The notes under the pieces were generated by a model. The model saw only the letters and a program-made list of their open reading frames with translations, searched no databases and was not told the origin of the DNA. A stretch of 64,000 nt of DNA from Nitrospirota bacterium (GTDB lineage Bacteria > Nitrospirota > Thermodesulfovibrionia > Thermodesulfovibrionales > Dissulfurispiraceae). Shown here piece after piece: positions 1-64,000 of this stretch. Each line of letters starts with the position of its first letter. Position 1 is the first letter of the stretch. The DNA lies in NCBI GenBank assembly GCA_040758355.1, contig JBFLWF010000001.1, positions 32,001 to 96,000 of the forward strand, written 5' to 3'. A program made the position numbers and the translations under genes.

Positions 1-805
1 ATCCGTGTCTGATGGCCCTGAATGCCTCTTTGGGGCTGAACCTGTAAAACACTAAAAGCATTAATATGGTAAAGCCGAGGGCATAATGTAGTTCTATATG
101 CACCGCCATGACCATTATGAGGATGAGCGTTACAGGCAGGAAGCTCCAAAGTGGTGAATGAGTGGATGAGTGGATGGGTGAATGGGTGAATTTTTTATAT
201 CTGTGCATCTCCGCATCTTTTATATTTCTCATGCTGAATAAAAAACCAGTGATAAAGATAAGAACAGCGTAAGTCATATTTGCTAATATCAAACTTCTGA
301 GCTCGATCTTTGTTATGGCTGAAGCAAGGAGTATTCCCGGATACAGCGGCAGTATATATTCCCACGGGTGCCTGAACCAGTAGTTTATAAAACCCTTTTC
401 CTCCGGAGACATTTTAAGACCCTTTGTCGATTCATCAACCATTGGCGCAGAGAAGTAAGCGCCACCAAGGGATGGCAGCAGTCCTATAAGCATGGGCATG
501 GAGATTATGACCGCCTTCTTTCTTTTTAATAGGTTCCTCGATGCCTCCATCATCTTTGCCAATACCTGCTTTTCCCTTAAGATTAATTCCAGTGATTTTA
601 TCAATGTGAGCGCAAAGAAGAGCTTTATTGTAACGGTATCTGTAACAGTGGATTTAATCGTTGATAATATTGTTGGAATTGGCATGAGATAAAGTATTGC
701 CAGTAGCCCCGAGGCAAGGAGCAGGACATATCCTATGTTCCACTTCAGCCTGAGGAATATGAGGATTGCTGCGAATACTACGGCGATTTTTAGTATATCG
801 AGCAT
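1..805 (-). CDS. DUF401-like multi-pass membrane protein (runs off the window start)
   Basis: Manual translation from ATG at 805: MLDILKIAVVFAAILIFLRLKWNIG...GLLPSLGGAYFSAPMV...INYWFRHPWEYILPLYPG; frame open to base 2; not in the ORF track because it is truncated. Confidence 0.75.
   Translation of the reverse strand, partial: MLDILKIAVVFAAILIFLRLKWNIGYVLLLASGLLAILYLMPIPTILSTIKSTVTDTVTIKLFFALTLIKSLELILREKQVLAKMMEASRNLLKRKKAVIISMPMLIGLLPSLGGAYFSAPMVDESTKGLKMSPEEKGFINYWFRHPWEYILPLYPGILLASAITKIELRSLILANMTYAVLIFITGFLFSMRNIKDAEMHRYKKFTHSPIHSSTHSPLWSFLPVTLILIMVMAVHIELHYALGFTILMLLVFYRFSPKEAFRAIRHG
153..220. repeat. 8-nt period repeat array, in-frame inside the DUF401-like gene
   Basis: ggtgaatg agtggatg agtggatg ggtgaatg ggtgaatt followed by atatctgt gcatctcc gcatcttt; encodes DAEMHRYKKFTHSPIHSSTHSP on the minus strand. 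Confidence 0.75.
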
Positions 806-858
806 CAGAAATTATAACATTTTGTCTTTTAACCTATCTTTTGGGTATACTTATTTTT

Positions 859-1275
859 ATGAAGAAGATAGCTGTTATAGACGGGCAGGGCGGTGGCATA
901 GGGAGCCTTATAATAAAGGGCTTGCGGGAAGAGTTCGGGGACAGCATAGAGATTATAGCCCTCGGAACAAACTCTACTGCCACAAGCTATATGATGAAGG
1001 CGCGGGCAAATAAAGGGGCTACAGGCGAAAATGCTATTATATGGAATGCAGGCAAGGTTGATACCATCACAGGCCCGTTGAGCATTGTTCTGGCAAATGG
1101 GATGCTCGGGGAGCTAACGCCAAGGATGTCCGAGGCAATAGCATCGTCGCCTGCAAAAAAATTTCTGATCCCATTGAACCAGGAAGGGGTAGAAGTAATA
1201 GGAATCATAAAGGAGCCGCTTCCGCACCTGATAGAAAAACTTATAGAACGTATTAAGGAGGATTTGTATGTGTGA
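859..1275 (+). CDS. DUF3842 family protein
   Basis: MKKIAVIDGQGGGIG...ALGTNSTATSYMMKARANKGATGENA; start moved to ATG 859, 7 nt after TATACT. Confidence 0.8.
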   Translation: MKKIAVIDGQGGGIGSLIIKGLREEFGDSIEIIALGTNSTATSYMMKARANKGATGENAIIWNAGKVDTITGPLSIVLANGMLGELTPRMSEAIASSPAKKFLIPLNQEGVEVIGIIKEPLPHLIEKLIERIKEDLYV

Positions 1276-1462
1276 GGCAAATGCATATATTTATAAAGAC
1301 GGCAAGGAGGATCTCTACCTCGAAAATGTCGATGTCCTGATCCCCGAAGGCAGCAAGATATATCTCAGAAACCTCTTTGGTGAGCAAAAAACATTTGAGG
1401 GTTATATCAAAGAAATATCCCTTCTCAGGCATAAGATAGTTCTGGAAGAAGCAAAAGACTGA
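1268..1462 (+). CDS. CooT family nickel-binding protein
   Basis: 64 aa, MCEANAY N-terminus (Cys2), LFGEQK and LLRHKIVL motifs. Confidence 0.75.
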   Translation: MCEANAYIYKDGKEDLYLENVDVLIPEGSKIYLRNLFGEQKTFEGYIKEISLLRHKIVLEEAKD

Positions 1463-2311
1463 ATGACTTCTATTTGGAGGTTTATAGATTCAGGGGCGTT
1501 CGATGCCGCATACAACATGGCACTCGATGAGGCTATTGCAATCTCTGTAAGAAACGGAGAAGCGCCTCCAACCCTTAGATTATATGGATGGGAGGCTCCC
1601 TCGGTAAGCCTCGGTTCTTTCCAAAAGATAGTCGACATTGATATTGAATACTGCATAAACAATAACATTCCTGTTGTCAGAAGGCCAACCGGAGGCAGGG
1701 GAATCCTTCATGGAGATGAGCTTACATACAGCTTTTCTGCAAGGAATGAAGGAGATTTTTCAGGCGGTCTTTTAGAAACCTATCGTAGATTGAGCATTGC
1801 ATTTCAATCAGCACTGCATCAAATGGGCTTGAATGCGGCAATGAAAATGGAAAGGGAATCAGGAACGAATCTTACGAGGAACCCCCTCTGTTTTAAATCC
1901 ACATCATATGGTGAGATAAGCCTTGACGGAAGAAAGCTCATAGGCTCGGCGCAGAAGAGATGGAACGACGGATTTCTGCAGCAGGGATCGATACCCTATT
2001 CCATAGATTACGAGAAAATCACTTCGGTTTTTAAAACCAGCACTCCAACACTCCAATACTCCAAGCAGGAAATTATTGGGCTTAAGGAATTAATTGCAGG
2101 TTTCGATTCCGGAGGTTTTAAGGAAGCGATCAAATCATCTTTTGAAAAGACCTTCAGTATTACCCTTGCTGACTCTCATCCGTCTCCTCAGGAGCAGGAG
2201 CTTGCCCTTCTTCTATTATCCGAGAAGTACCAGAATCCTCAATGGACTCAGGGGACAGCAAAGAATATCCGGTCTTGTAATAATAGTGAAATATCGAGGA
2301 AAGCATTATAA
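1463..2311 (+). CDS. Lipoate-protein ligase A / octanoyltransferase (LipM-like) family protein
   Basis: NMALDEA, PTLRLYGW, VVRRPTGGRGILH and KLIGSAQ motifs. Confidence 0.85.
   Translation: MTSIWRFIDSGAFDAAYNMALDEAIAISVRNGEAPPTLRLYGWEAPSVSLGSFQKIVDIDIEYCINNNIPVVRRPTGGRGILHGDELTYSFSARNEGDFSGGLLETYRRLSIAFQSALHQMGLNAAMKMERESGTNLTRNPLCFKSTSYGEISLDGRKLIGSAQKRWNDGFLQQGSIPYSIDYEKITSVFKTSTPTLQYSKQEIIGLKELIAGFDSGGFKEAIKSSFEKTFSITLADSHPSPQEQELALLLLSEKYQNPQWTQGTAKNIRSCNNSEISRKAL
2041..2064. repeat. 8-nt unit x3 (24 nt, frame-preserving) inside the lipoate ligase gene
   Basis: cactccaa cactccaa tactccaa, encoding TPTLQYSK. Confidence 0.7.
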
Positions 2312-3167
2312 GGCTCACATAACCCTGTATGACATACGTGATGAGCTGATACGGCAGTGATAGTATAGGACCGATTATCGGTATCAATGTGAACGGCGAG
2401 CCAATTAGAATAACTAAAAATCCCACCATCATATATCCAAGCAGCAGAACAACGTAAAAGCCTATTGAAGAAGGCCTGGAATAAATGTACTTCGCAGTTT
2501 CCTTTATTGTTTCCCATGCCATTGATCTATGAAATGCCAGATGGGCGATTCCGTATGTGGTTATTGAAAGCGTGACTATTATCAAAAATACGCCTACAGA
2601 AAGAATTACCAGGGAAAAGAACACGCCGAGGAACAGGGCAAGTGTTGCCTCCCTGCTCTTTGCCATTTCAATGATTGTTGATGCACCGCCGCCGAGAAGT
2701 CCGAGCATGAAAGCGAGGGTTATGAATGCAATACCGATTATGGTTGAAAAGAAAAATACAGGGAAGAAGAAATTCCTGCCTTCTGCAAAAAATGCCTTAA
2801 GGTTAAATCTATAGGCTGCATCTATAATATTATTTTTTAAAACACCTATTGTCCCGCTGATGGTGAATATCCATAAAACAATAATGAATGCGAGGTATAT
2901 GAGAAGGCTCAGTATTACCACTATCGCCATGGCAAAATATTTACTTAACAGTTCTGCAGACCCTTTGAATGCGCTCACCAGATCCTTGAGCCTCAGGATT
3001 TCTGTGAGGTCGAGTCCGAACATGATAAATGCGATGGCAATGGGTATCCCAACGATGGTGAAAAAACCTATACAGCTCAGGAGCATGGATGCAAACTGGA
3101 TGAGTATCAACTGCCAGTTTTTATGGACAGTGCGTATGCCTTCTTTTATGGTAGAGAGGTAAGACAT
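2160..3167 (-). CDS. Uncharacterised multi-pass membrane protein, last gene of the lpx/bam operon
   Basis: 335 aa with several long hydrophobic segments; starts 3 nt after the lpxI stop. Confidence 0.7.
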   Translation of the reverse strand: MSYLSTIKEGIRTVHKNWQLILIQFASMLLSCIGFFTIVGIPIAIAFIMFGLDLTEILRLKDLVSAFKGSAELLSKYFAMAIVVILSLLIYLAFIIVLWIFTISGTIGVLKNNIIDAAYRFNLKAFFAEGRNFFFPVFFFSTIIGIAFITLAFMLGLLGGGASTIIEMAKSREATLALFLGVFFSLVILSVGVFLIIVTLSITTYGIAHLAFHRSMAWETIKETAKYIYSRPSSIGFYVVLLLGYMMVGFLVILIGSPFTLIPIIGPILSLPYQLITYVIQGYVSLIMLSSIFHYYYKTGYSLLSPESIEDSGTSRIIEEGQAPAPEETDESQQG

Positions 3168-3170
3168 TTA

Positions 3171-4013
3171 TCAATGTTTGGCGTGAGGGATCTTCTTTGC
3201 GATTTTTTCATGGGAGATTCCCACGATCGAAATCCCTGACTCTTCCGCTTCTTTAATCAGCCGTTCCCTGTTCACGATCATGCTCCTCTGCGCTTCAACT
3301 GCAATGACCCTGGCCCTTACTTCAACCATGGACTTAAGGGTGTCGAGCCCTATAACAGGAACATCAAGCCTCATGTCCTGGTGCGGTTTGGAGACCTTAA
3401 TCACTACAGCCCCTTCTCCCGAGAGTTTTCCTCCCCTGAGTATTGCCTCATCAGTTCCCTCTATTGCCTCCACTGCCATCACAGCCTGTCCTTTCACAAC
3501 AACAGTCTGACCGATATCCAGCCTGCCTATTTCCTTTGCTATCCTCCAGCCGAACTCTATGTCCTTCCATTCGTCCATTGCTGGAGGGTCGTCTGTCAGC
3601 ACACCCTCAGGCGTGAGGAGGTGAGGGCTGAAGGTCGGAGTGTCTATTACATGGATGCCCTCTTTTTCGAGCTCCTTTGTTATTGCATTGAGTATGGAAT
3701 CGTCGCTTTTGTCCTTGAGGGAAAAGAGCAGTTTCACTGCCCTCAGGTCAGGTGTGAGCTTCGATTTGTAGAGAAGGGTTTTTGAGACCTTCCCTGCCAT
3801 AATTGCCTCTTTTACATCAAATTCCTTCAGGGTGTCTATCAATTCGCCCAATTTCCCCACATTAATCCATTTTATTTCATCGGATACCCTGTTGAGGTCA
3901 GGTGAAGCAAGATTTTCGAGGGCTATGGTAATGACCTTAAAACCGCGCTCCCTCGCATCCCTGGCTATTATCTTAGGGAGATCTCCTGTTCCAGCAATAA
4001 TGCCTATCTGCAT
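3171..4013 (-). CDS. lpxI: UDP-2,3-diacylglucosamine hydrolase LpxI (DUF1009)
   Basis: IGIIAGTGDLP, LDIGQTVVV, AVEAIEGTD and QDMRLDVPVIG motifs; follows lpxA. Confidence 0.9.
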   Translation of the reverse strand: MQIGIIAGTGDLPKIIARDARERGFKVITIALENLASPDLNRVSDEIKWINVGKLGELIDTLKEFDVKEAIMAGKVSKTLLYKSKLTPDLRAVKLLFSLKDKSDDSILNAITKELEKEGIHVIDTPTFSPHLLTPEGVLTDDPPAMDEWKDIEFGWRIAKEIGRLDIGQTVVVKGQAVMAVEAIEGTDEAILRGGKLSGEGAVVIKVSKPHQDMRLDVPVIGLDTLKSMVEVRARVIAVEAQRSMIVNRERLIKEAEESGISIVGISHEKIAKKIPHAKH

Positions 4014-4783
4014 ATTCCCCGTTTATTTTTTTCTATGAATTCCAGCAGATGTTTTATTTCAGGGGTTTCAGGCAGCTCCGATTTTATCTTCTTCAATGCC
4101 TCTTTCAATGTCCGCTTTTCCCTGAAGAGGATTTTATATGCCTTTTTGAGGGTATTGATGGCCTCATCAGAGAAGCCGTGCCTTTTAAGACCTATTGCAT
4201 TCAGTCCGTACAATTTTGCCCTGGCTCCAGATGCCATGGTATACGGAGGTATGTCCTGCCCTATACCGCTGAAGCCTCCTACCATGGAATATGCGCCTAT
4301 ACGTGTATACTGATGAACAGCCACAAGCCCGCCTATTACTGCATAATCCTCTACATGAACATGACCTGCAAGAGTGGCTGCATTTGCCATAACCGTAGAA
4401 TTGCCGATCTTGCAATCATGGGCTATATGCACATATGCCATAAGGAAATTCGAATCTCCTACTTCTGTAAGTCCATCTCCACCAACAGATGCCCTGTGAA
4501 TCGATGAATATTCCCTGATGATATTCTTCTTCCCGATCTTTACCCCGGTCTTTTCGTTTTTGTATTTGAGGTCCTGAGGAGGAACCCCGATAGTCGCAAA
4601 AGGATGAATTATGCAACCCTCTCCTATTTCCGTACTCCCTTCGACAACTGCATTGGAAATGAGCCTTGTCCCACTTTTTATTACAACCCCTTCGCCTACC
4701 GTACAAAAAGGGCCTATATGAACATCTTCATCGATATCTGCCTTTGAACTCACAATTGCCGTTTTGTGTATATCCTTTGACAT
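4004..4783 (-). CDS. lpxA: UDP-N-acetylglucosamine acyltransferase LpxA
   Basis: Hexapeptide repeats, PQDLKY, HIAHDC, LAGHV; GGAGGA RBS before ATG 4783. Confidence 0.95.
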   Translation of the reverse strand: MSKDIHKTAIVSSKADIDEDVHIGPFCTVGEGVVIKSGTRLISNAVVEGSTEIGEGCIIHPFATIGVPPQDLKYKNEKTGVKIGKKNIIREYSSIHRASVGGDGLTEVGDSNFLMAYVHIAHDCKIGNSTVMANAATLAGHVHVEDYAVIGGLVAVHQYTRIGAYSMVGGFSGIGQDIPPYTMASGARAKLYGLNAIGLKRHGFSDEAINTLKKAYKILFREKRTLKEALKKIKSELPETPEIKHLLEFIEKNKRGICR

Positions 4784-4799
4784 TAATCCTCCTATCTCT

Positions 4800-5222
4800 C
4801 TATGCGGCAACCATGGCGGTGAATTCAGCCTCTGATTTTAACTGGTCGCCGGCAAAGGCATTGCCGGAAAACTTCCATACATTACCTCTTTTGTGAATAA
4901 CCTGTACCTCCAACCTGAGCTGATCGCCAGGAACTACAGGCTTCCTGAACTTTACCTTTTCGATGCTCATAAAATAGACGTTTTTTCCTTCTGCTCCGGA
5001 TTTAAATGCCATAATTCCTGCTACCTGAGCCAGCGCCTCTACAATTAACACTCCTGGCATTACAGGATTATTCGGGAAGTGTCCCTGAAAAAAGGGCTCG
5101 TTAATAGTCACATTCTTGATCCCTACTGCCCTGACTTCGGGTTCAAACTCCACGACCCTGTCAACAAGCAAAAAAGGGTATCTGTGAGGAAGTACGGAAA
5201 ATATTTCTTTAATGTCTACCAT
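4800..5222 (-). CDS. fabZ: 3-hydroxyacyl-ACP dehydratase FabZ
   Basis: [32 protein letters not shown]. Confidence 0.95.
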
Positions 5223-5238
5223 TTTCCCTCCATTAAAA

Positions 5239-5331
5239 GTTTATGAGGAAATGGGTAAATGAGTTTATGAGTAAAAACATTTCACTTATATACCCTTTTG
5301 CTCATTCACTCATCTACTCACTTACCCATTA
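5239..5331. repeat. Inverted pair of 8-nt period arrays between lpxD and fabZ
   Basis: gtttatga ggaaatgg gtaaatga gtttatga gtaaaaac ... gctcattc actcatct actcactt acccatta. Confidence 0.85.
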
Positions 5332-5332
5332 G

Positions 5333-6331
5333 CTACTTAATTTTTTCTTCGAGTTCTTTTATCTTTTTATGTAATTCAGGCAGCTTCGCAAATACTGCCA
5401 TTGCTTTTAACCACTCCCTGTGCGGCATTGGCAGTATCCCTGAATATGCGTTCCTCTTCATTTCTCCCATGGCGCCGCCTTTTGCCCCTATCATTGTGCC
5501 GGCTTCTACGGTGGTATGGTCAGCAACGCCAACCTGACCGCCGAGTATCACCCCATCTCCTATCTTAGAGCTTCCGGCTATTCCCACTTGAGCTACTAAT
5601 ATAACATTTTTACCGACAGTTACGTTATGACCTATCTGTACGAGGTTATCTATTTTTGTTCCTTTGCTAATGACGGTATTGCCGGTTGTTGCCCTGTCGA
5701 TTGTCACATTGGCGCCGATCTCAACATCATCTTCTATTATAACACCGCCGACCTGCGGTATTTTCTGGTGCATGCCCTCTTCAAAGACATATCCAAAGCC
5801 GTCTGAGCCGATGACAGCATTTGCATGAATGATGACCCTGCTGCCTATGGCAACACCTTCCCTGATTGCCACATTCGGGTATATCAGGCATTTCTCTCCA
5901 ACACTGCTGTTCTCGCCGATAAATGCACCGGGATAAATGACTGTTCCAGAGCCTATATTTACACCATCAGATATATATGCAAATGGATAGATCGTGACAT
6001 CCTGCCCCATAATGGCAGTGTCGGATACAAAGGCATTTTTGCTGATACCCGAGCATGGATGAGGCTTTACGTAAAATCGGGATAAAAGTTGTGCGAATGC
6101 ATAATGAGGATTTTTTGCAATTATCTGCGGTATTTCCAAACCTGCGACAGGTCTTTTTACTATGACCGCTGACGCTCTGCTGCTTTTAAGCTCATTCAAA
6201 AGTTTTGTGCCGGATAGAAATGTAATGTCTCCCTCTTTTGCATCGGAAATACCGGCAGCACCTGCTATCTCAACATCCTCGCCTCCAATAATTTCTCCAC
6301 CGATTAAATCTGCGATTTCTTTAAGCTTCAT
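5333..6331 (-). CDS. lpxD: UDP-3-O-acylglucosamine N-acyltransferase LpxD
   Basis: IGSDGFGY, KIPQVGGV, IDRAT, KIDNLVQIGHN; hexapeptide repeats. Confidence 0.95.
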   Translation of the reverse strand: MKLKEIADLIGGEIIGGEDVEIAGAAGISDAKEGDITFLSGTKLLNELKSSRASAVIVKRPVAGLEIPQIIAKNPHYAFAQLLSRFYVKPHPCSGISKNAFVSDTAIMGQDVTIYPFAYISDGVNIGSGTVIYPGAFIGENSSVGEKCLIYPNVAIREGVAIGSRVIIHANAVIGSDGFGYVFEEGMHQKIPQVGGVIIEDDVEIGANVTIDRATTGNTVISKGTKIDNLVQIGHNVTVGKNVILVAQVGIAGSSKIGDGVILGGQVGVADHTTVEAGTMIGAKGGAMGEMKRNAYSGILPMPHREWLKAMAVFAKLPELHKKIKELEEKIK

Positions 6332-6336
6332 TTCAT

Positions 6337-6876
6337 CTATTTCTTGCCTGCCTTTGACTCGTTATACCTCTTTATCACCTTGTCCGTAAGGTCGAGGGAT
6401 TTGTTTGCGTACAGTACAAGGCCTTCAGCATGCTCCAGTATTAAGGTGTATCCCTCCTCCTGGGCGATCTTGTTGATCATTTCCCTTAAATCCTTAAGTA
6501 TCTCCCCTGTTAATTCTCCCTCCTTTTTTTTGACCTCTGCCTGGGAATCAGCCACTATTCTCTGGTAATCCCTGATAAGGCGCTCCAATTCCTCTTCCTT
6601 TGCCTTCTTTGCCTCGGGAGATATGATGGCTGCCTGTTTTTCAAACTCTGTCCTCAGCTTTTCGATATTCTTCCCCTTTTCTTCTATAGATGCCTGTTTG
6701 GACTTTATCAATGACTCGAGATCGGTCTTTGCCCTTTTGCCTGACTCTGACTCATTTAGTGCCTTCAGAAGGTCAACAATGCCGATCTTGAGCGTCTCTG
6801 CATCGGATGTCTTTGGAATCATGCCTGCTGCAAGCAGGCAAAGCCCCACGAGTATAACAACCAGAAATTTTTTCAT
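6337..6876 (-). CDS. skp: OmpH/Skp periplasmic chaperone
   Basis: Signal peptide, KIGIVD, coiled coil, DLTDKVI C-terminus; lies between bamA and lpxD; start at ATG 6876 after GGAGG. Confidence 0.9.
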   Translation of the reverse strand: MKKFLVVILVGLCLLAAGMIPKTSDAETLKIGIVDLLKALNESESGKRAKTDLESLIKSKQASIEEKGKNIEKLRTEFEKQAAIISPEAKKAKEEELERLIRDYQRIVADSQAEVKKKEGELTGEILKDLREMINKIAQEEGYTLILEHAEGLVLYANKSLDLTDKVIKRYNESKAGKK

Positions 6877-6894
6877 TTTATCCTCCATTTTTTA

Positions 6895-6980
6895 GTTAAT
6901 GAGTAAATGAGTGAATAAGTGAATGAGTTAAAAACCTCATCTACCCATCTACTCATTTACCCATTCACTCATTTACCGTC
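6895..6980. repeat. Inverted pair of 8-nt period arrays between bamA and skp
   Basis: gttaatga gtaaatga gtgaataa gtgaatga gttaaaaa | cctcatct acccatct actcattt acccattc actcattt. Confidence 0.9.
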
Positions 6981-6981
6981 T

Positions 6982-9237
6982 CTAAAAGAATGAACCGAAT
7001 GTAAATTCCACCTTACTTGCTGATTCCCCCGCCCTTTTATCCAGATTATAACCCCACTCTATCCTGATAGGCCCCATTGGTGATATCCACCGTATGCCCG
7101 CACCTGTGGTATATCTGAGATCGCTGCCCAATGCCTCGCCTTTATCGTATGCCCTACCTGCGTCGAAAAATACGAGACCTTTGAACTTTAATTCCGACAC
7201 AATCGGAAATATGTACTCTGCGTTGAATACCAATTGCTTTTCTCCACCTATTGCCTCTCCATTTGGGTCTTTTGGACCTGCATCGCCGTATCCGAGACCG
7301 CGGACAGTGTAGATGCCGCCGACATAATATCTCTCATAAAGTGGAAGTTTTTTGCCGAACAAAGCACTTGCATACCCTGCCCTTCCACGCAGGTGCACGG
7401 TAGTCACATCGAATACAGGAAAGTACCAGCCAGAATCCAGAAGCCCTTTGAGGAAGGCGTTTGTTCCGCCTAAACCGGCAAAGGTTAGGGATGCTGCATT
7501 TTTTGAGCCGCTCAATGGGTCGAGATGATTATCCCTTGTGTCCCTTCCAACAGATGTAGTTATGCTGCTCGTTGATTGTGTGCCTTCCTGATCTTTTATT
7601 GTTGTGGATGCATCGGGCCTTACATTAAATATCTTTGTCTTTTCATAGTTGTAGGATACGGATGCGCCCCAGTATTCCCAGAAACTCTTTCCGAAAGATA
7701 CCTCAAAACCCGTAGAGTTTCTCTCGAAGTTACCGTACTTTCTCGATGTCTTATAGATGCTTGTGCCAAAGGATATGGGCTTGTCCATGAACCACGGGTC
7801 TCTGAAAGAGAGTTCATAAAAAGAACTCCTGCCGCCGAGCTCTCCACGGAGCTTTATATACTGCCCTTTACCGAACAGGTTGCCCTGTGTTATGTCCACC
7901 ATTGCCACGAACTTATCTATGGAACTGTAACCGCCACCCACGCTTAAAAATCCTGTGGGTTTATCTTTTACCTTTACATCGAGGTCAACGAGTTTTTCCT
8001 CTGGTCTTGGTTTCGGTGAAATTTCAACTGCCTCAAAAAACTGGAGGTTATTAAGTCTTTCATAACTTCTCTTCAGGGCAGAGGCATTAAATGTATCGCC
8101 CTCATCGAGTCTTATCTCTCTCCGTATTACCTTATCCCGTGTCTTTGTATTGCCTGATATTTCTATCTTTCCTATCTTATATTTATCGCCTTCATCAATT
8201 CTGTAAACCACCCTTGTCTCTTTTGTTTCTTCGTTTGGTATGAGGTCTGGGCTAATGACAACAAGGGCATATCCGTTATTTGAGTACTGGTCTGTAATTG
8301 CAGATACATCTTTACGTAATATTTCTTTATTGAAGATAGTCTTTGGAGAAAGTTTTATCAGCTTCCGCAATTCTTCTTCAGAAAATGCCTTGTTGCCTGA
8401 AAGCTCTACAGATGAGACCCTGAACTGTTCTCCCTCGGCAACCTGTATTGTAATCCTCATTCCTTCCTTATCGGCTGTAAGCTGGATCTTCGGTTCTCCG
8501 ACGGTAACCTTTATATATCCATTGTTGTAATAAAGGTCTTTAATTCTTTCCAGATCAGCCTTCATTTCATCTTTTTTATAATATCCTCCGCCTAAAATAA
8601 ATGAGAACAAACCCCTTTCGCTTGTCTTCATCGCACCTTTGATCTTGCCGGCAGAGAGTGCTTTATTGCCTTCTATTTTTATCTCCTTTATCTTTACCTT
8701 TTCGCCTTCCTCTATCTGATATGTTACTGCAACTTCCCCCTCCTCTGCTTTTTTTACAACAGGAACTACCTTGGCAAGATAGTATCCCTCATCTTCGTAA
8801 AATTTCTTCAGTTTTACTGCATTGTCATTAATCAGGGTTACATCCGATATCGCACCCGGAGTTAATGCGATCTTGTCTTTCAAATCCTCATCTTTGTATT
8901 TTTTGTTTCCCTGAAACTCCACCTTTACGATGGTCGGTTTTTCTTTAACAACGAAGATAACCTTTATCCCCCCTTCGAAGGGTTCTATCTCAACCTTCAC
9001 GTCATCGAAATAACCCATTTTATATATGGTCTTTATGTCCTCCGTGGTCTTTTCCTGGGACAGGGGCTCTCCGATTTTCTGTGACACCTTTGCCTTGATG
9101 GAACCTTCCTCGATGCGTTTAAGCCCTTTTACTCCGATGGCTGTTACGATTGGAAGCTCTTCAGCAAAGGATTTGCCGATTATCAGTGCAGTCAGTAATA
9201 ATATTACAACCGGGACTACTCCATTCCTCTTCTTCAT
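6982..9237 (-). CDS. bamA: Outer membrane protein assembly factor BamA
   Basis: POTRA repeats (GNTKTRDKVIRRE), VRG lid motif, W.SPMGP, C-terminal Phe. Confidence 0.95.
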   Translation of the reverse strand: MKKRNGVVPVVILLLTALIIGKSFAEELPIVTAIGVKGLKRIEEGSIKAKVSQKIGEPLSQEKTTEDIKTIYKMGYFDDVKVEIEPFEGGIKVIFVVKEKPTIVKVEFQGNKKYKDEDLKDKIALTPGAISDVTLINDNAVKLKKFYEDEGYYLAKVVPVVKKAEEGEVAVTYQIEEGEKVKIKEIKIEGNKALSAGKIKGAMKTSERGLFSFILGGGYYKKDEMKADLERIKDLYYNNGYIKVTVGEPKIQLTADKEGMRITIQVAEGEQFRVSSVELSGNKAFSEEELRKLIKLSPKTIFNKEILRKDVSAITDQYSNNGYALVVISPDLIPNEETKETRVVYRIDEGDKYKIGKIEISGNTKTRDKVIRREIRLDEGDTFNASALKRSYERLNNLQFFEAVEISPKPRPEEKLVDLDVKVKDKPTGFLSVGGGYSSIDKFVAMVDITQGNLFGKGQYIKLRGELGGRSSFYELSFRDPWFMDKPISFGTSIYKTSRKYGNFERNSTGFEVSFGKSFWEYWGASVSYNYEKTKIFNVRPDASTTIKDQEGTQSTSSITTSVGRDTRDNHLDPLSGSKNAASLTFAGLGGTNAFLKGLLDSGWYFPVFDVTTVHLRGRAGYASALFGKKLPLYERYYVGGIYTVRGLGYGDAGPKDPNGEAIGGEKQLVFNAEYIFPIVSELKFKGLVFFDAGRAYDKGEALGSDLRYTTGAGIRWISPMGPIRIEWGYNLDKRAGESASKVEFTFGSFF

Positions 9238-9448
9238 ATATCCTCCACCTTGGAAAAAACTTTCTTGAGGAATCTTTTTATCTTTTAAAAAGCGCTGAAA
9301 ACAACCGTTCTAATTAAATTGAAGGTTAGTATAACACAATTTATACCAAAAAAAATCCACAAAATATGCTCTATGACCCTCCAGTCTGGTATAATAAATA
9401 GATTCCCAAAAATTCCCCGGAAAATTCTTTTGGCAAGAGGAGAAGATA

Positions 9449-10384
9449 ATGGCAAAAAACTATGCCATCGGCGTAGACATTGGCGGTACCAATATAAGGG
9501 CTGCATTGATTAACAGCAGCGGCGAGGTGGAATCGAAGGCAAAGGAATCAACCGGCAGCAAACCCGTTGCGGGTATTCATAAGCTTATAGATTCCATGTA
9601 TTCAAGGCATGCAAAACAGGTATGCGGCATAGGGATTGCCGTTGCAGGAATAATCGACAGGGATGCTGGCACTGTCTTGAGGTCGCCTAACATTTCAGGA
9701 CTTACTGGTGTGAATCTGGAATCAGAGATCAAAAGCCGATATAAGACCTGTGTTGTTATGGAAAATGATGCCAATGCTGCTGCCTATGGAGAAAAGTGCG
9801 CAGGGGCTGGAAGGGATTTCAAAGACTTTGTAATCCTCACGCTGGGCACCGGTATCGGCGGCGGCATAGTAATGAACAATAAATTGCTGCCTGTGGCAGC
9901 AGAAGCGGGGCACATGAGCATCAAAGCCGATGGGCAGCCGTGTGCCTGCGGCAACGTGGGATGCCTTGAATCCTATGCATCGGCAAGCGCTATTATAGGG
10001 AATGCCGTATCCGAAATAGAAAAAGGAAGCAGCAGTATCTTAAAAAGCATGTACAATGGAAATTTTTATAAAATCAATGCCGAAGATATCTATAAAGCCG
10101 CCCTTGAGGGAGATCCACTGTCAAGGACAGTCCTGAGGGAGGCTGGAAAGAGCCTCGGCATAGGCCTTGCCAATCTGGTAAACATATTAAGCCCAGATGC
10201 AATTATTCTTACAGGAGGACTTTTAGGTGCATGGAACATCTATGTTGAAGCAGCAATACAGGAGGCTTCAAAAAGGGCATTGAAAGAACTTTACAACAAG
10301 GTAAAAATAATTCCTTCATCTTTAGGGGACAACGCAGGCATTATTGGTGCGGCTAAACTTGTTTTTGAGGAGTGCAGGATTTAA
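9449..10384 (+). CDS. ROK family sugar kinase (glucokinase-like)
   Basis: [38 protein letters not shown]. Confidence 0.9.
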
Positions 10385-10385
10385 T

Positions 10386-12176
10386 ATGTCTAAAAATATA
10401 AGAAACTTTTCAATTATCGCCCATATAGACCACGGCAAGTCTACTCTTGCAGACAGGCTTCTGGAGATCACAGGAGCGTTGAGTTCAAGGGAGATGACGG
10501 AGCAGGTGCTGGACTCCATGGATCTCGAAAGAGAGAGAGGAATCACGATCAAGGCCCATGCCGTAAGATTGAATTATAAAGCGGGTGACGGAAATTCTTA
10601 CATACTGAATCTCATCGATACGCCCGGACATGTGGACTTTTCCTACGAGGTTTCCAGGAGCCTTGCATCATGCGAGGGAAGTCTTTTAGTAGTCGATGCC
10701 ACACAGGGAGTGGAGGCACAGACCCTTGCAAATACGTATCTTGCTGTTGAGCATAACCATGAGATAATCCCTGTCATTAACAAAATAGACCTGCCCGGCG
10801 CAGAGCCTGAAAGGGTTAAAGGTCAGATAGAAGATGCCATTGGAATAGACTGCTCGGAAGCAATCCTCGCAAGTGCAAAAGAGGGAATAGGCATAAAGGA
10901 AATACTCGAGGCTATCGTAAAAAAGGTGCCTCCTCCGAAAGGCATCGATGCAAGCCCGCTCAGGGCATTGATATTCGATTCATGGTTTGATAATTATCAG
11001 GGGGTCATAGTCCTTGTCAGAATATTTGACGGGGTAATACGTCCTGGCATGAAAATAAAATTAATGGCAACGGACAAGGAGTACGAGGTTACAAAGGTTG
11101 GTGTATTTACGCCCAAGATGCAGGAGGCATTACAGCTCTCTTCAGGCGAGGTAGGTTATATAATTGCAGGCATAAAGAATGTGGGCGACACAAAAATAGG
11201 AGACACGATAACAGATGCAAACAAGCCTGCAGAAAGGGCTTTGCCGGGATACAAAGAGATTAAGCCCATGGTTTTTTGCGGTCTTTATCCTATCGAGACG
11301 CACCAGTATGAAGACTTAAAGACCTCCCTCGAAAAGCTGAGGCTCAATGATTCATCTTTCAGCTTCGAGCCAGAGACATCGTCTGCCCTCGGATTCGGCT
11401 TCAGGTGCGGATTTCTTGGGCTCCTCCACATGGAGATAATAAAGGAGAGGCTCGAAAGGGAGTTTGAGCTCTCGCTTATCAGCACCGCGCCCACGGTTAT
11501 TTACAGGGTAACTGACATGGCCGGCAAAGAGGTCTATATGGATAACCCGAGCAGCCTTCCCGATAGATACCAGAAGATAGAGGAGCCTTTTGTAAATGTG
11601 ACGATCTTCGTGCCGCAGACTTACATAGGCCAGATACTTGATCTCTGTCAGGAAAAGCGGGGCATACAAAAGGAATTCAGCTATATAAGCCAGGACAGGA
11701 TTATGGTCACGTACGAGCTGCCTCTGAACGAAATACTATGGGACTTTTACGACAGGCTTAAGTCTGTCTCAAAGGGTTATGCATCTATGGATTACGAATT
11801 CCTCGGATACAGGGAATCCAGCCTCATCAAGCTCGATATACTGCTTAACGGAGAGCCTGTGGATGCCCTTTCCTTGATTGTGCATAAGGACAAGGCTTAT
11901 TATAAGGGCAGGCAGATTGCAGAAAAATTGAGGGAGGTTATTCCGAGACAACTCTTCGAGATCGCCATTCAGGCTGCCATAGGCGGAAAGGTTATAGCAA
12001 GGGAAAGCGTAAAGGCGCTGAGAAAGAATGTCCTTGCAAAGTGTTACGGCGGAGATATAACAAGGAAGAGGAAGCTTATCGAGAAACAGAAGGAAGGGAA
12101 AAAGAGGATGAAGCAGATCGGAAAGGTGGAGATACCACAGGAGGCGTTCCTGTCTGTATTGCAGGTTAAGGAATAA
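10386..12176 (+). CDS. lepA: Elongation factor 4 (LepA)
   Basis: [42 protein letters not shown]. Confidence 0.97.
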
Positions 12177-12196
12177 GGAGGATATGACAGGCAGAC

Positions 12197-12814
12197 ATGA
12201 AAAGACAGAGTAAACTATGGGAATACACAAAGGCCATTGGCACTGCATTGATACTTGCCCTTATTATCAGGACGTATGTTGTTCAGGCATTCAAGATTCC
12301 GTCAGGCTCAATGCTTCAAACCCTTCTGATTGGAGATCACATTCTTGTAAATAAATTTATATACGGCACAAAGATGCCTTTTTCCGATAACAGGCTCCTC
12401 ATTTTTACAAAACCGAAAAGAGGGGATATTGTCGTCTTTAAGTACCCTGAAGACCCGAGCAGGGACTTCATAAAAAGGGTTATTGCAGTTGAAGGCGATA
12501 TAATCGAGTCAAAGAAAAAAACAATATATGTTAATGGAAATCCAATAAATGAATCCTATGTGCAGCATACCGATAATTCTGCCAATTCTATGCGTACTGG
12601 CACTATAGAGCCGAGGGACAATTTTGGCCCATACCTTGTTCCCAAGAATAAGCTATTTGTTATGGGAGACAACAGGGATCAGAGCTACGACAGCAGGTAC
12701 TGGGGCTATGTGGACATGAAAGAAGTAAAAGGCAAGGCATTTATCATTTACTGGTCATGGAATAACATGAAAAAAATGCCGAGAATCGGAAGGATAGGGA
12801 AACTGATACATTAA
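12197..12814 (+). CDS. lepB: Signal peptidase I
   Basis: IPSGSM, FIKRV, MGDNRDQSYDSRYWG. Confidence 0.95.
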   Translation: MKRQSKLWEYTKAIGTALILALIIRTYVVQAFKIPSGSMLQTLLIGDHILVNKFIYGTKMPFSDNRLLIFTKPKRGDIVVFKYPEDPSRDFIKRVIAVEGDIIESKKKTIYVNGNPINESYVQHTDNSANSMRTGTIEPRDNFGPYLVPKNKLFVMGDNRDQSYDSRYWGYVDMKEVKGKAFIIYWSWNNMKKMPRIGRIGKLIH

Positions 12815-12818
12815 TGCC

Positions 12819-13484
12819 ATGTTTACCGGATTGATAATAGAACTTGGCGAAGTGGTCTCTCTTGAGAAAAAGACAGAGAGCGCCAGACTGTCCATAAAGG
12901 CTTCCGAGGTTGTAAAGGATGCAGCCCTCGGAGACAGCATTGCCATAAACGGTGTATGCCTTACTGTGGTGAATATGGAAAAGGATATCCTCTCCTTCGA
13001 TGTTTCATATGAAACCCTGAAGAGCACAAATCTCGGAAATCTTAAAAGGGCCGATAGAGTTAATCTTGAGCCTTCCCTCAGGCCGAATTCGAAATTAGGC
13101 GGGCACTTTGTTACAGGCCATGTGGAAGATATAGGAAAAATAAGAAGCAAAGCTCCATTGGGTAATGCTTTAAGGATCGAGATAGAAACGCCGGATAATG
13201 TATTGAGATATCTTGTTGAGAAAGGCTCTGTTGCAGTTGACGGCATAAGCCTGACAGTCGTGGATGTATTAAAGGATGCATTCAGTGTCGTGATAATTCC
13301 ACATACCGCAAAGATGACAACAATTGGATTTAAAAATGTGGGAGATACTGTCAATCTCGAGCCGGATATCCTCGGGAAATATGTGGCAAAGTTTTTAGCC
13401 GGCAGTCAGCAATCAGCAGTCAGCAGTCAGGATAAAGACAAAGAGCTTTTGTCAGCACTCAAACAATCTGGTTTTATATCCTGA
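12819..13484 (+). CDS. ribE: Riboflavin synthase (alpha chain)
   Basis: MFTGLI start, SIAINGVCLT, GGHFVTGHV, VDGISLT. Confidence 0.95.
   Translation: MFTGLIIELGEVVSLEKKTESARLSIKASEVVKDAALGDSIAINGVCLTVVNMEKDILSFDVSYETLKSTNLGNLKRADRVNLEPSLRPNSKLGGHFVTGHVEDIGKIRSKAPLGNALRIEIETPDNVLRYLVEKGSVAVDGISLTVVDVLKDAFSVVIIPHTAKMTTIGFKNVGDTVNLEPDILGKYVAKFLAGSQQSAVSSQDKDKELLSALKQSGFIS
13402..13429. repeat. 7-nt unit GCAGTCA x4, in-frame in the ribE C-terminus
   Basis: gcagtca gcaatca gcagtca gcagtca, encoding GSQQSAVSSQ. Confidence 0.85.
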
Positions 13485-14241
13485 TTATATCTCCATCTTT
13501 CAGCAACCGCAGGTTTTTTATCTTAAGCCTTTCCAACTCTTTCTTAATGGCCCTGAAGTGCTGTGGTTTTGGATGCGTAATGCATATCTGTTCCGGCATC
13601 TGTTTTATCTTCATTAACTCCTCTTTTAATAACTGTGGCGTAAGATGTCCTGTCATTATTGACATATCCCTCATCGCATTAGGGAAGGATGCCTCGATTA
13701 TCAGGCAATGAATCTTTTTGTCTCCTATCTTTTTCCATGTGGAATCGGTAGGGCCTGTGTCGCCTGTATAAAAAAAGCGTTTATTCTTTGCATCCTCTAC
13801 CAAGTATCCAACTGCCGGGACAGAATGAGTGACCCTGTATGCTGTAATCTTATAATCATTTATTCTCATTGACTTGCCTGATTTTAGCTCCCTGTATCTC
13901 AGCACGGCATTCTCATAATCCGGTATCATCGTAAAATCGGGCCAGAGGGAATCGTTCAGGAGGTTTTTCTTTATGGTCTTTATCACAGACGGGATACTGA
14001 TAATGTTTACTCGCTGTCTCCTTTTTGCAACGATTATATTGTCCGCAAGGAATGAGATGCCCCTTATGTGGTCGAGGTGTGCATGGGTAATGAATATATC
14101 CTTTATCTTTGCCTGGGCATTTTTGTCAAGGACATTTGTAAGGCTGCCTGCATCGAATAATATTTCATTGTCAAGCAGAAAGCCCGGAGGATTATGACCT
14201 GGAAATTCTGCGCCGGAACATCCAAGGACTTTTATCCTCAT
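13474..14241 (-). CDS. MBL-fold 3',5'-cyclic nucleotide phosphodiesterase (class II-like)
   Basis: VLGCSG, DAGS, THAHLDH, LNDSLWPDF, YTGDTG, GHLTP. Confidence 0.8.
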   Translation of the reverse strand: MRIKVLGCSGAEFPGHNPPGFLLDNEILFDAGSLTNVLDKNAQAKIKDIFITHAHLDHIRGISFLADNIIVAKRRQRVNIISIPSVIKTIKKNLLNDSLWPDFTMIPDYENAVLRYRELKSGKSMRINDYKITAYRVTHSVPAVGYLVEDAKNKRFFYTGDTGPTDSTWKKIGDKKIHCLIIEASFPNAMRDMSIMTGHLTPQLLKEELMKIKQMPEQICITHPKPQHFRAIKKELERLKIKNLRLLKDGDIIRI

Positions 14242-15332
14242 ACTGCTATCTCCATTTCTTTATACGCCTTTAAAAAAGCATTGACCACATCAGGGTCGAA
14301 CTGAGAGCCTGCGTACTTTTTAAGCTCTTTAAAAGCAACATCAAAGCTTAAACCTTTTCTGTAAGGCCTCTCCGTTGTCATGGCATCGAATGTATCTGCA
14401 ACAGCAATAATCCTCGCAACAATTGGTACATCATTACCCTTCATGCCATCCGGATAACCTGAGCCGTCATATTTTTCGTGGTGGTATTTCACACCCGGCA
14501 CCACGCTCTTTAACTGCCTTATGTGGTTAAGAATCTCTGCCCCGAATACTGTATGCATCATTATTTTCTTAAATTCATCCGATGTCAATTTATCGTTTTT
14601 AAGCAGCACATCATCTCTTATGCCGATCTTTCCTATATCATGAAGGATAGCAGAAAGTTTAAGGTTTTCCATTTCTTTTTTTGAGAGCCCGATCATTCTT
14701 CCAATAGCAAGGCTGTAATTCATCACCCTCTTTGTGTGTCCTGCTGTGTACGGATCTCTTTTTTCTATGGTCTCTGCAAGGGCATGAATTGTTGCATAAA
14801 AGGTCTCCCTCAATTCATCATAAAGCCGTGCGTTCTCTATTGCTATGGCGACCTGATGGGAAAGGCCTGTCAGCAGATCGAGGTCGTCTGTATTAAAGGA
14901 CACGCCCTTTTTATTTATTGCCTGAAGCACGCCCACAAGTTTGTCCTTTGTTTTTACAGGCACGCATATCATGCTTTTGGTCGTAAACCCGCTCTTTTCA
15001 TCGGCGCCCTTAAAGAAGCGCGGGTCATTGCCTGCATCATTTATAATCACAGGCTCGTCATGCTCTGCGACCCAACCCGCAATCCCCTGGCCACTTTTAA
15101 GGCGAATGGTCTTGACCTTTTCTCCCTTTTCCCCGATGGCTACATCAAAATAGAGGTCGCCTGTCTCTTCGTCTAAGAACAGCAGGCTTCCTGCCTCTGT
15201 ATTTACGAGTTCTGTGGCAGCCTCTATGGCCCTCTTTCTTATCTCCGCAATATCAAGGGATGAATTAATAAGGGCTGATAATTCTATTAATGTATTGAGC
15301 TGTTTTATCCTCTCAGGACCGTCCGTTGTCAT
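14238..15332 (-). CDS. GAF domain + HD-GYP cyclic dinucleotide phosphodiesterase
   Basis: GAF (GIAGWV, LQAINK); RDPYTAGH, LHDIGKIG, HHEKYDGSGYP, VADTFDAMT. Confidence 0.9.
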   Translation of the reverse strand: MTTDGPERIKQLNTLIELSALINSSLDIAEIRKRAIEAATELVNTEAGSLLFLDEETGDLYFDVAIGEKGEKVKTIRLKSGQGIAGWVAEHDEPVIINDAGNDPRFFKGADEKSGFTTKSMICVPVKTKDKLVGVLQAINKKGVSFNTDDLDLLTGLSHQVAIAIENARLYDELRETFYATIHALAETIEKRDPYTAGHTKRVMNYSLAIGRMIGLSKKEMENLKLSAILHDIGKIGIRDDVLLKNDKLTSDEFKKIMMHTVFGAEILNHIRQLKSVVPGVKYHHEKYDGSGYPDGMKGNDVPIVARIIAVADTFDAMTTERPYRKGLSFDVAFKELKKYAGSQFDPDVVNAFLKAYKEMEIAV

Positions 15333-15422
15333 AATGGTTAAATTTTAGCATAAATTTTTATAGAATTGACTAATTTTTCCTCTCTAACAAACAAAGACAT
15401 AAAATGCTCATGCTGAGACCAC

Positions 15423-15464
15423 TGCAATTCTTTAATTGCAAAACCGGGTCAAAAAAACTATAAT
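15423..15464 (+). promoter_or_regulatory. Sigma70-type promoter with an overlapping inverted repeat; probably leaderless transcript
   Basis: TTGCAA (15436-41), 17 nt, TATAAT (15459-64), ATG 6 nt later with no RBS; TGCAATT-cttt-AATTGCA at 15423-15440 overlaps the -35 box. Confidence 0.6.
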
Positions 15465-15470
15465 TTCTCC

Positions 15471-15911
15471 ATGTGGCGTGAAAAGGATATTATAAGGGCA
15501 TATCAAAAAGGAGATGCCATTATTAAGGAAGGCGAAACAGGGAGAGAGATGTTCATTATCAAGTCGGGGTCTGTGGATGTGCTTAAGGGAGAGGAAGACA
15601 ATCAGATTCACCTTGCTACATTAGAGCGCGGAGATTTCTTCGGTGAAATGGCTATACTTGAAAATGAGCCACGATCTGCTACGGTTATAGCCAGAGAGGA
15701 GACGCATCTTCTTGTCCTGAACACAGGAAATTTTATGTTAAAAATAAGAAAAGACCCGACATTCGCCTTCAATATAATGCAAAAGATGAGCAGCAGAATC
15801 AGGCTTCTCAACGAAAAGCTACTGGGTCAGAAAGGCATCTCCACTGCAAACCATTCTGGAATAAACAAAGAGATTGCGGAAACAGAGTATTTAAAGGACG
15901 CAGGTCTTTAA
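15471..15911 (+). CDS. Stand-alone cyclic nucleotide-binding domain protein
   Basis: IIKEGETG.EMFIIKSG.V; phosphate-binding cassette GDFFGEMAILENEPRSATV; no HTH evident. Confidence 0.85.
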   Translation: MWREKDIIRAYQKGDAIIKEGETGREMFIIKSGSVDVLKGEEDNQIHLATLERGDFFGEMAILENEPRSATVIAREETHLLVLNTGNFMLKIRKDPTFAFNIMQKMSSRIRLLNEKLLGQKGISTANHSGINKEIAETEYLKDAGL

Positions 15912-15941
15912 ATTTAAAGGGAGGTTTTTGCCGGAAAGATA

Positions 15942-16697
15942 ATGAGCCGATTCAATACATTATTGAGGGAAGACCATTTATATATCATATCCGACCTTCA
16001 TTTAGGCAATCCCTCTTTTGTCCAGGGAAAGGGTTTTATTTCTTTCTTAAGGCATCTTTCAGAACAGAACATAGCGCTTTGCATCAATGGAGATGGTCTT
16101 GACCTTCTGCAGATGTCTTTCGCGAAATTGATGCTGGACTTTCCATTGATATTAAAGAATATCCAAAACTTCATGGCAAACGGCAAAAACAAGATATATT
16201 ATGTAGTCGGAAACCACGACATATATCTTGAAGCGTTTTTAGAGGATTCGCGTTTTTTTAACGTGGTTCCGTTTCTTGATGTTGTCTCCGGCAATAAGCG
16301 GATTCACATAGAACACGGACACCTTTATGACAGTTTTTTTTTGTATCATCCAGGCCTTTACACCCAGCTTACCAAATTTGCAGGCATGTGGTTAAAGCTC
16401 GCACCCGGGTTTTTCCATTTCTGGGATAAAATCACGCAGCATCTGGCATCGATAAAAAAAGGAAATACAAATGCCTTTCCGGTGGAGCGTGCCGGCATTG
16501 TATCTGCAGCCGCTGAAATCATGGAGAGGGGGGTCGATACGGTTATTTTTGGCCATACGCATCGTCCGGGCATATATGATCTGAAGGAAAACAGGAAATA
16601 TGCCAATACCGGGAGCTGGATTGGTGCGGCAGGTTATTACATTGAAATCAAAATGGGCGAAGTGAGTTTGAAGGAATGGAACGGTCTGGGCACGTGA
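15942..16697 (+). CDS. Calcineurin-like metallophosphoesterase (LpxH-like subfamily)
   Basis: SDLHLG, NGDGLD, GNHD, EHGH, FGHTH, NTGSW. Confidence 0.8.
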   Translation: MSRFNTLLREDHLYIISDLHLGNPSFVQGKGFISFLRHLSEQNIALCINGDGLDLLQMSFAKLMLDFPLILKNIQNFMANGKNKIYYVVGNHDIYLEAFLEDSRFFNVVPFLDVVSGNKRIHIEHGHLYDSFFLYHPGLYTQLTKFAGMWLKLAPGFFHFWDKITQHLASIKKGNTNAFPVERAGIVSAAAEIMERGVDTVIFGHTHRPGIYDLKENRKYANTGSWIGAAGYYIEIKMGEVSLKEWNGLGT

Positions 16698-18073
16698 GGC
16701 GTCACAAAAATCTTTTTATTGTTTTAATTTTTTTAATCCTGTTATTTATCCCTGCAACCTGTGCGTATGCGCAGGAGACAGTTACTGCAGAAGCCGATAA
16801 AGGCAGCAGTGACAACGGTCTTAGAGAGTTTTTTGAGAAGAATGTTACCGCTTCTCTTGAATATAAATTTTTCGGACATTTCCGTAAAGTAAAACAGGAT
16901 AATGCCCAATATGTCCATGAAATACTAATGAAGTTTGATGCAAAGTATGATTTTGATAAAAACACGAGTATCAGTTTAACGCCGATTATCCGGACAGACA
17001 CCAGACACTTTACCGCAGGGGTCATAGACAGATTACAGGAGACGGGGGAGCGCAAGTATCATTTTAATTTTAAGGAGGGATTCTTAGTAACACGCAGCAA
17101 AAATTTAGACCTTTATATAGGCAAGAAGATTTACTCATGGGGTAAGGCAGAGGGTTTTAACCCTACAGACAATATAAATCCATATGATTTTTTGGACTTT
17201 CCTGACAGGGAGAAGATAGGCGTCCTGTCAGCGGCTGTTGAATATTCCATGGGTAATTACTCCGTTGATATTGTATTTATCCCGTTTTTTACGCCCAGCC
17301 GTCTTCCAGGCCAGAGTAACAGATGGTCAGGCAATATAGAGGGTGAAACAACTAATTTTGACAATGTTATTATACCGTCCGATCTTAGCGGAGAAGTGCA
17401 CGAAAGAGACCTCCCTGCTAAAACTCTTGGCAACAGCCAGTTTGCAGGCCGTATAAAAACTACAATCAGCGGCTGGGACATGGCTTTGAGTTATTACAGA
17501 GGGTTTGACAGCGTGCCTGTTGTTGAAGAGGAAACTATCGGTTCAGCGAGACACTATACACCAAAGTATAACAGGATAAGTAATTACGGTTTGGCGATAG
17601 CTACCACTTTTGATAAGCTGGAAGTGCATGCAGAGGGAGCTTACAGGGATACAGCTAAAGGGTACGATGACGATTTTTTAGCCTATATAATAGGGGGGAG
17701 CTATAGCTGGGATGATTTGGGACTCGAATTTATAGAGAAGATAAGTCTTTATTTCGAATTTGCAGGTGAAAGGATTACAAATGCAAAGGACAGCAGGAAA
17801 AGATTCAGCTCTACGGATTACAGCCGCCCTTTAAAGAGGTCTGTCCTCGGAAGCCTGGTATTTAAGTTCAATGAGGATGTTGACCTCAGGATAGGTGGAA
17901 ACTATAACATCGACGAGTACGACCATTACATACAGCCTAAACTTACTTACAAGGTTTCGGATAAATTAAAGGTGAAGATAGGGTTGGATATTATGACCGG
18001 TCACAAAAATACATTCTGGGGCAAATGGAGGAACAACGACCGTGTCTTTACAAATGTCTTATGGTATTTCTAA
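16694..18073 (+). CDS. Putative outer-membrane beta-barrel protein (DUF1302-like)
   Basis: Signal peptide (AYA-QE), IGKKIYSWGKAEGFNPTD, amphipathic strands, C-terminal WYF; GTG start overlaps the upstream TGA (ORF track start 16676). Confidence 0.7.
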   Translation: MRRHKNLFIVLIFLILLFIPATCAYAQETVTAEADKGSSDNGLREFFEKNVTASLEYKFFGHFRKVKQDNAQYVHEILMKFDAKYDFDKNTSISLTPIIRTDTRHFTAGVIDRLQETGERKYHFNFKEGFLVTRSKNLDLYIGKKIYSWGKAEGFNPTDNINPYDFLDFPDREKIGVLSAAVEYSMGNYSVDIVFIPFFTPSRLPGQSNRWSGNIEGETTNFDNVIIPSDLSGEVHERDLPAKTLGNSQFAGRIKTTISGWDMALSYYRGFDSVPVVEEETIGSARHYTPKYNRISNYGLAIATTFDKLEVHAEGAYRDTAKGYDDDFLAYIIGGSYSWDDLGLEFIEKISLYFEFAGERITNAKDSRKRFSSTDYSRPLKRSVLGSLVFKFNEDVDLRIGGNYNIDEYDHYIQPKLTYKVSDKLKVKIGLDIMTGHKNTFWGKWRNNDRVFTNVLWYF

Positions 18074-18124
18074 TTAAGTCAATATCGTATATAATTGACT
18101 AATTTTAAGGAATAGGGGGTATTT

Positions 18125-18949
18125 ATGAGAAAGGAAGTATCATTAAAGGGGATAACAGAAATCTTTGTGCTCGTCTTTTTCCTGAGCTTTTCTTTTGCTT
18201 CTTTTACGGGCGTCCCTTATGCTGCGGCTGAAATGTCAGGGAAAGAGATAATGGAGAAACAGAAGAAACTTCAGCAGACAAATGATGAAAAGGAAATCCT
18301 CGCAATGAAGCTCGTTGATAAAAAAGGAAATGTTAAGGACAGAAAAATAGTCAGATATTCCATGAAGGCAGGCTCTGGACTTAACAAGATAATGATGGTC
18401 TTTCTGGAGCCAAAGGATGTTAAAGGGACAGGGCTTCTTACATGGGAGCAGAAAGACGGTGACGACGACCAGTGGTTATACCTGCCCGAGCTGGGGAAGG
18501 AGAAGCGCATCGCCTCTGGCGGGAAAAAGAATAAGTTCATGGGTACGGATTTCGCATTCGAAGACCTGAGGCCAGAGAATTTAACCGCGCACCAGTACAA
18601 TTCAATCGGGAGCGAGCAGATAGAAGGCAAAGACTGTTTTGTGATCGAGGCGCTGCCTGCAGGGAAGGAAGAAAAAGAAAGCGGTTACAGCAAAAGAAAA
18701 CTCTGGATAAGAAAGGACATCTTTTTTACCGTGAAAATAGAATATTATGACAAAAAAGGAAAACTCATAAAGGTTCAGGAAAATAAGAATGCAAAGAATG
18801 TTGCCGGCACTGTCTGGAGAAGCGATGAGATAGTTATGAAGGATTTGGGGGAAGAACACCAGACCTCTCTTATTGTCCAGAGCAGGAATGTAAATAAGGG
18901 GCTGGATGAGGACTTTTTCAGCCTTAGAAAACTGAAATCACCCGAGTAA
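18125..18949 (+). CDS. LolA-like outer-membrane lipoprotein-sorting family protein
   Basis: FLEPKDVKGTGLL, DDQWLYLP, RIAS, FMGTDFAFEDL, YSKRKLW. Confidence 0.85.
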   Translation: MRKEVSLKGITEIFVLVFFLSFSFASFTGVPYAAAEMSGKEIMEKQKKLQQTNDEKEILAMKLVDKKGNVKDRKIVRYSMKAGSGLNKIMMVFLEPKDVKGTGLLTWEQKDGDDDQWLYLPELGKEKRIASGGKKNKFMGTDFAFEDLRPENLTAHQYNSIGSEQIEGKDCFVIEALPAGKEEKESGYSKRKLWIRKDIFFTVKIEYYDKKGKLIKVQENKNAKNVAGTVWRSDEIVMKDLGEEHQTSLIVQSRNVNKGLDEDFFSLRKLKSPE

Positions 18950-18970
18950 TTTAAGGGTCAGGGGTAAGTT

Positions 18971-21694
18971 ATGACAAAATTCATGCAATGGATAGTAAAG
19001 AATCCTGCCATATCTGCCATCTTCCTTGTTGTTGTGCTTGTTGTTTTATCCATAAAAATCACAACCCTCGAGATTGATTCATCGGCAGAAGGACTTATGG
19101 CAGAGGGAGACCCTGAGAGGGAATATTATGAAAAGATCAAGGAAAAGTTCGGCAGCGATACCCTCACGGCAATTGTAATACAGAACAGCAGCGGCGATGT
19201 TTTTACAAAGGAAACCATCGCCTTAATAGATGCGCTCACCGAGAAGGCCAAAGAGATAGAAGGTGTTACAAAAGTCCAGAGCCTGACAACTGTCAATAAG
19301 ATTAAGGGAGAAGGAGATTTCCTTAATACGGATAAGCTGATTGAGCAGGTTCCTTCCAGCCCAGACGAATTGAGGCAGGTAAGGGAAGACGCCCTCAGGA
19401 ACGATGTCTTTATCAGCAACATCATATCGAAGGAAGGGAAGATTACAGGCATCAATATTTTTACAGAGAACCGCCTGAATGACAAAAAATTCAACGAGAA
19501 GTTTTCGAAGGAAATAGACAGGCTTATCGCCGAGAACAAGGGGAATCATAAGGTCTATCAGATAGGCAATCCAGTTGCAAAGGTGGCCTTCAGCTCATCT
19601 ATACAGAAGGATCAAAGGACGCTTATTCCATGGTCTGTTGCATTCCTTATCCTTCTTCTCCTCCTGTCGTTAAGGAGTTATTCGGCAGCATTTCTTCCGC
19701 TCCTGACAGGCGGGTTGAGCATATTTGCAACATTGGGGTTTATGACACTTATGGGCTACCAGATAAATGTAATTACCGCCATTGTTCCAGCCCTGTTGAT
19801 TGCTATAGGCTGCACCGAAGACATACATATGATAACCGAATATTTTGAAGGACTGGGGTCTGGGAAGAATAAAAAAGAGGCCATCATGTATATGGCGACC
19901 AAATGCGCACTCCCCATTACCCTCACCACTGCTACAACCGTTTTCGGCTTTTCGTCGCTGGCATTCAATAAGATTACGATACTCAAGCAGTTCGGTATTG
20001 TTGCTACATTCGGTCTTTCCATTAACTTTCTTATTACTATTATCGTAATACCGAGCTTCCTGCAGTTTATGAATGTCCCCGGAATATTCCAGAAGAAAAA
20101 ACGCAATCCCCTAAAAAGGCATATAGACAGCTTTATAGACTGGTTTATTAAACTGCCGACTCAGCATAAGACCTTGATTACCGTGGGGACTTTATTTTGC
20201 ATTGGTTTGGCTCTGGCCGGCTGTTTACGGCTGAAGGTAAATACGGACTTTATAAGTTATTTCAAGGAAGGCTCTTACATAAGGCAGCGTGTTGCCAGCA
20301 TCCATAAAGATCTGTCCGGCGCGCTGAATTTCAATATCATAGTGGAGGCCGGAGAGGAAGACAAGATTAAAGACCCGGCTGTACTCGGGCAGATTGCAGG
20401 GCTCCAGCAATATATGGACGGGTTGAAGGTGATGGATAAAAGTATTTCCATAGCGGACTATATAAAGGTGATGAACAGGGAAATGCACGGCGGTGAAAAG
20501 GAGATGCAGAAAATCCCCGACTCAAAGAACCTTGTTGCCCAATACCTCCTTTTAATGAGCGATGATGATATAAAAAGCTATGTTGACTCAAACTATTCTA
20601 CTGCTAATATAGCGGTCAGGCATAATATTACAAGTTCGGCAGAACTTACTGCCGTACTGGATAAGATTAAGGAATATGTCAATAAAAACTTCTCAAAGGA
20701 CATCGCGGTAAGGTTTACCGGTGAGGGGGTTTTGATTAACAACGCGGCAGATTATATGGCTTCAGGACAGGTAACCAGCCTCGGCTCCTCCCTCCTTACC
20801 ATATTTGCCGTTATGGCCATTTTATTCATGTCTTTTAAGGCAGGCATTATCTCTATGATCCCCAATATCATCCCGATAATCCTGAACTTCGGCATTATGG
20901 GCTGGTTTGGCGTTCCGCTGAACACAGGCACATGCATGATAGCTGCCATTGCATTGGGCATTGCAGTAGATGATACTACCCACTTCATGGCAAGGTATTA
21001 CAAGGAATTAAAGAACACCAATGATCAACAACTGGCTGTAGTTAACTCTCTTAAGGGCGAGGGGGAACCTGTTTTATTGAGCTCTGTTGCACTTGCAGTC
21101 GGGTTTGCTATTTTGGGCCTGTCCGAGTTTAATCCGACAATACATTTTGGACTGCTTTCTGCACTCGTAATGCTTATCGGGTTTGCATCCGAGATGCTTG
21201 TTACCCCTATCCTGTTGGGGGCAGTGCAGTTGATAACACTCTGGGACTTCTTGCTCTTAAAACTGAAGAGGGATATTACCAAAGAGAGTCCCCTATTTAT
21301 GAACCTCAGCCGTTCAGAGGCAAAAAAGGTTGTCCTCCTCGGCAGTATCCGCTCAGCTTCTCAGAATGAATACATTATTCGTCAGGGAGAAATAGGCGAG
21401 GAGATGTATATGATAATAACAGGGAAGGTTAAGGTAACTGTGGACAGCGAAGGCAAAAGCAAAGAACTTGGCATCCTGAAGGACGGGGATATTGTAGGTG
21501 AGATGGCGCTGGTGGGAGGCGGCACAAGGTCTGCCAATGTTATCGCATTGGAGGATACGGAGCTTTTAAAAATCGATGACAGGTCTCTTGACAGGGTCAG
21601 ACGCAGATTCCCGCGGATTGCAGCAAAGCTTTTCTTAAATATTTCGAGGATATTGAGCAGTCGCTTGAAAACTCAAAATTACGCCAATTTTTAA
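18971..21694 (+). CDS. MMPL/RND family transporter fused to a C-terminal cNMP-binding domain
   Basis: Two TM/periplasmic repeats with GIAVDDTTH; C-terminal IIRQGEIGEEMYMIITG.V and GDIVGEMALVGGGTRSANV. Confidence 0.85.
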   Translation: MTKFMQWIVKNPAISAIFLVVVLVVLSIKITTLEIDSSAEGLMAEGDPEREYYEKIKEKFGSDTLTAIVIQNSSGDVFTKETIALIDALTEKAKEIEGVTKVQSLTTVNKIKGEGDFLNTDKLIEQVPSSPDELRQVREDALRNDVFISNIISKEGKITGINIFTENRLNDKKFNEKFSKEIDRLIAENKGNHKVYQIGNPVAKVAFSSSIQKDQRTLIPWSVAFLILLLLLSLRSYSAAFLPLLTGGLSIFATLGFMTLMGYQINVITAIVPALLIAIGCTEDIHMITEYFEGLGSGKNKKEAIMYMATKCALPITLTTATTVFGFSSLAFNKITILKQFGIVATFGLSINFLITIIVIPSFLQFMNVPGIFQKKKRNPLKRHIDSFIDWFIKLPTQHKTLITVGTLFCIGLALAGCLRLKVNTDFISYFKEGSYIRQRVASIHKDLSGALNFNIIVEAGEEDKIKDPAVLGQIAGLQQYMDGLKVMDKSISIADYIKVMNREMHGGEKEMQKIPDSKNLVAQYLLLMSDDDIKSYVDSNYSTANIAVRHNITSSAELTAVLDKIKEYVNKNFSKDIAVRFTGEGVLINNAADYMASGQVTSLGSSLLTIFAVMAILFMSFKAGIISMIPNIIPIILNFGIMGWFGVPLNTGTCMIAAIALGIAVDDTTHFMARYYKELKNTNDQQLAVVNSLKGEGEPVLLSSVALAVGFAILGLSEFNPTIHFGLLSALVMLIGFASEMLVTPILLGAVQLITLWDFLLLKLKRDITKESPLFMNLSRSEAKKVVLLGSIRSASQNEYIIRQGEIGEEMYMIITGKVKVTVDSEGKSKELGILKDGDIVGEMALVGGGTRSANVIALEDTELLKIDDRSLDRVRRRFPRIAAKLFLNISRILSSRLKTQNYANF

Positions 21695-21764
21695 TTTTTG
21701 TTGTATTTTAGAATAAATTGTGATAAAGCTTTAATAAGCTATACTGCCGTCGTGGGGGGATATT

Positions 21765-23315
21765 ATGAAGAAATGGATATTTCTTTTGTCGGTCTTTTTT
21801 TTGATAAGCCCTTGCGTTTTGTTTGCTGGGGAGGATTTTTTCGAAAAGGGCATCGCAGAATTCAAGGCAGAAAACTATGAGGAAGCACTCGCCTTTTTTG
21901 AAAGGGCATATAAGGAAAATCCAAATGACCCCCGTATAACATCTTATCTTGGACTCATCCACCGTGAAATGCAGAATTTCTCTGAGGCAGTCAGATTTTT
22001 CAAAGAGACCCTCAAGCTTGATCCAAAGGCAGCAGAGGTAAAGTTCCTCCTGTCAGAAATGTTTTTGGGCATGGGGAATTATGAAGAGGCATTAAGCGTT
22101 ATTGACACTGCCATAAAAGAGGGGATAAGACCGGCGCAATCACAGTACTTAAAGGGGCTTATACTTCTTAAACTGAAAAAGAATACAGAGGCGGTTGAGG
22201 CATTCAAAAAGGCAAAAGAGCTCGACCCTTCATTGGCCCAGCAGGCAGACTTTCAGATCGCTACAGTCTATGTTCAGGAAAGGGAGTTTAAGAAGGCCAA
22301 GGAGGCATTTAAAGGATTAATGACAGTAGACCCGACATCAGATTGGGCATTGTTTTCAAAGGACTATCTCGATGCAATAGAAAAGATACCTCCTCCCTAC
22401 AGACTCATCTTAGGTATTGGCCTTCAGTATGACGACAATGCCCTGGCCAATCCCATAGATGAATCCCTTGTTGATATAACAAAACAGGAAGACTGGAAAA
22501 GGATATATTCGCTGCTCGGTGAATATACTGTTTATGAAAAAGGGCCGTGGAACGTAAAGACATCTTATTCCCTTAATATTACCCAGCATGATAAAAGCGA
22601 TTACAATAAGAAAAATGGAACAGAAAAGGTCTTCAGTCAGGACACAGTGAGCCATACATTCTCTATAATGCCCTCATATAATACAGAAACGGGTGTGACA
22701 AGCCTCCTGCTTTCTTATAATTATCTTGAAGTCGACTACATCAAATACAAACAGTCATTTACTGTCAGTCCGTCATACACATTTATTATCAAGGGCAACA
22801 ATCTGGGGCAGGTCTTTTTTAAATACAGGAAGGACGAGTTTGATTTCGAATACAATAAAAGGAAATTTGGAGCGTATCTCAGCAAAGCAGAGGACAGGGA
22901 TGCAAGTTATTTTTCATTGGGTGTCGGCTATATCTATACCTTTAAAAAAGGCAATGGCCTGTTTAATATAAGGCTGGAGGGAGACATCAATGACGCTGAC
23001 GGCCCAAACTGGGATTATGCCGGCGTGAAGGTGTCGGGCGGTCTTTTATACCCCTTTATAGACAATAAGTTCAGGGCAAATATCTTTGCAGAGGCATACA
23101 GACAAAACTACTCAAATGAACATTCTATTTACAAGAAAATCCCGAGGAATACGAGAAAAGACGATAACTACACTGTTCAGACATCCTTAACCTATAACAT
23201 CATGAAGCCTCTGGATATAAGCGTGGGTTATACATATATGAAGACCCTTTCCAATATAGCTGTCTACGAATTCAAGAAAAACCTTTATACATTAAGCCTT
23301 GAGTACAGGTTTTAA
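21765..23315 (+). CDS. TPR repeats + outer-membrane beta-barrel (Slam/DUF560-like architecture)
   Basis: Signal peptide, ~5 TPRs, GLQYDDN barrel start, aromatic strands, C-terminal LEYRF. Confidence 0.7.
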   Translation: MKKWIFLLSVFFLISPCVLFAGEDFFEKGIAEFKAENYEEALAFFERAYKENPNDPRITSYLGLIHREMQNFSEAVRFFKETLKLDPKAAEVKFLLSEMFLGMGNYEEALSVIDTAIKEGIRPAQSQYLKGLILLKLKKNTEAVEAFKKAKELDPSLAQQADFQIATVYVQEREFKKAKEAFKGLMTVDPTSDWALFSKDYLDAIEKIPPPYRLILGIGLQYDDNALANPIDESLVDITKQEDWKRIYSLLGEYTVYEKGPWNVKTSYSLNITQHDKSDYNKKNGTEKVFSQDTVSHTFSIMPSYNTETGVTSLLLSYNYLEVDYIKYKQSFTVSPSYTFIIKGNNLGQVFFKYRKDEFDFEYNKRKFGAYLSKAEDRDASYFSLGVGYIYTFKKGNGLFNIRLEGDINDADGPNWDYAGVKVSGGLLYPFIDNKFRANIFAEAYRQNYSNEHSIYKKIPRNTRKDDNYTVQTSLTYNIMKPLDISVGYTYMKTLSNIAVYEFKKNLYTLSLEYRF

Positions 23316-23327
23316 AGGAGGCAAGCC

Positions 23328-25169
23328 ATGAAAAATACAGGTCTTAGGTCATGGGGAATGGGTTATAGGTCAGGCTATTTCGTTACTCGTTATTCGTTAC
23401 TCATTGCCTTCTTAATACTGGTCACTGGCTACTGGCTACCGGCCACTCCTGCTGAGGCGCAGGTGGCTGGCCAAATAGCTGGCAAGATAACAAAGGTGGA
23501 AGGCAGGGTGGATATACTGAGGGCAGGTGCCGCTGCTGCTGTACCAGTAAAAATGGGCGATGCTGTAAATGTTGGAGACATTCTGAGGACAAAGAGCGAT
23601 GGCAAGGCAGAGATAACATTCATTGACAACACTGCAATGACGGTTGGTCCGAGGTCAAGGCTCGGAATAGACGAGTATCTTTATAAGCCCGATGAACAAC
23701 AGAGGTCTGCATCATTAAAAATTTACAGGGGAAGGACGGGATTTCAAATTCCAAAGCCTGTTTATTCTGCCGAAGGAAGCAAATTTGAGATGAAGACAAA
23801 GACAGCAGTGGCAGGCGTCAGAGGTACAGAAGGGATAATCCATACAGATGGCGTAGAGAGAGTGTATGTAAAGGACGGCGTAATAGAGTTTAAGAATCCA
23901 CTCGGCAGTGTAATAGTTTCTAAAGGCGAGGTTGGAGAGGTATTTGTCGGCAGAGCGCCTGTGGAAAGGCCTTACAGCGAGAGGGAATACCAGCAGCAGG
24001 AAAAACAGGTAACGCCGGCGCCGCCAGGAAGGGCAGAAGCCCCAGAGGCGCCTCCGCCACCGCCAGCAGCGCCACCAAAGCCGCCTGAGATAGTATTACC
24101 ACCAACGCCTCCTCAGGATCTCCCTAAAATTAAGGATATCGCATTAAACAAGGTATTCGATGCCTCAGCAAGCATACTTGATGGAGAGATACACTGGTTT
24201 AAGCCAATAGGTAGCCCTAATGAAGGCACAGCAGCCGTTATCCAGAGCGGCTCAGTATCAGGAAACTTTAACCAGACAATCCTTGAAGGTGGATATTATA
24301 AATTGGATATGAGCGGCTCTTATGCGTGGGTAGCCGGAAGGTCTGTTGACCCTCTTTCTAATGCTACCGATGACTGGTTCCATTTCTTCTACTCAGGCAG
24401 CGCGGATGGGAAACCATTTTACGGCGCAAGTGTTGGAGATATCCTTCGCGACCCTAATAACTCCAGTCTTGTGCATCCAAATAAACTCTGGTCTGGCGGA
24501 AATATAGGGTGGATAGAGGACGGCTCAAAAAAGTACTGGTACATTGGAGGGCTTTCAGGCAGTTACACAAACATATTCTATAATAATAACTATGGAGACC
24601 GGACAGGTCAGAGCGGCACATTTACTGCAACATCTGACGGACTCTTCTGGGACGGCTCAAAGCCTTTATGGGAGCAGTTTGACAAGATAATACCGACCCT
24701 TCCTTCAAAGCCGGATTTCTTTGTGCCAATTACAGAAACCGCACTCAGGACATATGATATAAGCGGCTCAGGGACATTAAATATTTCCGGCTCAGGGACA
24801 TCGGGTACGATTAATACAACCATATCAGGTAAGGGCATAGAGCTAACGCCGGGAAGCGGCCTTTTTGATGTAAATGCCACAGGAAGCTGGAGCCTCGTGT
24901 CGGGCAGCTTCAGCAATTTAAGAGACATTGACGGCACTATAAGTGCTACAACATCTATTACCGGTGCAACCACTTACTCTATGCAGATCGAAGGTGGAAT
25001 AAAGACCTTAGACAGCAACACTGCCATAGTTGGTGCAGATGTTAGGAAATATGGCGACACGAATCCAGCAGGTGTAATGGTAGGAAAGATGACAGCTACT
25101 TCTTCCACATCAGGGACACTGGATGCCAAGGCAATTGGAGAGGTGAAATCAGGATTCCTGCTGCCATAA
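23328..25169 (+). CDS. Exported FecR-domain protein with a Pro-rich linker and a Gly/Ser/Thr-rich beta C-terminus
   Basis: GDILRT...AEITFID...KTKTAVAGVRGT; PAPPGRAEAPEAPPPPPAAPPKPP linker. Confidence 0.8.
   Translation: MKNTGLRSWGMGYRSGYFVTRYSLLIAFLILVTGYWLPATPAEAQVAGQIAGKITKVEGRVDILRAGAAAAVPVKMGDAVNVGDILRTKSDGKAEITFIDNTAMTVGPRSRLGIDEYLYKPDEQQRSASLKIYRGRTGFQIPKPVYSAEGSKFEMKTKTAVAGVRGTEGIIHTDGVERVYVKDGVIEFKNPLGSVIVSKGEVGEVFVGRAPVERPYSEREYQQQEKQVTPAPPGRAEAPEAPPPPPAAPPKPPEIVLPPTPPQDLPKIKDIALNKVFDASASILDGEIHWFKPIGSPNEGTAAVIQSGSVSGNFNQTILEGGYYKLDMSGSYAWVAGRSVDPLSNATDDWFHFFYSGSADGKPFYGASVGDILRDPNNSSLVHPNKLWSGGNIGWIEDGSKKYWYIGGLSGSYTNIFYNNNYGDRTGQSGTFTATSDGLFWDGSKPLWEQFDKIIPTLPSKPDFFVPITETALRTYDISGSGTLNISGSGTSGTINTTISGKGIELTPGSGLFDVNATGSWSLVSGSFSNLRDIDGTISATTSITGATTYSMQIEGGIKTLDSNTAIVGADVRKYGDTNPAGVMVGKMTATSSTSGTLDAKAIGEVKSGFLLP
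23339..23447. repeat. Three 7-nt period arrays in the signal-peptide region of the FecR gene
   Basis: aggtctt aggtcat ggggaat gggttat aggtcag; cgttact cgttatt cgttact; ctggtca ctggcta ctggcta ccggcca. Confidence 0.75.
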
Positions 25170-25186
25170 ATCCGAAAGTCAGGGAA

Positions 25187-25236
25187 CTGGGACAGTCCCG
25201 AATCTACGGCTTTGCCCGTAATTCTGGGACAGTCCC
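25187..25236. repeat. REP-like symmetric element
   Basis: CTGGGACAGTCCC twice (25187-99, 25224-36), each with a GGGAC-A-GTCCC palindrome, around a tacgg/ccgta hairpin. Confidence 0.65.
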
Positions 25237-26979
25237 CTCGAGATATGCCTTATCCAGATTTTTCCGGTAGTTCTCATTATCAGGATTTATGTCTATTGCT
25301 TTCTTAAAGTGGATGATAGCATCATCAATCTTTCCCTGCTTCATGTAGGTCAGTCCAAGATTATTATATGCCCTGTCATAATCTGAATTTAGTCTCAGGG
25401 CGTTATGAAATTCATTGACTGCCTCATCAAATTGCTTTTGATTTAGATGCATGATGCCGAGATTGTTATGGATAATATAGTGAGGCTTAATCTGCAGTGC
25501 CTTTTGAAGCTCATGTATTGCATCATTTAGCCGTCCCTGTGTTGCATATACCAATCCGAGATTATTGAGCGTCTCCACATGATGGGGATTTAGCTTTAAT
25601 GCATTCTGAAATTCCATTACTGCATAGTCAAATCTTTTTTGTTCGGCATAGATTAATCCAAGGTTGTAGTAACCATCGGGATAATCAGGTGCATCCTTTA
25701 TCATCCTTATTGTAAAGGTATAATGGTCTTTCCATGCATAGCTGTATGAAAAGCTCAAGATTGAAAGTGCAGTGATAATACACAGTCCGGCAGTATTTAT
25801 TATCAAATTTTTATCTTTTAACTGATCTCTGATTTTAACAAAACCTATGGCAACAGCCATCGAAAAACCAACGGATGGGACACAGAGATACCTGTCAGCC
25901 ATTAAAAATGGCTTTATGAAAATAAAAATCCCTGAAACAGGGATTATTGTTATGAAAATCCATGAAAGGCTGAAAAATAATTTTCTATCGTATCGTTTGG
26001 AAAATATAACGAGGGCGATAATGATGCAAAGAAAAACGAGAGAGAGCATAACACCCTGCCCGAATAAAGCCTTTCTTATAGGTATTTCATAAGCGACCTT
26101 GAGACTTACAGGAAGGATGAGCACCTTTAAATATTTTAAAAGTAGAATCGGCGCAGTGTAGATGTGCCATACAAATGGGTCTTTTCCAACTCCCTTGAAT
26201 GCCTGTTCAAGGAACGCAAATCTCAAGATAAAATAGGGAATAGTGACTGCGCAATAAATCAGAGGCCAGAGGAGTTTTTTCTTTAATCGACCTTTTTCAA
26301 AACATATGCCATAAAGGAGGATAATCAGAGGCAGTGTTATTGCTATCTCGTGAATAAGAAGGGAAAGAAAAAATAAAATGAGGGAAGCAGCAATATATTT
26401 TGCCTTGCGCTTCTCGCAGTAGAGGGTATAAAAATATACGGAAAAAACCATAAAGATGGCCAGTAGCATATTATTTCTGCCTGTAATCCATGCTACGGCC
26501 TCAACATGGGATGGATGTACAGAAAAGACGAGCCCAGCAACAAATGCAGCGGTATTGTTGCTCACTATCCTTAAGGCAAGGAGATATACTGCGATGGATG
26601 CTATTGCATGAAGCAGGATGTTGGTTATGTGGTATCCGAGGGGGTTTTCTTTCCAGAAGATATGGTCTATTGCAAAAGAGAGGGCATAAATGGGTCTGTA
26701 ATAATCTCCTCTGAAAAAACCATCGACTCCCTTCCACAAATGGGCAGTGAACAGGTAAGGGATCTTTTCGACATCTGTTATGAACTTATTTCCTTTAATG
26801 AAAGGGATATCATCCCATACAAAGTCCATAAACAGTGTGTTTGAGTAAACTAATATGCTTGCTAAGGCAATGATGACAATGTGCTTATAGTTAAAGCGTG
26901 AAACATCTTTATCGATATTTTGTAAGGCAGGTGTGCTATTGTTTTTTGTGCCTTTCCCTGGCTTTTTATTCTTACCCAT
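25204..26979 (-). CDS. TMTC-like membrane protein (putative GT-C glycosyltransferase) with C-terminal TPRs
   Basis: FVWDD, YYRP, GYHITNILLH, HPSHVEAVAWITGR, ADRYL, four to five TPRs. Confidence 0.8.
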   Translation of the reverse strand: MGKNKKPGKGTKNNSTPALQNIDKDVSRFNYKHIVIIALASILVYSNTLFMDFVWDDIPFIKGNKFITDVEKIPYLFTAHLWKGVDGFFRGDYYRPIYALSFAIDHIFWKENPLGYHITNILLHAIASIAVYLLALRIVSNNTAAFVAGLVFSVHPSHVEAVAWITGRNNMLLAIFMVFSVYFYTLYCEKRKAKYIAASLILFFLSLLIHEIAITLPLIILLYGICFEKGRLKKKLLWPLIYCAVTIPYFILRFAFLEQAFKGVGKDPFVWHIYTAPILLLKYLKVLILPVSLKVAYEIPIRKALFGQGVMLSLVFLCIIIALVIFSKRYDRKLFFSLSWIFITIIPVSGIFIFIKPFLMADRYLCVPSVGFSMAVAIGFVKIRDQLKDKNLIINTAGLCIITALSILSFSYSYAWKDHYTFTIRMIKDAPDYPDGYYNLGLIYAEQKRFDYAVMEFQNALKLNPHHVETLNNLGLVYATQGRLNDAIHELQKALQIKPHYIIHNNLGIMHLNQKQFDEAVNEFHNALRLNSDYDRAYNNLGLTYMKQGKIDDAIIHFKKAIDINPDNENYRKNLDKAYLEGTVPELRAKP

Positions 26980-26992
26980 TCGTCTAAACTGT

Positions 26993-28963
26993 CTATTTTT
27001 CCTTCATTGTAACGACCTTTTCTTCTTCCACCTCTTTAACTCTCGATTCAGCCCCCTGCTCAAGACCCTTAACCTCATAGATCGCAACAGGCTGTTCTTT
27101 CCCTTTAACAACCACCTTTTCGAGCCCTGTTACTTCGGTACGCCATAGTTTTCCTGTTGTGATTAACTCCTTTATCTTATTCATAGTAAATTCCGTCATC
27201 AGGATATGCACATTATACTTCCTTGTAAGCCCTTCTACCCTTGAGCCTAAATTCACATGGTCTCCAATGACGGTATAGTCCATCTTCTTGCCTTCTGCGC
27301 CGATATTGCCTACAAGCACCTCGCCTGTGTTTATTCCAATCCCGCAATCAAGAACAGGCTTGCCTTCGGCCTGCCATTTCTGCTGAAGTTCTTCGAGTCT
27401 TTTAACCATATTCAATGCACATTTGATGGCAAGCTCAGCATGGTTTTCCTGTTTCATTGGAGCGCCCCAGAATGCGAGAATTGCATCGCCGATGAATTTA
27501 TCCAGAGTTCCTTCCCATTTGAAGACTATATCTGTCATTTCGCCGAGATATTCATTCAGTATGGAAACAACCTCTTCAGGTGAATGCTTTTCGGATAAGG
27601 ATGTAAATCCCCTTACATCGGAGAAGAGAACTGTTATCTCTCTTCTTTCGCCGCCCAGTTTAGCCATACTTGGATTTTTGATCAGTTCATTGACTATTTT
27701 TTCTGTTACATAGCTCGAGAACATTGCCCTGATTTTTCTTGCACGCTTTTCCTCTACGGCATAGTTGTAAGCTGTAACGCTTATGAATATAAACAGTATG
27801 TTAATCGAAGGATATGCGATATTTATCCAGAGACCGTTTTTAGCAAACAGATAGTAGCCAGACAAAAGCACGAGCAGGAGAAAAATGCCTGCGATGGCTG
27901 AAGCGCCTGCTGCCTTAAACCTCGGTATCAGGATGGAAAGCAGGCATCCGGATAACAAAAGGACAATCAGGTTTGTCGATAGAGAAACACATCTGATAAT
28001 CCTGTTCTCCAGAATAGACGATATGACGTTTGCATGTTTTTCGACTCCGGGCATTGCAGGAGAAAAAGGAGTAACCCTTAAATCGTAAATACCCACAGCA
28101 GTTGCACCAATAAGCACTATTTTGCCCTGCAGGTCATCGGGCCTTACACTTCCCTCAAGGACATCTGAGATGGAGATGTGCCTGAATGTCTGGTTAGTGC
28201 CGTAATAATGGATGAGCGACCTCCCCCATCTGTCAGTTGGAATAAATCTCTTGCCAAGTTGTATGCCCTCCGTTGCCTTTATAACAACCTTTTCATGAGG
28301 AATACCTAAATAAAAGGCTGCTGCCTGAAGCGTGATCGATGGATAGAGATAGTCTTTATATCCGATTATCAGAGACTCCCACCTTAGTGTGCCGTCGCTG
28401 TCCGGGAACATATTGATATGTCCAAGCCCCATCACATTCTGTATGATCTCAGGCACAGGGATAAGAACCCTTTTCGACATGATTGGATTGTATTTATAAA
28501 ACATCTCATGGTTTGCAATGGATGTAAATGCAGAGCTTAAAAGGAAGTCGCTTTCAGGCAGGTCTGAATCCTTTTCAAAGTCAAAGACAACAGGCAGTAT
28601 CACATTGCCTGCATCATTAATAGCCCTGCCAAGCAATGGGTCATTCTTCTCTTTTTCACTAAGTATTATGTCAAAGACAATTATCTCCGCACCTGCGTCA
28701 TTTAACTTATTAACGAGTTCTGCAATCTTGTCCCTGTCCCACGGCCACCTGCCGAGCTTTTCTATGCTCTTCTCATCTATTGCTGCAATTAATACAGTGT
28801 CGGGAGGTTTAATTGTCCCCCTGACTTTAAATCTGTAATCGAGGAGCTTTTCTTCGAGTGTTTCGAGAGGGGATAGTTTGAGAAGCATTAATACTATCGT
28901 AAATGTCGTAATGGAAAGTCCGATGAGAATTCCTAACTTGCCCTTTCTTACTATTTCCAGCAA
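26993..28963 (-). CDS. CHASE2-domain class III adenylate cyclase
   Basis: AIDEKSIEKLGRWPWDR, PDSDG, MPGVEKHAN, 3 TM; FSDVRGFT, LDKFIGD (Lys) and DYTVIGDHVNLGSR (Asp) are ATP-specifying residues. Confidence 0.92.
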   Translation of the reverse strand: MLEIVRKGKLGILIGLSITTFTIVLMLLKLSPLETLEEKLLDYRFKVRGTIKPPDTVLIAAIDEKSIEKLGRWPWDRDKIAELVNKLNDAGAEIIVFDIILSEKEKNDPLLGRAINDAGNVILPVVFDFEKDSDLPESDFLLSSAFTSIANHEMFYKYNPIMSKRVLIPVPEIIQNVMGLGHINMFPDSDGTLRWESLIIGYKDYLYPSITLQAAAFYLGIPHEKVVIKATEGIQLGKRFIPTDRWGRSLIHYYGTNQTFRHISISDVLEGSVRPDDLQGKIVLIGATAVGIYDLRVTPFSPAMPGVEKHANVISSILENRIIRCVSLSTNLIVLLLSGCLLSILIPRFKAAGASAIAGIFLLLVLLSGYYLFAKNGLWINIAYPSINILFIFISVTAYNYAVEEKRARKIRAMFSSYVTEKIVNELIKNPSMAKLGGERREITVLFSDVRGFTSLSEKHSPEEVVSILNEYLGEMTDIVFKWEGTLDKFIGDAILAFWGAPMKQENHAELAIKCALNMVKRLEELQQKWQAEGKPVLDCGIGINTGEVLVGNIGAEGKKMDYTVIGDHVNLGSRVEGLTRKYNVHILMTEFTMNKIKELITTGKLWRTEVTGLEKVVVKGKEQPVAIYEVKGLEQGAESRVKEVEEEKVVTMKEK

Positions 28964-28968
28964 CGGTT

Positions 28969-30702
28969 CTATCCCTCTGCCAGGGTGGTTGATACGACTT
29001 CTTCGATGGTGCTGACGCCTGTCAAAGCCTTTTCTATTGCGTCCTGCCTCAGCGTCCTCATGCCTGTCTCTATGGCTGTTTTTCTCAATTCTTCTGTTGA
29101 GGCGCCTTTTATCAAAAGGCTCCGTAAGCTTTTGTTCATTGCGAGCACCTCATAAACTCCTGAACGGCCTTTATATCCTGTCCCTTCGCAGGCCTCGCAA
29201 CCCTTGCCCTTGTAAAGGGTCGTTCCTGGTTTTATGTCGCCCTTTGACATCTCCACCTCTTCATCGGTGACAATATAAGACTCCTTGCACTTTTTGCATA
29301 TCCTCCTCATAAGCCTCTGAGCGCATACAAGAAGCAAAGAGTCTGCAACAAGGTATGACTCTATGCCCATCTCTGTAAGTCTTGTAACGGTGCCTATGGC
29401 ATCATTTGTGTGAAGGGTCGAAAAAACGAGATGTCCTGTAAGGGATGCCTCCACTGCAGTCTTTGCTGTTTCAAGGTCTCTGATTTCTCCTATCAGGATA
29501 ATATCGGGGTCGTGCCTCATAAATGCCCTTATCGCCTTTGCAAATGTGTAGCCTGCAGGGGGGTTTATATTGCTCTGTATAATCTGCCCTCCGAGTGTAT
29601 ATTCCACAGGGTCTTCCGCAGTGACTATCTTTACATCCGGTGTATCCATGGATTTCAGGGCAGCATAGAGGGCTGTTGTCTTTCCGCTTCCTGTAGGACC
29701 CACATGGAGGATAATGCCGTATGGAGAAGCTATTGCCTCTTTATACAATTTCATATTGTGTTCGTTGAATCCGAGCATTTCGAGGGAGAGGATGGAACTC
29801 TTCTTGTCCAATATCCTCATTACTATGTCCTCTCCGTGGGGTGTCGGGACCGTTGAAACACGGAGGTCTATCTCCACAGCGGGGTTATACTTGGTAAAAT
29901 CTATCCTGCCGTCCTGAGGCTGCCGCCTCTCGTCTATCCTCATGTCGGACATTATCTTAAATCTCGTAATCAGGGCGTCCTGCGCATATCTCGGCACGCG
30001 CATTACTTCTGCCAGTTCTCCGTCTATCCGGTATCTGATTCGCAGATGGTCTATTGCAGGCTCAAGATGTATGTCGCTCGTCCTTTTTTGGAATGCCTCC
30101 TCCACTATCTTATTTGCAAGCATTACAATGGGCGCGCTGTTTTCCGTGGCATCCTCCCGTGCAACTTCCGCTACCTCTATCTCGGGCCTGTAAGTCTCTG
30201 CCAACTGGGATAGTATGTTTCCCATTCCGACTTCATCCTTTGGTATTGCATAGAATTTCTCTATGGCTGAGAAGAGTTGTTTTGATGTGGTCATGACGAC
30301 CTTGGAGTCTTTTATCCTGAACTTTGAATCCCTGTAAAGACGAATAACTTCGTCCAGTGCCATGAAATCCCTGGGCTCAACCATGGCAATGGTCAGAACT
30401 TCGTCTTCGTATTTTACAGGAACTACTTTATAATTTTTTGCATAGGCAGGCTTTATATGTTTTAATAAATCAAGGGGCGGCTGTGGATAGGATGACAGGT
30501 CAACGAATTCATAGCCGAGATATTCTGCCTTAATGGCAGCTATCTTTTCCTCGGAAAACCCCGACTCCAGCAGGAGTTGTTCGAGGCTCTTCTTCTCCCT
30601 TGTTATTTTCGTAAGAAGCTCCTGCAGCTTCTCCTTTGTCAGGAGACCTCTTTCTATGAGCAGTTCTTCAAAGCTTTTTCCTGTCGGTCTTTTAAACGCC
30701 AC
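28969..30702 (-). CDS. GspE/PilB family secretion ATPase
   Basis: SDIHLEP, GPTGSGKTT, TAEDPVE, DPDIILIGEIRD, GHLVFSTLHTND, two CxxC. Confidence 0.9.
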   Translation of the reverse strand: MAFKRPTGKSFEELLIERGLLTKEKLQELLTKITREKKSLEQLLLESGFSEEKIAAIKAEYLGYEFVDLSSYPQPPLDLLKHIKPAYAKNYKVVPVKYEDEVLTIAMVEPRDFMALDEVIRLYRDSKFRIKDSKVVMTTSKQLFSAIEKFYAIPKDEVGMGNILSQLAETYRPEIEVAEVAREDATENSAPIVMLANKIVEEAFQKRTSDIHLEPAIDHLRIRYRIDGELAEVMRVPRYAQDALITRFKIMSDMRIDERRQPQDGRIDFTKYNPAVEIDLRVSTVPTPHGEDIVMRILDKKSSILSLEMLGFNEHNMKLYKEAIASPYGIILHVGPTGSGKTTALYAALKSMDTPDVKIVTAEDPVEYTLGGQIIQSNINPPAGYTFAKAIRAFMRHDPDIILIGEIRDLETAKTAVEASLTGHLVFSTLHTNDAIGTVTRLTEMGIESYLVADSLLLVCAQRLMRRICKKCKESYIVTDEEVEMSKGDIKPGTTLYKGKGCEACEGTGYKGRSGVYEVLAMNKSLRSLLIKGASTEELRKTAIETGMRTLRQDAIEKALTGVSTIEEVVSTTLAEG

Positions 30703-31559
30703 TATACCCTCGTAAAGATGAGTATCAATTTTTTTACCTTTCCTTTTTCATCGAGGTATGGAATAATCTTTACCTCAAGCACTTCAAGCAATGCTGCCAT
30801 TTTAAATCCATAGGAAATGGACTCATTCACCTTTTCCTCAAGCTGTGTGTTGGCAAAGTTTGGGAAAAGCTCGAAGAAATACTCTCCCACCATGGCATCG
30901 GTGGAGTATCGCATGCCGCTCATTACTTCTAAGAACTTGTTTGCGGAAATGATCCGCTTCTTTGTATCGAGGATGCAGATTCCTTCTTCTATATCATCGA
31001 TAATGTACTCCCTGAGTTTTTTCTCTTCCTCAATGGTCTGGTATGAAAGGGCATTATTTACCGCGATACCCAGAAGAAATGCGAGCTGTTCCATCATGCT
31101 GACATCCTGGTCAGAGAAGCCGTCTGGTTTATTAAGCGCCTGAAACACCCCTACAACTTCGCCCTTTGCCTTTACAGGGATTGCCAGCACACTCCTTGTC
31201 CTATATCCGCTTTTTTCATCCCATCTCCTGTCAAAGCACAATCCGCTGTCTACGGACTTTAATTCTCCCTCGTCATAGGCGTCTTTTATATTCAAGACCT
31301 TTCCTGTCGTGGATGAATAGCCTGCAAGGCTGCTCCGGGTGATTGGAACCCTTATTTCTACGAGGTTGTCTGCCTGGAGGACTTTTGAATACAATTCGTT
31401 GTTGTCCTTATCGACTAAAAAAAGGGTGCATCTGTCAGCGCCGAGGAGGATCTTTATCTCTTTGACAACGGTTGTGAGCACTTCATCGATATTGAGGGTA
31501 GAAAGAACGGTATTCAAGATGTCAAAAAACTTTTCTGTCTTTAATGAAAGTTGCTCCAT
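30702..31559 (-). CDS. GAF + PAS-like sensor protein with no output domain
   Basis: ADRCTLFL, SLAGY, NIKDAY, SGYRTRSVL, FQALNK; IEEGICILD...SAN. Confidence 0.8.
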   Translation of the reverse strand: MEQLSLKTEKFFDILNTVLSTLNIDEVLTTVVKEIKILLGADRCTLFLVDKDNNELYSKVLQADNLVEIRVPITRSSLAGYSSTTGKVLNIKDAYDEGELKSVDSGLCFDRRWDEKSGYRTRSVLAIPVKAKGEVVGVFQALNKPDGFSDQDVSMMEQLAFLLGIAVNNALSYQTIEEEKKLREYIIDDIEEGICILDTKKRIISANKFLEVMSGMRYSTDAMVGEYFFELFPNFANTQLEEKVNESISYGFKMAALLEVLEVKIIPYLDEKGKVKKLILIFTRV

Positions 31560-31626
31560 TACAACTCCTTTTCAATATTGACTAATTATACCAGAACTTT
31601 CAGATATTTCCACTTATCTCCTACCA

Positions 31627-31848
31627 ATCCAGCGATAAGGATGGGTCTCTGAAGTGAATAGCGATGTTTTGGCAACAGTTCTTTGCGACTGGAGCGTCAG
31701 GCAATGGCATAATCTTGGAGCGACCATACCATTGCCTGACAGACGCAAGTGTCTGAGCGAAGCGAGTTTTGCGGCTGTAGCGTAAGGAGCATTATAACTG
31801 TCAAAACATAGCTCCTGAACGAAAGAGACTTATTCTTTATCGCTGGAT
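31627..31848. repeat. 222-bp long-palindrome element (MITE-like or structured RNA)
   Basis: Terminal ATCCAGCGATAA / TTATCGCTGGAT; nested gtctct/agagac and atgttttggca/tgtcaaaacat; internal gtcaggcaatgg/ccattgcctgac hairpin; gagcgaagcgag motif. Confidence 0.7.
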
Positions 31849-31902
31849 CACGGTTCTAAATGGAAAGATATTGGACGATTTTGCTATACTCAAAAATATC
31901 AA

Positions 31903-31984
31903 GTTATTGAGCAATTAAGTTATTGAGTAATTGAATAGAATTCTTTTATCTTTAATTGCTTAATTACTAATTACCTAATTACTA
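31903..31984. repeat. Inverted pair of 8-nt period arrays upstream of ribBA
   Basis: gttattga gcaattaa gttattga gtaattga ... ttaattgc ttaattac taattacc taattact. Confidence 0.8.
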
Positions 31985-31999
31985 ATGAATGGAGGTTTT

Positions 32000-33214
32000 A
32001 TGGAAAAATATAAGTTCAATACTATAGAAGAGGCCCTCGAAGACATAGCAAAGGGCATGATGGTCATCCTCGTTGATGACGAAGACAGGGAAAACGAGGG
32101 CGACCTCTGCATGGCTGCTGAAAAGATTACGCCGGAAGCCATAAACTTCATGGCAAAGCATGGCAGGGGGCTTATATGTCTTTCTTTAACGCCTCAGAGG
32201 GTTGAAGATCTAAAGCTGCCGATGATGACCGATGCCAACACATCGTCATTCGGCACTGCATTTACAGTATCCATCGAGGCTAAAAAGGGCGTTACAACAG
32301 GAATATCCGCCCATGACAGGGCAGTTACCATCCTCACAGCCATAAACCCCCAGACAAAGTCTGAAGACATCGCAAGGCCAGGACATGTATTTCCACTCAG
32401 GGCAAAGCCCGGAGGAGTTCTGCAGCGGGCAGGGCAGACCGAGGGCTCTGTTGATCTTGCCAGGCTTGCAGGACTATATCCCGCTGGGGTTATATGCGAG
32501 ATAATGAATGATGACGGGACAATGGCACGGGTTCCGCAACTGATGGAGTTTGCAGAAAGACATCGCATGAAAATCATAACAGTAAAAGACCTCATTCAGT
32601 ACAGGATGAGGACAGAGAGGTTTGTAAGGAGGGTTGCTACTGTCCAGATGCCCACGGAATACGGAGGTGACTTTACAGCCATAGCATACGCCAATGATGT
32701 TGATCCCAATGTTCATATAGCCCTTGTAAAGGGAGAAATCAAGCCCGAGGATAAGGTGCTTGTGAGGGTCCATTCCGAATGTCTTACAGGAGATGTATTT
32801 GGCTCAAAGAGGTGCGACTGCGGAGACCAGTTGCACAAGGCAATGGATATGATAAGGAAAGAAGGCAAGGGCGTCATACTTTATATGAGGCAGGAAGGGC
32901 GGGGCATAGGCCTTGCCAATAAACTGAAGGCTTACGAGCTTCAGGACAAAGGGCTCGATACCGTTGAGGCCAATATCAAACTCGGTTTTAAGCCTGACCT
33001 GCGGGACTATGGAATAGGCGCCCAGATACTTGTTGATCTCGGCGTTAGAAAGATGAAACTCATGACAAACAACCCCAAAAAGATAATAGGACTTGAAGGT
33101 TATGGGCTTAAGGTTGTTGAAAGGGTATCGGTAGAATCAAGTCCCCACGATAAAAACATCGTCTATCTGAAAACAAAGAAGAAGAAATTAGGGCATATGC
33201 TGGAGAATGTCTAA
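32000..33214 (+). CDS. ribBA: Bifunctional DHBP synthase / GTP cyclohydrolase II
   Basis: [49 protein letters not shown] before ATG 32000. Confidence 0.96.
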
Positions 33215-33224
33215 CAATAGTCGT

Positions 33225-33301
33225 TGGCGCGCCTGAGAGGATTCGAACCTCCGACCCTCGGCTCCGGAGGCCGATGCTCTAATCCACTGAGCTACAGGCG
33301 C
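33225..33301 (-). tRNA. tRNA-Arg(CCG)
   Basis: GCGCCTGTAGCTCAG...TCGGC-CTCCGGA-GCCGA...GGTTCGAATCC...CCA. Confidence 0.95.
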
Positions 33302-33306
33302 AAATT

Positions 33307-33390
33307 CGTTATCCGTAATGCGTTATCGGTAATGGGTAAAAGGCTTTTAACTATATAATGAAAACTCATTACGCTTTACTCATCACGATT
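33307..33390. repeat. Inverted pair of 7-nt period arrays in the tRNA-His / tRNA-Arg spacer
   Basis: cgttatc cgtaatg cgttatc ggtaatg ggtaaaa ... aactcat tacgctt tactcat cacgatt. Confidence 0.75.
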
Positions 33391-33392
33391 TT

Positions 33393-33468
33393 TGGGGTGG
33401 GCGACGGGGATTGAACCCGCAACCACTGGAGCCACAGTCCAGTGCTCTGCCATTGAGCTACGCCCACC
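33393..33468 (-). tRNA. tRNA-His(GTG)
   Basis: GGTGGGCGTAGCTCAA...CTGGA-CTGTGGC-TCCAG...CCA, with G-1. Confidence 0.95.
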
Positions 33469-33477
33469 GTTCGTATA

Positions 33478-33554
<77 letters not shown>

Positions 33555-33555
33555 A

Positions 33556-33633
<78 letters not shown>

Positions 33634-33754
33634 TAAACATTTAGAATACTAAAATGCCTTGATAAAAGTCAATTTTGAGCGCAACTACTATACCCGGATA
33701 GGTTTTTATAGCTGTTAAATGTTAAAATAAGCAAATAATTTTTGGAGGAATCAG

Positions 33755-34522
33755 ATGTTAAGCATGAAACATGTGGAGCCGGTGAGGCTTTCGCTGGATA
33801 CAAAATTCAAGTTCAGGTGCCATAAAGACATAGGCTGCTTTACAAAGTGCTGCAGCAATATCAATATAATGTTAACCCCATATGATATCGTGAGGCTAAA
33901 AAACAGACTGGGCATATCATCAGGCGAATTTTTGGCTAACCATACCTATGTAGAGATAGACGAGAAAACATCCCATCCCTTTGTATTTCTGAAAATGAGT
34001 GAAGATGCAGAAAGGAAGTGCCCCTTTGTAACGTCTGAGGGGTGCAACATATACACAGACAGACCTGCAAACTGCAGATACTATCCTGTTGGACAGGCTT
34101 CCTTGAAGAAGATGGATGATAAGATAAATGAACCAATCACCGAGGAGTTCTATTTCCTTATAAAGGAGCCCCACTGCCTCGGCTTCAACGAAGATTCGGA
34201 ATGGACGATAAAAAGCTGGAGGGACGATCAGGGAGTTGACGTCTATGACGATATGAACAGGGGATGGAAAGATATCCTGTTCAGGAGAAATCTCCCCGGC
34301 CATTCGTTGGATGAAAAGAAACAAAAGGCATTTTATATGGCCTGCTACGATGTCGACAGATTCAGGAGATTTGTGTTCGAGAGCAAGTTCCTTGAGATGT
34401 TTGATATAGATGAAAAGACCTTAGAAAGAATAAAAAATGACGAGACCGAATTGATGAAATTCGGGTTTGAATACACGAAGTATATACTGATGATGGAAGA
34501 GACGCTGAAAACAAAGAAGTAA
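33755..34522 (+). CDS. YkgJ family cysteine-cluster (putative Zn/Fe-S) protein
   Basis: CHKDIGCFTKCC, CPFV...GCNIYTDRPANCRYYP. Confidence 0.85.
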   Translation: MLSMKHVEPVRLSLDTKFKFRCHKDIGCFTKCCSNINIMLTPYDIVRLKNRLGISSGEFLANHTYVEIDEKTSHPFVFLKMSEDAERKCPFVTSEGCNIYTDRPANCRYYPVGQASLKKMDDKINEPITEEFYFLIKEPHCLGFNEDSEWTIKSWRDDQGVDVYDDMNRGWKDILFRRNLPGHSLDEKKQKAFYMACYDVDRFRRFVFESKFLEMFDIDEKTLERIKNDETELMKFGFEYTKYILMMEETLKTKK

Positions 34523-34529
34523 CACTCCA

Positions 34530-35558
34530 TTACTCCACTCTATACCGTGCTTTTAGCTGCCCGCAGGCAGCGAGGATATCCTGCCCCTTACTCTTTCTTA
34601 TTAAGGCAGTGATATGGCCTTTAAGGAGTATCTTCTGGAAGTTTAAAACCCGCGCATCCTCTGGCCTCTCAAACTCGGAGCCTTCATAGGGATTGAATGG
34701 TATAAGGTTTACCTTTGATGGTATCCCTTTCAAAAGATTTATGAGCCTTCTTGCATCTTCAGGCGTATCATTGATATTTTTCAGCATCACATATTCAAAG
34801 GTTATCCTTCTCCTCGGAGGCAGGGGAAATTTACGGCATGCAGTTAACAATTCTTTAAGTGGATAGGTCTTATTTATGGGCATAATATAATCCCTCACAT
34901 TATCTGTTGTCGCATTAAGTGATATTGCCAAATTTACCGCAGGTGCTTTTTTCGGAAGCTCAAGAATCTTTGGAACAATGCCGGATGTGGAAAGGGTTAT
35001 TCTCCTCGGAGATATTTTCATAAATTCTGTGATCCTCCATAAGGCATCTACAACATTATCAAAATTCGCCAGAGGCTCTCCCATGCCCATTAATACGATG
35101 TTTGTGATTTGTCTTGGTTTTATAGTTCTACTTACAGATATTATCTGATCGACAATTTCATGCGATTTGAGATTTCTCTTAAGCCCCAATTTGCCTGTAA
35201 GACAGAATCTGCAATCCATTGCACAGCCTACCTGCGATGAAATACAGAGGGTTAATCGGTCTTCATCAGGAATAAGAACACTCTCTATGGTCTCAGCGTC
35301 TTCAAGGCCAAAAAGGAATTTCTCTGTACCGTCCTCAGAAACCTGCCTGCCAAGCAGTTCAAGATTGCTTATGTATGCATTCTCCGAAAGTTTTTCTCTC
35401 AGGTCTTTTGATAGTTCCGTAATCTCATGGATCGAACCGGCATATTTTCCGTATATCCAGTGCAGGATCTGTTTTGCCCTGAATGCAGGCAGGCCTGATT
35501 TTTTAATGAATGATTCCAATTCCTGCTTTGATAATGACTTGAGGTTGATTTTTTTCAT
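34530..35558 (-). CDS. rlmN: 23S rRNA/tRNA m2A methyltransferase RlmN
   Basis: CISSQVGCAMDCRFC, MGMGEP, DILAACGQL. Confidence 0.95.
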   Translation of the reverse strand: MKKINLKSLSKQELESFIKKSGLPAFRAKQILHWIYGKYAGSIHEITELSKDLREKLSENAYISNLELLGRQVSEDGTEKFLFGLEDAETIESVLIPDEDRLTLCISSQVGCAMDCRFCLTGKLGLKRNLKSHEIVDQIISVSRTIKPRQITNIVLMGMGEPLANFDNVVDALWRITEFMKISPRRITLSTSGIVPKILELPKKAPAVNLAISLNATTDNVRDYIMPINKTYPLKELLTACRKFPLPPRRRITFEYVMLKNINDTPEDARRLINLLKGIPSKVNLIPFNPYEGSEFERPEDARVLNFQKILLKGHITALIRKSKGQDILAACGQLKARYRVE

Positions 35559-35655
35559 TACATATTATAACAGCTTTCTGTGGACAGAGAATTTGACAAG
35601 TCCGAAATCATCTGATATAGATTATTTATCTTCTTGATCTTGTGGGGGAGGCGGG

Positions 35656-36618
35656 ATGGACATAGAATTCCACTATTACATTACCTATATTATCGCTTTG
35701 AGGGCCGGATTCAGGCACGACGATGCCCATATCATAGCTTATTCCTCCCAGTATGTGGATGACAACAACACAATATATGAGATCTCTGACGACAACGGCA
35801 ACATATACCAGAACTACATAAGTCAGACAATGAATATCCTTAAGCCGAAGAAAGAGCTAATGCGCATATATCCGATCTTCCATTTTATGCCCGGAATTAC
35901 AGAGGACATTACCGGAGATTCATCCCGGCGCTGCGATGGCAAGCTTCACCTTTTAAATACAATACCCGACAACCAGAACGCCCAGAGACTTCTTCAGACA
36001 GCCTTTGATTCCAATGATCCATACCGCATAGGGATTGCGACCCATATGTATTCCGACACATTTGCGCACCAGAACTTTGTCGGCTATTATGATGCATTTA
36101 ATTCAATGGCAGGGCTTCTTGAGGCAGCCTCTCCAGATATAGGGCATGCGGATGCAAAACATAGCCCTGATTGGCCTGCCCTTAAATGGAAGGACGAGCG
36201 GCTTATTCCGAGCCATTCGGAGATTGACAACAAAAAACGCTTTATCGAGGCAGCAGGATTCCTGTTTGACAGGTATTGCTCATTTACAGGCTCAAAAGCT
36301 CAGGACAGAGGAAGCCTGATGGCTGAACTGGACAAGGCCATTGGAGAATATAACGAGATGAACGAGCAGAGAGATATTCGCATAGACCGTTATAAGACCA
36401 TTATCGGAGAAGGCTTTATCGATTATGACGCAGATGCATGGTTTAAGGAGGCTGTCAGCAAAAGGATAGGTTTTTTTAAGTGGAACTACAAATCAAAGGA
36501 GAATTTTCAGGAAAGCCGCTGGTTTAAGTTCCATGAGGCGGTTAAGGCCCATCAAAAAGAAGCAAAGGACGTGGTGCTCAAACCGGTCTTTGATAGTATG
36601 GAGCTTAAAAATTTATGA
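35656..36618 (+). CDS. Uncharacterised protein (DUF6765-like, possible Zn hydrolase)
   Basis: MDIEFHYY, SQYVDD, FHFMPG, GIATHMYSDTFAHQNF, GHADA. Confidence 0.6.
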   Translation: MDIEFHYYITYIIALRAGFRHDDAHIIAYSSQYVDDNNTIYEISDDNGNIYQNYISQTMNILKPKKELMRIYPIFHFMPGITEDITGDSSRRCDGKLHLLNTIPDNQNAQRLLQTAFDSNDPYRIGIATHMYSDTFAHQNFVGYYDAFNSMAGLLEAASPDIGHADAKHSPDWPALKWKDERLIPSHSEIDNKKRFIEAAGFLFDRYCSFTGSKAQDRGSLMAELDKAIGEYNEMNEQRDIRIDRYKTIIGEGFIDYDADAWFKEAVSKRIGFFKWNYKSKENFQESRWFKFHEAVKAHQKEAKDVVLKPVFDSMELKNL

Positions 36619-37700
36619 AGATAGACATGCACTTTCATTTTACGGGCAATGGCAAGGACATCGATAATATCGAAGATGATGTTTATTTCAATCCCGATGA
36701 TAACAACCTCTTTTTTACAAGGGTCCTATATAATCTGGTCGAGGAAGACCTGATAAGAATGGAGGCTGATTTAGACCGGGACGGGCAAATATCCACAAAA
36801 GAATATCTTGAATTGTGTTACAGGATTCTCGCCGCCTCAGAAGAGATCGAAGGCGTTGTCTTACTCGGGCTTGATGCAGTATATAATCCGAAATCAGGGG
36901 AGCTAGATGAAAAAAGAACAGATCTCTGGGTCTCGAATAAATTCCTGTCGAAAAAGACAAAGGAATTAAATAACCGCCTCGATAAAGAATCCGATCCAAA
37001 GAAGAGGGCAAAAAGATTTTTTTACGGGGCATCAGTAAGCCCTAATCGAAAGGACTGGGAGGAAGAGCTTGATCATGTCCTAAAAGACCCTGATGCAGTC
37101 CTTATCAAGCTTATTCCCTCAACGCAGCATATTACACTCATGGATATTAATCACACCCGGTTTTATGAGGCATTGGCAAAAAACAATATGCCTTTGCTTT
37201 GTCATGTCGGGCCTGAGTATTCCTTCCCTGAAGGCATCAGGGAGAACCGCAGGGATAACTTCAGATATCTTAGAAGGCCGCTTGAATGCGGAGTAATGGT
37301 AATAGCAGCCCACTGCGCTACGCCTGTATTCCCGATTATCGACAAAAACGAGATTAAAGAATTCCATGCATTAATGAAGGATGCAAACTCAGGAGGCAGA
37401 ATACAGCTTTTTGGAGACACCTCAGCCCTTTGTCTTTCAACGAGGATTCCTGTCATTCAGGAGATACTCGATACATTGCCGTCCCAATGGCTTGTTCACG
37501 GCTCTGATTTTCCTATCCCTATAGACGGATGGGCGCACCTTCCTTATGTAACGGCTGACGTGGATGTGGAGGAATATATCCGGATACAAAAAACAAAGAA
37601 TCCCCTCGACAAGGATGTGCGGATCAAGCGTGCCTGCGGTTTTCCGGACACAATAATCGAAGGCTCTGAGAAGGTGCTCAGGCTGCCTGAAAGATTGTAG
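36615..37700 (+). CDS. Amidohydrolase superfamily protein
   Basis: IDMHFH, KL.P, LCHVG.E, IAAH, GDTSA, HGSDFP; ATGA overlap with the upstream gene. Confidence 0.8.
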   Translation: MKIDMHFHFTGNGKDIDNIEDDVYFNPDDNNLFFTRVLYNLVEEDLIRMEADLDRDGQISTKEYLELCYRILAASEEIEGVVLLGLDAVYNPKSGELDEKRTDLWVSNKFLSKKTKELNNRLDKESDPKKRAKRFFYGASVSPNRKDWEEELDHVLKDPDAVLIKLIPSTQHITLMDINHTRFYEALAKNNMPLLCHVGPEYSFPEGIRENRRDNFRYLRRPLECGVMVIAAHCATPVFPIIDKNEIKEFHALMKDANSGGRIQLFGDTSALCLSTRIPVIQEILDTLPSQWLVHGSDFPIPIDGWAHLPYVTADVDVEEYIRIQKTKNPLDKDVRIKRACGFPDTIIEGSEKVLRLPERL

Positions 37701-37799
37701 AATGTATGCCCTTAATTTCTCTGTTATAATAAAAAAGTTAGATGGGAGGCTGCCCATGTTTTAACCTGCCCTGGTGCAAAAGAGCGAATATTTTTGATT

Positions 37800-38012
37800 T
37801 TAAGCAAAGATAAGTCTTTCACCTTTAGGCTCAGGTATGGGATCGCCAAACTCCTTAGCGGTATCAAGCCATAATTGAATTGCTTCTTTAGCATTTTTTA
37901 ATGCCTTTTCAGGAGTTTCTCCATGAGCCATACAGCCGGGGAGTTCAGGCACTTCCGCTATAAAAGCATTGTCTTCATTGCTCCAGTAAATAATAATCTC
38001 ATATTTATACAT
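37800..38012 (-). CDS. hicB: HicB family antitoxin (short form)
   Basis: FIAEVPELPGCMAHGETPEKAL...GDPIPEP. Confidence 0.9.
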   Translation of the reverse strand: MYKYEIIIYWSNEDNAFIAEVPELPGCMAHGETPEKALKNAKEAIQLWLDTAKEFGDPIPEPKGERLIFA

Positions 38013-38265
38013 CAATTGTCCCTCCGAGTTTATATTTTACTATAATATTCCTTACTTGTTTAACCTGATAAGCTTTTGCCATGTTGCCATCACGCTGAAG
38101 ATTAATTTTTTCTATAATCATTTCTTTTCTGAATATGTGATGGCTGCCTTTAACCCTCATATCGAAACCCAAATGTTTTAGCAGGCTGCATAAATCTTCA
38201 AATTGAATATTTGCATCTGAGGTACCGCTTAAAATTTTTAGTAAAAGCTTTTCATATTTACTCAT
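38005..38265 (-). CDS. hicA: HicA family mRNA interferase toxin
   Basis: LGF...KGSHHIF...AKAYQVKQV; overlaps hicB. Confidence 0.88.
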   Translation of the reverse strand: MSKYEKLLLKILSGTSDANIQFEDLCSLLKHLGFDMRVKGSHHIFRKEMIIEKINLQRDGNMAKAYQVKQVRNIIVKYKLGGTIDV

Positions 38266-38378
38266 TGATACATTTTACCAGAAATTAAGATTTTTCTTTT
38301 TCTATTGTCTACGCCTGAAATCGGTTTATAAAAACAGAAATGGGTCAAGAGGATCAGGTCTGCTACTTATTTTGATTA

Positions 38379-38882
38379 TTATGTGTTATTTTCAAAATCC
38401 TTCTTCCATTTATTGATTGCTTCCTTTACCTGCTTTGACTTAGCCCAGTGAGTACGGCCAAAGTAATCACTTATGCCTATATGGGACCATCCGTTTTTCA
38501 ACATGCACTTTGCATCATAAGGAAAGAGAAGATCAAATTTTGCTCCAACCTCCAGCTTATAAGGCAACTGGCCACTTAATGGGTTTGTATAGTCATGTAT
38601 AACTACGGCATATTTTTCTTTGCGTAATAGCCACCTCCACCATGAACTATCTTTCATCTGTACCATGCTGAGGGTGACAGAACCCGGGCCATGGTTGGTC
38701 GCTGTAATGTTTACATATTCTGGTCGAGATGGATTCCCCTCTTGAATTAGAGTTCTGACCCCAAAGCCGATTTTTATTTTAGCTTTAAGAACTACATCGC
38801 GATAGATATTTCATCCAAGCGAAAGACCTGCTATTGCAACTGAAATAATACTAATGATTATCGCAAGTTCTGCTGATGTCAT
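38379..38882 (-). pseudogene. N-terminally anchored hypothetical protein with an in-frame TGA at codon 24
   Basis: MTSAELAIIISIISVAIAGLSLG*NIYRDVVLK... continues in frame into the 38379-38666 ORF; stop at 38811-38813. Confidence 0.7.
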
Positions 38883-39023
38883 TTCTATTTATAGATAATA
38901 TCCATTTTTATATTTATTTGCATTTGATAACATTTTATCCGGCAGGCACTATGCAGTCAAGTTTTTGATTCTATAGTGTTGTTTGTGGGGAGAGGAAATA
39001 TCGATAACTATTCAGATGAAGAT

Positions 39024-39054
39024 AAAAAGGGGGGACTTGCGTCCCCCCTTTTTT
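39024..39054 (-). terminator. Intrinsic terminator after ahcY
   Basis: aaaaaGGGGGGAC-ttgc-GTCCCCCCtttttt, 10 nt past the stop. Confidence 0.85.
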
Positions 39055-39063
39055 GAGGTTTAA

Positions 39064-40323
<1,260 letters not shown>

Positions 40324-40383
40324 CTATCCTCCTTGTGCAAAAGGGGGACTATCCGTCCCCCTTTTGAAATCCCTCTGATATTT

Positions 40384-41538
40384 TTATGCACCGGCGGCTT
40401 TCTTCAGAGTGCCAGCCATGTCTGTCTTTTCCCACGTGAATCCTTCCTCGTTCCTTCCGAAATGGCCGTAGGCCGCTGTCTTTTTGTATATTGGTTTTCT
40501 CAGATCGAGCTTTGTGATAATACCCTTTGGCGTCATATCAAAGTTTTTCACTATGAGTTTTGATATTTCTGAATCGGCTATTTTGCCTGTACCAAATGTG
40601 TCTACAAAAACAGATACAGGCTCAGGCACACCAATGGCATAGGCAAGCTGTATCTCGCATCTCGCTGCTATCCCTGATGCTACAATATTCTTGGCAATAT
40701 ACCTTGCCATGTAGGATGCGGACCTGTCGACCTTTGAAGGGTCTTTGCCTGAAAAGCATCCGCCGCCGTGGCTTCCGACTCCGCCGTATGTATCGACTAT
40801 AATCTTTCTGCCTGTCAATCCCGTATCACCCTGGGGGCCGCCAATGACAAACCTCCCTGTTGGGTTAATGTGATAAACAACACTCTCCTCATCGAGAAGC
40901 TCCGGAGGAATGACAGGCTTTACAACCTTCTCTATAATGTCCTCCCTCATCTCTTTTAAAGTGATGTCAGGGCTGTGCTGGGAGGATATGACGACTGTGC
41001 GAACCTTATATGGCTTGCCATCTTTATACTCAATGGATACCTGTGATTTGCCGTCAGGACGGAGATATCCGAGGACATCCTTCTTTCTCGCCTCTGTTAA
41101 TTTCCTCGTAAGCTTGTGTGCAAGCATAATGGTCATGGGCATTAGTTCAGGTGTTTCATCGCAGGCAAACCCGAACATCAAGCCCTGGTCTCCAGCCCCT
41201 CCGACATCAACACCCATAGCAATATCAGAGGACTGCTTGTCGATGGATGTAATTACTGCACATGTCTCATAATCAAAACCGTATTTAGCCCTTGTATAGC
41301 CAATATCCTTTATTGTCTCTCTGACTATGTCTGGTATATGAACATAACAACTTGTTGTTATTTCTCCTGCAACAAATGCCAGCCCTGTTGTGACAAGGCA
41401 TTCGCAGGCAACCCTTGCTATAGGGTCTTGAGCCAGAATCGCATCCAGTATTGCATCAGATATCTGGTCTGCAATCTTGTCAGGATGCCCTTCTGTAACA
41501 GACTCAGAAGTAAATAGAAAATCCCTGCCATTTGCCAT
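40384..41538 (-). CDS. metK: S-adenosylmethionine synthetase
   Basis: [28 protein letters not shown]. Confidence 0.97.
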
Positions 41539-41553
41539 GATTCACCTCCAAAT

Positions 41554-42567
41554 TTATTTAATCAATTCTTCTGCTATCTGCACTGCATTTAATGCCGCGC
41601 CTTTTCTTAAGTTATCCGAAACAACCCACATGTTTATTCCATTATCGATTGACTCGTCTTCCCTGATCCTTCCTACATACACAGGGTCCTTGCCAGCCAC
41701 CTCGATTGGCAAGGGATACACATTTTTCTCAGGCGCATCGAATACCACAATGCCCGGCGCCTTTGAAAGTATGGAGCGCACTTCATTGGACGTTATCTTT
41801 TTTTCGGTCTCTATATTTACGGACTCCGAATGTCCCCTGAATACAGGCACTCTTACGGTTGTTGCAGTAACTCTTATAGAAGTGTCTCCCATTATCTTTT
41901 TGGTCTCGTTAACCATCTTCATCTCTTCTTTTGTGTAGCCGTTTTCAAGGAACTTATCTATATGTGGCAGCACATTAAATGCTATCTGGTGCGGGTAGAC
42001 ATTTTTCTGTATCTCCCTGAAGTTCAACATGTCTGTTGTCTGCTGCAAAAGTTCATCCATCGCCTTTTTGCCTGTTCCAGATACTGCCTGAAATGTTGTA
42101 ACCACGACCCTCTTTATCCTTGCAGCATCGTGTATTGGCTTTAATGCAACTACCATCTGTATGGTTGAGCAGTTTGGATTTGCGATAATGCCCTTATGCC
42201 ACTTCAGGTCATGGGCATTCACTTCAGGGACAACAAGCGGAACCTCTGGGTCCATCCTCCACTGGCTTGAATTGTCGACAACCACACACCCTGATTTTGC
42301 TGCAATGGGCGCCCATATCTTTGACCTTTCAGCACCAGCAGAGAACAATGCAATGTCTATCCCCTTGAATGAATCCTCTTTCAGGCTTTCCACAGGGATT
42401 TCGCTGCCTTCGAACTGGAGCGTCTTTCCTTCAGACCTTTCTGATGCAAAGAGCCTGAGTTTTTCTACAGGAAATTTCCTCTCCTCCAGCACAGCAATCA
42501 TCTCATTGCCCACTGCACCGGTAGCGCCAACAACAGCTACTACATACTTATCTTTCTTCTTTAACAT
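41554..42567 (-). CDS. asd: Aspartate-semialdehyde dehydrogenase
   Basis: VVGATGAVG, NPNCSTIQ, DNLRKGAALNAVQ. Confidence 0.96.
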   Translation of the reverse strand: MLKKKDKYVVAVVGATGAVGNEMIAVLEERKFPVEKLRLFASERSEGKTLQFEGSEIPVESLKEDSFKGIDIALFSAGAERSKIWAPIAAKSGCVVVDNSSQWRMDPEVPLVVPEVNAHDLKWHKGIIANPNCSTIQMVVALKPIHDAARIKRVVVTTFQAVSGTGKKAMDELLQQTTDMLNFREIQKNVYPHQIAFNVLPHIDKFLENGYTKEEMKMVNETKKIMGDTSIRVTATTVRVPVFRGHSESVNIETEKKITSNEVRSILSKAPGIVVFDAPEKNVYPLPIEVAGKDPVYVGRIREDESIDNGINMWVVSDNLRKGAALNAVQIAEELIK

Positions 42568-42599
42568 CTTCTTGCTCCTTTACTTCTCTTTATCCTAAA

Positions 42600-43667
42600 T
42601 TACAATTTGCTTACATAATTTGCGACCAGGTCTCCAACCTCTGTGGTCGATAATCCCATCTTTCCTGCAGCGAGGCTCTTAATGTGTTTGCCTGTCACTT
42701 CCATGACCGCTTTTTCGATTATTTTCCCTGCCCTGTCCTCTCCGAGGTGCTCAAGCATCATGCCTCCTGCACATATCGCTGCCAGTGGATTGATGATGTT
42801 TTTACCCTTGTATTTTGGTGCAGAGCCGCCTATAGGCTCAAACATGGAAACGCCTTCAGGATTTATATTCCCTCCTGCGGCAATACCCATGCCTCCCTGT
42901 ATCATTGCACCCAGATCGGTAATGATGTCTCCAAACATATTGTCCGTGACTATCACATCAAACCATTCAGGGTTTTTCACAAACCACATGGTTATGGCAT
43001 CCACATGGGCATAATCAACCTCTATCTCGGAATATTCCTTTGCAACCTCATAAAATGTCCTTTCCCACAGATCAAAGGCATATGTGAGGACATTGGTCTT
43101 TCCGCATAAGGTGAGCTTGTTCATCTTATGTCTCTTTTTGCAGTATTCAAAGGCATACCTGATGCAGCGTTCCACGCCCTTTCTCGTATTTATCGACTCC
43201 TGAACAGCAACTTCGTCAGGGGTTCCTTTTTTAAGCACTCCTCCTGCACCTGCGTAAAGCCCTTCTGTGTTTTCCCTCACAACAACAAAATCAATATGCT
43301 CGGGGCCCTTGTCTTTTAAAGGGCATTCAACACCGGGATAAAGCTTGACCGGCCTCAGATTCACATACTGGTCGAGCTCGAACCTCAATCTTAATAAAAT
43401 GCCCTTCTCCAGAATCCCCGGCTTAACATCAGGATGCCCGATTGCACCGAGATATATTGCGTTATATTTTCTGAGTTCATCAATTGCACTGGCAGGAAGG
43501 ATTTCTCCTGTCCTCAAATACCTGTCTCCTCCGAAATCAAAATGATTGAAATTCAGTTTGAAGCCGAATCTTGATGATGCGGCATTCAGGACCTTTATTC
43601 CTTCGGCTATAACCTCTGGCCCTGTACCGTCTCCGGCTATTACCGCAATTTCAAATGATCTTTTCAT
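42600..43667 (-). CDS. leuB: 3-isopropylmalate dehydrogenase
   Basis: [37 protein letters not shown] overlap with leuD. Confidence 0.85.
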
Positions 43668-44167
43668 GCTGCAACTCCCTTTATCTTTTTCTTTGTCCAC
43701 TCGATTAACCCTCCGGCAGCTATCAATTCCTGCATAAATGGAGGTATTGGTTTTGCAATGTATTGCTCGCCTGTTGAAAGGTTTTTTATAATGCCTTTGT
43801 CAGCATCTACCTCAACGGTATCGCCTTCTTTAATTTTTTCAGATGCCTCGTCTGACTCGAATATGGGAAGGCCTATATTAAAGGAATTGCGGTAAAAAAT
43901 CCGCGCAAAGCTCTTTGCGATAACTGCCTGAACACCAGCAGCCTTTATGGCTATCGGCGCATGCTCCCTTGACGAGCCGCATCCGAAGTTCTTCCCTGCA
44001 ACAATTATATCCCCGGCTTTTACTTTATTTGGGAATTCTTTATCAGCATCCTCCATTACATGCTTGGCAAGCTCATTGGGGTCGGATGTGTTGAGGTATC
44101 TCGCAGGAATGATTGCGTCTGTATCTATATCATCACCAAATCTCCATACCTTGCCTTTAAGCAGCAT
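43664..44167 (-). CDS. leuD: 3-isopropylmalate dehydratase small subunit
   Basis: [32 protein letters not shown]. Confidence 0.88.
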
Positions 44168-44273
44168 AAAAACCTCCATCAGCACAAGGGGGACTTTGTC
44201 CTCCCTTGTAAAATCCTCCTATATTACATAGGATTTAAGCGAATATTATAAACTTTTTATTATAATAATTTCT

Positions 44274-45263
44274 ATGAAAAAAGTAATCATCCTTCTCGGC
44301 CCAACAGGGGTCGGCAAAACAGCAGCATCCATCCTCCTCGCAAAACACCTGAACACGGAAATCATAAGCTCAGACTCCATGCAGATTTATAAACATATGG
44401 ATATCGGAACAGCAAAGCCGTCTAAAGAGGAACAGCACACGGTAAAACACCACATGATAGACATTGTCGAGCCGTGGGAGACTTACAGCACGGGCGAATA
44501 CATAAAAGCGGTCCAGCCGATAATGGATAGTCTCCACAAAAATGGAAAAATCCCTATCGTTGTCGGCGGCACAGGCCTTTACATAAGGGCAATGACAAGA
44601 GGGATTTTCAAAGGCCCTTCTGCAGATTGGGATTTGCGGAATGAACTCCTTGAGATCGAGAAGGGATCGCCAGGATACTTATACGAATACCTGAAATCCC
44701 TTGATCCTGTGGCTGCCTCAAAGATAATGCCCACTGATACGAGGAGGATTATAAGGGCATTGGAGGTTTGCTTAAAGACTAACAGTGTAATGTCAGAAAT
44801 GCATCAGTTGTTAACCCAGCCATTGCCTTATGAATTTATAAAAATAGGCATTACACGAGACAGGAAAGAACTTTACAGGATGATCGAGCAAAGAGTTGAT
44901 AAGATGATTGATGCGGGGCTTGTTGATGAGGTGAAAAATGTGATAGGACTAATAAAAAGCAAAGGCTATAGGCAAGAGGCTATAGGCTATAATGGAAAAG
45001 AGTCTTTACCCATTGCCCATTGCCCATTGCCTATTGCCTATTCTTCTATGCAGGCCATCGGCTACAAAGAAATAGCAATGCATCTAAATGGAGAGATCAG
45101 CCTTGAAGAGACAATAGCCCTTGTAAAGAAACGGTCGAGGAATTACGCAAAGAGGCAGTTTACATGGTTTAAGAAAGAAGAAGGCATTCAATGGATAGAC
45201 GTAACGGGAATATATGAGCCTTCTGATATATTCCAGAAGATGCTACAATTTATTCATGCCTGA
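44274..45263 (+). CDS. miaA: tRNA dimethylallyltransferase with a repeat-derived insert
   Basis: GPTGVGKT, DSMQIY, VGGTGLY, QAIGYKE, YAKRQFTWF. Confidence 0.95.
   Translation: MKKVIILLGPTGVGKTAASILLAKHLNTEIISSDSMQIYKHMDIGTAKPSKEEQHTVKHHMIDIVEPWETYSTGEYIKAVQPIMDSLHKNGKIPIVVGGTGLYIRAMTRGIFKGPSADWDLRNELLEIEKGSPGYLYEYLKSLDPVAASKIMPTDTRRIIRALEVCLKTNSVMSEMHQLLTQPLPYEFIKIGITRDRKELYRMIEQRVDKMIDAGLVDEVKNVIGLIKSKGYRQEAIGYNGKESLPIAHCPLPIAYSSMQAIGYKEIAMHLNGEISLEETIALVKKRSRNYAKRQFTWFKKEEGIQWIDVTGIYEPSDIFQKMLQFIHA
44961..45041. repeat. Inverted pair of 7-nt period arrays, in-frame in miaA
   Basis: aaaggct ataggca agaggct ataggct ... tacccat tgcccat tgcccat tgcctat tgcctat. Confidence 0.9.
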
Positions 45264-45981
45264 AATAAGAATCGGCTGCAGTGGATTTAATTATTGGGAT
45301 TGGAAGGAGAACTTCTATCCTCCTGATCTGCCCCAGAGGAAGTGGTTTGAGTATTACTGCACGGTCTTTGATACAGTCGAGTTGAATGTCACATTTTACA
45401 GGCTTCCACTCGCAAAGACCTTTGACAAGTGGCACAAAGAAACACCGGATGACTTTGCATTCTCGTTAAAAGGCAGCAGGTTTATTACGCATATAAAGAG
45501 GCTCTTAGAGCCAAAAGACTCTCTGGAATTGTTTTTTGAAAGGGCCTTGCGGTTAAAGGAAAAGCTGAAGGTCGTTCTCTGGCAGTTCTCTCCTGGATTT
45601 AAAATCGATATTGAACGATTGCAGAATTTCCTTAAATTGCTTAAAAAATATCCTGTAAAAAATACCCTTGAATTCAGGCACGAAAGCTGGATAACTGACG
45701 AGGTTATTAACCTTTGCAAAGAACATGATGTAAGCCTGTGCATGGCTGATTGGCCTGAGTTCATCGATGACCTCCCTATTACCTCTGATTTCGTCTACAT
45801 AAGGAGGCATGGCGAAGGAGGAAGCTATGCAACATGTTATTCAAAGGCTGAACTTAAGAAAGATGCAAAACGGATAAAAAATTATCTTAAAGATGGAAAG
45901 GATGTATTTATTTATTTCAATAACGACTATCACGGCTATGCACCAAGGAATGCTGGGGAGTTGATGGAGATGGTGAGATGA
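45256..45981 (+). CDS. DUF72 family protein
   Basis: IRIGCSG, VELNVTFY, LEFRH, YIRRHG, YFNND. Confidence 0.9.
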   Translation: MPEIRIGCSGFNYWDWKENFYPPDLPQRKWFEYYCTVFDTVELNVTFYRLPLAKTFDKWHKETPDDFAFSLKGSRFITHIKRLLEPKDSLELFFERALRLKEKLKVVLWQFSPGFKIDIERLQNFLKLLKKYPVKNTLEFRHESWITDEVINLCKEHDVSLCMADWPEFIDDLPITSDFVYIRRHGEGGSYATCYSKAELKKDAKRIKNYLKDGKDVFIYFNNDYHGYAPRNAGELMEMVR

Positions 45982-47708
45982 AAAATCAGGAGATCGCAAG
46001 GATCTTCAATGAAATCGCTGACCTGCTGGAGATAAAGGGAGAGAATCCATTTCGAATAAGGGCATACAGGAGGGCTGCGCAGAATATTGAAGGACTGCCG
46101 AAGAGTGTCGAAGATATTCCAAAGGAAGAACTCCTGAAAGTTCCTGGAATTGGACAGGATCTGGCAGGGAAGATCGAGGAGTATATAAAGACAGGTAAGA
46201 TGCAGGCGCACGAAGAACTCAAGCATGAAATACCTGAGGGGCTATTGACCCTCCTCTCAGTACCGAGTCTTGGGCCAAAGACATCAAAACTCCTCTACGA
46301 GAAATTGAAAATCAAAGGCCTTGATGATTTGGAGAGGCTTGCTTCGGAGCATAAACTATCAGGGCTTCCCGGCATAAAGGAAAAGACAGAGGAGAATATT
46401 TTAAAAGGAATCGAGATGCTCAAAAGGGGCAAAGAGCGCCAGCCCATCGGAAGGGTGCTTCCCATTGCAAATGATATTTTAGAACATCTCAGAAAGAAGG
46501 CACCCATCTTTAAAATAGACCTTGCAGGGAGTTTGAGGAGATGGAAGGATACCATAAAGGACATCGACATTCTTGCAACATCCGACAATCCAAAAGAGGT
46601 AATGAAGGTCTTTGTGCATCTCCCCCATGTAAAAGATATTTTAATGCATGGCCCTACAAAATCCACAGTGATAATCCATGAAGACCTTCAGGTGGATTTG
46701 AGGGTTGTGGAAAAGGAATCCTATGGCGCAGCACTGGCATATTTCACAGGAAGCAAGGCGCACAATATAAGGCTCAGAGAGATGGCAATGAAGAAGGGCC
46801 TTAAAATCAACGAATACGGCATATTCCGTGAAAAGGACGAAAAGAAAATCGGCGGCGAAAAAGAGGAGGATGTTTATAAAATTTTGGGACTTCCATACAT
46901 TCCTCCTGAATTAAGGGAAGATCAGGGAGAGATTGAGGCAGCACAGGAGGGGAGACTCCCAAGACTTGTTACTGCGGAGGATATTAAGGGCGACCTCCAT
47001 GTCCATTCGAAATGGAGCGATGGGAGTCATACATTCGAGCAGCTTGTTGAGGCTGCAAAAGAACGTGGTTATTCATATATTGCAATAACAGACCATTCAA
47101 AGGGACTCGGCATTGCGAGGGGATTAACAGGAGAGAGGCTTCTGGAGCAGAAAAAGGAGATAAATGCAGTTAATAAAAAACTCAAGGGATTCAGGATCAT
47201 CCACGGCATTGAGGTGGACATCAGGAGCGACGGAAGCCTTGATATATCGGATGACGTGCTTAAAGAGCTTGATATCGTTGTTGCATCTATACATTCAGGA
47301 TTTAAACAGCCCAGAAAGCAGTTGACATATCGTTTGGTATCAGCAATGAAAAATCCATATGTAAGCATCATAGCGCATCCCACAGGAAGGCTCATAGGAG
47401 AAAGGGATGCGTATGATGTGGATATGGATGAGATATTCGCTATTGCAAAGAAGACAGGAACTGCTATCGAGATAAATGCCTATCCTTTGAGGCTCGATAT
47501 CAATGATACATATGCAAAAAGGGCAAAGGAGATGGAAATACCAATTGTTATAGCAACAGATACCCACGTAACAAATCAATTCGATTACATGAGATATGGA
47601 GTATCTATTGCGCGCAGAGGTTGGCTGGAAAAGGATGATGTGCTGAATACGTTTGCTGTTGATAAACTTTTAAAACGGCTCAAGCCGACCAAGGGCAAAA
47701 AAACATAG
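45978..47708 (+). CDS. polX: DNA polymerase X with C-terminal PHP domain
   Basis: NPFRIRAY, AGSLRR...KDIDIL, YFTGSK.HN, DLHVHSKWSDG, ITDH. Confidence 0.93.
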   Translation: MKNQEIARIFNEIADLLEIKGENPFRIRAYRRAAQNIEGLPKSVEDIPKEELLKVPGIGQDLAGKIEEYIKTGKMQAHEELKHEIPEGLLTLLSVPSLGPKTSKLLYEKLKIKGLDDLERLASEHKLSGLPGIKEKTEENILKGIEMLKRGKERQPIGRVLPIANDILEHLRKKAPIFKIDLAGSLRRWKDTIKDIDILATSDNPKEVMKVFVHLPHVKDILMHGPTKSTVIIHEDLQVDLRVVEKESYGAALAYFTGSKAHNIRLREMAMKKGLKINEYGIFREKDEKKIGGEKEEDVYKILGLPYIPPELREDQGEIEAAQEGRLPRLVTAEDIKGDLHVHSKWSDGSHTFEQLVEAAKERGYSYIAITDHSKGLGIARGLTGERLLEQKKEINAVNKKLKGFRIIHGIEVDIRSDGSLDISDDVLKELDIVVASIHSGFKQPRKQLTYRLVSAMKNPYVSIIAHPTGRLIGERDAYDVDMDEIFAIAKKTGTAIEINAYPLRLDINDTYAKRAKEMEIPIVIATDTHVTNQFDYMRYGVSIARRGWLEKDDVLNTFAVDKLLKRLKPTKGKKT

Positions 47709-47739
47709 AAATAAGCATATGCACTCACCAATAATTCTT

Positions 47740-49554
47740 CTACAGTGAAAGCCTCGTAACGACCCCATGGAGCTTATTCGATGGAAGCTTGTAAAACTGC
47801 ACGTACGCAGGCGTTAATCTCTTTATAATCGAGAATAGTTTCCAGAAGATATTCCTTGTCATTATATCTTCAATGCCGTAAAAGATAACCTTCTCATCGA
47901 TTCCAGTTTCTTTCAGTATCTCCTCTATATCCGCCGGTTCCATATAACCGAGCTGTATCTCGAAAGACCTCAATCCCTCTGCATATTGGTCCTTGAAAAA
48001 GCCCGTAACGCCGAAGGGGTCATCACGCCTTACTATAGAGACGATAATGTTATCTTCATAGATAATGCCGTTGTTAAACATGGTGTTGCTGATATAAGGG
48101 GGAATCTTTTGTATGTCCCTCGCAAAAAAAAGCGCGGTACCGCTGCTCTTATTAAGGCGTTTGTATGCCTGATTGTATTTTTCAAGAAAGATTTCCATAT
48201 CCATAGGCCGAAGCGACATGTAAAGTCTCTTTTGCCCTGATGTGTAGAGCATAATTACGCTGAGAGGAATGAGCGCTATAATAATCGACCAGTAGCCGCC
48301 GTGAGGGATCTTCGTAAAATTCGCTACGAGGTACGCAATGTCTATTGCGGTAATGAATATGGCGAGGACCGATAGGTGGTATTTCCTTTGAAGCGAGAAT
48401 ATCCAGGTCATCATAATGCCTGTCAGTGTCATAGTGCCGGTAACTGCAAGCCCATACGCCGCCGCAAGCTTGCTCGATTCAGCGAATTCAAACATAACGA
48501 AAATGACGGCCGCTAATAGGAACCAGTTCACGGTCCCGATGTAGATCTGAGACTTCCTTTCCGTAGAGGTGTAAGAAACATTGAGGATAGGCATGATGCG
48601 CGTTGTGATGCCCTGATAGACTATAGAGAAAGTTCCGCTTATCATCGCCTGCGATGCGATGATAGTGGCAGCGATGCTCAGAAGCAGGAATGGGATATAA
48701 AGGCCTTTTGCATGATAAAAAACCATCTCAAAGAGAATGTTCTTGGCCCCGGGATGTGTCAGCAGAAACGCACCCTGTCCGAGGTAATTAACGGCAAGGG
48801 CAAAAAAGACCACAATCCATGCCTGCTTTATCGGCTTCGCTCCAAGGTGCCCCATGTCGGCGTAAAGCGCCTCTCCTCCGGTGGCGCAGAGAAATATCTC
48901 GCTTAGTGCTATGAAGCCTTCCCACCTGTTTTCAAGCAGGAACCGTATTCCATAGTAAGGGTTCAGCGCCTTCAGCACCGGCGGCGCTTCTACAAGGGAT
49001 GCTATACCAAAGACCGAGAGAGCAACAAACCAGACAGAAGTAACAGGGCCAAAAGCAAAGGCTACCTTCTCCGTTCCTCTGCTCTGCAGGGAGAAGAGAA
49101 ATAGAGCGATGGCAGCCGAAATAATGACTATGGCTGTCGTGGAAATGTGCTCCAGCCCCGGGATAAGTGCCGAGCCTTCCACTGCGCTCAGTATACTTAT
49201 TGCAGGCGTAATCACTCCATCGCCCATGAGGAGGGATATTCCTATAAAAGCCATTATAGTGATAAAGGCTGTTCCCTTCTTTGAATGCAGAAGAGACGAA
49301 AGTATCTCTTTGAGGACGATAGTGCCTCCTTCGCCTCTTTTGCTGAGACGCATGGCGAGGATGACATATTGAAGAGAGACGAGGAGCGTCATTGTCCAGA
49401 TTACGAGAGACATAACTCCCATGATATTGTCCGTGGTGGGTTTTAAAAGAAGGAATACTACCGTTACCGTATAAATGGGGCTTGTTCCTATGTCGCCGAA
49501 AACAAGGCCGAGGGCTTTGATAATCCCCTTTACAGGCGATTCTCTGCGAAGCAT
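47740..49554 (-). CDS. kup: KUP/HAK/KT potassium transporter
   Basis: GLVFGDIGTSPIY, GEGG, GDGVITPAIS, TGGEALYADMGH. Confidence 0.95.
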   Translation of the reverse strand: MLRRESPVKGIIKALGLVFGDIGTSPIYTVTVVFLLLKPTTDNIMGVMSLVIWTMTLLVSLQYVILAMRLSKRGEGGTIVLKEILSSLLHSKKGTAFITIMAFIGISLLMGDGVITPAISILSAVEGSALIPGLEHISTTAIVIISAAIALFLFSLQSRGTEKVAFAFGPVTSVWFVALSVFGIASLVEAPPVLKALNPYYGIRFLLENRWEGFIALSEIFLCATGGEALYADMGHLGAKPIKQAWIVVFFALAVNYLGQGAFLLTHPGAKNILFEMVFYHAKGLYIPFLLLSIAATIIASQAMISGTFSIVYQGITTRIMPILNVSYTSTERKSQIYIGTVNWFLLAAVIFVMFEFAESSKLAAAYGLAVTGTMTLTGIMMTWIFSLQRKYHLSVLAIFITAIDIAYLVANFTKIPHGGYWSIIIALIPLSVIMLYTSGQKRLYMSLRPMDMEIFLEKYNQAYKRLNKSSGTALFFARDIQKIPPYISNTMFNNGIIYEDNIIVSIVRRDDPFGVTGFFKDQYAEGLRSFEIQLGYMEPADIEEILKETGIDEKVIFYGIEDIMTRNIFWKLFSIIKRLTPAYVQFYKLPSNKLHGVVTRLSL

Positions 49555-49591
49555 TTTCTCCTCCTCGGGATAGGGCGCTAAGGAGGAAAAT

Positions 49592-49613
49592 AAAAAAACC
49601 GCCGGGCGGCGGT
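49592..49613 (-). terminator. Riboswitch-associated intrinsic terminator
   Basis: Minus strand ACCGCC-gccc-GGCGGT-TTTTTT, between the aptamer and the kup RBS. Confidence 0.75.
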
Positions 49614-49627
49614 CTTTAATTTCTGGA

Positions 49628-49758
49628 CCTCTTGCCCTTCCAAACGCCTACGAGGTTAGCTGACGGGCTCGGGCCTGGAAGTGCCCTATCCGATAATCGG
49701 AATACGCCCCAAATTTTGGGTCCCCCGCATCCATTCTTTAAATGGATCTCGGCTGCTA
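49628..49758 (-). ncRNA. c-di-AMP (ydaO/yuaA) riboswitch
   Basis: Minus strand GCCGAGATCC...GGATGCGGGGGACCCA...TTTGGGGCGTAT...TAGGG...CCCGAGCCCGTCAGCTAACCTCGTAGGCG; matches the ydaO motif as recalled and precedes a K+ transporter. Confidence 0.9.
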
Positions 49759-49815
49759 TTTGATTTTAATATACTCTTCTGCTTATTAATTGTCAATAAA
49801 CGACAACATAAACGA

Positions 49816-49968
49816 CTATTTTTCTTTTTCCTTATCTTCTTCTTTTTCCTCTTTTATCGATACATCCCTTACAAACTCGGCACATTTCTGTCCTGCCTTC
49901 ATGGAGAACTGTTTCTGGCAGGTTGCCCTCCATGCACACACGACGCATAAGACCTTATTCTCACTCAT
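49816..49968 (-). CDS. Small Cys-rich protein (50 aa), missed by the ORF track
   Basis: MSENKVLCVVCAWRATCQKQFSMKAGQKCAEFVRDVSIKEEKEEDKEKEK; AGGAGG RBS; overlaps the upstream stop. Confidence 0.7.
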   Translation of the reverse strand: MSENKVLCVVCAWRATCQKQFSMKAGQKCAEFVRDVSIKEEKEEDKEKEK

Positions 49969-50806
49969 ATCTCCTCCTGAAATATCTGGCTAAGACCTTT
50001 TCAATATTATTTATGATGCTGTCCTTTGCATTTATTATAAATATCTTCGGCCTCTCTGTCTGTATCTCGAAAAGCTCACGCTCCATCCTTATAACTTCTG
50101 GAGGCTCTGAAAACCTGAGCTTCAGCTCATCCTCGAACATGGGGACCATCTTGTCCTTCATCCTTAATTCCGTATCCATGAAGAATATGGCTATCTCCGG
50201 CATGAGGTCATAAACCCTGTCTAAAAAGGCAGAAACCTCTTTTTGGTATACCTGCTTTGGAGGCGAGGACTTTATCTCCATGTAAAGGATTGAGCCGTCT
50301 ATCTTTGCGAGGAGGTCATAATCGCCGCCTATTCCCGGCCGTTTCATCTTTACTCCCCACACGGCCTCCGAGGCAAATTCCCTCTTGAATATCTCTGCAA
50401 CAAACCACTCAAGGGTTTCTCCAAAACTCTTGATAGGGCCTTTTTTAAGCCTATGGGCATTATTCTCGGGTGCAGTAAGACCTGTTTTGACAAGATAGCT
50501 TATGTATTCGCCTGTAACCTCTTTTGTTGCATACCTTGTCACCTGCTGAAGCATAAATAACGGCTGGTGCTTGATTACATCCCGCAAGAAGAGCCTGAAG
50601 GAATATCGTTTGAGCATCTCATAATATCCGTCAATAAAATTTTTTTCAGGGATTAAAAGGTCATCTGATGGTTCTTTCTTATAGATTCTAAAACCCCGTC
50701 TTTTGAGGATTGCAGACAGGGATGGAGTTAATTCGTTTAAGGCCTTTCTGAGCCGTTTAACCTCTGATCTGAGAAAATCGATTTCCGTTTGTTTTCCTTT
50801 AGACAC
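49961..50806 (-). CDS. Hypothetical protein with a C-terminal PD-(D/E)XK nuclease-like motif
   Basis: ETLEWFV...GGDYDLL...YMEIKSS. Confidence 0.55.
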   Translation of the reverse strand: MSKGKQTEIDFLRSEVKRLRKALNELTPSLSAILKRRGFRIYKKEPSDDLLIPEKNFIDGYYEMLKRYSFRLFLRDVIKHQPLFMLQQVTRYATKEVTGEYISYLVKTGLTAPENNAHRLKKGPIKSFGETLEWFVAEIFKREFASEAVWGVKMKRPGIGGDYDLLAKIDGSILYMEIKSSPPKQVYQKEVSAFLDRVYDLMPEIAIFFMDTELRMKDKMVPMFEDELKLRFSEPPEVIRMERELFEIQTERPKIFIINAKDSIINNIEKVLARYFRRRYE

Positions 50807-50826
50807 AAATTTTGAATAAAACCATT

Positions 50827-51219
50827 CTATACTATCTTGACAATAACCCTTCTGTGCCTTGGCCCGTCAAATTCGCAAAAATATACTGACTGCCAGGTAC
50901 CGAGGAGTGCCTTGCCGTCTTCTATTGCAACAAATTTCGATACACCCACGAGGGTCGCTTTTATATGGGCAGGGGAGTTCCCTTCCATGTGCTGGTAATC
51001 ACCCTCAAAAGGGATAAGCCTGTTAAGGGTTGTAAGGATGTCCCTTTTTACTGATGGGTCTGCACCTTCGTTGATGGTAATGCCTGCTGTTGTGTGTGGC
51101 GCATATATATAACAAATCCCGCTCTTTACGCCCGATTCCTTAATTGCCTCATGGATGTCATCTGTAATATCGATGAATTCTGTCTTTGCCTTGCTTTTTA
51201 TGTTCAGGGTCTTAAGCAC
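50827..51219 (-). CDS. yjbQ: YjbQ/UPF0047 family protein
   Basis: HTTAGITINE.ADP, GNSPAHIK, LGTWQ.VYFCEFDGPR. Confidence 0.9.
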   Translation of the reverse strand: MLKTLNIKSKAKTEFIDITDDIHEAIKESGVKSGICYIYAPHTTAGITINEGADPSVKRDILTTLNRLIPFEGDYQHMEGNSPAHIKATLVGVSKFVAIEDGKALLGTWQSVYFCEFDGPRHRRVIVKIV

Positions 51220-51673
51220 TGTACAATTCCTCCTTGATCTGTCTGATGTTTTTTTTCAACACGGGGTGTATCTTGTCAGGCGCAATCTCAGAAAGGGGAA
51301 GCAGAACAAAATCCCTTTTGTGGAGCAGCGGATGCGGTATATGAAGATGTTCCATGTTAATTACTATATCATCATAAAACAGGATGTCAAGGTCGATGAT
51401 ACGCGGCCCCCATCTGACAGTCTCTTTCCTGCCCATTTCTTTTTCCACTTCCTTTAGCGCCTTCAGTAATTCCTCTGGTGAAAGCCCTGTCTCTGCCTCC
51501 ACAGCCATGTTTATAAAATCGGGCTGTTCCTCTAATCCCCAAGGTTTTGTCTCGTACATGGAAGACGCTTTTTTTATGACAATGCCTTTATCCTTCAATC
51601 TTTCTATTGCATTCCTGCAATGAGCCTGTCTGTCTCCCATATTTGAACCAATGCCGATATAGATTATAGCCAA
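51212..51673 (-). CDS. folK: 6-hydroxymethyl-7,8-dihydropterin pyrophosphokinase
   Basis: IGIGSNMGD, YET.PWG, WGPRIIDLDIL, IPHP. Confidence 0.95.
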   Translation of the reverse strand: MAIIYIGIGSNMGDRQAHCRNAIERLKDKGIVIKKASSMYETKPWGLEEQPDFINMAVEAETGLSPEELLKALKEVEKEMGRKETVRWGPRIIDLDILFYDDIVINMEHLHIPHPLLHKRDFVLLPLSEIAPDKIHPVLKKNIRQIKEELYSA

Positions 51674-52840
51674 TTATAATACCTTTTTAATCCTCTCTAC
51701 TGCCTCTCTTATCCTCTCAACAGGCTGGGTAAGGGCAAACCGTATATATCCCTCTCCAGGTGAACCGAAGCCGACACCGGGTGTTCCGAGCACGCCTGTC
51801 TTTTCGAGGAGATGGGCAACGAATGTTGTTGAGTCAAAGCCCTTTGGAACCTTTGCCCATAGATAAAATGTTGCCTTTGGCTTATTAATCTGGATGCCGA
51901 GCCCTTTGAGCCCTTCATAAAGCGCGTCCCTGCGGTCTTGATAGATATTTCTTATCCTTGATAATACTGCATCCTCGGTCTGGAGTGCGATTATGGATGC
52001 CTCCTGAATCGCCTGAAACACGCCTGAATCAAAATTGGTCTTAATCTTGCCCAGGCCAAAAATCACATCTCTGTTGCCAACGGCAAAGCCGATCCTCCAG
52101 CCGGTCATGTTGTATGTCTTGGACAATGAATGAAACTCTATCCCCACATCTTTTGCGCCTTCCACATTGAGAAAGCTCATTGGCTTTTCATTGTCGTAGT
52201 ACATCTCTGAGTATGCTGCATCATGGCATATGATTATATTGTATTTCGCGGCAAGCTCTATAGCCTCTTTAAAAAAGCCTTCCGGGGCCACTGCAGCAGT
52301 AGGATTATTTGGATAATTCAAAAACATCAATTTTGCCTTTTTCAGTTTATCCTCAGGAATTACCTTGAAATCGGGCAAAAAGCCGTTTTCTTCCTTAAGA
52401 GGCATTATGCAGGACTCTCCTCCTGCAAACAATGTCCCTACAGGATAAACCGGATAGCCGGGGGATGGGACAAGGACAACATCACCCGGATTTACAAAGG
52501 CAAGGGGAATGTGTCCAATGCCTTCTTTAGAGCCAATGAGGGATAACACTTCTGTTTTTGGGTCAAGGGACACGTTAAATCTCTGCCTGTACCAGTTTGC
52601 CACGGCTTCCCTGTAAGAGATCATCCCTTCATATGACGGATAGCGGTGGTGTGCCGGCTTATCAACCGCCTTTTTCATGGCATCAACTATATGCTGAGGC
52701 GTAGGGATATCAGGGTCTCCGATGCTCAGGTCTATAACATCAACACCCCTTGAAAGGGCATCCTGCTTCATCTTGTCAATGGCTGCAAAGAGGTATGGCG
52801 GCAGGCTTTTCACGCGGTCTGCCAGTTCGATCTTAATCAT
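51674..52840 (-). CDS. dapL: LL-diaminopimelate aminotransferase-like class I aminotransferase
   Basis: LPPYLFA, GSKEGI, NYPNNPT, HDAAY, SLSKTYNMTGWRIG. Confidence 0.8.
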   Translation of the reverse strand: MIKIELADRVKSLPPYLFAAIDKMKQDALSRGVDVIDLSIGDPDIPTPQHIVDAMKKAVDKPAHHRYPSYEGMISYREAVANWYRQRFNVSLDPKTEVLSLIGSKEGIGHIPLAFVNPGDVVLVPSPGYPVYPVGTLFAGGESCIMPLKEENGFLPDFKVIPEDKLKKAKLMFLNYPNNPTAAVAPEGFFKEAIELAAKYNIIICHDAAYSEMYYDNEKPMSFLNVEGAKDVGIEFHSLSKTYNMTGWRIGFAVGNRDVIFGLGKIKTNFDSGVFQAIQEASIIALQTEDAVLSRIRNIYQDRRDALYEGLKGLGIQINKPKATFYLWAKVPKGFDSTTFVAHLLEKTGVLGTPGVGFGSPGEGYIRFALTQPVERIREAVERIKKVL

Positions 52841-53000
52841 TATGAAGCCTCCTTTAAAGCAACGAGGAATTTTTAGGCACGTATATTTTATCGCAGAAAC
52901 CTGCAAAAGGTCAAAAAATAGGCTTAGAAATAAAAAGGGACGGCATTTTATTACCGCCCCTTCTTTATCCAGTATTTATTTTGGCAGTATTTATTTCGGT

Positions 53001-53378
53001 TTATTTCTTTGCCGGCTTTGCTGGTTCAGCAGGCTTTGCAGGTTCTGCGCCTTTTTTCTCTGTCTTTGCGGGCTTTATCTCAATGCTTTTCGCAATATTT
53101 TTCCCATCCACTTCAGAGTACTTCACGGTCACCTTATCGCCAACCTTTACATCGGAAAGGGATTTTTTCTCTTTCTCTGCTTTTACCACGGTCTTTTCAT
53201 CGGTTGAAATAACGACCTCGGCTTTTTTACCTTTTACTGTCAGGGATTTGGCTGCTGCATCCACTGCTGCGACATCGCCTGTAATATGTTTTACCTTCAC
53301 CTTCTCCTTTGCGACAGCTACGCCTGCAATGGAAATAACAAGGAGAATCGAAAGCACAATTGAAAATACCTTCTTCAT
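53001..53378 (-). CDS. Small exported Lys-rich beta protein (OB-fold-like)
   Basis: Signal peptide, ITGDVAAVD...LSDVKVGDKVTVKY, PAKPAEPAKPAKK tail. Confidence 0.7.
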   Translation of the reverse strand: MKKVFSIVLSILLVISIAGVAVAKEKVKVKHITGDVAAVDAAAKSLTVKGKKAEVVISTDEKTVVKAEKEKKSLSDVKVGDKVTVKYSEVDGKNIAKSIEIKPAKTEKKGAEPAKPAEPAKPAKK

Positions 53379-53410
53379 TAAAAACCTCCTCAACAGTTTG
53401 TAATACAAAC

Positions 53411-53440
53411 AAAGGGCAGGTTGTGTATCACCTGCCCTTT
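53411..53440 (-). terminator. Hairpin between the two small exported-protein genes
   Basis: AAAGGGCAGG...CCTGCCCTTT. Confidence 0.6.
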
Positions 53441-53453
53441 ATCGGAGAAGCAA

Positions 53454-53705
53454 TTATTTCTTCTCTTCTTTCTTTTCTTCCTTCTTCTCTTCTGCTTTCT
53501 TTTTCTTCTTCTTCTTGTCTTTCTTCTCTTCCTTCTTATCAGCAGCCTTATCCTCGGCCTTCTTCTCCTCCATCTTCTTCTCCTCGGCCTTTGGAGATGC
53601 CTTGTCAGCCTTTGGAGCTGCTGCTGGCTTCTCTGCTGCGAATGCAACTGTTGTCATTGCAAAAGCAAAAAGAAGTGCTACAACCAATGCTATGACCTTC
53701 TTCAT
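53454..53705 (-). CDS. Small exported Lys/Glu/Ala-rich disordered protein
   Basis: MKKVIALVVALLFAFAMTTVAFA signal then KAEEKK-type repeats; GGAGGTG RBS. Confidence 0.75.
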   Translation of the reverse strand: MKKVIALVVALLFAFAMTTVAFAAEKPAAAPKADKASPKAEEKKMEEKKAEDKAADKKEEKKDKKKKKKKAEEKKEEKKEEKK

Positions 53706-53760
53706 TATTTAATCACCTCCCTTTTTTTAAGAATTCCCCAATCTTTGGCAGACCCGATTA

Positions 53761-53776
53761 TACAATTTATATGCCA
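53761..53776 (-). promoter_or_regulatory. Putative sigma54 (-24/-12) promoter
   Basis: Minus strand TGGCATATAAATTGTA versus consensus TGGCACG-N4-TTGCW; directly downstream of a sigma54 activator gene. Confidence 0.6.
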
Positions 53777-53836
53777 AATTCAGTAAACATTAAAAAACCT
53801 TATTTGTCAGTGAGATTATATGTGGAGGTTTTAGAT

Positions 53837-55222
53837 TTAATTCTTCTTTTGGGAAGGTATATCCTCTTTTGAGGATATATTGAACTTTTCGAGCCTGTAC
53901 CAGAATGTTTTATAACTCATGCCGAGCAGTCGGGCTGCCTTTGCTGCCACATTATTTGCCTTGGTCATTGCCTTCTTTATTAATTCCTTTTCCAGTTCCT
54001 CAAAATTGATGCCCTCATCAGGGATCTCTATGTCCAGAATGCCCCTGTCGGTTGGAAGCCGCAATTCGCCCTTGATGTCATCGAGATTTATCATGTCGGT
54101 ATCGCTCATTAAAACAGCCCTTTCGATAACGGATTCCAGTTGCCTGATATTGCCGGGCCAGTGGTAATCCATAAGCGCCTTTATTGAGCTATCGCTTATT
54201 CCCTTGATCCTCTTGCCGAACTCATTGTTGTACTTGTCGGTAAAGAATTTTACAAGGGATTGGACGTCCTCCTTTCTGTCTCTCAAAGGAGGGAGGCCCA
54301 CTGTTACCACTTTAAGCCTGTAGTATAAGTCTTCCCTGAAACCGCCTTTTACTACCTCTCTTTCGAGATCCTTATTGGTTGCTGCTATTATCCTGACATC
54401 GACCTTTATGCTGTCTTTTCCGCCTATCCTCCTGATCTCTTTATCCTGCAGGACCCTTAATATCTTGGTCTGCATCAGAAGCGGTAAATCACCTATTTCG
54501 TCCAGGAAAAGGGTTCCTTTATCCGTTGATTCGAAGAGCCCTATTTTTCTATGTGTGGCGCCGGTGAATGCCCCGGGCTCATAGCCGAACAACTCGCTTT
54601 CGATAAGGTTTTCCGGTATGGCCGCGCAATTGATGGCAGTAAATGGACACGTCTTTCTCGGGCTGTTATAGTGTACTGCCCTTGCTATTAGCTCCTTCCC
54701 GGTACCGCTTTCTCCCTGTATCAATACAGTTACGGCGGTTGGGGTTACCTTCCTGACCACTTCCATGACTGCCTTCATGTTTTTGGATTCGCCGACAATT
54801 CCCTCTATCTTGAACTTTTCAAAGAGCGCATTTTTCAACCGGATATTCTCTTTTAAGAGATCCATTCTCTCGGTGGCCTTTTTAACAGTTAGGACGATTG
54901 AATCCTTTTCGAGAGGCTTTGTGAGATAGTCGAATGCCCCTTTCTTCATTGCCTCCACTGCCGAGGATATGGTGCCGTAAGCTGTCATGATGATAACCGC
55001 AGGCTTGATTAAATCATCCGGAATGGCATCCATGAGCTGCATGCCGCTCATGCCCCCCATCTTCAGATCCGTTATAACCACATCAGGATTTAAGGCTTTT
55101 ATGAGTTTGAGACCATCTTCTGCCGAGGGAGCTGTATGGACTTCGTACCCTTCTTCTTCAAGTATGGTTTGCAGGATGTCCCTCTGGCGATGTTCGTCAT
55201 CGATTACGATTATTACAGACAT
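53837..55222 (-). CDS. Sigma54-dependent response regulator (NtrC/ZraR family)
   Basis: Receiver domain, GESGTGKE, GAFTGA, FLDEIG, WPGNIRQL, Fis-type HTH. Confidence 0.95.
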   Translation of the reverse strand: MSVIIVIDDEHRQRDILQTILEEEGYEVHTAPSAEDGLKLIKALNPDVVITDLKMGGMSGMQLMDAIPDDLIKPAVIIMTAYGTISSAVEAMKKGAFDYLTKPLEKDSIVLTVKKATERMDLLKENIRLKNALFEKFKIEGIVGESKNMKAVMEVVRKVTPTAVTVLIQGESGTGKELIARAVHYNSPRKTCPFTAINCAAIPENLIESELFGYEPGAFTGATHRKIGLFESTDKGTLFLDEIGDLPLLMQTKILRVLQDKEIRRIGGKDSIKVDVRIIAATNKDLEREVVKGGFREDLYYRLKVVTVGLPPLRDRKEDVQSLVKFFTDKYNNEFGKRIKGISDSSIKALMDYHWPGNIRQLESVIERAVLMSDTDMINLDDIKGELRLPTDRGILDIEIPDEGINFEELEKELIKKAMTKANNVAAKAARLLGMSYKTFWYRLEKFNISSKEDIPSQKKN

Positions 55223-55224
55223 AA

Positions 55225-56679
55225 CTATGAAACCCCTTTTGGCAATGGAAGGATCAATTTTACCTCGCTGCCTTTGCCTTCGGTGCTGTCGAACTCAACC
55301 CTTCCACCGTGTTCCTCCATGACCCTCGTTGTCATGGGCAATCCGAGACCGAGGCCGTTCTGCTTTGTAGAAAAAAACGGCTCAAATATCCTTGAAAGGT
55401 TCTCTTGCGATACGCCGATGCCACTGTCTTTTATGGATAAAACAAACTCTTTGCCGGCAATTTCTGTTTTGATTACAAGCGTCTTTTCTTGCGATGTCTC
55501 CATTGCATGGAATGCATTGGCGATGGTATTCAATATGCATGATTTAAAGAGGTCTGTGTCCACATTGATCTCCACATCAGCAGAGTAATCTTTGATAATA
55601 CTTATCCCGTCTGCCTCTGCCTTTGCCCAGATAAGTGCCATAACATTTTCGAGGAGATATGAGGCCATCACTTTGTGAAGGTTGAGCTTAATCGGTCTGC
55701 TGTAATCGAGGAAATCGTTCACCAGCTTATTGAGCCTGTGCACCTCCTGTTTTATGCCGCTTATGAGATTGTCAAACCTCTTCCTATCCCCTTCATCTTT
55801 CGGCGGGTATTTTTCGCCTATATGGTCAACGCTCAGGCTGATAAAATTCAGGGGATTTCTGATCTCATGGGCCATATTCCTCGAAAGCTGTCCCAATCCC
55901 GAAAGATGTTCGGCCTCTCTCAGTTTTTCCTCCAGCGTGCGGGTTTCTTGCAGCTTTTGTACCATGAAATTAAAGCTTTTCGAGAGCTGCCCGATTTCAT
56001 CCCTGCTCTGTACAGGTATATTCTGATTGAGGTCTCCGGCTGCGACCCTCATGGCTGCATCAACTACATTCTGGATCGGCTGCGTGTATCGCTTAGAAAG
56101 AATGAATGCCATAACAATGCCTATTCCGAAGACAAAAAGGGTGGCTGCAATCCTTTTCAGTGCATTTATTCTGAGGATCTGCGAGAAGTCGTCCTTATTT
56201 ATCTTTAAATGAATATAGCCATACTGCGTATTTTCTGCAACAACAGGAAGTATTACATTATATGTGCTGCCTTCATCGGAGATCGGCTCTCCCAATTCTG
56301 CCCTGATGATAAGCTCCTTTCTCTTGTGGGTAATAGGCTGGCCTACCTTTGCAAGATTACTGCTTGCTACTATCTCGTCCGCATTGCTTATTATGGATAT
56401 CTCTTTAACACCTTTTGCATTGAGTTCTTTTAGATATTTCGAAAGCCTTGCCTCATCAGTAGCACCTGATGCCGTGACCTCTTCAACACCTACCTGTATA
56501 GCCTTCGTAAGCTCCATTGTCTGTCTTTCCAGTTCCCTGAAAAGGGCTTGTTCTGACTGAGAGTAAAGGAACATGAGCACCGAAATTAGGATAAAGCTGA
56601 GAAAAAGCATCATGAATATGAGTTTTCTGTTAAGGGAAAGATTGTAGGAGAGTTTTTTAAACATACCAAATAATAACAT
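55225..56679 (-). CDS. HAMP-domain sensor histidine kinase
   Basis: 2 TM, HAMP (RDEIGQL), AHEIRNPL, DSGIG, FFSTK, GLGLGL. Confidence 0.93.
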   Translation of the reverse strand: MLLFGMFKKLSYNLSLNRKLIFMMLFLSFILISVLMFLYSQSEQALFRELERQTMELTKAIQVGVEEVTASGATDEARLSKYLKELNAKGVKEISIISNADEIVASSNLAKVGQPITHKRKELIIRAELGEPISDEGSTYNVILPVVAENTQYGYIHLKINKDDFSQILRINALKRIAATLFVFGIGIVMAFILSKRYTQPIQNVVDAAMRVAAGDLNQNIPVQSRDEIGQLSKSFNFMVQKLQETRTLEEKLREAEHLSGLGQLSRNMAHEIRNPLNFISLSVDHIGEKYPPKDEGDRKRFDNLISGIKQEVHRLNKLVNDFLDYSRPIKLNLHKVMASYLLENVMALIWAKAEADGISIIKDYSADVEINVDTDLFKSCILNTIANAFHAMETSQEKTLVIKTEIAGKEFVLSIKDSGIGVSQENLSRIFEPFFSTKQNGLGLGLPMTTRVMEEHGGRVEFDSTEGKGSEVKLILPLPKGVS

Positions 56680-56700
56680 AGTATAATAATATAACTACAA

Positions 56701-57396
56701 ATGCTTATAGAGAACGCATCGAACATACTCAAAAAGATAAGTCATGCTGCAATGCGTGCAGGCAGAAGCCCTGATGAAGTAAAGCTCATTGCTGTCACAA
56801 AGACAGTCGGAATAGAAGCAATAAAAGATGCAATAGATGCCGGGTTGAGGATATTTGGTGAGAACAGGGTTCAGGAGGCACAGAAAAAAATTTCAGATTT
56901 GAAATCTGAAATTTCAAATTCAAATATCGAGTGGCATTTGATAGGGCATCTGCAAAAAAACAAGGCGAAATATGCAGTGCAATTATTCGATCTAATCCAT
57001 ACTGTTGATTCGGTCGAGCTTGCAGAAGAACTAAATAAACAGGCAGAAAAAATAGGAAAGATACAAAGGGTTCTTGTTCAGGTAAAATTATCCGAAGAGG
57101 AGACAAAGCACGGGATTTCTGAAGATGAGCTTATCCTGTTGCTTGAGGAAATAAAGAAACTGAAAAACTTAAAACTTGAAGGCCTGATGACCATGCCGCC
57201 GTTCTTTGAAGATCCCGAAAGGGCAAGACAGTACTTCAGGAGATTGCGGGAAATCAGGGATAATGCAGAGCAAAAGGGATTCAAACTCCCTGAACTCTCC
57301 ATGGGCATGTCTGGCGACTTTGAGGTGGCAATAGAGGAAGGGGCAACAATGGTGAGGATAGGGACGGCGATATTCGGAGAAAGGAATAGGCATTGA
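56701..57396 (+). CDS. yggS: YggS/PLP homeostasis protein
   Basis: LIAVTKT, FGENRVQE, WHLIGHLQKNK, LSMGMSGDF, VRIGTAIFG. Confidence 0.95.
   Translation: MLIENASNILKKISHAAMRAGRSPDEVKLIAVTKTVGIEAIKDAIDAGLRIFGENRVQEAQKKISDLKSEISNSNIEWHLIGHLQKNKAKYAVQLFDLIHTVDSVELAEELNKQAEKIGKIQRVLVQVKLSEEETKHGISEDELILLLEEIKKLKNLKLEGLMTMPPFFEDPERARQYFRRLREIRDNAEQKGFKLPELSMGMSGDFEVAIEEGATMVRIGTAIFGERNRH
56889..56923. repeat. 7-nt period array, in-frame in yggS
   Basis: aatttca gatttga aatctga aatttca aattcaa, encoding ISDLKSEISNS. Confidence 0.7.
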
Positions 57397-57417
57397 TTTG
57401 GTGTATTATAAGGGTAA

Positions 57418-60400
57418 ATGCTGAAAACATATTTTAAGCGCATATTCGACGTAGCAAAGCGTGGAGATGCCACAGAGCAAAGCTATTATTCATCTCTGGA
57501 AGAACTTCTGAAAAGCTATGCTATTTCTATCGGTAAGAAACACGTTAACGTTACTACTATCCCTAAAAAAACGGACGCTGGCAACCCTGACTTCAGAGTC
57601 TGGGACGGGAAGCAGCAGATTATCGGCTACATCGAAGCCAAAGCTCCGACAATCGAGTATTTAGACCAGATAGAGGCATCCGAGCAGCTAAAGCGCTATC
57701 TGCATATCTTCCCCAATCTGTTGCTTACCAATTTTTTTGAGTTCAGGCTTTATCGCAATGGCGCTCTGATGGACAAGGTTTTTATTGGCAGACCTTATCA
57801 TATCTATAAGCTCAAATCGGTCCCTCTGGTTGAAAATGAACAAAAGTTTTTAAATCTTCTTGAGAAATATTTCTCATTCTCTTTGCCGAAAGTATATGAT
57901 GCCAGGAATCTTGCGATAGAGCTTGCTAAAAGGACACGTTTCCTCAAGGATGAAGTAATTGCACAGGAATTGGAAGAAGAAGAGAAAAAAGGCAAGGGGA
58001 ATATCCTCAATTTCTATAAAGTTTTTAAAGACCATTTAATAAGCGGGCTTACGAAAGAGGATTTTGCAGACCTTTATTCGCAGACTATCACCTATGGACT
58101 TTTTGCTGCCCGCACAAGGACAGAAAACGGTTTTAACAGAAAGCTTGCATATGACAGGATTCCGAAGACAATCGGGATTTTAAAGGATGTTTTTAAGTTC
58201 ATCTCATTGGGCGATTTGCCGCAACAGATGGAATGGATTATCGATGATATTTCAGAGGTATTTGCTACTACCGACGTCTATAAGCTACTCGATGAATATT
58301 TTAACAAGCATAAGGGGAAAGACCCTATTGTTCATTTTTATGAAACCTTTCTCGCAGAATATGACCCGAAAACAAGAGAAAAAAGAGGCGTCTATTATAC
58401 GCCAGAGCCTGTGGTCTCTTACATTGTCCGATCACTTCATCATATCCTGAAAGAGCATTTTGATAAAAAAGACGGTTTTGCAAGTCAGTCTGTAACAGTC
58501 CTTGACCCTGCGGCAGGCACACTCACCTTTCTTGCAGAGGCTGCGCATCTCGCGGTTGAAGAATTCACTTCAAAATATGGAGAAGGAAAGAGAAAGGGTT
58601 TTATTAAAGAACATATACTCAAAAACTTCTATGCCTTTGAATTAATGATGGCGCCTTATGCAATAGGTCACCTGAAGATGTCTTTTTTGCTTGAAGAGCT
58701 TGGTTATAAGCTTCAAGCAGACGACAGGTTCAAGCTTTACTTAACCAACACATTAGAAATGGAGGAGCTTGCTCAAACCGAACTTCCGGGTATGGTTTCA
58801 CTTTCAGAAGAATCGCATTTGGCAGGCAAGGTAAAAAAAGAACAGCCTATTCTCGTTATCCTCGGCAATCCGCCTTACTCAGGGCACTCATCAAATATCG
58901 GCGATTGGATATCTAAAGAGATAAAAACTTATTTTCAAGTTGACGGCAAGCCACTTGGCGAGAAAAACCCAAAATGGCTGCAAGACGACTATGTTAAGTT
59001 CATCCGCTTTGCACAGTGGAAGATTGACCAAGCAGGCGAAGGGGTTTTGGGCTTTATAACAAATCATAGTTATCTTGATAACCCAACCTTTAGAGGAATG
59101 AGGCAGTCTTTGATGAAGAGCTTTGATGAAATATATCTGCTTGACCTTCACGGCAACAGTCTTAAGAAAGAAAAATGCCCTGATGGTTCTAAAGATGAAA
59201 ATGTCTTTGACATTCAACAAGGCGTTGCTATTGCGCTGTTTATCAAAAGAATTGGCTTAAAGAAAAAGATATCTCATTCTGAAGTTTGGGGCGTGAGAGA
59301 AGACAAATATACTTGGCTTAACAAGCATGATGTTAAAACAACGAAGTGGAAAACTATCAATCCAAAATCCGAATTTTATCTTTTTATACCGAGAGATGAA
59401 GGGCTTTTAAAGCAATACGAAAAGTATCCTAAGATTACCGATATTTTCCCCGTAAATAGCGTGGGTATTGTTACAGCAAGAGACAACTTGACCATAAAAT
59501 GGACATCTCACGAGATATGGCAAACTGTTATGAATTTTGTAAAACTTGATACCGAGTTAGCACGTCAAGCTTATAACCTTGGCGCTGATGTAAGAGACTG
59601 GAAAGTAGCGTTTGCACAGAAAGACTTAAAGGATAGCGGAATGGACAAAAAAAGAATAACTCCAATTCTTTATCGACCTTTTGACACAAGATATACTTAC
59701 TACACCGGCAAATCACGCGGATTCCATTGTATGCCTCGTCATGAAATCATGCAGCATATGATTAAGGATAATCTTGGGCTTATTACAGTTAGGCAGGTTG
59801 CTGAAGGTAACTTTAACCATGCTTTCGTGTCAGATGCAATTGTTGAAAGCAGAATTACACTCAGCAACAAAGGTATTGGATTTTTATTCCCACTATATCT
59901 ATATCAACAAAAAGACAAACCTAAAAAGAAATCTCTGAGCAGCATCATGATGCTCTTTGAAGAGCAGGCTGAATATGGTGTAAGAAAACCGAATCTGTCC
60001 CCAGTAATTATTGAGAAAATAACAAAGGCATACAAAAAAGAGCCCTCTCCTGAAAATATCTTCTATTACATCTATGCTGTGCTCTATTCAAATATCTACA
60101 GGCCAAAATATTCGGAATTTTTAAAAATAGATTTTCCGAGAATCCCTTTCACAAGCGATTATAAGACATTTAAAAAATTAGCTGACTATGGCGAAAGGCT
60201 TGTTGAATTTCACCTTCTGAAATCATCGGAGATTGATACCCCGATTGCCAGATTTCAGGGTGAGGGAAATGATAAGGTTGAAAAGCTGAGATATGAAAAA
60301 GGGAAACTCTGCATAAATAATGACCAGTATTTTGAAGGAATTCCTTTAGAGGTTTGGAAATATCAGGTCGGCGGCTATCAGGTCTGCGCCAAGTGGCTCA

Positions 60401-60552
60401 AAGACAGAAAAGGAAAACCGTTATCAGTTGAGGAAACAAAGCATTACTGCAAAATCGTTACTGCTCTAAAAAAGACAATAGAGATTCAAACGAAAATAGA
60501 CAGCACATATTTAGATATTGAAAAGGAAATAATTGATTTTTCTGTAACATAA
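57418..60552 (+). CDS. Fused restriction-modification enzyme (N6-adenine MTase; Type IIG/IIL-like, ISP-type specificity domain, no helicase)
   Basis: NPDF...GYIEAK nuclease, RGVYYTPEPVV, VLDPAAGT, GNPPY, DDYVKF, YRPFD, IDFPRIP. Confidence 0.88.
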   Translation: MLKTYFKRIFDVAKRGDATEQSYYSSLEELLKSYAISIGKKHVNVTTIPKKTDAGNPDFRVWDGKQQIIGYIEAKAPTIEYLDQIEASEQLKRYLHIFPNLLLTNFFEFRLYRNGALMDKVFIGRPYHIYKLKSVPLVENEQKFLNLLEKYFSFSLPKVYDARNLAIELAKRTRFLKDEVIAQELEEEEKKGKGNILNFYKVFKDHLISGLTKEDFADLYSQTITYGLFAARTRTENGFNRKLAYDRIPKTIGILKDVFKFISLGDLPQQMEWIIDDISEVFATTDVYKLLDEYFNKHKGKDPIVHFYETFLAEYDPKTREKRGVYYTPEPVVSYIVRSLHHILKEHFDKKDGFASQSVTVLDPAAGTLTFLAEAAHLAVEEFTSKYGEGKRKGFIKEHILKNFYAFELMMAPYAIGHLKMSFLLEELGYKLQADDRFKLYLTNTLEMEELAQTELPGMVSLSEESHLAGKVKKEQPILVILGNPPYSGHSSNIGDWISKEIKTYFQVDGKPLGEKNPKWLQDDYVKFIRFAQWKIDQAGEGVLGFITNHSYLDNPTFRGMRQSLMKSFDEIYLLDLHGNSLKKEKCPDGSKDENVFDIQQGVAIALFIKRIGLKKKISHSEVWGVREDKYTWLNKHDVKTTKWKTINPKSEFYLFIPRDEGLLKQYEKYPKITDIFPVNSVGIVTARDNLTIKWTSHEIWQTVMNFVKLDTELARQAYNLGADVRDWKVAFAQKDLKDSGMDKKRITPILYRPFDTRYTYYTGKSRGFHCMPRHEIMQHMIKDNLGLITVRQVAEGNFNHAFVSDAIVESRITLSNKGIGFLFPLYLYQQKDKPKKKSLSSIMMLFEEQAEYGVRKPNLSPVIIEKITKAYKKEPSPENIFYYIYAVLYSNIYRPKYSEFLKIDFPRIPFTSDYKTFKKLADYGERLVEFHLLKSSEIDTPIARFQGEGNDKVEKLRYEKGKLCINNDQYFEGIPLEVWKYQVGGYQVCAKWLKDRKGKPLSVEETKHYCKIVTALKKTIEIQTKIDSTYLDIEKEIIDFSVT

Positions 60553-60565
60553 TCATAAAGTCCTC

Positions 60566-60602
60566 GGCGGCGGGAATATGGCAGAGGCGTTGATTAAAAG
60601 AG
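60566..60602 (+). repeat. Duplicated proC 5' segment (second copy at 61250-61286)
   Basis: ggcggcgggaatatggcagaggcgttgattaaaagag versus ggcggcgggaatatggcagaggctttgattaaaggag, 35/37 identical. Confidence 0.9.
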
Positions 60603-60609
60603 GTGCAGA

Positions 60610-61238
60610 TTGAAGTCTTCAGCTAAAAAACATACATATTCTACCCTCATTACCGACCTTGCATCACTAATCGAACAAGGCCGCAAAACAGCAGTTCGGT
60701 ATGTGAACACCGCTCTGGTAGTTACTTACTGGCTCATCGGCAGGAGAATTGTGGAGTATGAGCAGAAGGGGAAGGAAAGGGCCGATTATGGGGAAGCGCT
60801 TCTCAAAAAAATATCCATTGACTTAACTTCCAGATTTGGAAAAGGATTTACAGAAAGAAACCTTGAACATATGCGGCAATTCTATTTTACCTACCCTGAG
60901 ATTTCGCACACACTGTGTGCTAAATTTTCTGAAGATAGTTCCATAAAAAAATCGCACACGGCGTGTGCGGAATTAGCGCCAATTTCCGAAACATTGTCTC
61001 GGAAATTTCCATTATCATGGTCTCACTACCGCCTGCTAATGCGCCTTGACGAACCCTTTAAACGTGAGTTTTATGAATCAGAATGTGCCCGTGGCAACTG
61101 GTTGGCGGAATGAATAATAAGGTATTTGCTTCAAAATATAGGTTAAAATTACCTGATCCTAAAGTGCTTAAACGGGAAATAGAGCACGAGAGACAGAGGT
61201 TTTTGGAAATGAAAATAGTGAAGGAGAAAGAAGGATGA
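60610..61238 (+). pseudogene. DUF1016/YhcG family gene with an internal deletion
   Basis: N-terminus (YWLIGRRIV.EQ.G..RADYG, LSWSHY, EFYE.EC.RGNW) joins out of frame to a C-terminal tail GGMNNKVFASKYRLKLPD...EKEG*, whose TGA overlaps the proC ATG. Confidence 0.8.
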
Positions 61239-62029
61239 TAGGTTTTATAGGCGGCGGGAATATGGCAGAGGCTTTGATTAAAGGAGCAGTCAGCAGTCAG
61301 CAGTCAGCAGTCAGCGGTCTTTTAGTATCAGAACCCCGAGAGGACAGAAGAAAGTATTTAGAACAGACTTACGGTGTAAGAACAATGTCAGATAACAGAG
61401 AGGTCGCATCTTCATGCAATATAATCATCCTTGCTGTAAAGCCACAAAACATGGCAGTAGTCCTCGATGAAATAGCAGACTTGATAACCGAAGACAAAAC
61501 AGTCGTTTCGATAGCTGCAGGGATAACTCTTTCATATTTGCAATCAAAACTGAAAACCAAAAAACTCATCCGTGTTATGCCTAATACGCCTGCCATTGTG
61601 CAGGAGGGCATGTCTGTAATGTCTTTATGCGAGTGCTTTTCTGACAAGGACATTGCAATCATAAGGGACATCTTTATGTCTGTGGGCAAGGTGCTTACCC
61701 TTCCTGAAAAATACATGGATGCAGTAACTGCTGTATCAGGAAGCGGTCCTGCCTTTGTGGCATTATTTATAGAGGCTATGATAGCAGCAGGTGAAAAGAT
61801 GGGACTAAGCAGGGACAATGCTTCTGAACTTGCAATACAGACACTTGTAGGCACTGCAAGGCTTCTTGATACAGGGATGCCTCCTGAGAAGCTCAGGGTA
61901 ATGGTGACATCTCCGGGAGGCACAACAGCAGCAGGGCTGAAGGTATTTGAAGAAAAAGGCTTTAAAGATATAGTATATGATGCACTGCATGCAGCTAAAA
62001 AGCGGGCAGAAGAGCTGGCAAAGGCTTAA
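61235..62029 (+). CDS. proC: Pyrroline-5-carboxylate reductase
   Basis: IGFIGGGNMAEA, LAVKPQ, RVMPNTP, SGSGPA, VTSPGGTT. Confidence 0.96.
   Translation: MIGFIGGGNMAEALIKGAVSSQQSAVSGLLVSEPREDRRKYLEQTYGVRTMSDNREVASSCNIIILAVKPQNMAVVLDEIADLITEDKTVVSIAAGITLSYLQSKLKTKKLIRVMPNTPAIVQEGMSVMSLCECFSDKDIAIIRDIFMSVGKVLTLPEKYMDAVTAVSGSGPAFVALFIEAMIAAGEKMGLSRDNASELAIQTLVGTARLLDTGMPPEKLRVMVTSPGGTTAAGLKVFEEKGFKDIVYDALHAAKKRAEELAKA
61286..61320. repeat. 7-nt unit GCAGTCA x4 (+1 degenerate), in-frame in proC
   Basis: gcagtca x4 then gcggtct, encoding AVSSQQSAVSG. Confidence 0.9.
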
Positions 62030-62044
62030 AATGAGGAGGGAGTG

Positions 62045-62362
62045 ATGTTTATATTCGGTAATTTTGTTTTAGCAGTTGCGAAGATCCTCGATATTGTCCT
62101 TGAGGTATACCAGTGGGTTGTTATAATCTCTGCGATCATAAGCTGGGTTAATCCCGACCCATATAATCCGATAGTGAGATTCCTCTACTCGGTAACAGAG
62201 CCTGTTTTAAGGCCAATAAGAAGGCTCATCGGCGGGAGGCTCGGCCCCATCATAGACATTTCTCCTCTCATAGTAATTCTTGCTATTATATTTATCCAGA
62301 AATTTCTCATAAGTTCTTTGATAGAACTGGGCTATAAAATAAAAGGAGGGGCTGTAATATGA
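62045..62362 (+). CDS. yggT: YggT family membrane protein
   Basis: ISWVNPDPYNPIV, TEPVL.PIRR, DISPLI. Confidence 0.92.
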   Translation: MFIFGNFVLAVAKILDIVLEVYQWVVIISAIISWVNPDPYNPIVRFLYSVTEPVLRPIRRLIGGRLGPIIDISPLIVILAIIFIQKFLISSLIELGYKIKGGAVI

Positions 62363-62832
62363 GAATAACACCGCTTGATATCCAGCAAAAGCAGTTCCCC
62401 ATGAGACTCAGGGGATTCGATGTCGACGAGGTATATTCTTTCCTTGAATTGATAAGGGAAGAGCTTGAGGAACTCCTCAGGGAGAATTCATCGTTAAAGG
62501 AACAGCTCAACAGGGCAGACAGCCAACTTCAGGAATACAAAAATATGGAAGTCACCCTCCGCGAAACCCTGATGACTGCACAGCAGATGGTGGAAGATTA
62601 CAAGACGAATGCAAGGAAGGAAGCAGAGCTTATCCTGAAAGAGGCAGAGCTCAAGGCAGACACTATGATTAAAGAGGCGCAGGAAAAGGTGGTCAAAATA
62701 CACGAAGACATTGTTGACCTCAAGGGAATCAGACGCCATTTCAAAGAGGAGATAAAGCGGCTCATAGACAGCCATCTCAAGATGCTCGAATTCGACAAGG
62801 AAAGGGAAGGGGAAGAATCAGGTGAAGTATAG
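62359..62832 (+). CDS. divIVA: DivIVA domain protein
   Basis: ITPLDIQQKQF...RGFDVDEV..FL followed by coiled coil. Confidence 0.9.
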   Translation: MRITPLDIQQKQFPMRLRGFDVDEVYSFLELIREELEELLRENSSLKEQLNRADSQLQEYKNMEVTLRETLMTAQQMVEDYKTNARKEAELILKEAELKADTMIKEAQEKVVKIHEDIVDLKGIRRHFKEEIKRLIDSHLKMLEFDKEREGEESGEV

Positions 62833-64000
62833 TGCCCTCAAGGGCATTCAGGATATCCTGCCCCCTGATATCCATATCTGGCAGAAGGTGGAGTCTACAG
62901 CACTGGAGATATTCCGGAAATACGGATTTCAGGAAATAAGAATCCCCATCATAGAATCCACGGACATATTTATCAGGAGCATCGGAGAAACAACGGATAT
63001 TGTCGAAAAAGAGATGTACACCTTTCCCGACAAGGCAGGCAGGAGCATCACTATGAGACCCGAAGGCACAGCGCCTGCTGTGAGGTGTTATGTGGAGCAT
63101 CATCTTTATAATCTTTCTTCACCCCAGAAATTCTTTTATTCCGGCCCGATGTTCAGATATGAAAGACCTCAAAAAGGCAGATTCAGACAGTTTTATCAGA
63201 TAGGCGTCGAGGCGTTTGGCGTTTCCCAGCCGTCAATGGATGCAGAGATTATTGCTATGCTCAGGAATCTCCTTGAAGGGATAGGCTTGAAAGAAGTGAA
63301 TTTCGAGCTTAACTCAATTGGATGCGATAAATGCAGGCCTGACTACAGGAATGCGCTTTTGGACTTTTTCAGGAGCAGATTATCAGATTTCTGTCCTGAC
63401 TGCCAGAGGAGATATGAACTGAATCCATTGCGCATCCTTGACTGCAAGGTCGAAAGATGCATTGAGCTCAGGCAGGGCGCTCCTGTTGTTACAGACCATT
63501 TATGCAGCGAGTGCAGAGAGCACTTTGGCGAGTTGATTTTCAGATTGCAGACGCTGGAAATCCCTTATACATTGAATCCAAATCTGGTGAGGGGGCTTGA
63601 TTACTACACAAGGACAGCCTTTGAGGTAACAAGCGAACACCTTGGCGCGCAAAAGGCAGTTGCTGCAGGTGGAAGGTATGATAGACTCGTGGAAGAATTC
63701 GGCGGCCCTTCAACGCCAGCAATAGGTTTTGCTCTGGGAATGGAAAGAATAGTAACCCTCTTAAAAGAAACATGGACAGAAGATCATCCTGCACCAAAGG
63801 TATTTATCGCCACACTTGGCAAGGAAGCAGAGATTGAAGGATTCAAGATTGCTGAGGATTTGAGGGCAAAAGGTCTCTGGGCTGAGCCTAATTACGGAGG
63901 CGCATCCCTGAAAAGCCAGTTGAGAAAGGCAGACAGGATAGGCGCCGAGTTTGCATTCATAATAGGAGAGAACGAGCTAAAGGCTGGAAAGGTTCAATGG
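62822..64000 (+). CDS. hisS: Histidine--tRNA ligase (runs off the window end)
   Basis: Manual translation from GTG 62822: MKYSALKGIQDILP...TDIVEKEMYTF...RPEGTA...FRYERPQKGRFRQFYQ...LVRGLDYY. Confidence 0.95.
   Translation, partial: MKYSALKGIQDILPPDIHIWQKVESTALEIFRKYGFQEIRIPIIESTDIFIRSIGETTDIVEKEMYTFPDKAGRSITMRPEGTAPAVRCYVEHHLYNLSSPQKFFYSGPMFRYERPQKGRFRQFYQIGVEAFGVSQPSMDAEIIAMLRNLLEGIGLKEVNFELNSIGCDKCRPDYRNALLDFFRSRLSDFCPDCQRRYELNPLRILDCKVERCIELRQGAPVVTDHLCSECREHFGELIFRLQTLEIPYTLNPNLVRGLDYYTRTAFEVTSEHLGAQKAVAAGGRYDRLVEEFGGPSTPAIGFALGMERIVTLLKETWTEDHPAPKVFIATLGKEAEIEGFKIAEDLRAKGLWAEPNYGGASLKSQLRKADRIGAEFAFIIGENELKAGKVQW

Follow-up and report, generated by a model that had tools for sequence, protein, structure and literature searches.

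A Nitrospirota gene block encoding an RND/MMPL pump fused to a cNMP-binding domain and a separate cNMP/LpxH2-like phosphoesterase pair

Can a second messenger act directly on a pump that moves lipophilic cargo across the bacterial envelope? Control of RND pumps is known from transcription and from small membrane proteins. The RND modulators that a 2023 review names in its available text, AcrZ and WatS1, belong to the small proteins rather than the second messengers. The question is raised by five genes in a 64,000-nucleotide stretch of a Nitrospirota contig (JBFLWF010000001.1, positions 32,001 to 96,000; the window), which together form a mobile block of two modules, a pump/carrier/barrel trio and a pair consisting of a stand-alone cNMP protein and a phosphoesterase:

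15383..21693, no strand: inserted block, approximate limits, where matches to the genomes G002 and G019 end and resume (junction alignment)
15436..15464, plus strand: sigma70-like promoter candidate TTGCAA-N17-TATAAT (10 of 12 positions; best of 16 matches)
15471..15911, plus strand: stand-alone cNMP-binding protein, 146 aa (PF00027, 4e-24; no HTH)
15942..16697, plus strand: LpxH2-like calcineurin-type metallophosphoesterase, cytoplasmic, 251 aa (PF00149 Metallophos; GNHD)
16676..18073, plus strand: predicted outer-membrane beta-barrel, DUF1302-like, 465 aa (Atlas look-alike)
18125..18949, plus strand: LolA-like periplasmic carrier, 274 aa (PF17131, 1e-57; DUF1329, 5e-12)
18971..21694, plus strand: HAE3-like RND/MMPL transporter fused to a cNMP-binding domain, 907 aa (MMPL, PF03176, and PF00027)

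The preliminary description had seen five closely spaced, co-oriented genes behind one promoter. The arrangement is as described, with gaps of 30, -22, 51 and 21 nt, and so are the two cyclic-nucleotide-binding domains: the first gene carries PF00027 alone with an intact cassette, GEMAILENEPRSA, and the pump ends in a full domain (Pfam cNMP_binding at residues 794-877, 4e-23) with the cassette GEMALVGGGTRSA, both read off directly. The promoter candidate ends 6 nt 5' of the first ATG, would yield a leaderless mRNA and has a similar counterpart in G001; a single promoter for all five genes is, however, only plausible, because the 16 promoter-like matches in total are not above chance (13.0 +/- 4.3 in shuffles). 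No terminator-like site was found at the block's end.

The pump has 12 TM helices in a 1+5+1+5 arrangement, helices 1 and 7 each being followed by a large periplasmic loop (189 and 184 residues); the transporter occupies residues 1-750 and the cNMP domain about 765-905. In MmpL3 and HpnN, acidic residues of helices 4 and 10 form the proton relay, and the HpnN, BstA and MmpL lipid exporters are not known to carry a cNMP domain. With these exporters the pump shares the RND lipid-transporter fold and these intramembrane acids, as far as the available structural accounts go (PMC11713862; PDB 6wu0, 9syt), and E283, D284, D667 and D668 are invariant among 51 aligned sequences. It differs from them in its helix 4, which reads G-x-T-E-D-x-H, and in lying far under the family cut-offs (HpnN model, 119 against 752 bits); even its best family match, TIGR00921 (HAE3), reaches 243.8 bits, under the curated cut-off of 351.9.

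The RND/MMPL::cNMP fusion is a widespread family across phyla, including cultured carriers such as Thalassospira, Pacificispira and Solimonas. Both PF03176 and PF00027 occur in all 120 of the top homologues listed, a set for which the query region spanned the cNMP domain and which is therefore selected for fusions; within it, G843 and E844 are kept in 120/120 and R853 in 119/120. The Gly-Glu, the phosphate-binding Arg (R853) and the C-helix Arg (R898) are retained in 46/46 complete fused domains from many phyla, distant sequences that reach down to 27% identity. A call of cAMP or cGMP from the sequence was rejected, the residue after the cassette Arg being mixed (Ser in 57, Thr in 47 and Ala in 11 of the 120). 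In a FastTree phylogeny, restricted to rows of 560 aa or more and to four of the 14 plain paralogues, 47/47 fusions fall into one clade of 57 rows, and the seven changes would fit a single gain with several losses. Nested within this clade are ten non-fused pumps, so the cNMP domain is dispensable. As the preliminary description had supposed, no characterised RND/MMPL transporter with such a fusion came to light: the literature searched (mostly open papers, main text) describes none. The closest analogues, according to the parts of the sources available, are SthK (PDB 4d7s), MscS-CNB (PMC2246266) and the MFS-CNBD fusions (PMC10710835), membrane transport proteins that likewise end in a cytoplasmic cNMP-binding domain, but are channels or MFS carriers rather than RND pumps.

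What, then, would the fused domain do? We give about even credence to a reading in which the trio moves lipid between membranes, binding of cAMP or cGMP switches the pump, and the pair is a separate module, probably a cNMP-controlled hydrolase. Under this proposal, the proton-driven pump would export a membrane lipid to the LolA-like carrier and on to the barrel; the nucleotide would bind the predicted cytoplasmic C-terminal domain and order a CRP-like C-helix (with the invariant Arg898), the signal would pass to helix 12, and the nucleotide would thus be an allosteric switch of lipid transport. Allosteric coupling through a cNMP domain is established in cNMP-gated channels. A conserved short linker (W758-D759), about ten residues past helix 12, together with the full conservation of the binding residues, fits such coupling and argues against the alternative that the domain binds a nucleotide, or another ligand, without gating, and instead helps the pump to dimerise, localises it, or sends signals outward from it as a transport-state sensor. 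That alternative, which we hold to be distinctly improbable, draws on the CRP-like C-helix, suggestive of dimer formation, on the differing specificity residues of the cyclases near the pumps, and on the repeated loss of the domain, which leaves apparently intact pumps. Direct gating by a cyclic nucleotide seems the most economical reading; a second messenger would then likely switch the movement of fat-like cargo across the envelope directly. With an invariant cassette joined to the last helix throughout a widespread family, it becomes testable whether a second messenger controls an RND pump directly.

The trans-envelope character of the trio, already proposed in the preliminary description, is supported, and the trio is conserved across phyla. 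The carrier matches PDB entries 9tp6, 3bk5, 4z48 and 3buu. The barrel gene gave no Pfam or NCBIfam match; its predicted identity follows from an ESM Atlas look-alike in a DUF1302 cluster (0.98), an N-terminal hydrophobic, signal-like segment (residues 13-31) and a C-terminal Phe, and it is 21% identical to the barrel adjoining the genome's plain HAE3 paralogue. In the neighbourhood table suggested earlier, a LolA-like gene accompanies 29/45 fusion loci and a barrel 18/45, many of them on short contigs, but the phosphoesterase only 3/45 (0/35 for non-fused pumps, p=0.25).

A known counterpart of the trio is AmeABCD of Castellaniella defragrans, described in the available text of PMC6394551 as an HAE3 RND pump (AmeD), a DUF1302 protein (AmeA), a LolA-superfamily protein (AmeB) and a COG4447 protein (AmeC), with the AmeABD-type trio an experimentally supported hydrophobe transporter. 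The block resembles it in combining an HAE3-type 12-TM pump, a LolA-superfamily periplasmic protein and a predicted DUF1302-like outer-membrane protein. Compared with that description, it lacks an AmeC-type (COG4447) gene or any further ORF, its carrier is a short PF17131 protein, and it adds the cNMP domain on the pump and the cNMP/phosphoesterase pair. The trio might serve cNMP-tuned efflux or uptake of external hydrophobic compounds, in the manner of AmeABCD or of alkane uptake, with the pair a co-regulated passenger lacking any role in cargo. AmeABCD confers monoterpene tolerance (PMC6394551, available text), long alkanes induce an MMPL/LolA-like protein and a porin (PMC6304351), pair and pump are mostly apart, and the block is patchy, occurring in 10/401 genomes of the phylum. 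We nevertheless regard this explanation as rather unlikely: no recurrent hydrocarbon catabolism genes were found beside the fusion among 108 annotated neighbours, pair and pump come together on several distinct branches of the phosphoesterase tree, and the same trio in G230 has a different LpxH-like phosphoesterase 1.7 kb upstream.

The stand-alone cNMP protein belongs to a small family with a conserved hinge motif, K-I-R-R-D-P-T-F-A-F, present in 21 of the 150 top cNMP representatives, all 21 of 136-222 aa. Among 44 aligned members, Arg68 is kept throughout and position 59 is Glu in 28 and Asp in 16. A CRP-type regulator was rejected: at 146 aa the protein has PF00027 alone and no C-terminal HTH, and the CRP model matches at positions 25-136 of 214 only. 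With its phosphoesterase partner it offers a possible cAMP effector other than a transcription factor.

In its partner phosphoesterase, D18, H20, D51, N91, H92, H125, H205 and H207 are invariant (n=47), with the five-block motif and all seven metal ligands present. These ligands and an insertion between motifs 4 and 5, rich in aromatic residues, are shared with LpxH/LpxH2 as described in the available text of PMC5016852 and PMC3087551. The same sources give Arg after GN in motif 3 as the LpxH criterion; here it is His (His92). A housekeeping LpxH was rejected, given this substitution, an LpxI-type enzyme already encoded in the genome (window 3171-4013) and an occurrence in only 3/401 genomes; the score against PRK05340 is 44 bits (cut-off, 134). 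A further departure from LpxH is the near-constant cNMP partner: the stand-alone cNMP gene adjoins the phosphoesterase in 56/80 loci, usually without the pump. Transporter genes stand at 8/80; of the loci without one, 22 extend 1.5 kb or more to either side. No phosphoesterase carrying an added MMPL or cNMP domain turned up among the 150 cNMP representatives, nor among 18 longer matches, although the latter is weak evidence.

The tight pairing, independent of any pump, and the His after GN, as in Rv0805 (PMC5016852, available text), would also suit a cyclic-nucleotide phosphodiesterase of Rv0805/CpdA-like chemistry acting under its small cNMP partner, so that the pump would respond to a nucleotide level adjusted by the pair. 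We think this quite unlikely, as all nine PDB matches of the profile at E<=0.01 are LpxH, the LpxH-like aromatic-rich insertion is present and no cyclase gene was found at any of the 80 phosphoesterase loci. More probably, the pair is a hydrolase under cNMP control that acts on a lipid-linked phosphate or pyrophosphate. The literature searched (mostly open papers, main text) describes no such pair, which offers a handle on the function of LpxH2-type enzymes.

Pair and pump are joined in Nitrospirota, Omnitrophota and Alphaproteobacteria. They occur together in G000, G001, G019, G222, L035, L041, L050 and eight metagenome loci, and the pump-linked pairs are scattered over the phosphoesterase tree (five changes). 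The phosphoesterase has no match in 7/10 fusion genomes of the phylum sample. The earlier suggestion that it processes the cargo is weakly supported, most pumps having none nearby and most phosphoesterase loci no pump; a role in making or trimming the cargo would be the weakest step of the scheme. A two-point control, in which one cyclic nucleotide both switches a cargo-making sensor/LpxH2-like hydrolase pair and opens the pump that delivers the lipid to the outer membrane through carrier and barrel, is a tentative and rather unlikely extension.

Support for gating had also been sought in the position of the operon between two signalling genes:

13474-14241: class II phosphodiesterase, with a GAF-HD-GYP gene between it and the block
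26993-28963, minus strand: CHASE2 cyclase, 5.3 kb from the block, with three genes between

This argument falls, as the block was inserted into an older phosphodiesterase/FecR/TPR/CHASE2-cyclase cluster. In G002 the match to the window stops at 15382 and resumes at 21754; in G019 it stops at 15377 and resumes at 21694. The site is empty in one genome of the same genus, and close relatives (G019, G222) carry the block elsewhere. Conserved phosphodiesterase/cyclase flanks were rejected on these grounds, and the local flanks are no evidence for gating. The four-gene CHASE2 cyclase, phosphodiesterase, FecR and TPR cluster of PMC9239204 is, by its available description, the one that flanks the block; it is the insertion site and includes no part of the block. 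Patchiness and the empty site signal transfer, whereas composition, being like that of the genome (GC 0.41-0.44; GC3 0.44-0.52 versus 0.47 +/- 0.06), gives no such signal.

Elsewhere, cyclases directly abut the module in three other lineages (G230, L034, L060/L065/L066), without significant enrichment (4/45 fusion loci versus 1/35 non-fused, p=0.38); class III cyclases are encoded by all five fusion genomes tested and by G000 (two). Of 175 neighbours picked, 108 were annotated, together with a few genes of the modules; most of these neighbours are unrelated housekeeping genes. Lipid-related genes, tallied around fused pumps only, comprise a PUFA-synthase-like PKS (L044), an ACP and a ketosynthase (L055), a FabH-type gene (L031), MlaC (L056) and an AMP-binding enzyme (L058).

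The block comprises two modules, a trio of barrel, carrier and pump genes and a sensor/phosphoesterase pair. Its five ORFs were confirmed to be tightly spaced and of the same orientation, as the preliminary description had stated.

15471-15911, + strand: gene 1, stand-alone cNMP protein (Pfam cNMP_binding)
15942-16697, + strand: gene 2, phosphoesterase (Metallophos)
16676-18073, + strand: gene 3, barrel (no Pfam match)
18125-18949, + strand: gene 4, carrier (LolA_like)
18971-21694, + strand: gene 5, pump (MMPL + cNMP_binding)
about 15383-21693: inserted block, common to the window's own genome (G000) and G001, on the basis of the empty site in G002 and G019

A hydrophobic segment is absent from genes 1 and 2, while genes 3 and 4 each possess a single one at the N-terminus; the gene 3 product ends in Trp-Tyr-Phe and is a look-alike of DUF1302 clusters in the ESM Atlas. 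Named close homologues, at 78% identity, indicate Nitrospirota. Alignment-averaged hydropathy reveals 12 helices of RND pattern in the pump, the last one ending near residue 745-750, and since RND transporters usually adopt an N-in topology, the C-terminal cNMP domain is predicted to be cytoplasmic. Within 15459-15473, a -10-like hexamer stops 6 nt ahead of the first ATG and a Shine-Dalgarno sequence is absent, which suggests that the block may be transcribed as a leaderless mRNA. This candidate promoter is similar to the promoter at the empty site of G002.

The proposed MMPL::cNMP fusion with an intact cassette represents a genuine family. Using pump residues 480-907 as query, which include the cNMP domain and hence favour fusions, 8000 candidates were scored, with 789 matches at E<=1e-20; among the matches listed, 120/120 homologues contain both domains, with G843 and E844 invariant and R853 in 119/120. 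A contig scan of genomes retained 80 pump loci (45 fused, 35 non-fused). From 47 fusions >560 aa, one truncated by a contig end, Gly-Glu, Arg853 and Arg898 are retained in all 46 complete domains, from Planctomycetota, Acidobacteriota, Thermodesulfobacteriota, Myxococcota, Proteobacteria, Verrucomicrobiota, Elusimicrobiota and others. Distribution is patchy (10/401 genomes of the phylum; 5/41 close relatives). All 47 fall within one 57-row clade (FastTree, membrane part) that also includes 10 non-fused rows; this would fit a single gain of the domain followed by losses, with the change count not separating gain from loss. Gene content, topology pattern and conservation are direct observations.

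Variation within the family was also seen. One fusion subgroup, including the window's pump and accompanied by a barrel gene, carries G-S/C-T-E-D-x-H in helix 4 (residues 280-286); a second lacks these acids, mostly with no barrel of the gene 3 family detected. Two fusions (L062:2575-5874 and L064:1218-4514) have ~190 extra residues beyond the cNMP domain, with no Pfam match at 1e-8. A receiver domain is listed for protein P0098 and an FHA domain for P0056; in a Magnetovibrionaceae locus (L050:7031-15207), FHA domains occur on the LolA-like protein, the pump and a downstream gene, and a secretin gene adjoins. The fused gene of G001 (L025:11165-11794, contig C52) is devoid of ~465 bases in frame (window ~21036-21500), taking out helices 11-12 and half of the cNMP domain, either by deletion or assembly error.

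Fused and non-fused pumps have the same partners, namely a LolA-like gene (29/45 and 19/35 loci) and a barrel gene (18/45 and 12/35), as has a plain HAE3 paralogue of the window's genome (L194:4926-12673, contig C12); therefore, the three genes form a general HAE3-type module. The surroundings of this paralogue contain, as labelled by eye, a YeeE-like membrane protein, a sulfide-oxidoreductase-like gene and a sigma54 two-component pair. The trio is already known; AmeABCD (PMC6394551) and TOL_3187/3188 (PMC6304351) are close to it in make-up. Channels and MFS carriers that bear cNMP domains are likewise known. For the RND::cNMP fusion, of which the preliminary description knew no characterised case, and for the sensor/phosphoesterase pair, no description was found in the literature searched.

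Most likely, we infer, the LolA-like carrier and the barrel would receive a membrane lipid exported by the pump, and the pump would be switched by nucleotide binding to the fused domain, which a short conserved linker joins to helix 12; binding, gating, direction and cargo are all putative. Genes for lipid synthesis lie near several of the fusion loci surveyed, and most neighbours are unrelated.

The phosphodiesterase and cyclase flanks had been taken to tie the block to cAMP, which did not hold. A gap of ~120-130 bases separates the GAF-HD-GYP and TPR-barrel genes in G002, which is of the same genus, and in G019; the flanks in both match the window at 77-94% identity. G004 has the same arrangement, its TPR-barrel being a more distant one; because the flanking genes directly adjoin there, the block is, by sequence comparison, an insertion. 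It sits at unrelated sites in G019 and G222. The CHASE2 cyclase/phosphodiesterase/FecR/TPR cluster that flanks the block has been described by itself (PMC9239204). Short repeated segments (33224-33680) upstream of the ORF at 33755 are present also in G002 and G019.

Loci elsewhere make a better case for a cyclase link: in G230, a CHASE2 cyclase follows the pump at a distance of ~210 bases, at locus L034 an FHA cyclase comes directly after the barrel, and at three Nevskiaceae loci an AAA cyclase directly precedes the carrier. Cyclase adjacency is not significantly enriched (4/45 fused versus 1/35 non-fused control loci, p=0.38). The Lys and Asp which we take to be ATP-selecting are present in the cyclases of the window and G230 and absent from those of loci L034 and L065.

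The gene 2 phosphoesterase keeps seven of seven metal ligands, and its profile matches LpxH alone among solved structures. The Arg of LpxH is replaced by His, the score falls far short of the LpxH cut-offs, and an LpxI-type gene adjoins lpxA in the window's genome; thus, it is not the lipid A enzyme. The insertion in which LpxH binds its lipid product seems to be present in gene 2 as well. LpxH2 has no known substrate (PMC5016852). A lipid-linked substrate appears likelier than a cyclic nucleotide, which the enzyme would hydrolyse if it were a cNMP phosphodiesterase. In G230, the same trio is preceded at 1.7 kb by a different LpxH-like phosphoesterase (L205:14340-15854; 504 aa, its C-terminal part hydrophobic).

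Among 80 metagenome phosphoesterase loci, some near-copies of each other, 56 have a cNMP gene immediately upstream; of the remaining 24, 6 have <300 bases of upstream sequence. The gene 1 protein forms a small family of its own, whose hinge motif occurs once in the window's genome. The five-gene synteny stood in part: both modules occur together in G000, G001, G019, G222, two alphaproteobacterial loci and one Omnitrophota locus (barrel not seen, as the contig ends there), scattered across the phosphoesterase tree. Transporter genes are found at 8/80 loci, the pump carrying the cNMP domain in 3/3 with a visible pump end (L118, L129, L168), and, in the phylum sample, the fusion is present in 3/3 genomes with the phosphoesterase. 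No transporter gene was found at 22 phosphoesterase loci that extend at least 1.5 kb to either side, and 7 fusion-carrying genomes of the phylum sample gave no phosphoesterase match. In one phosphoesterase clade (L109, L113-L117, L119, L125, L146), a 244-aa secreted-looking protein, without Pfam match and START/cyclase-like by eye, replaces the upstream cNMP gene.
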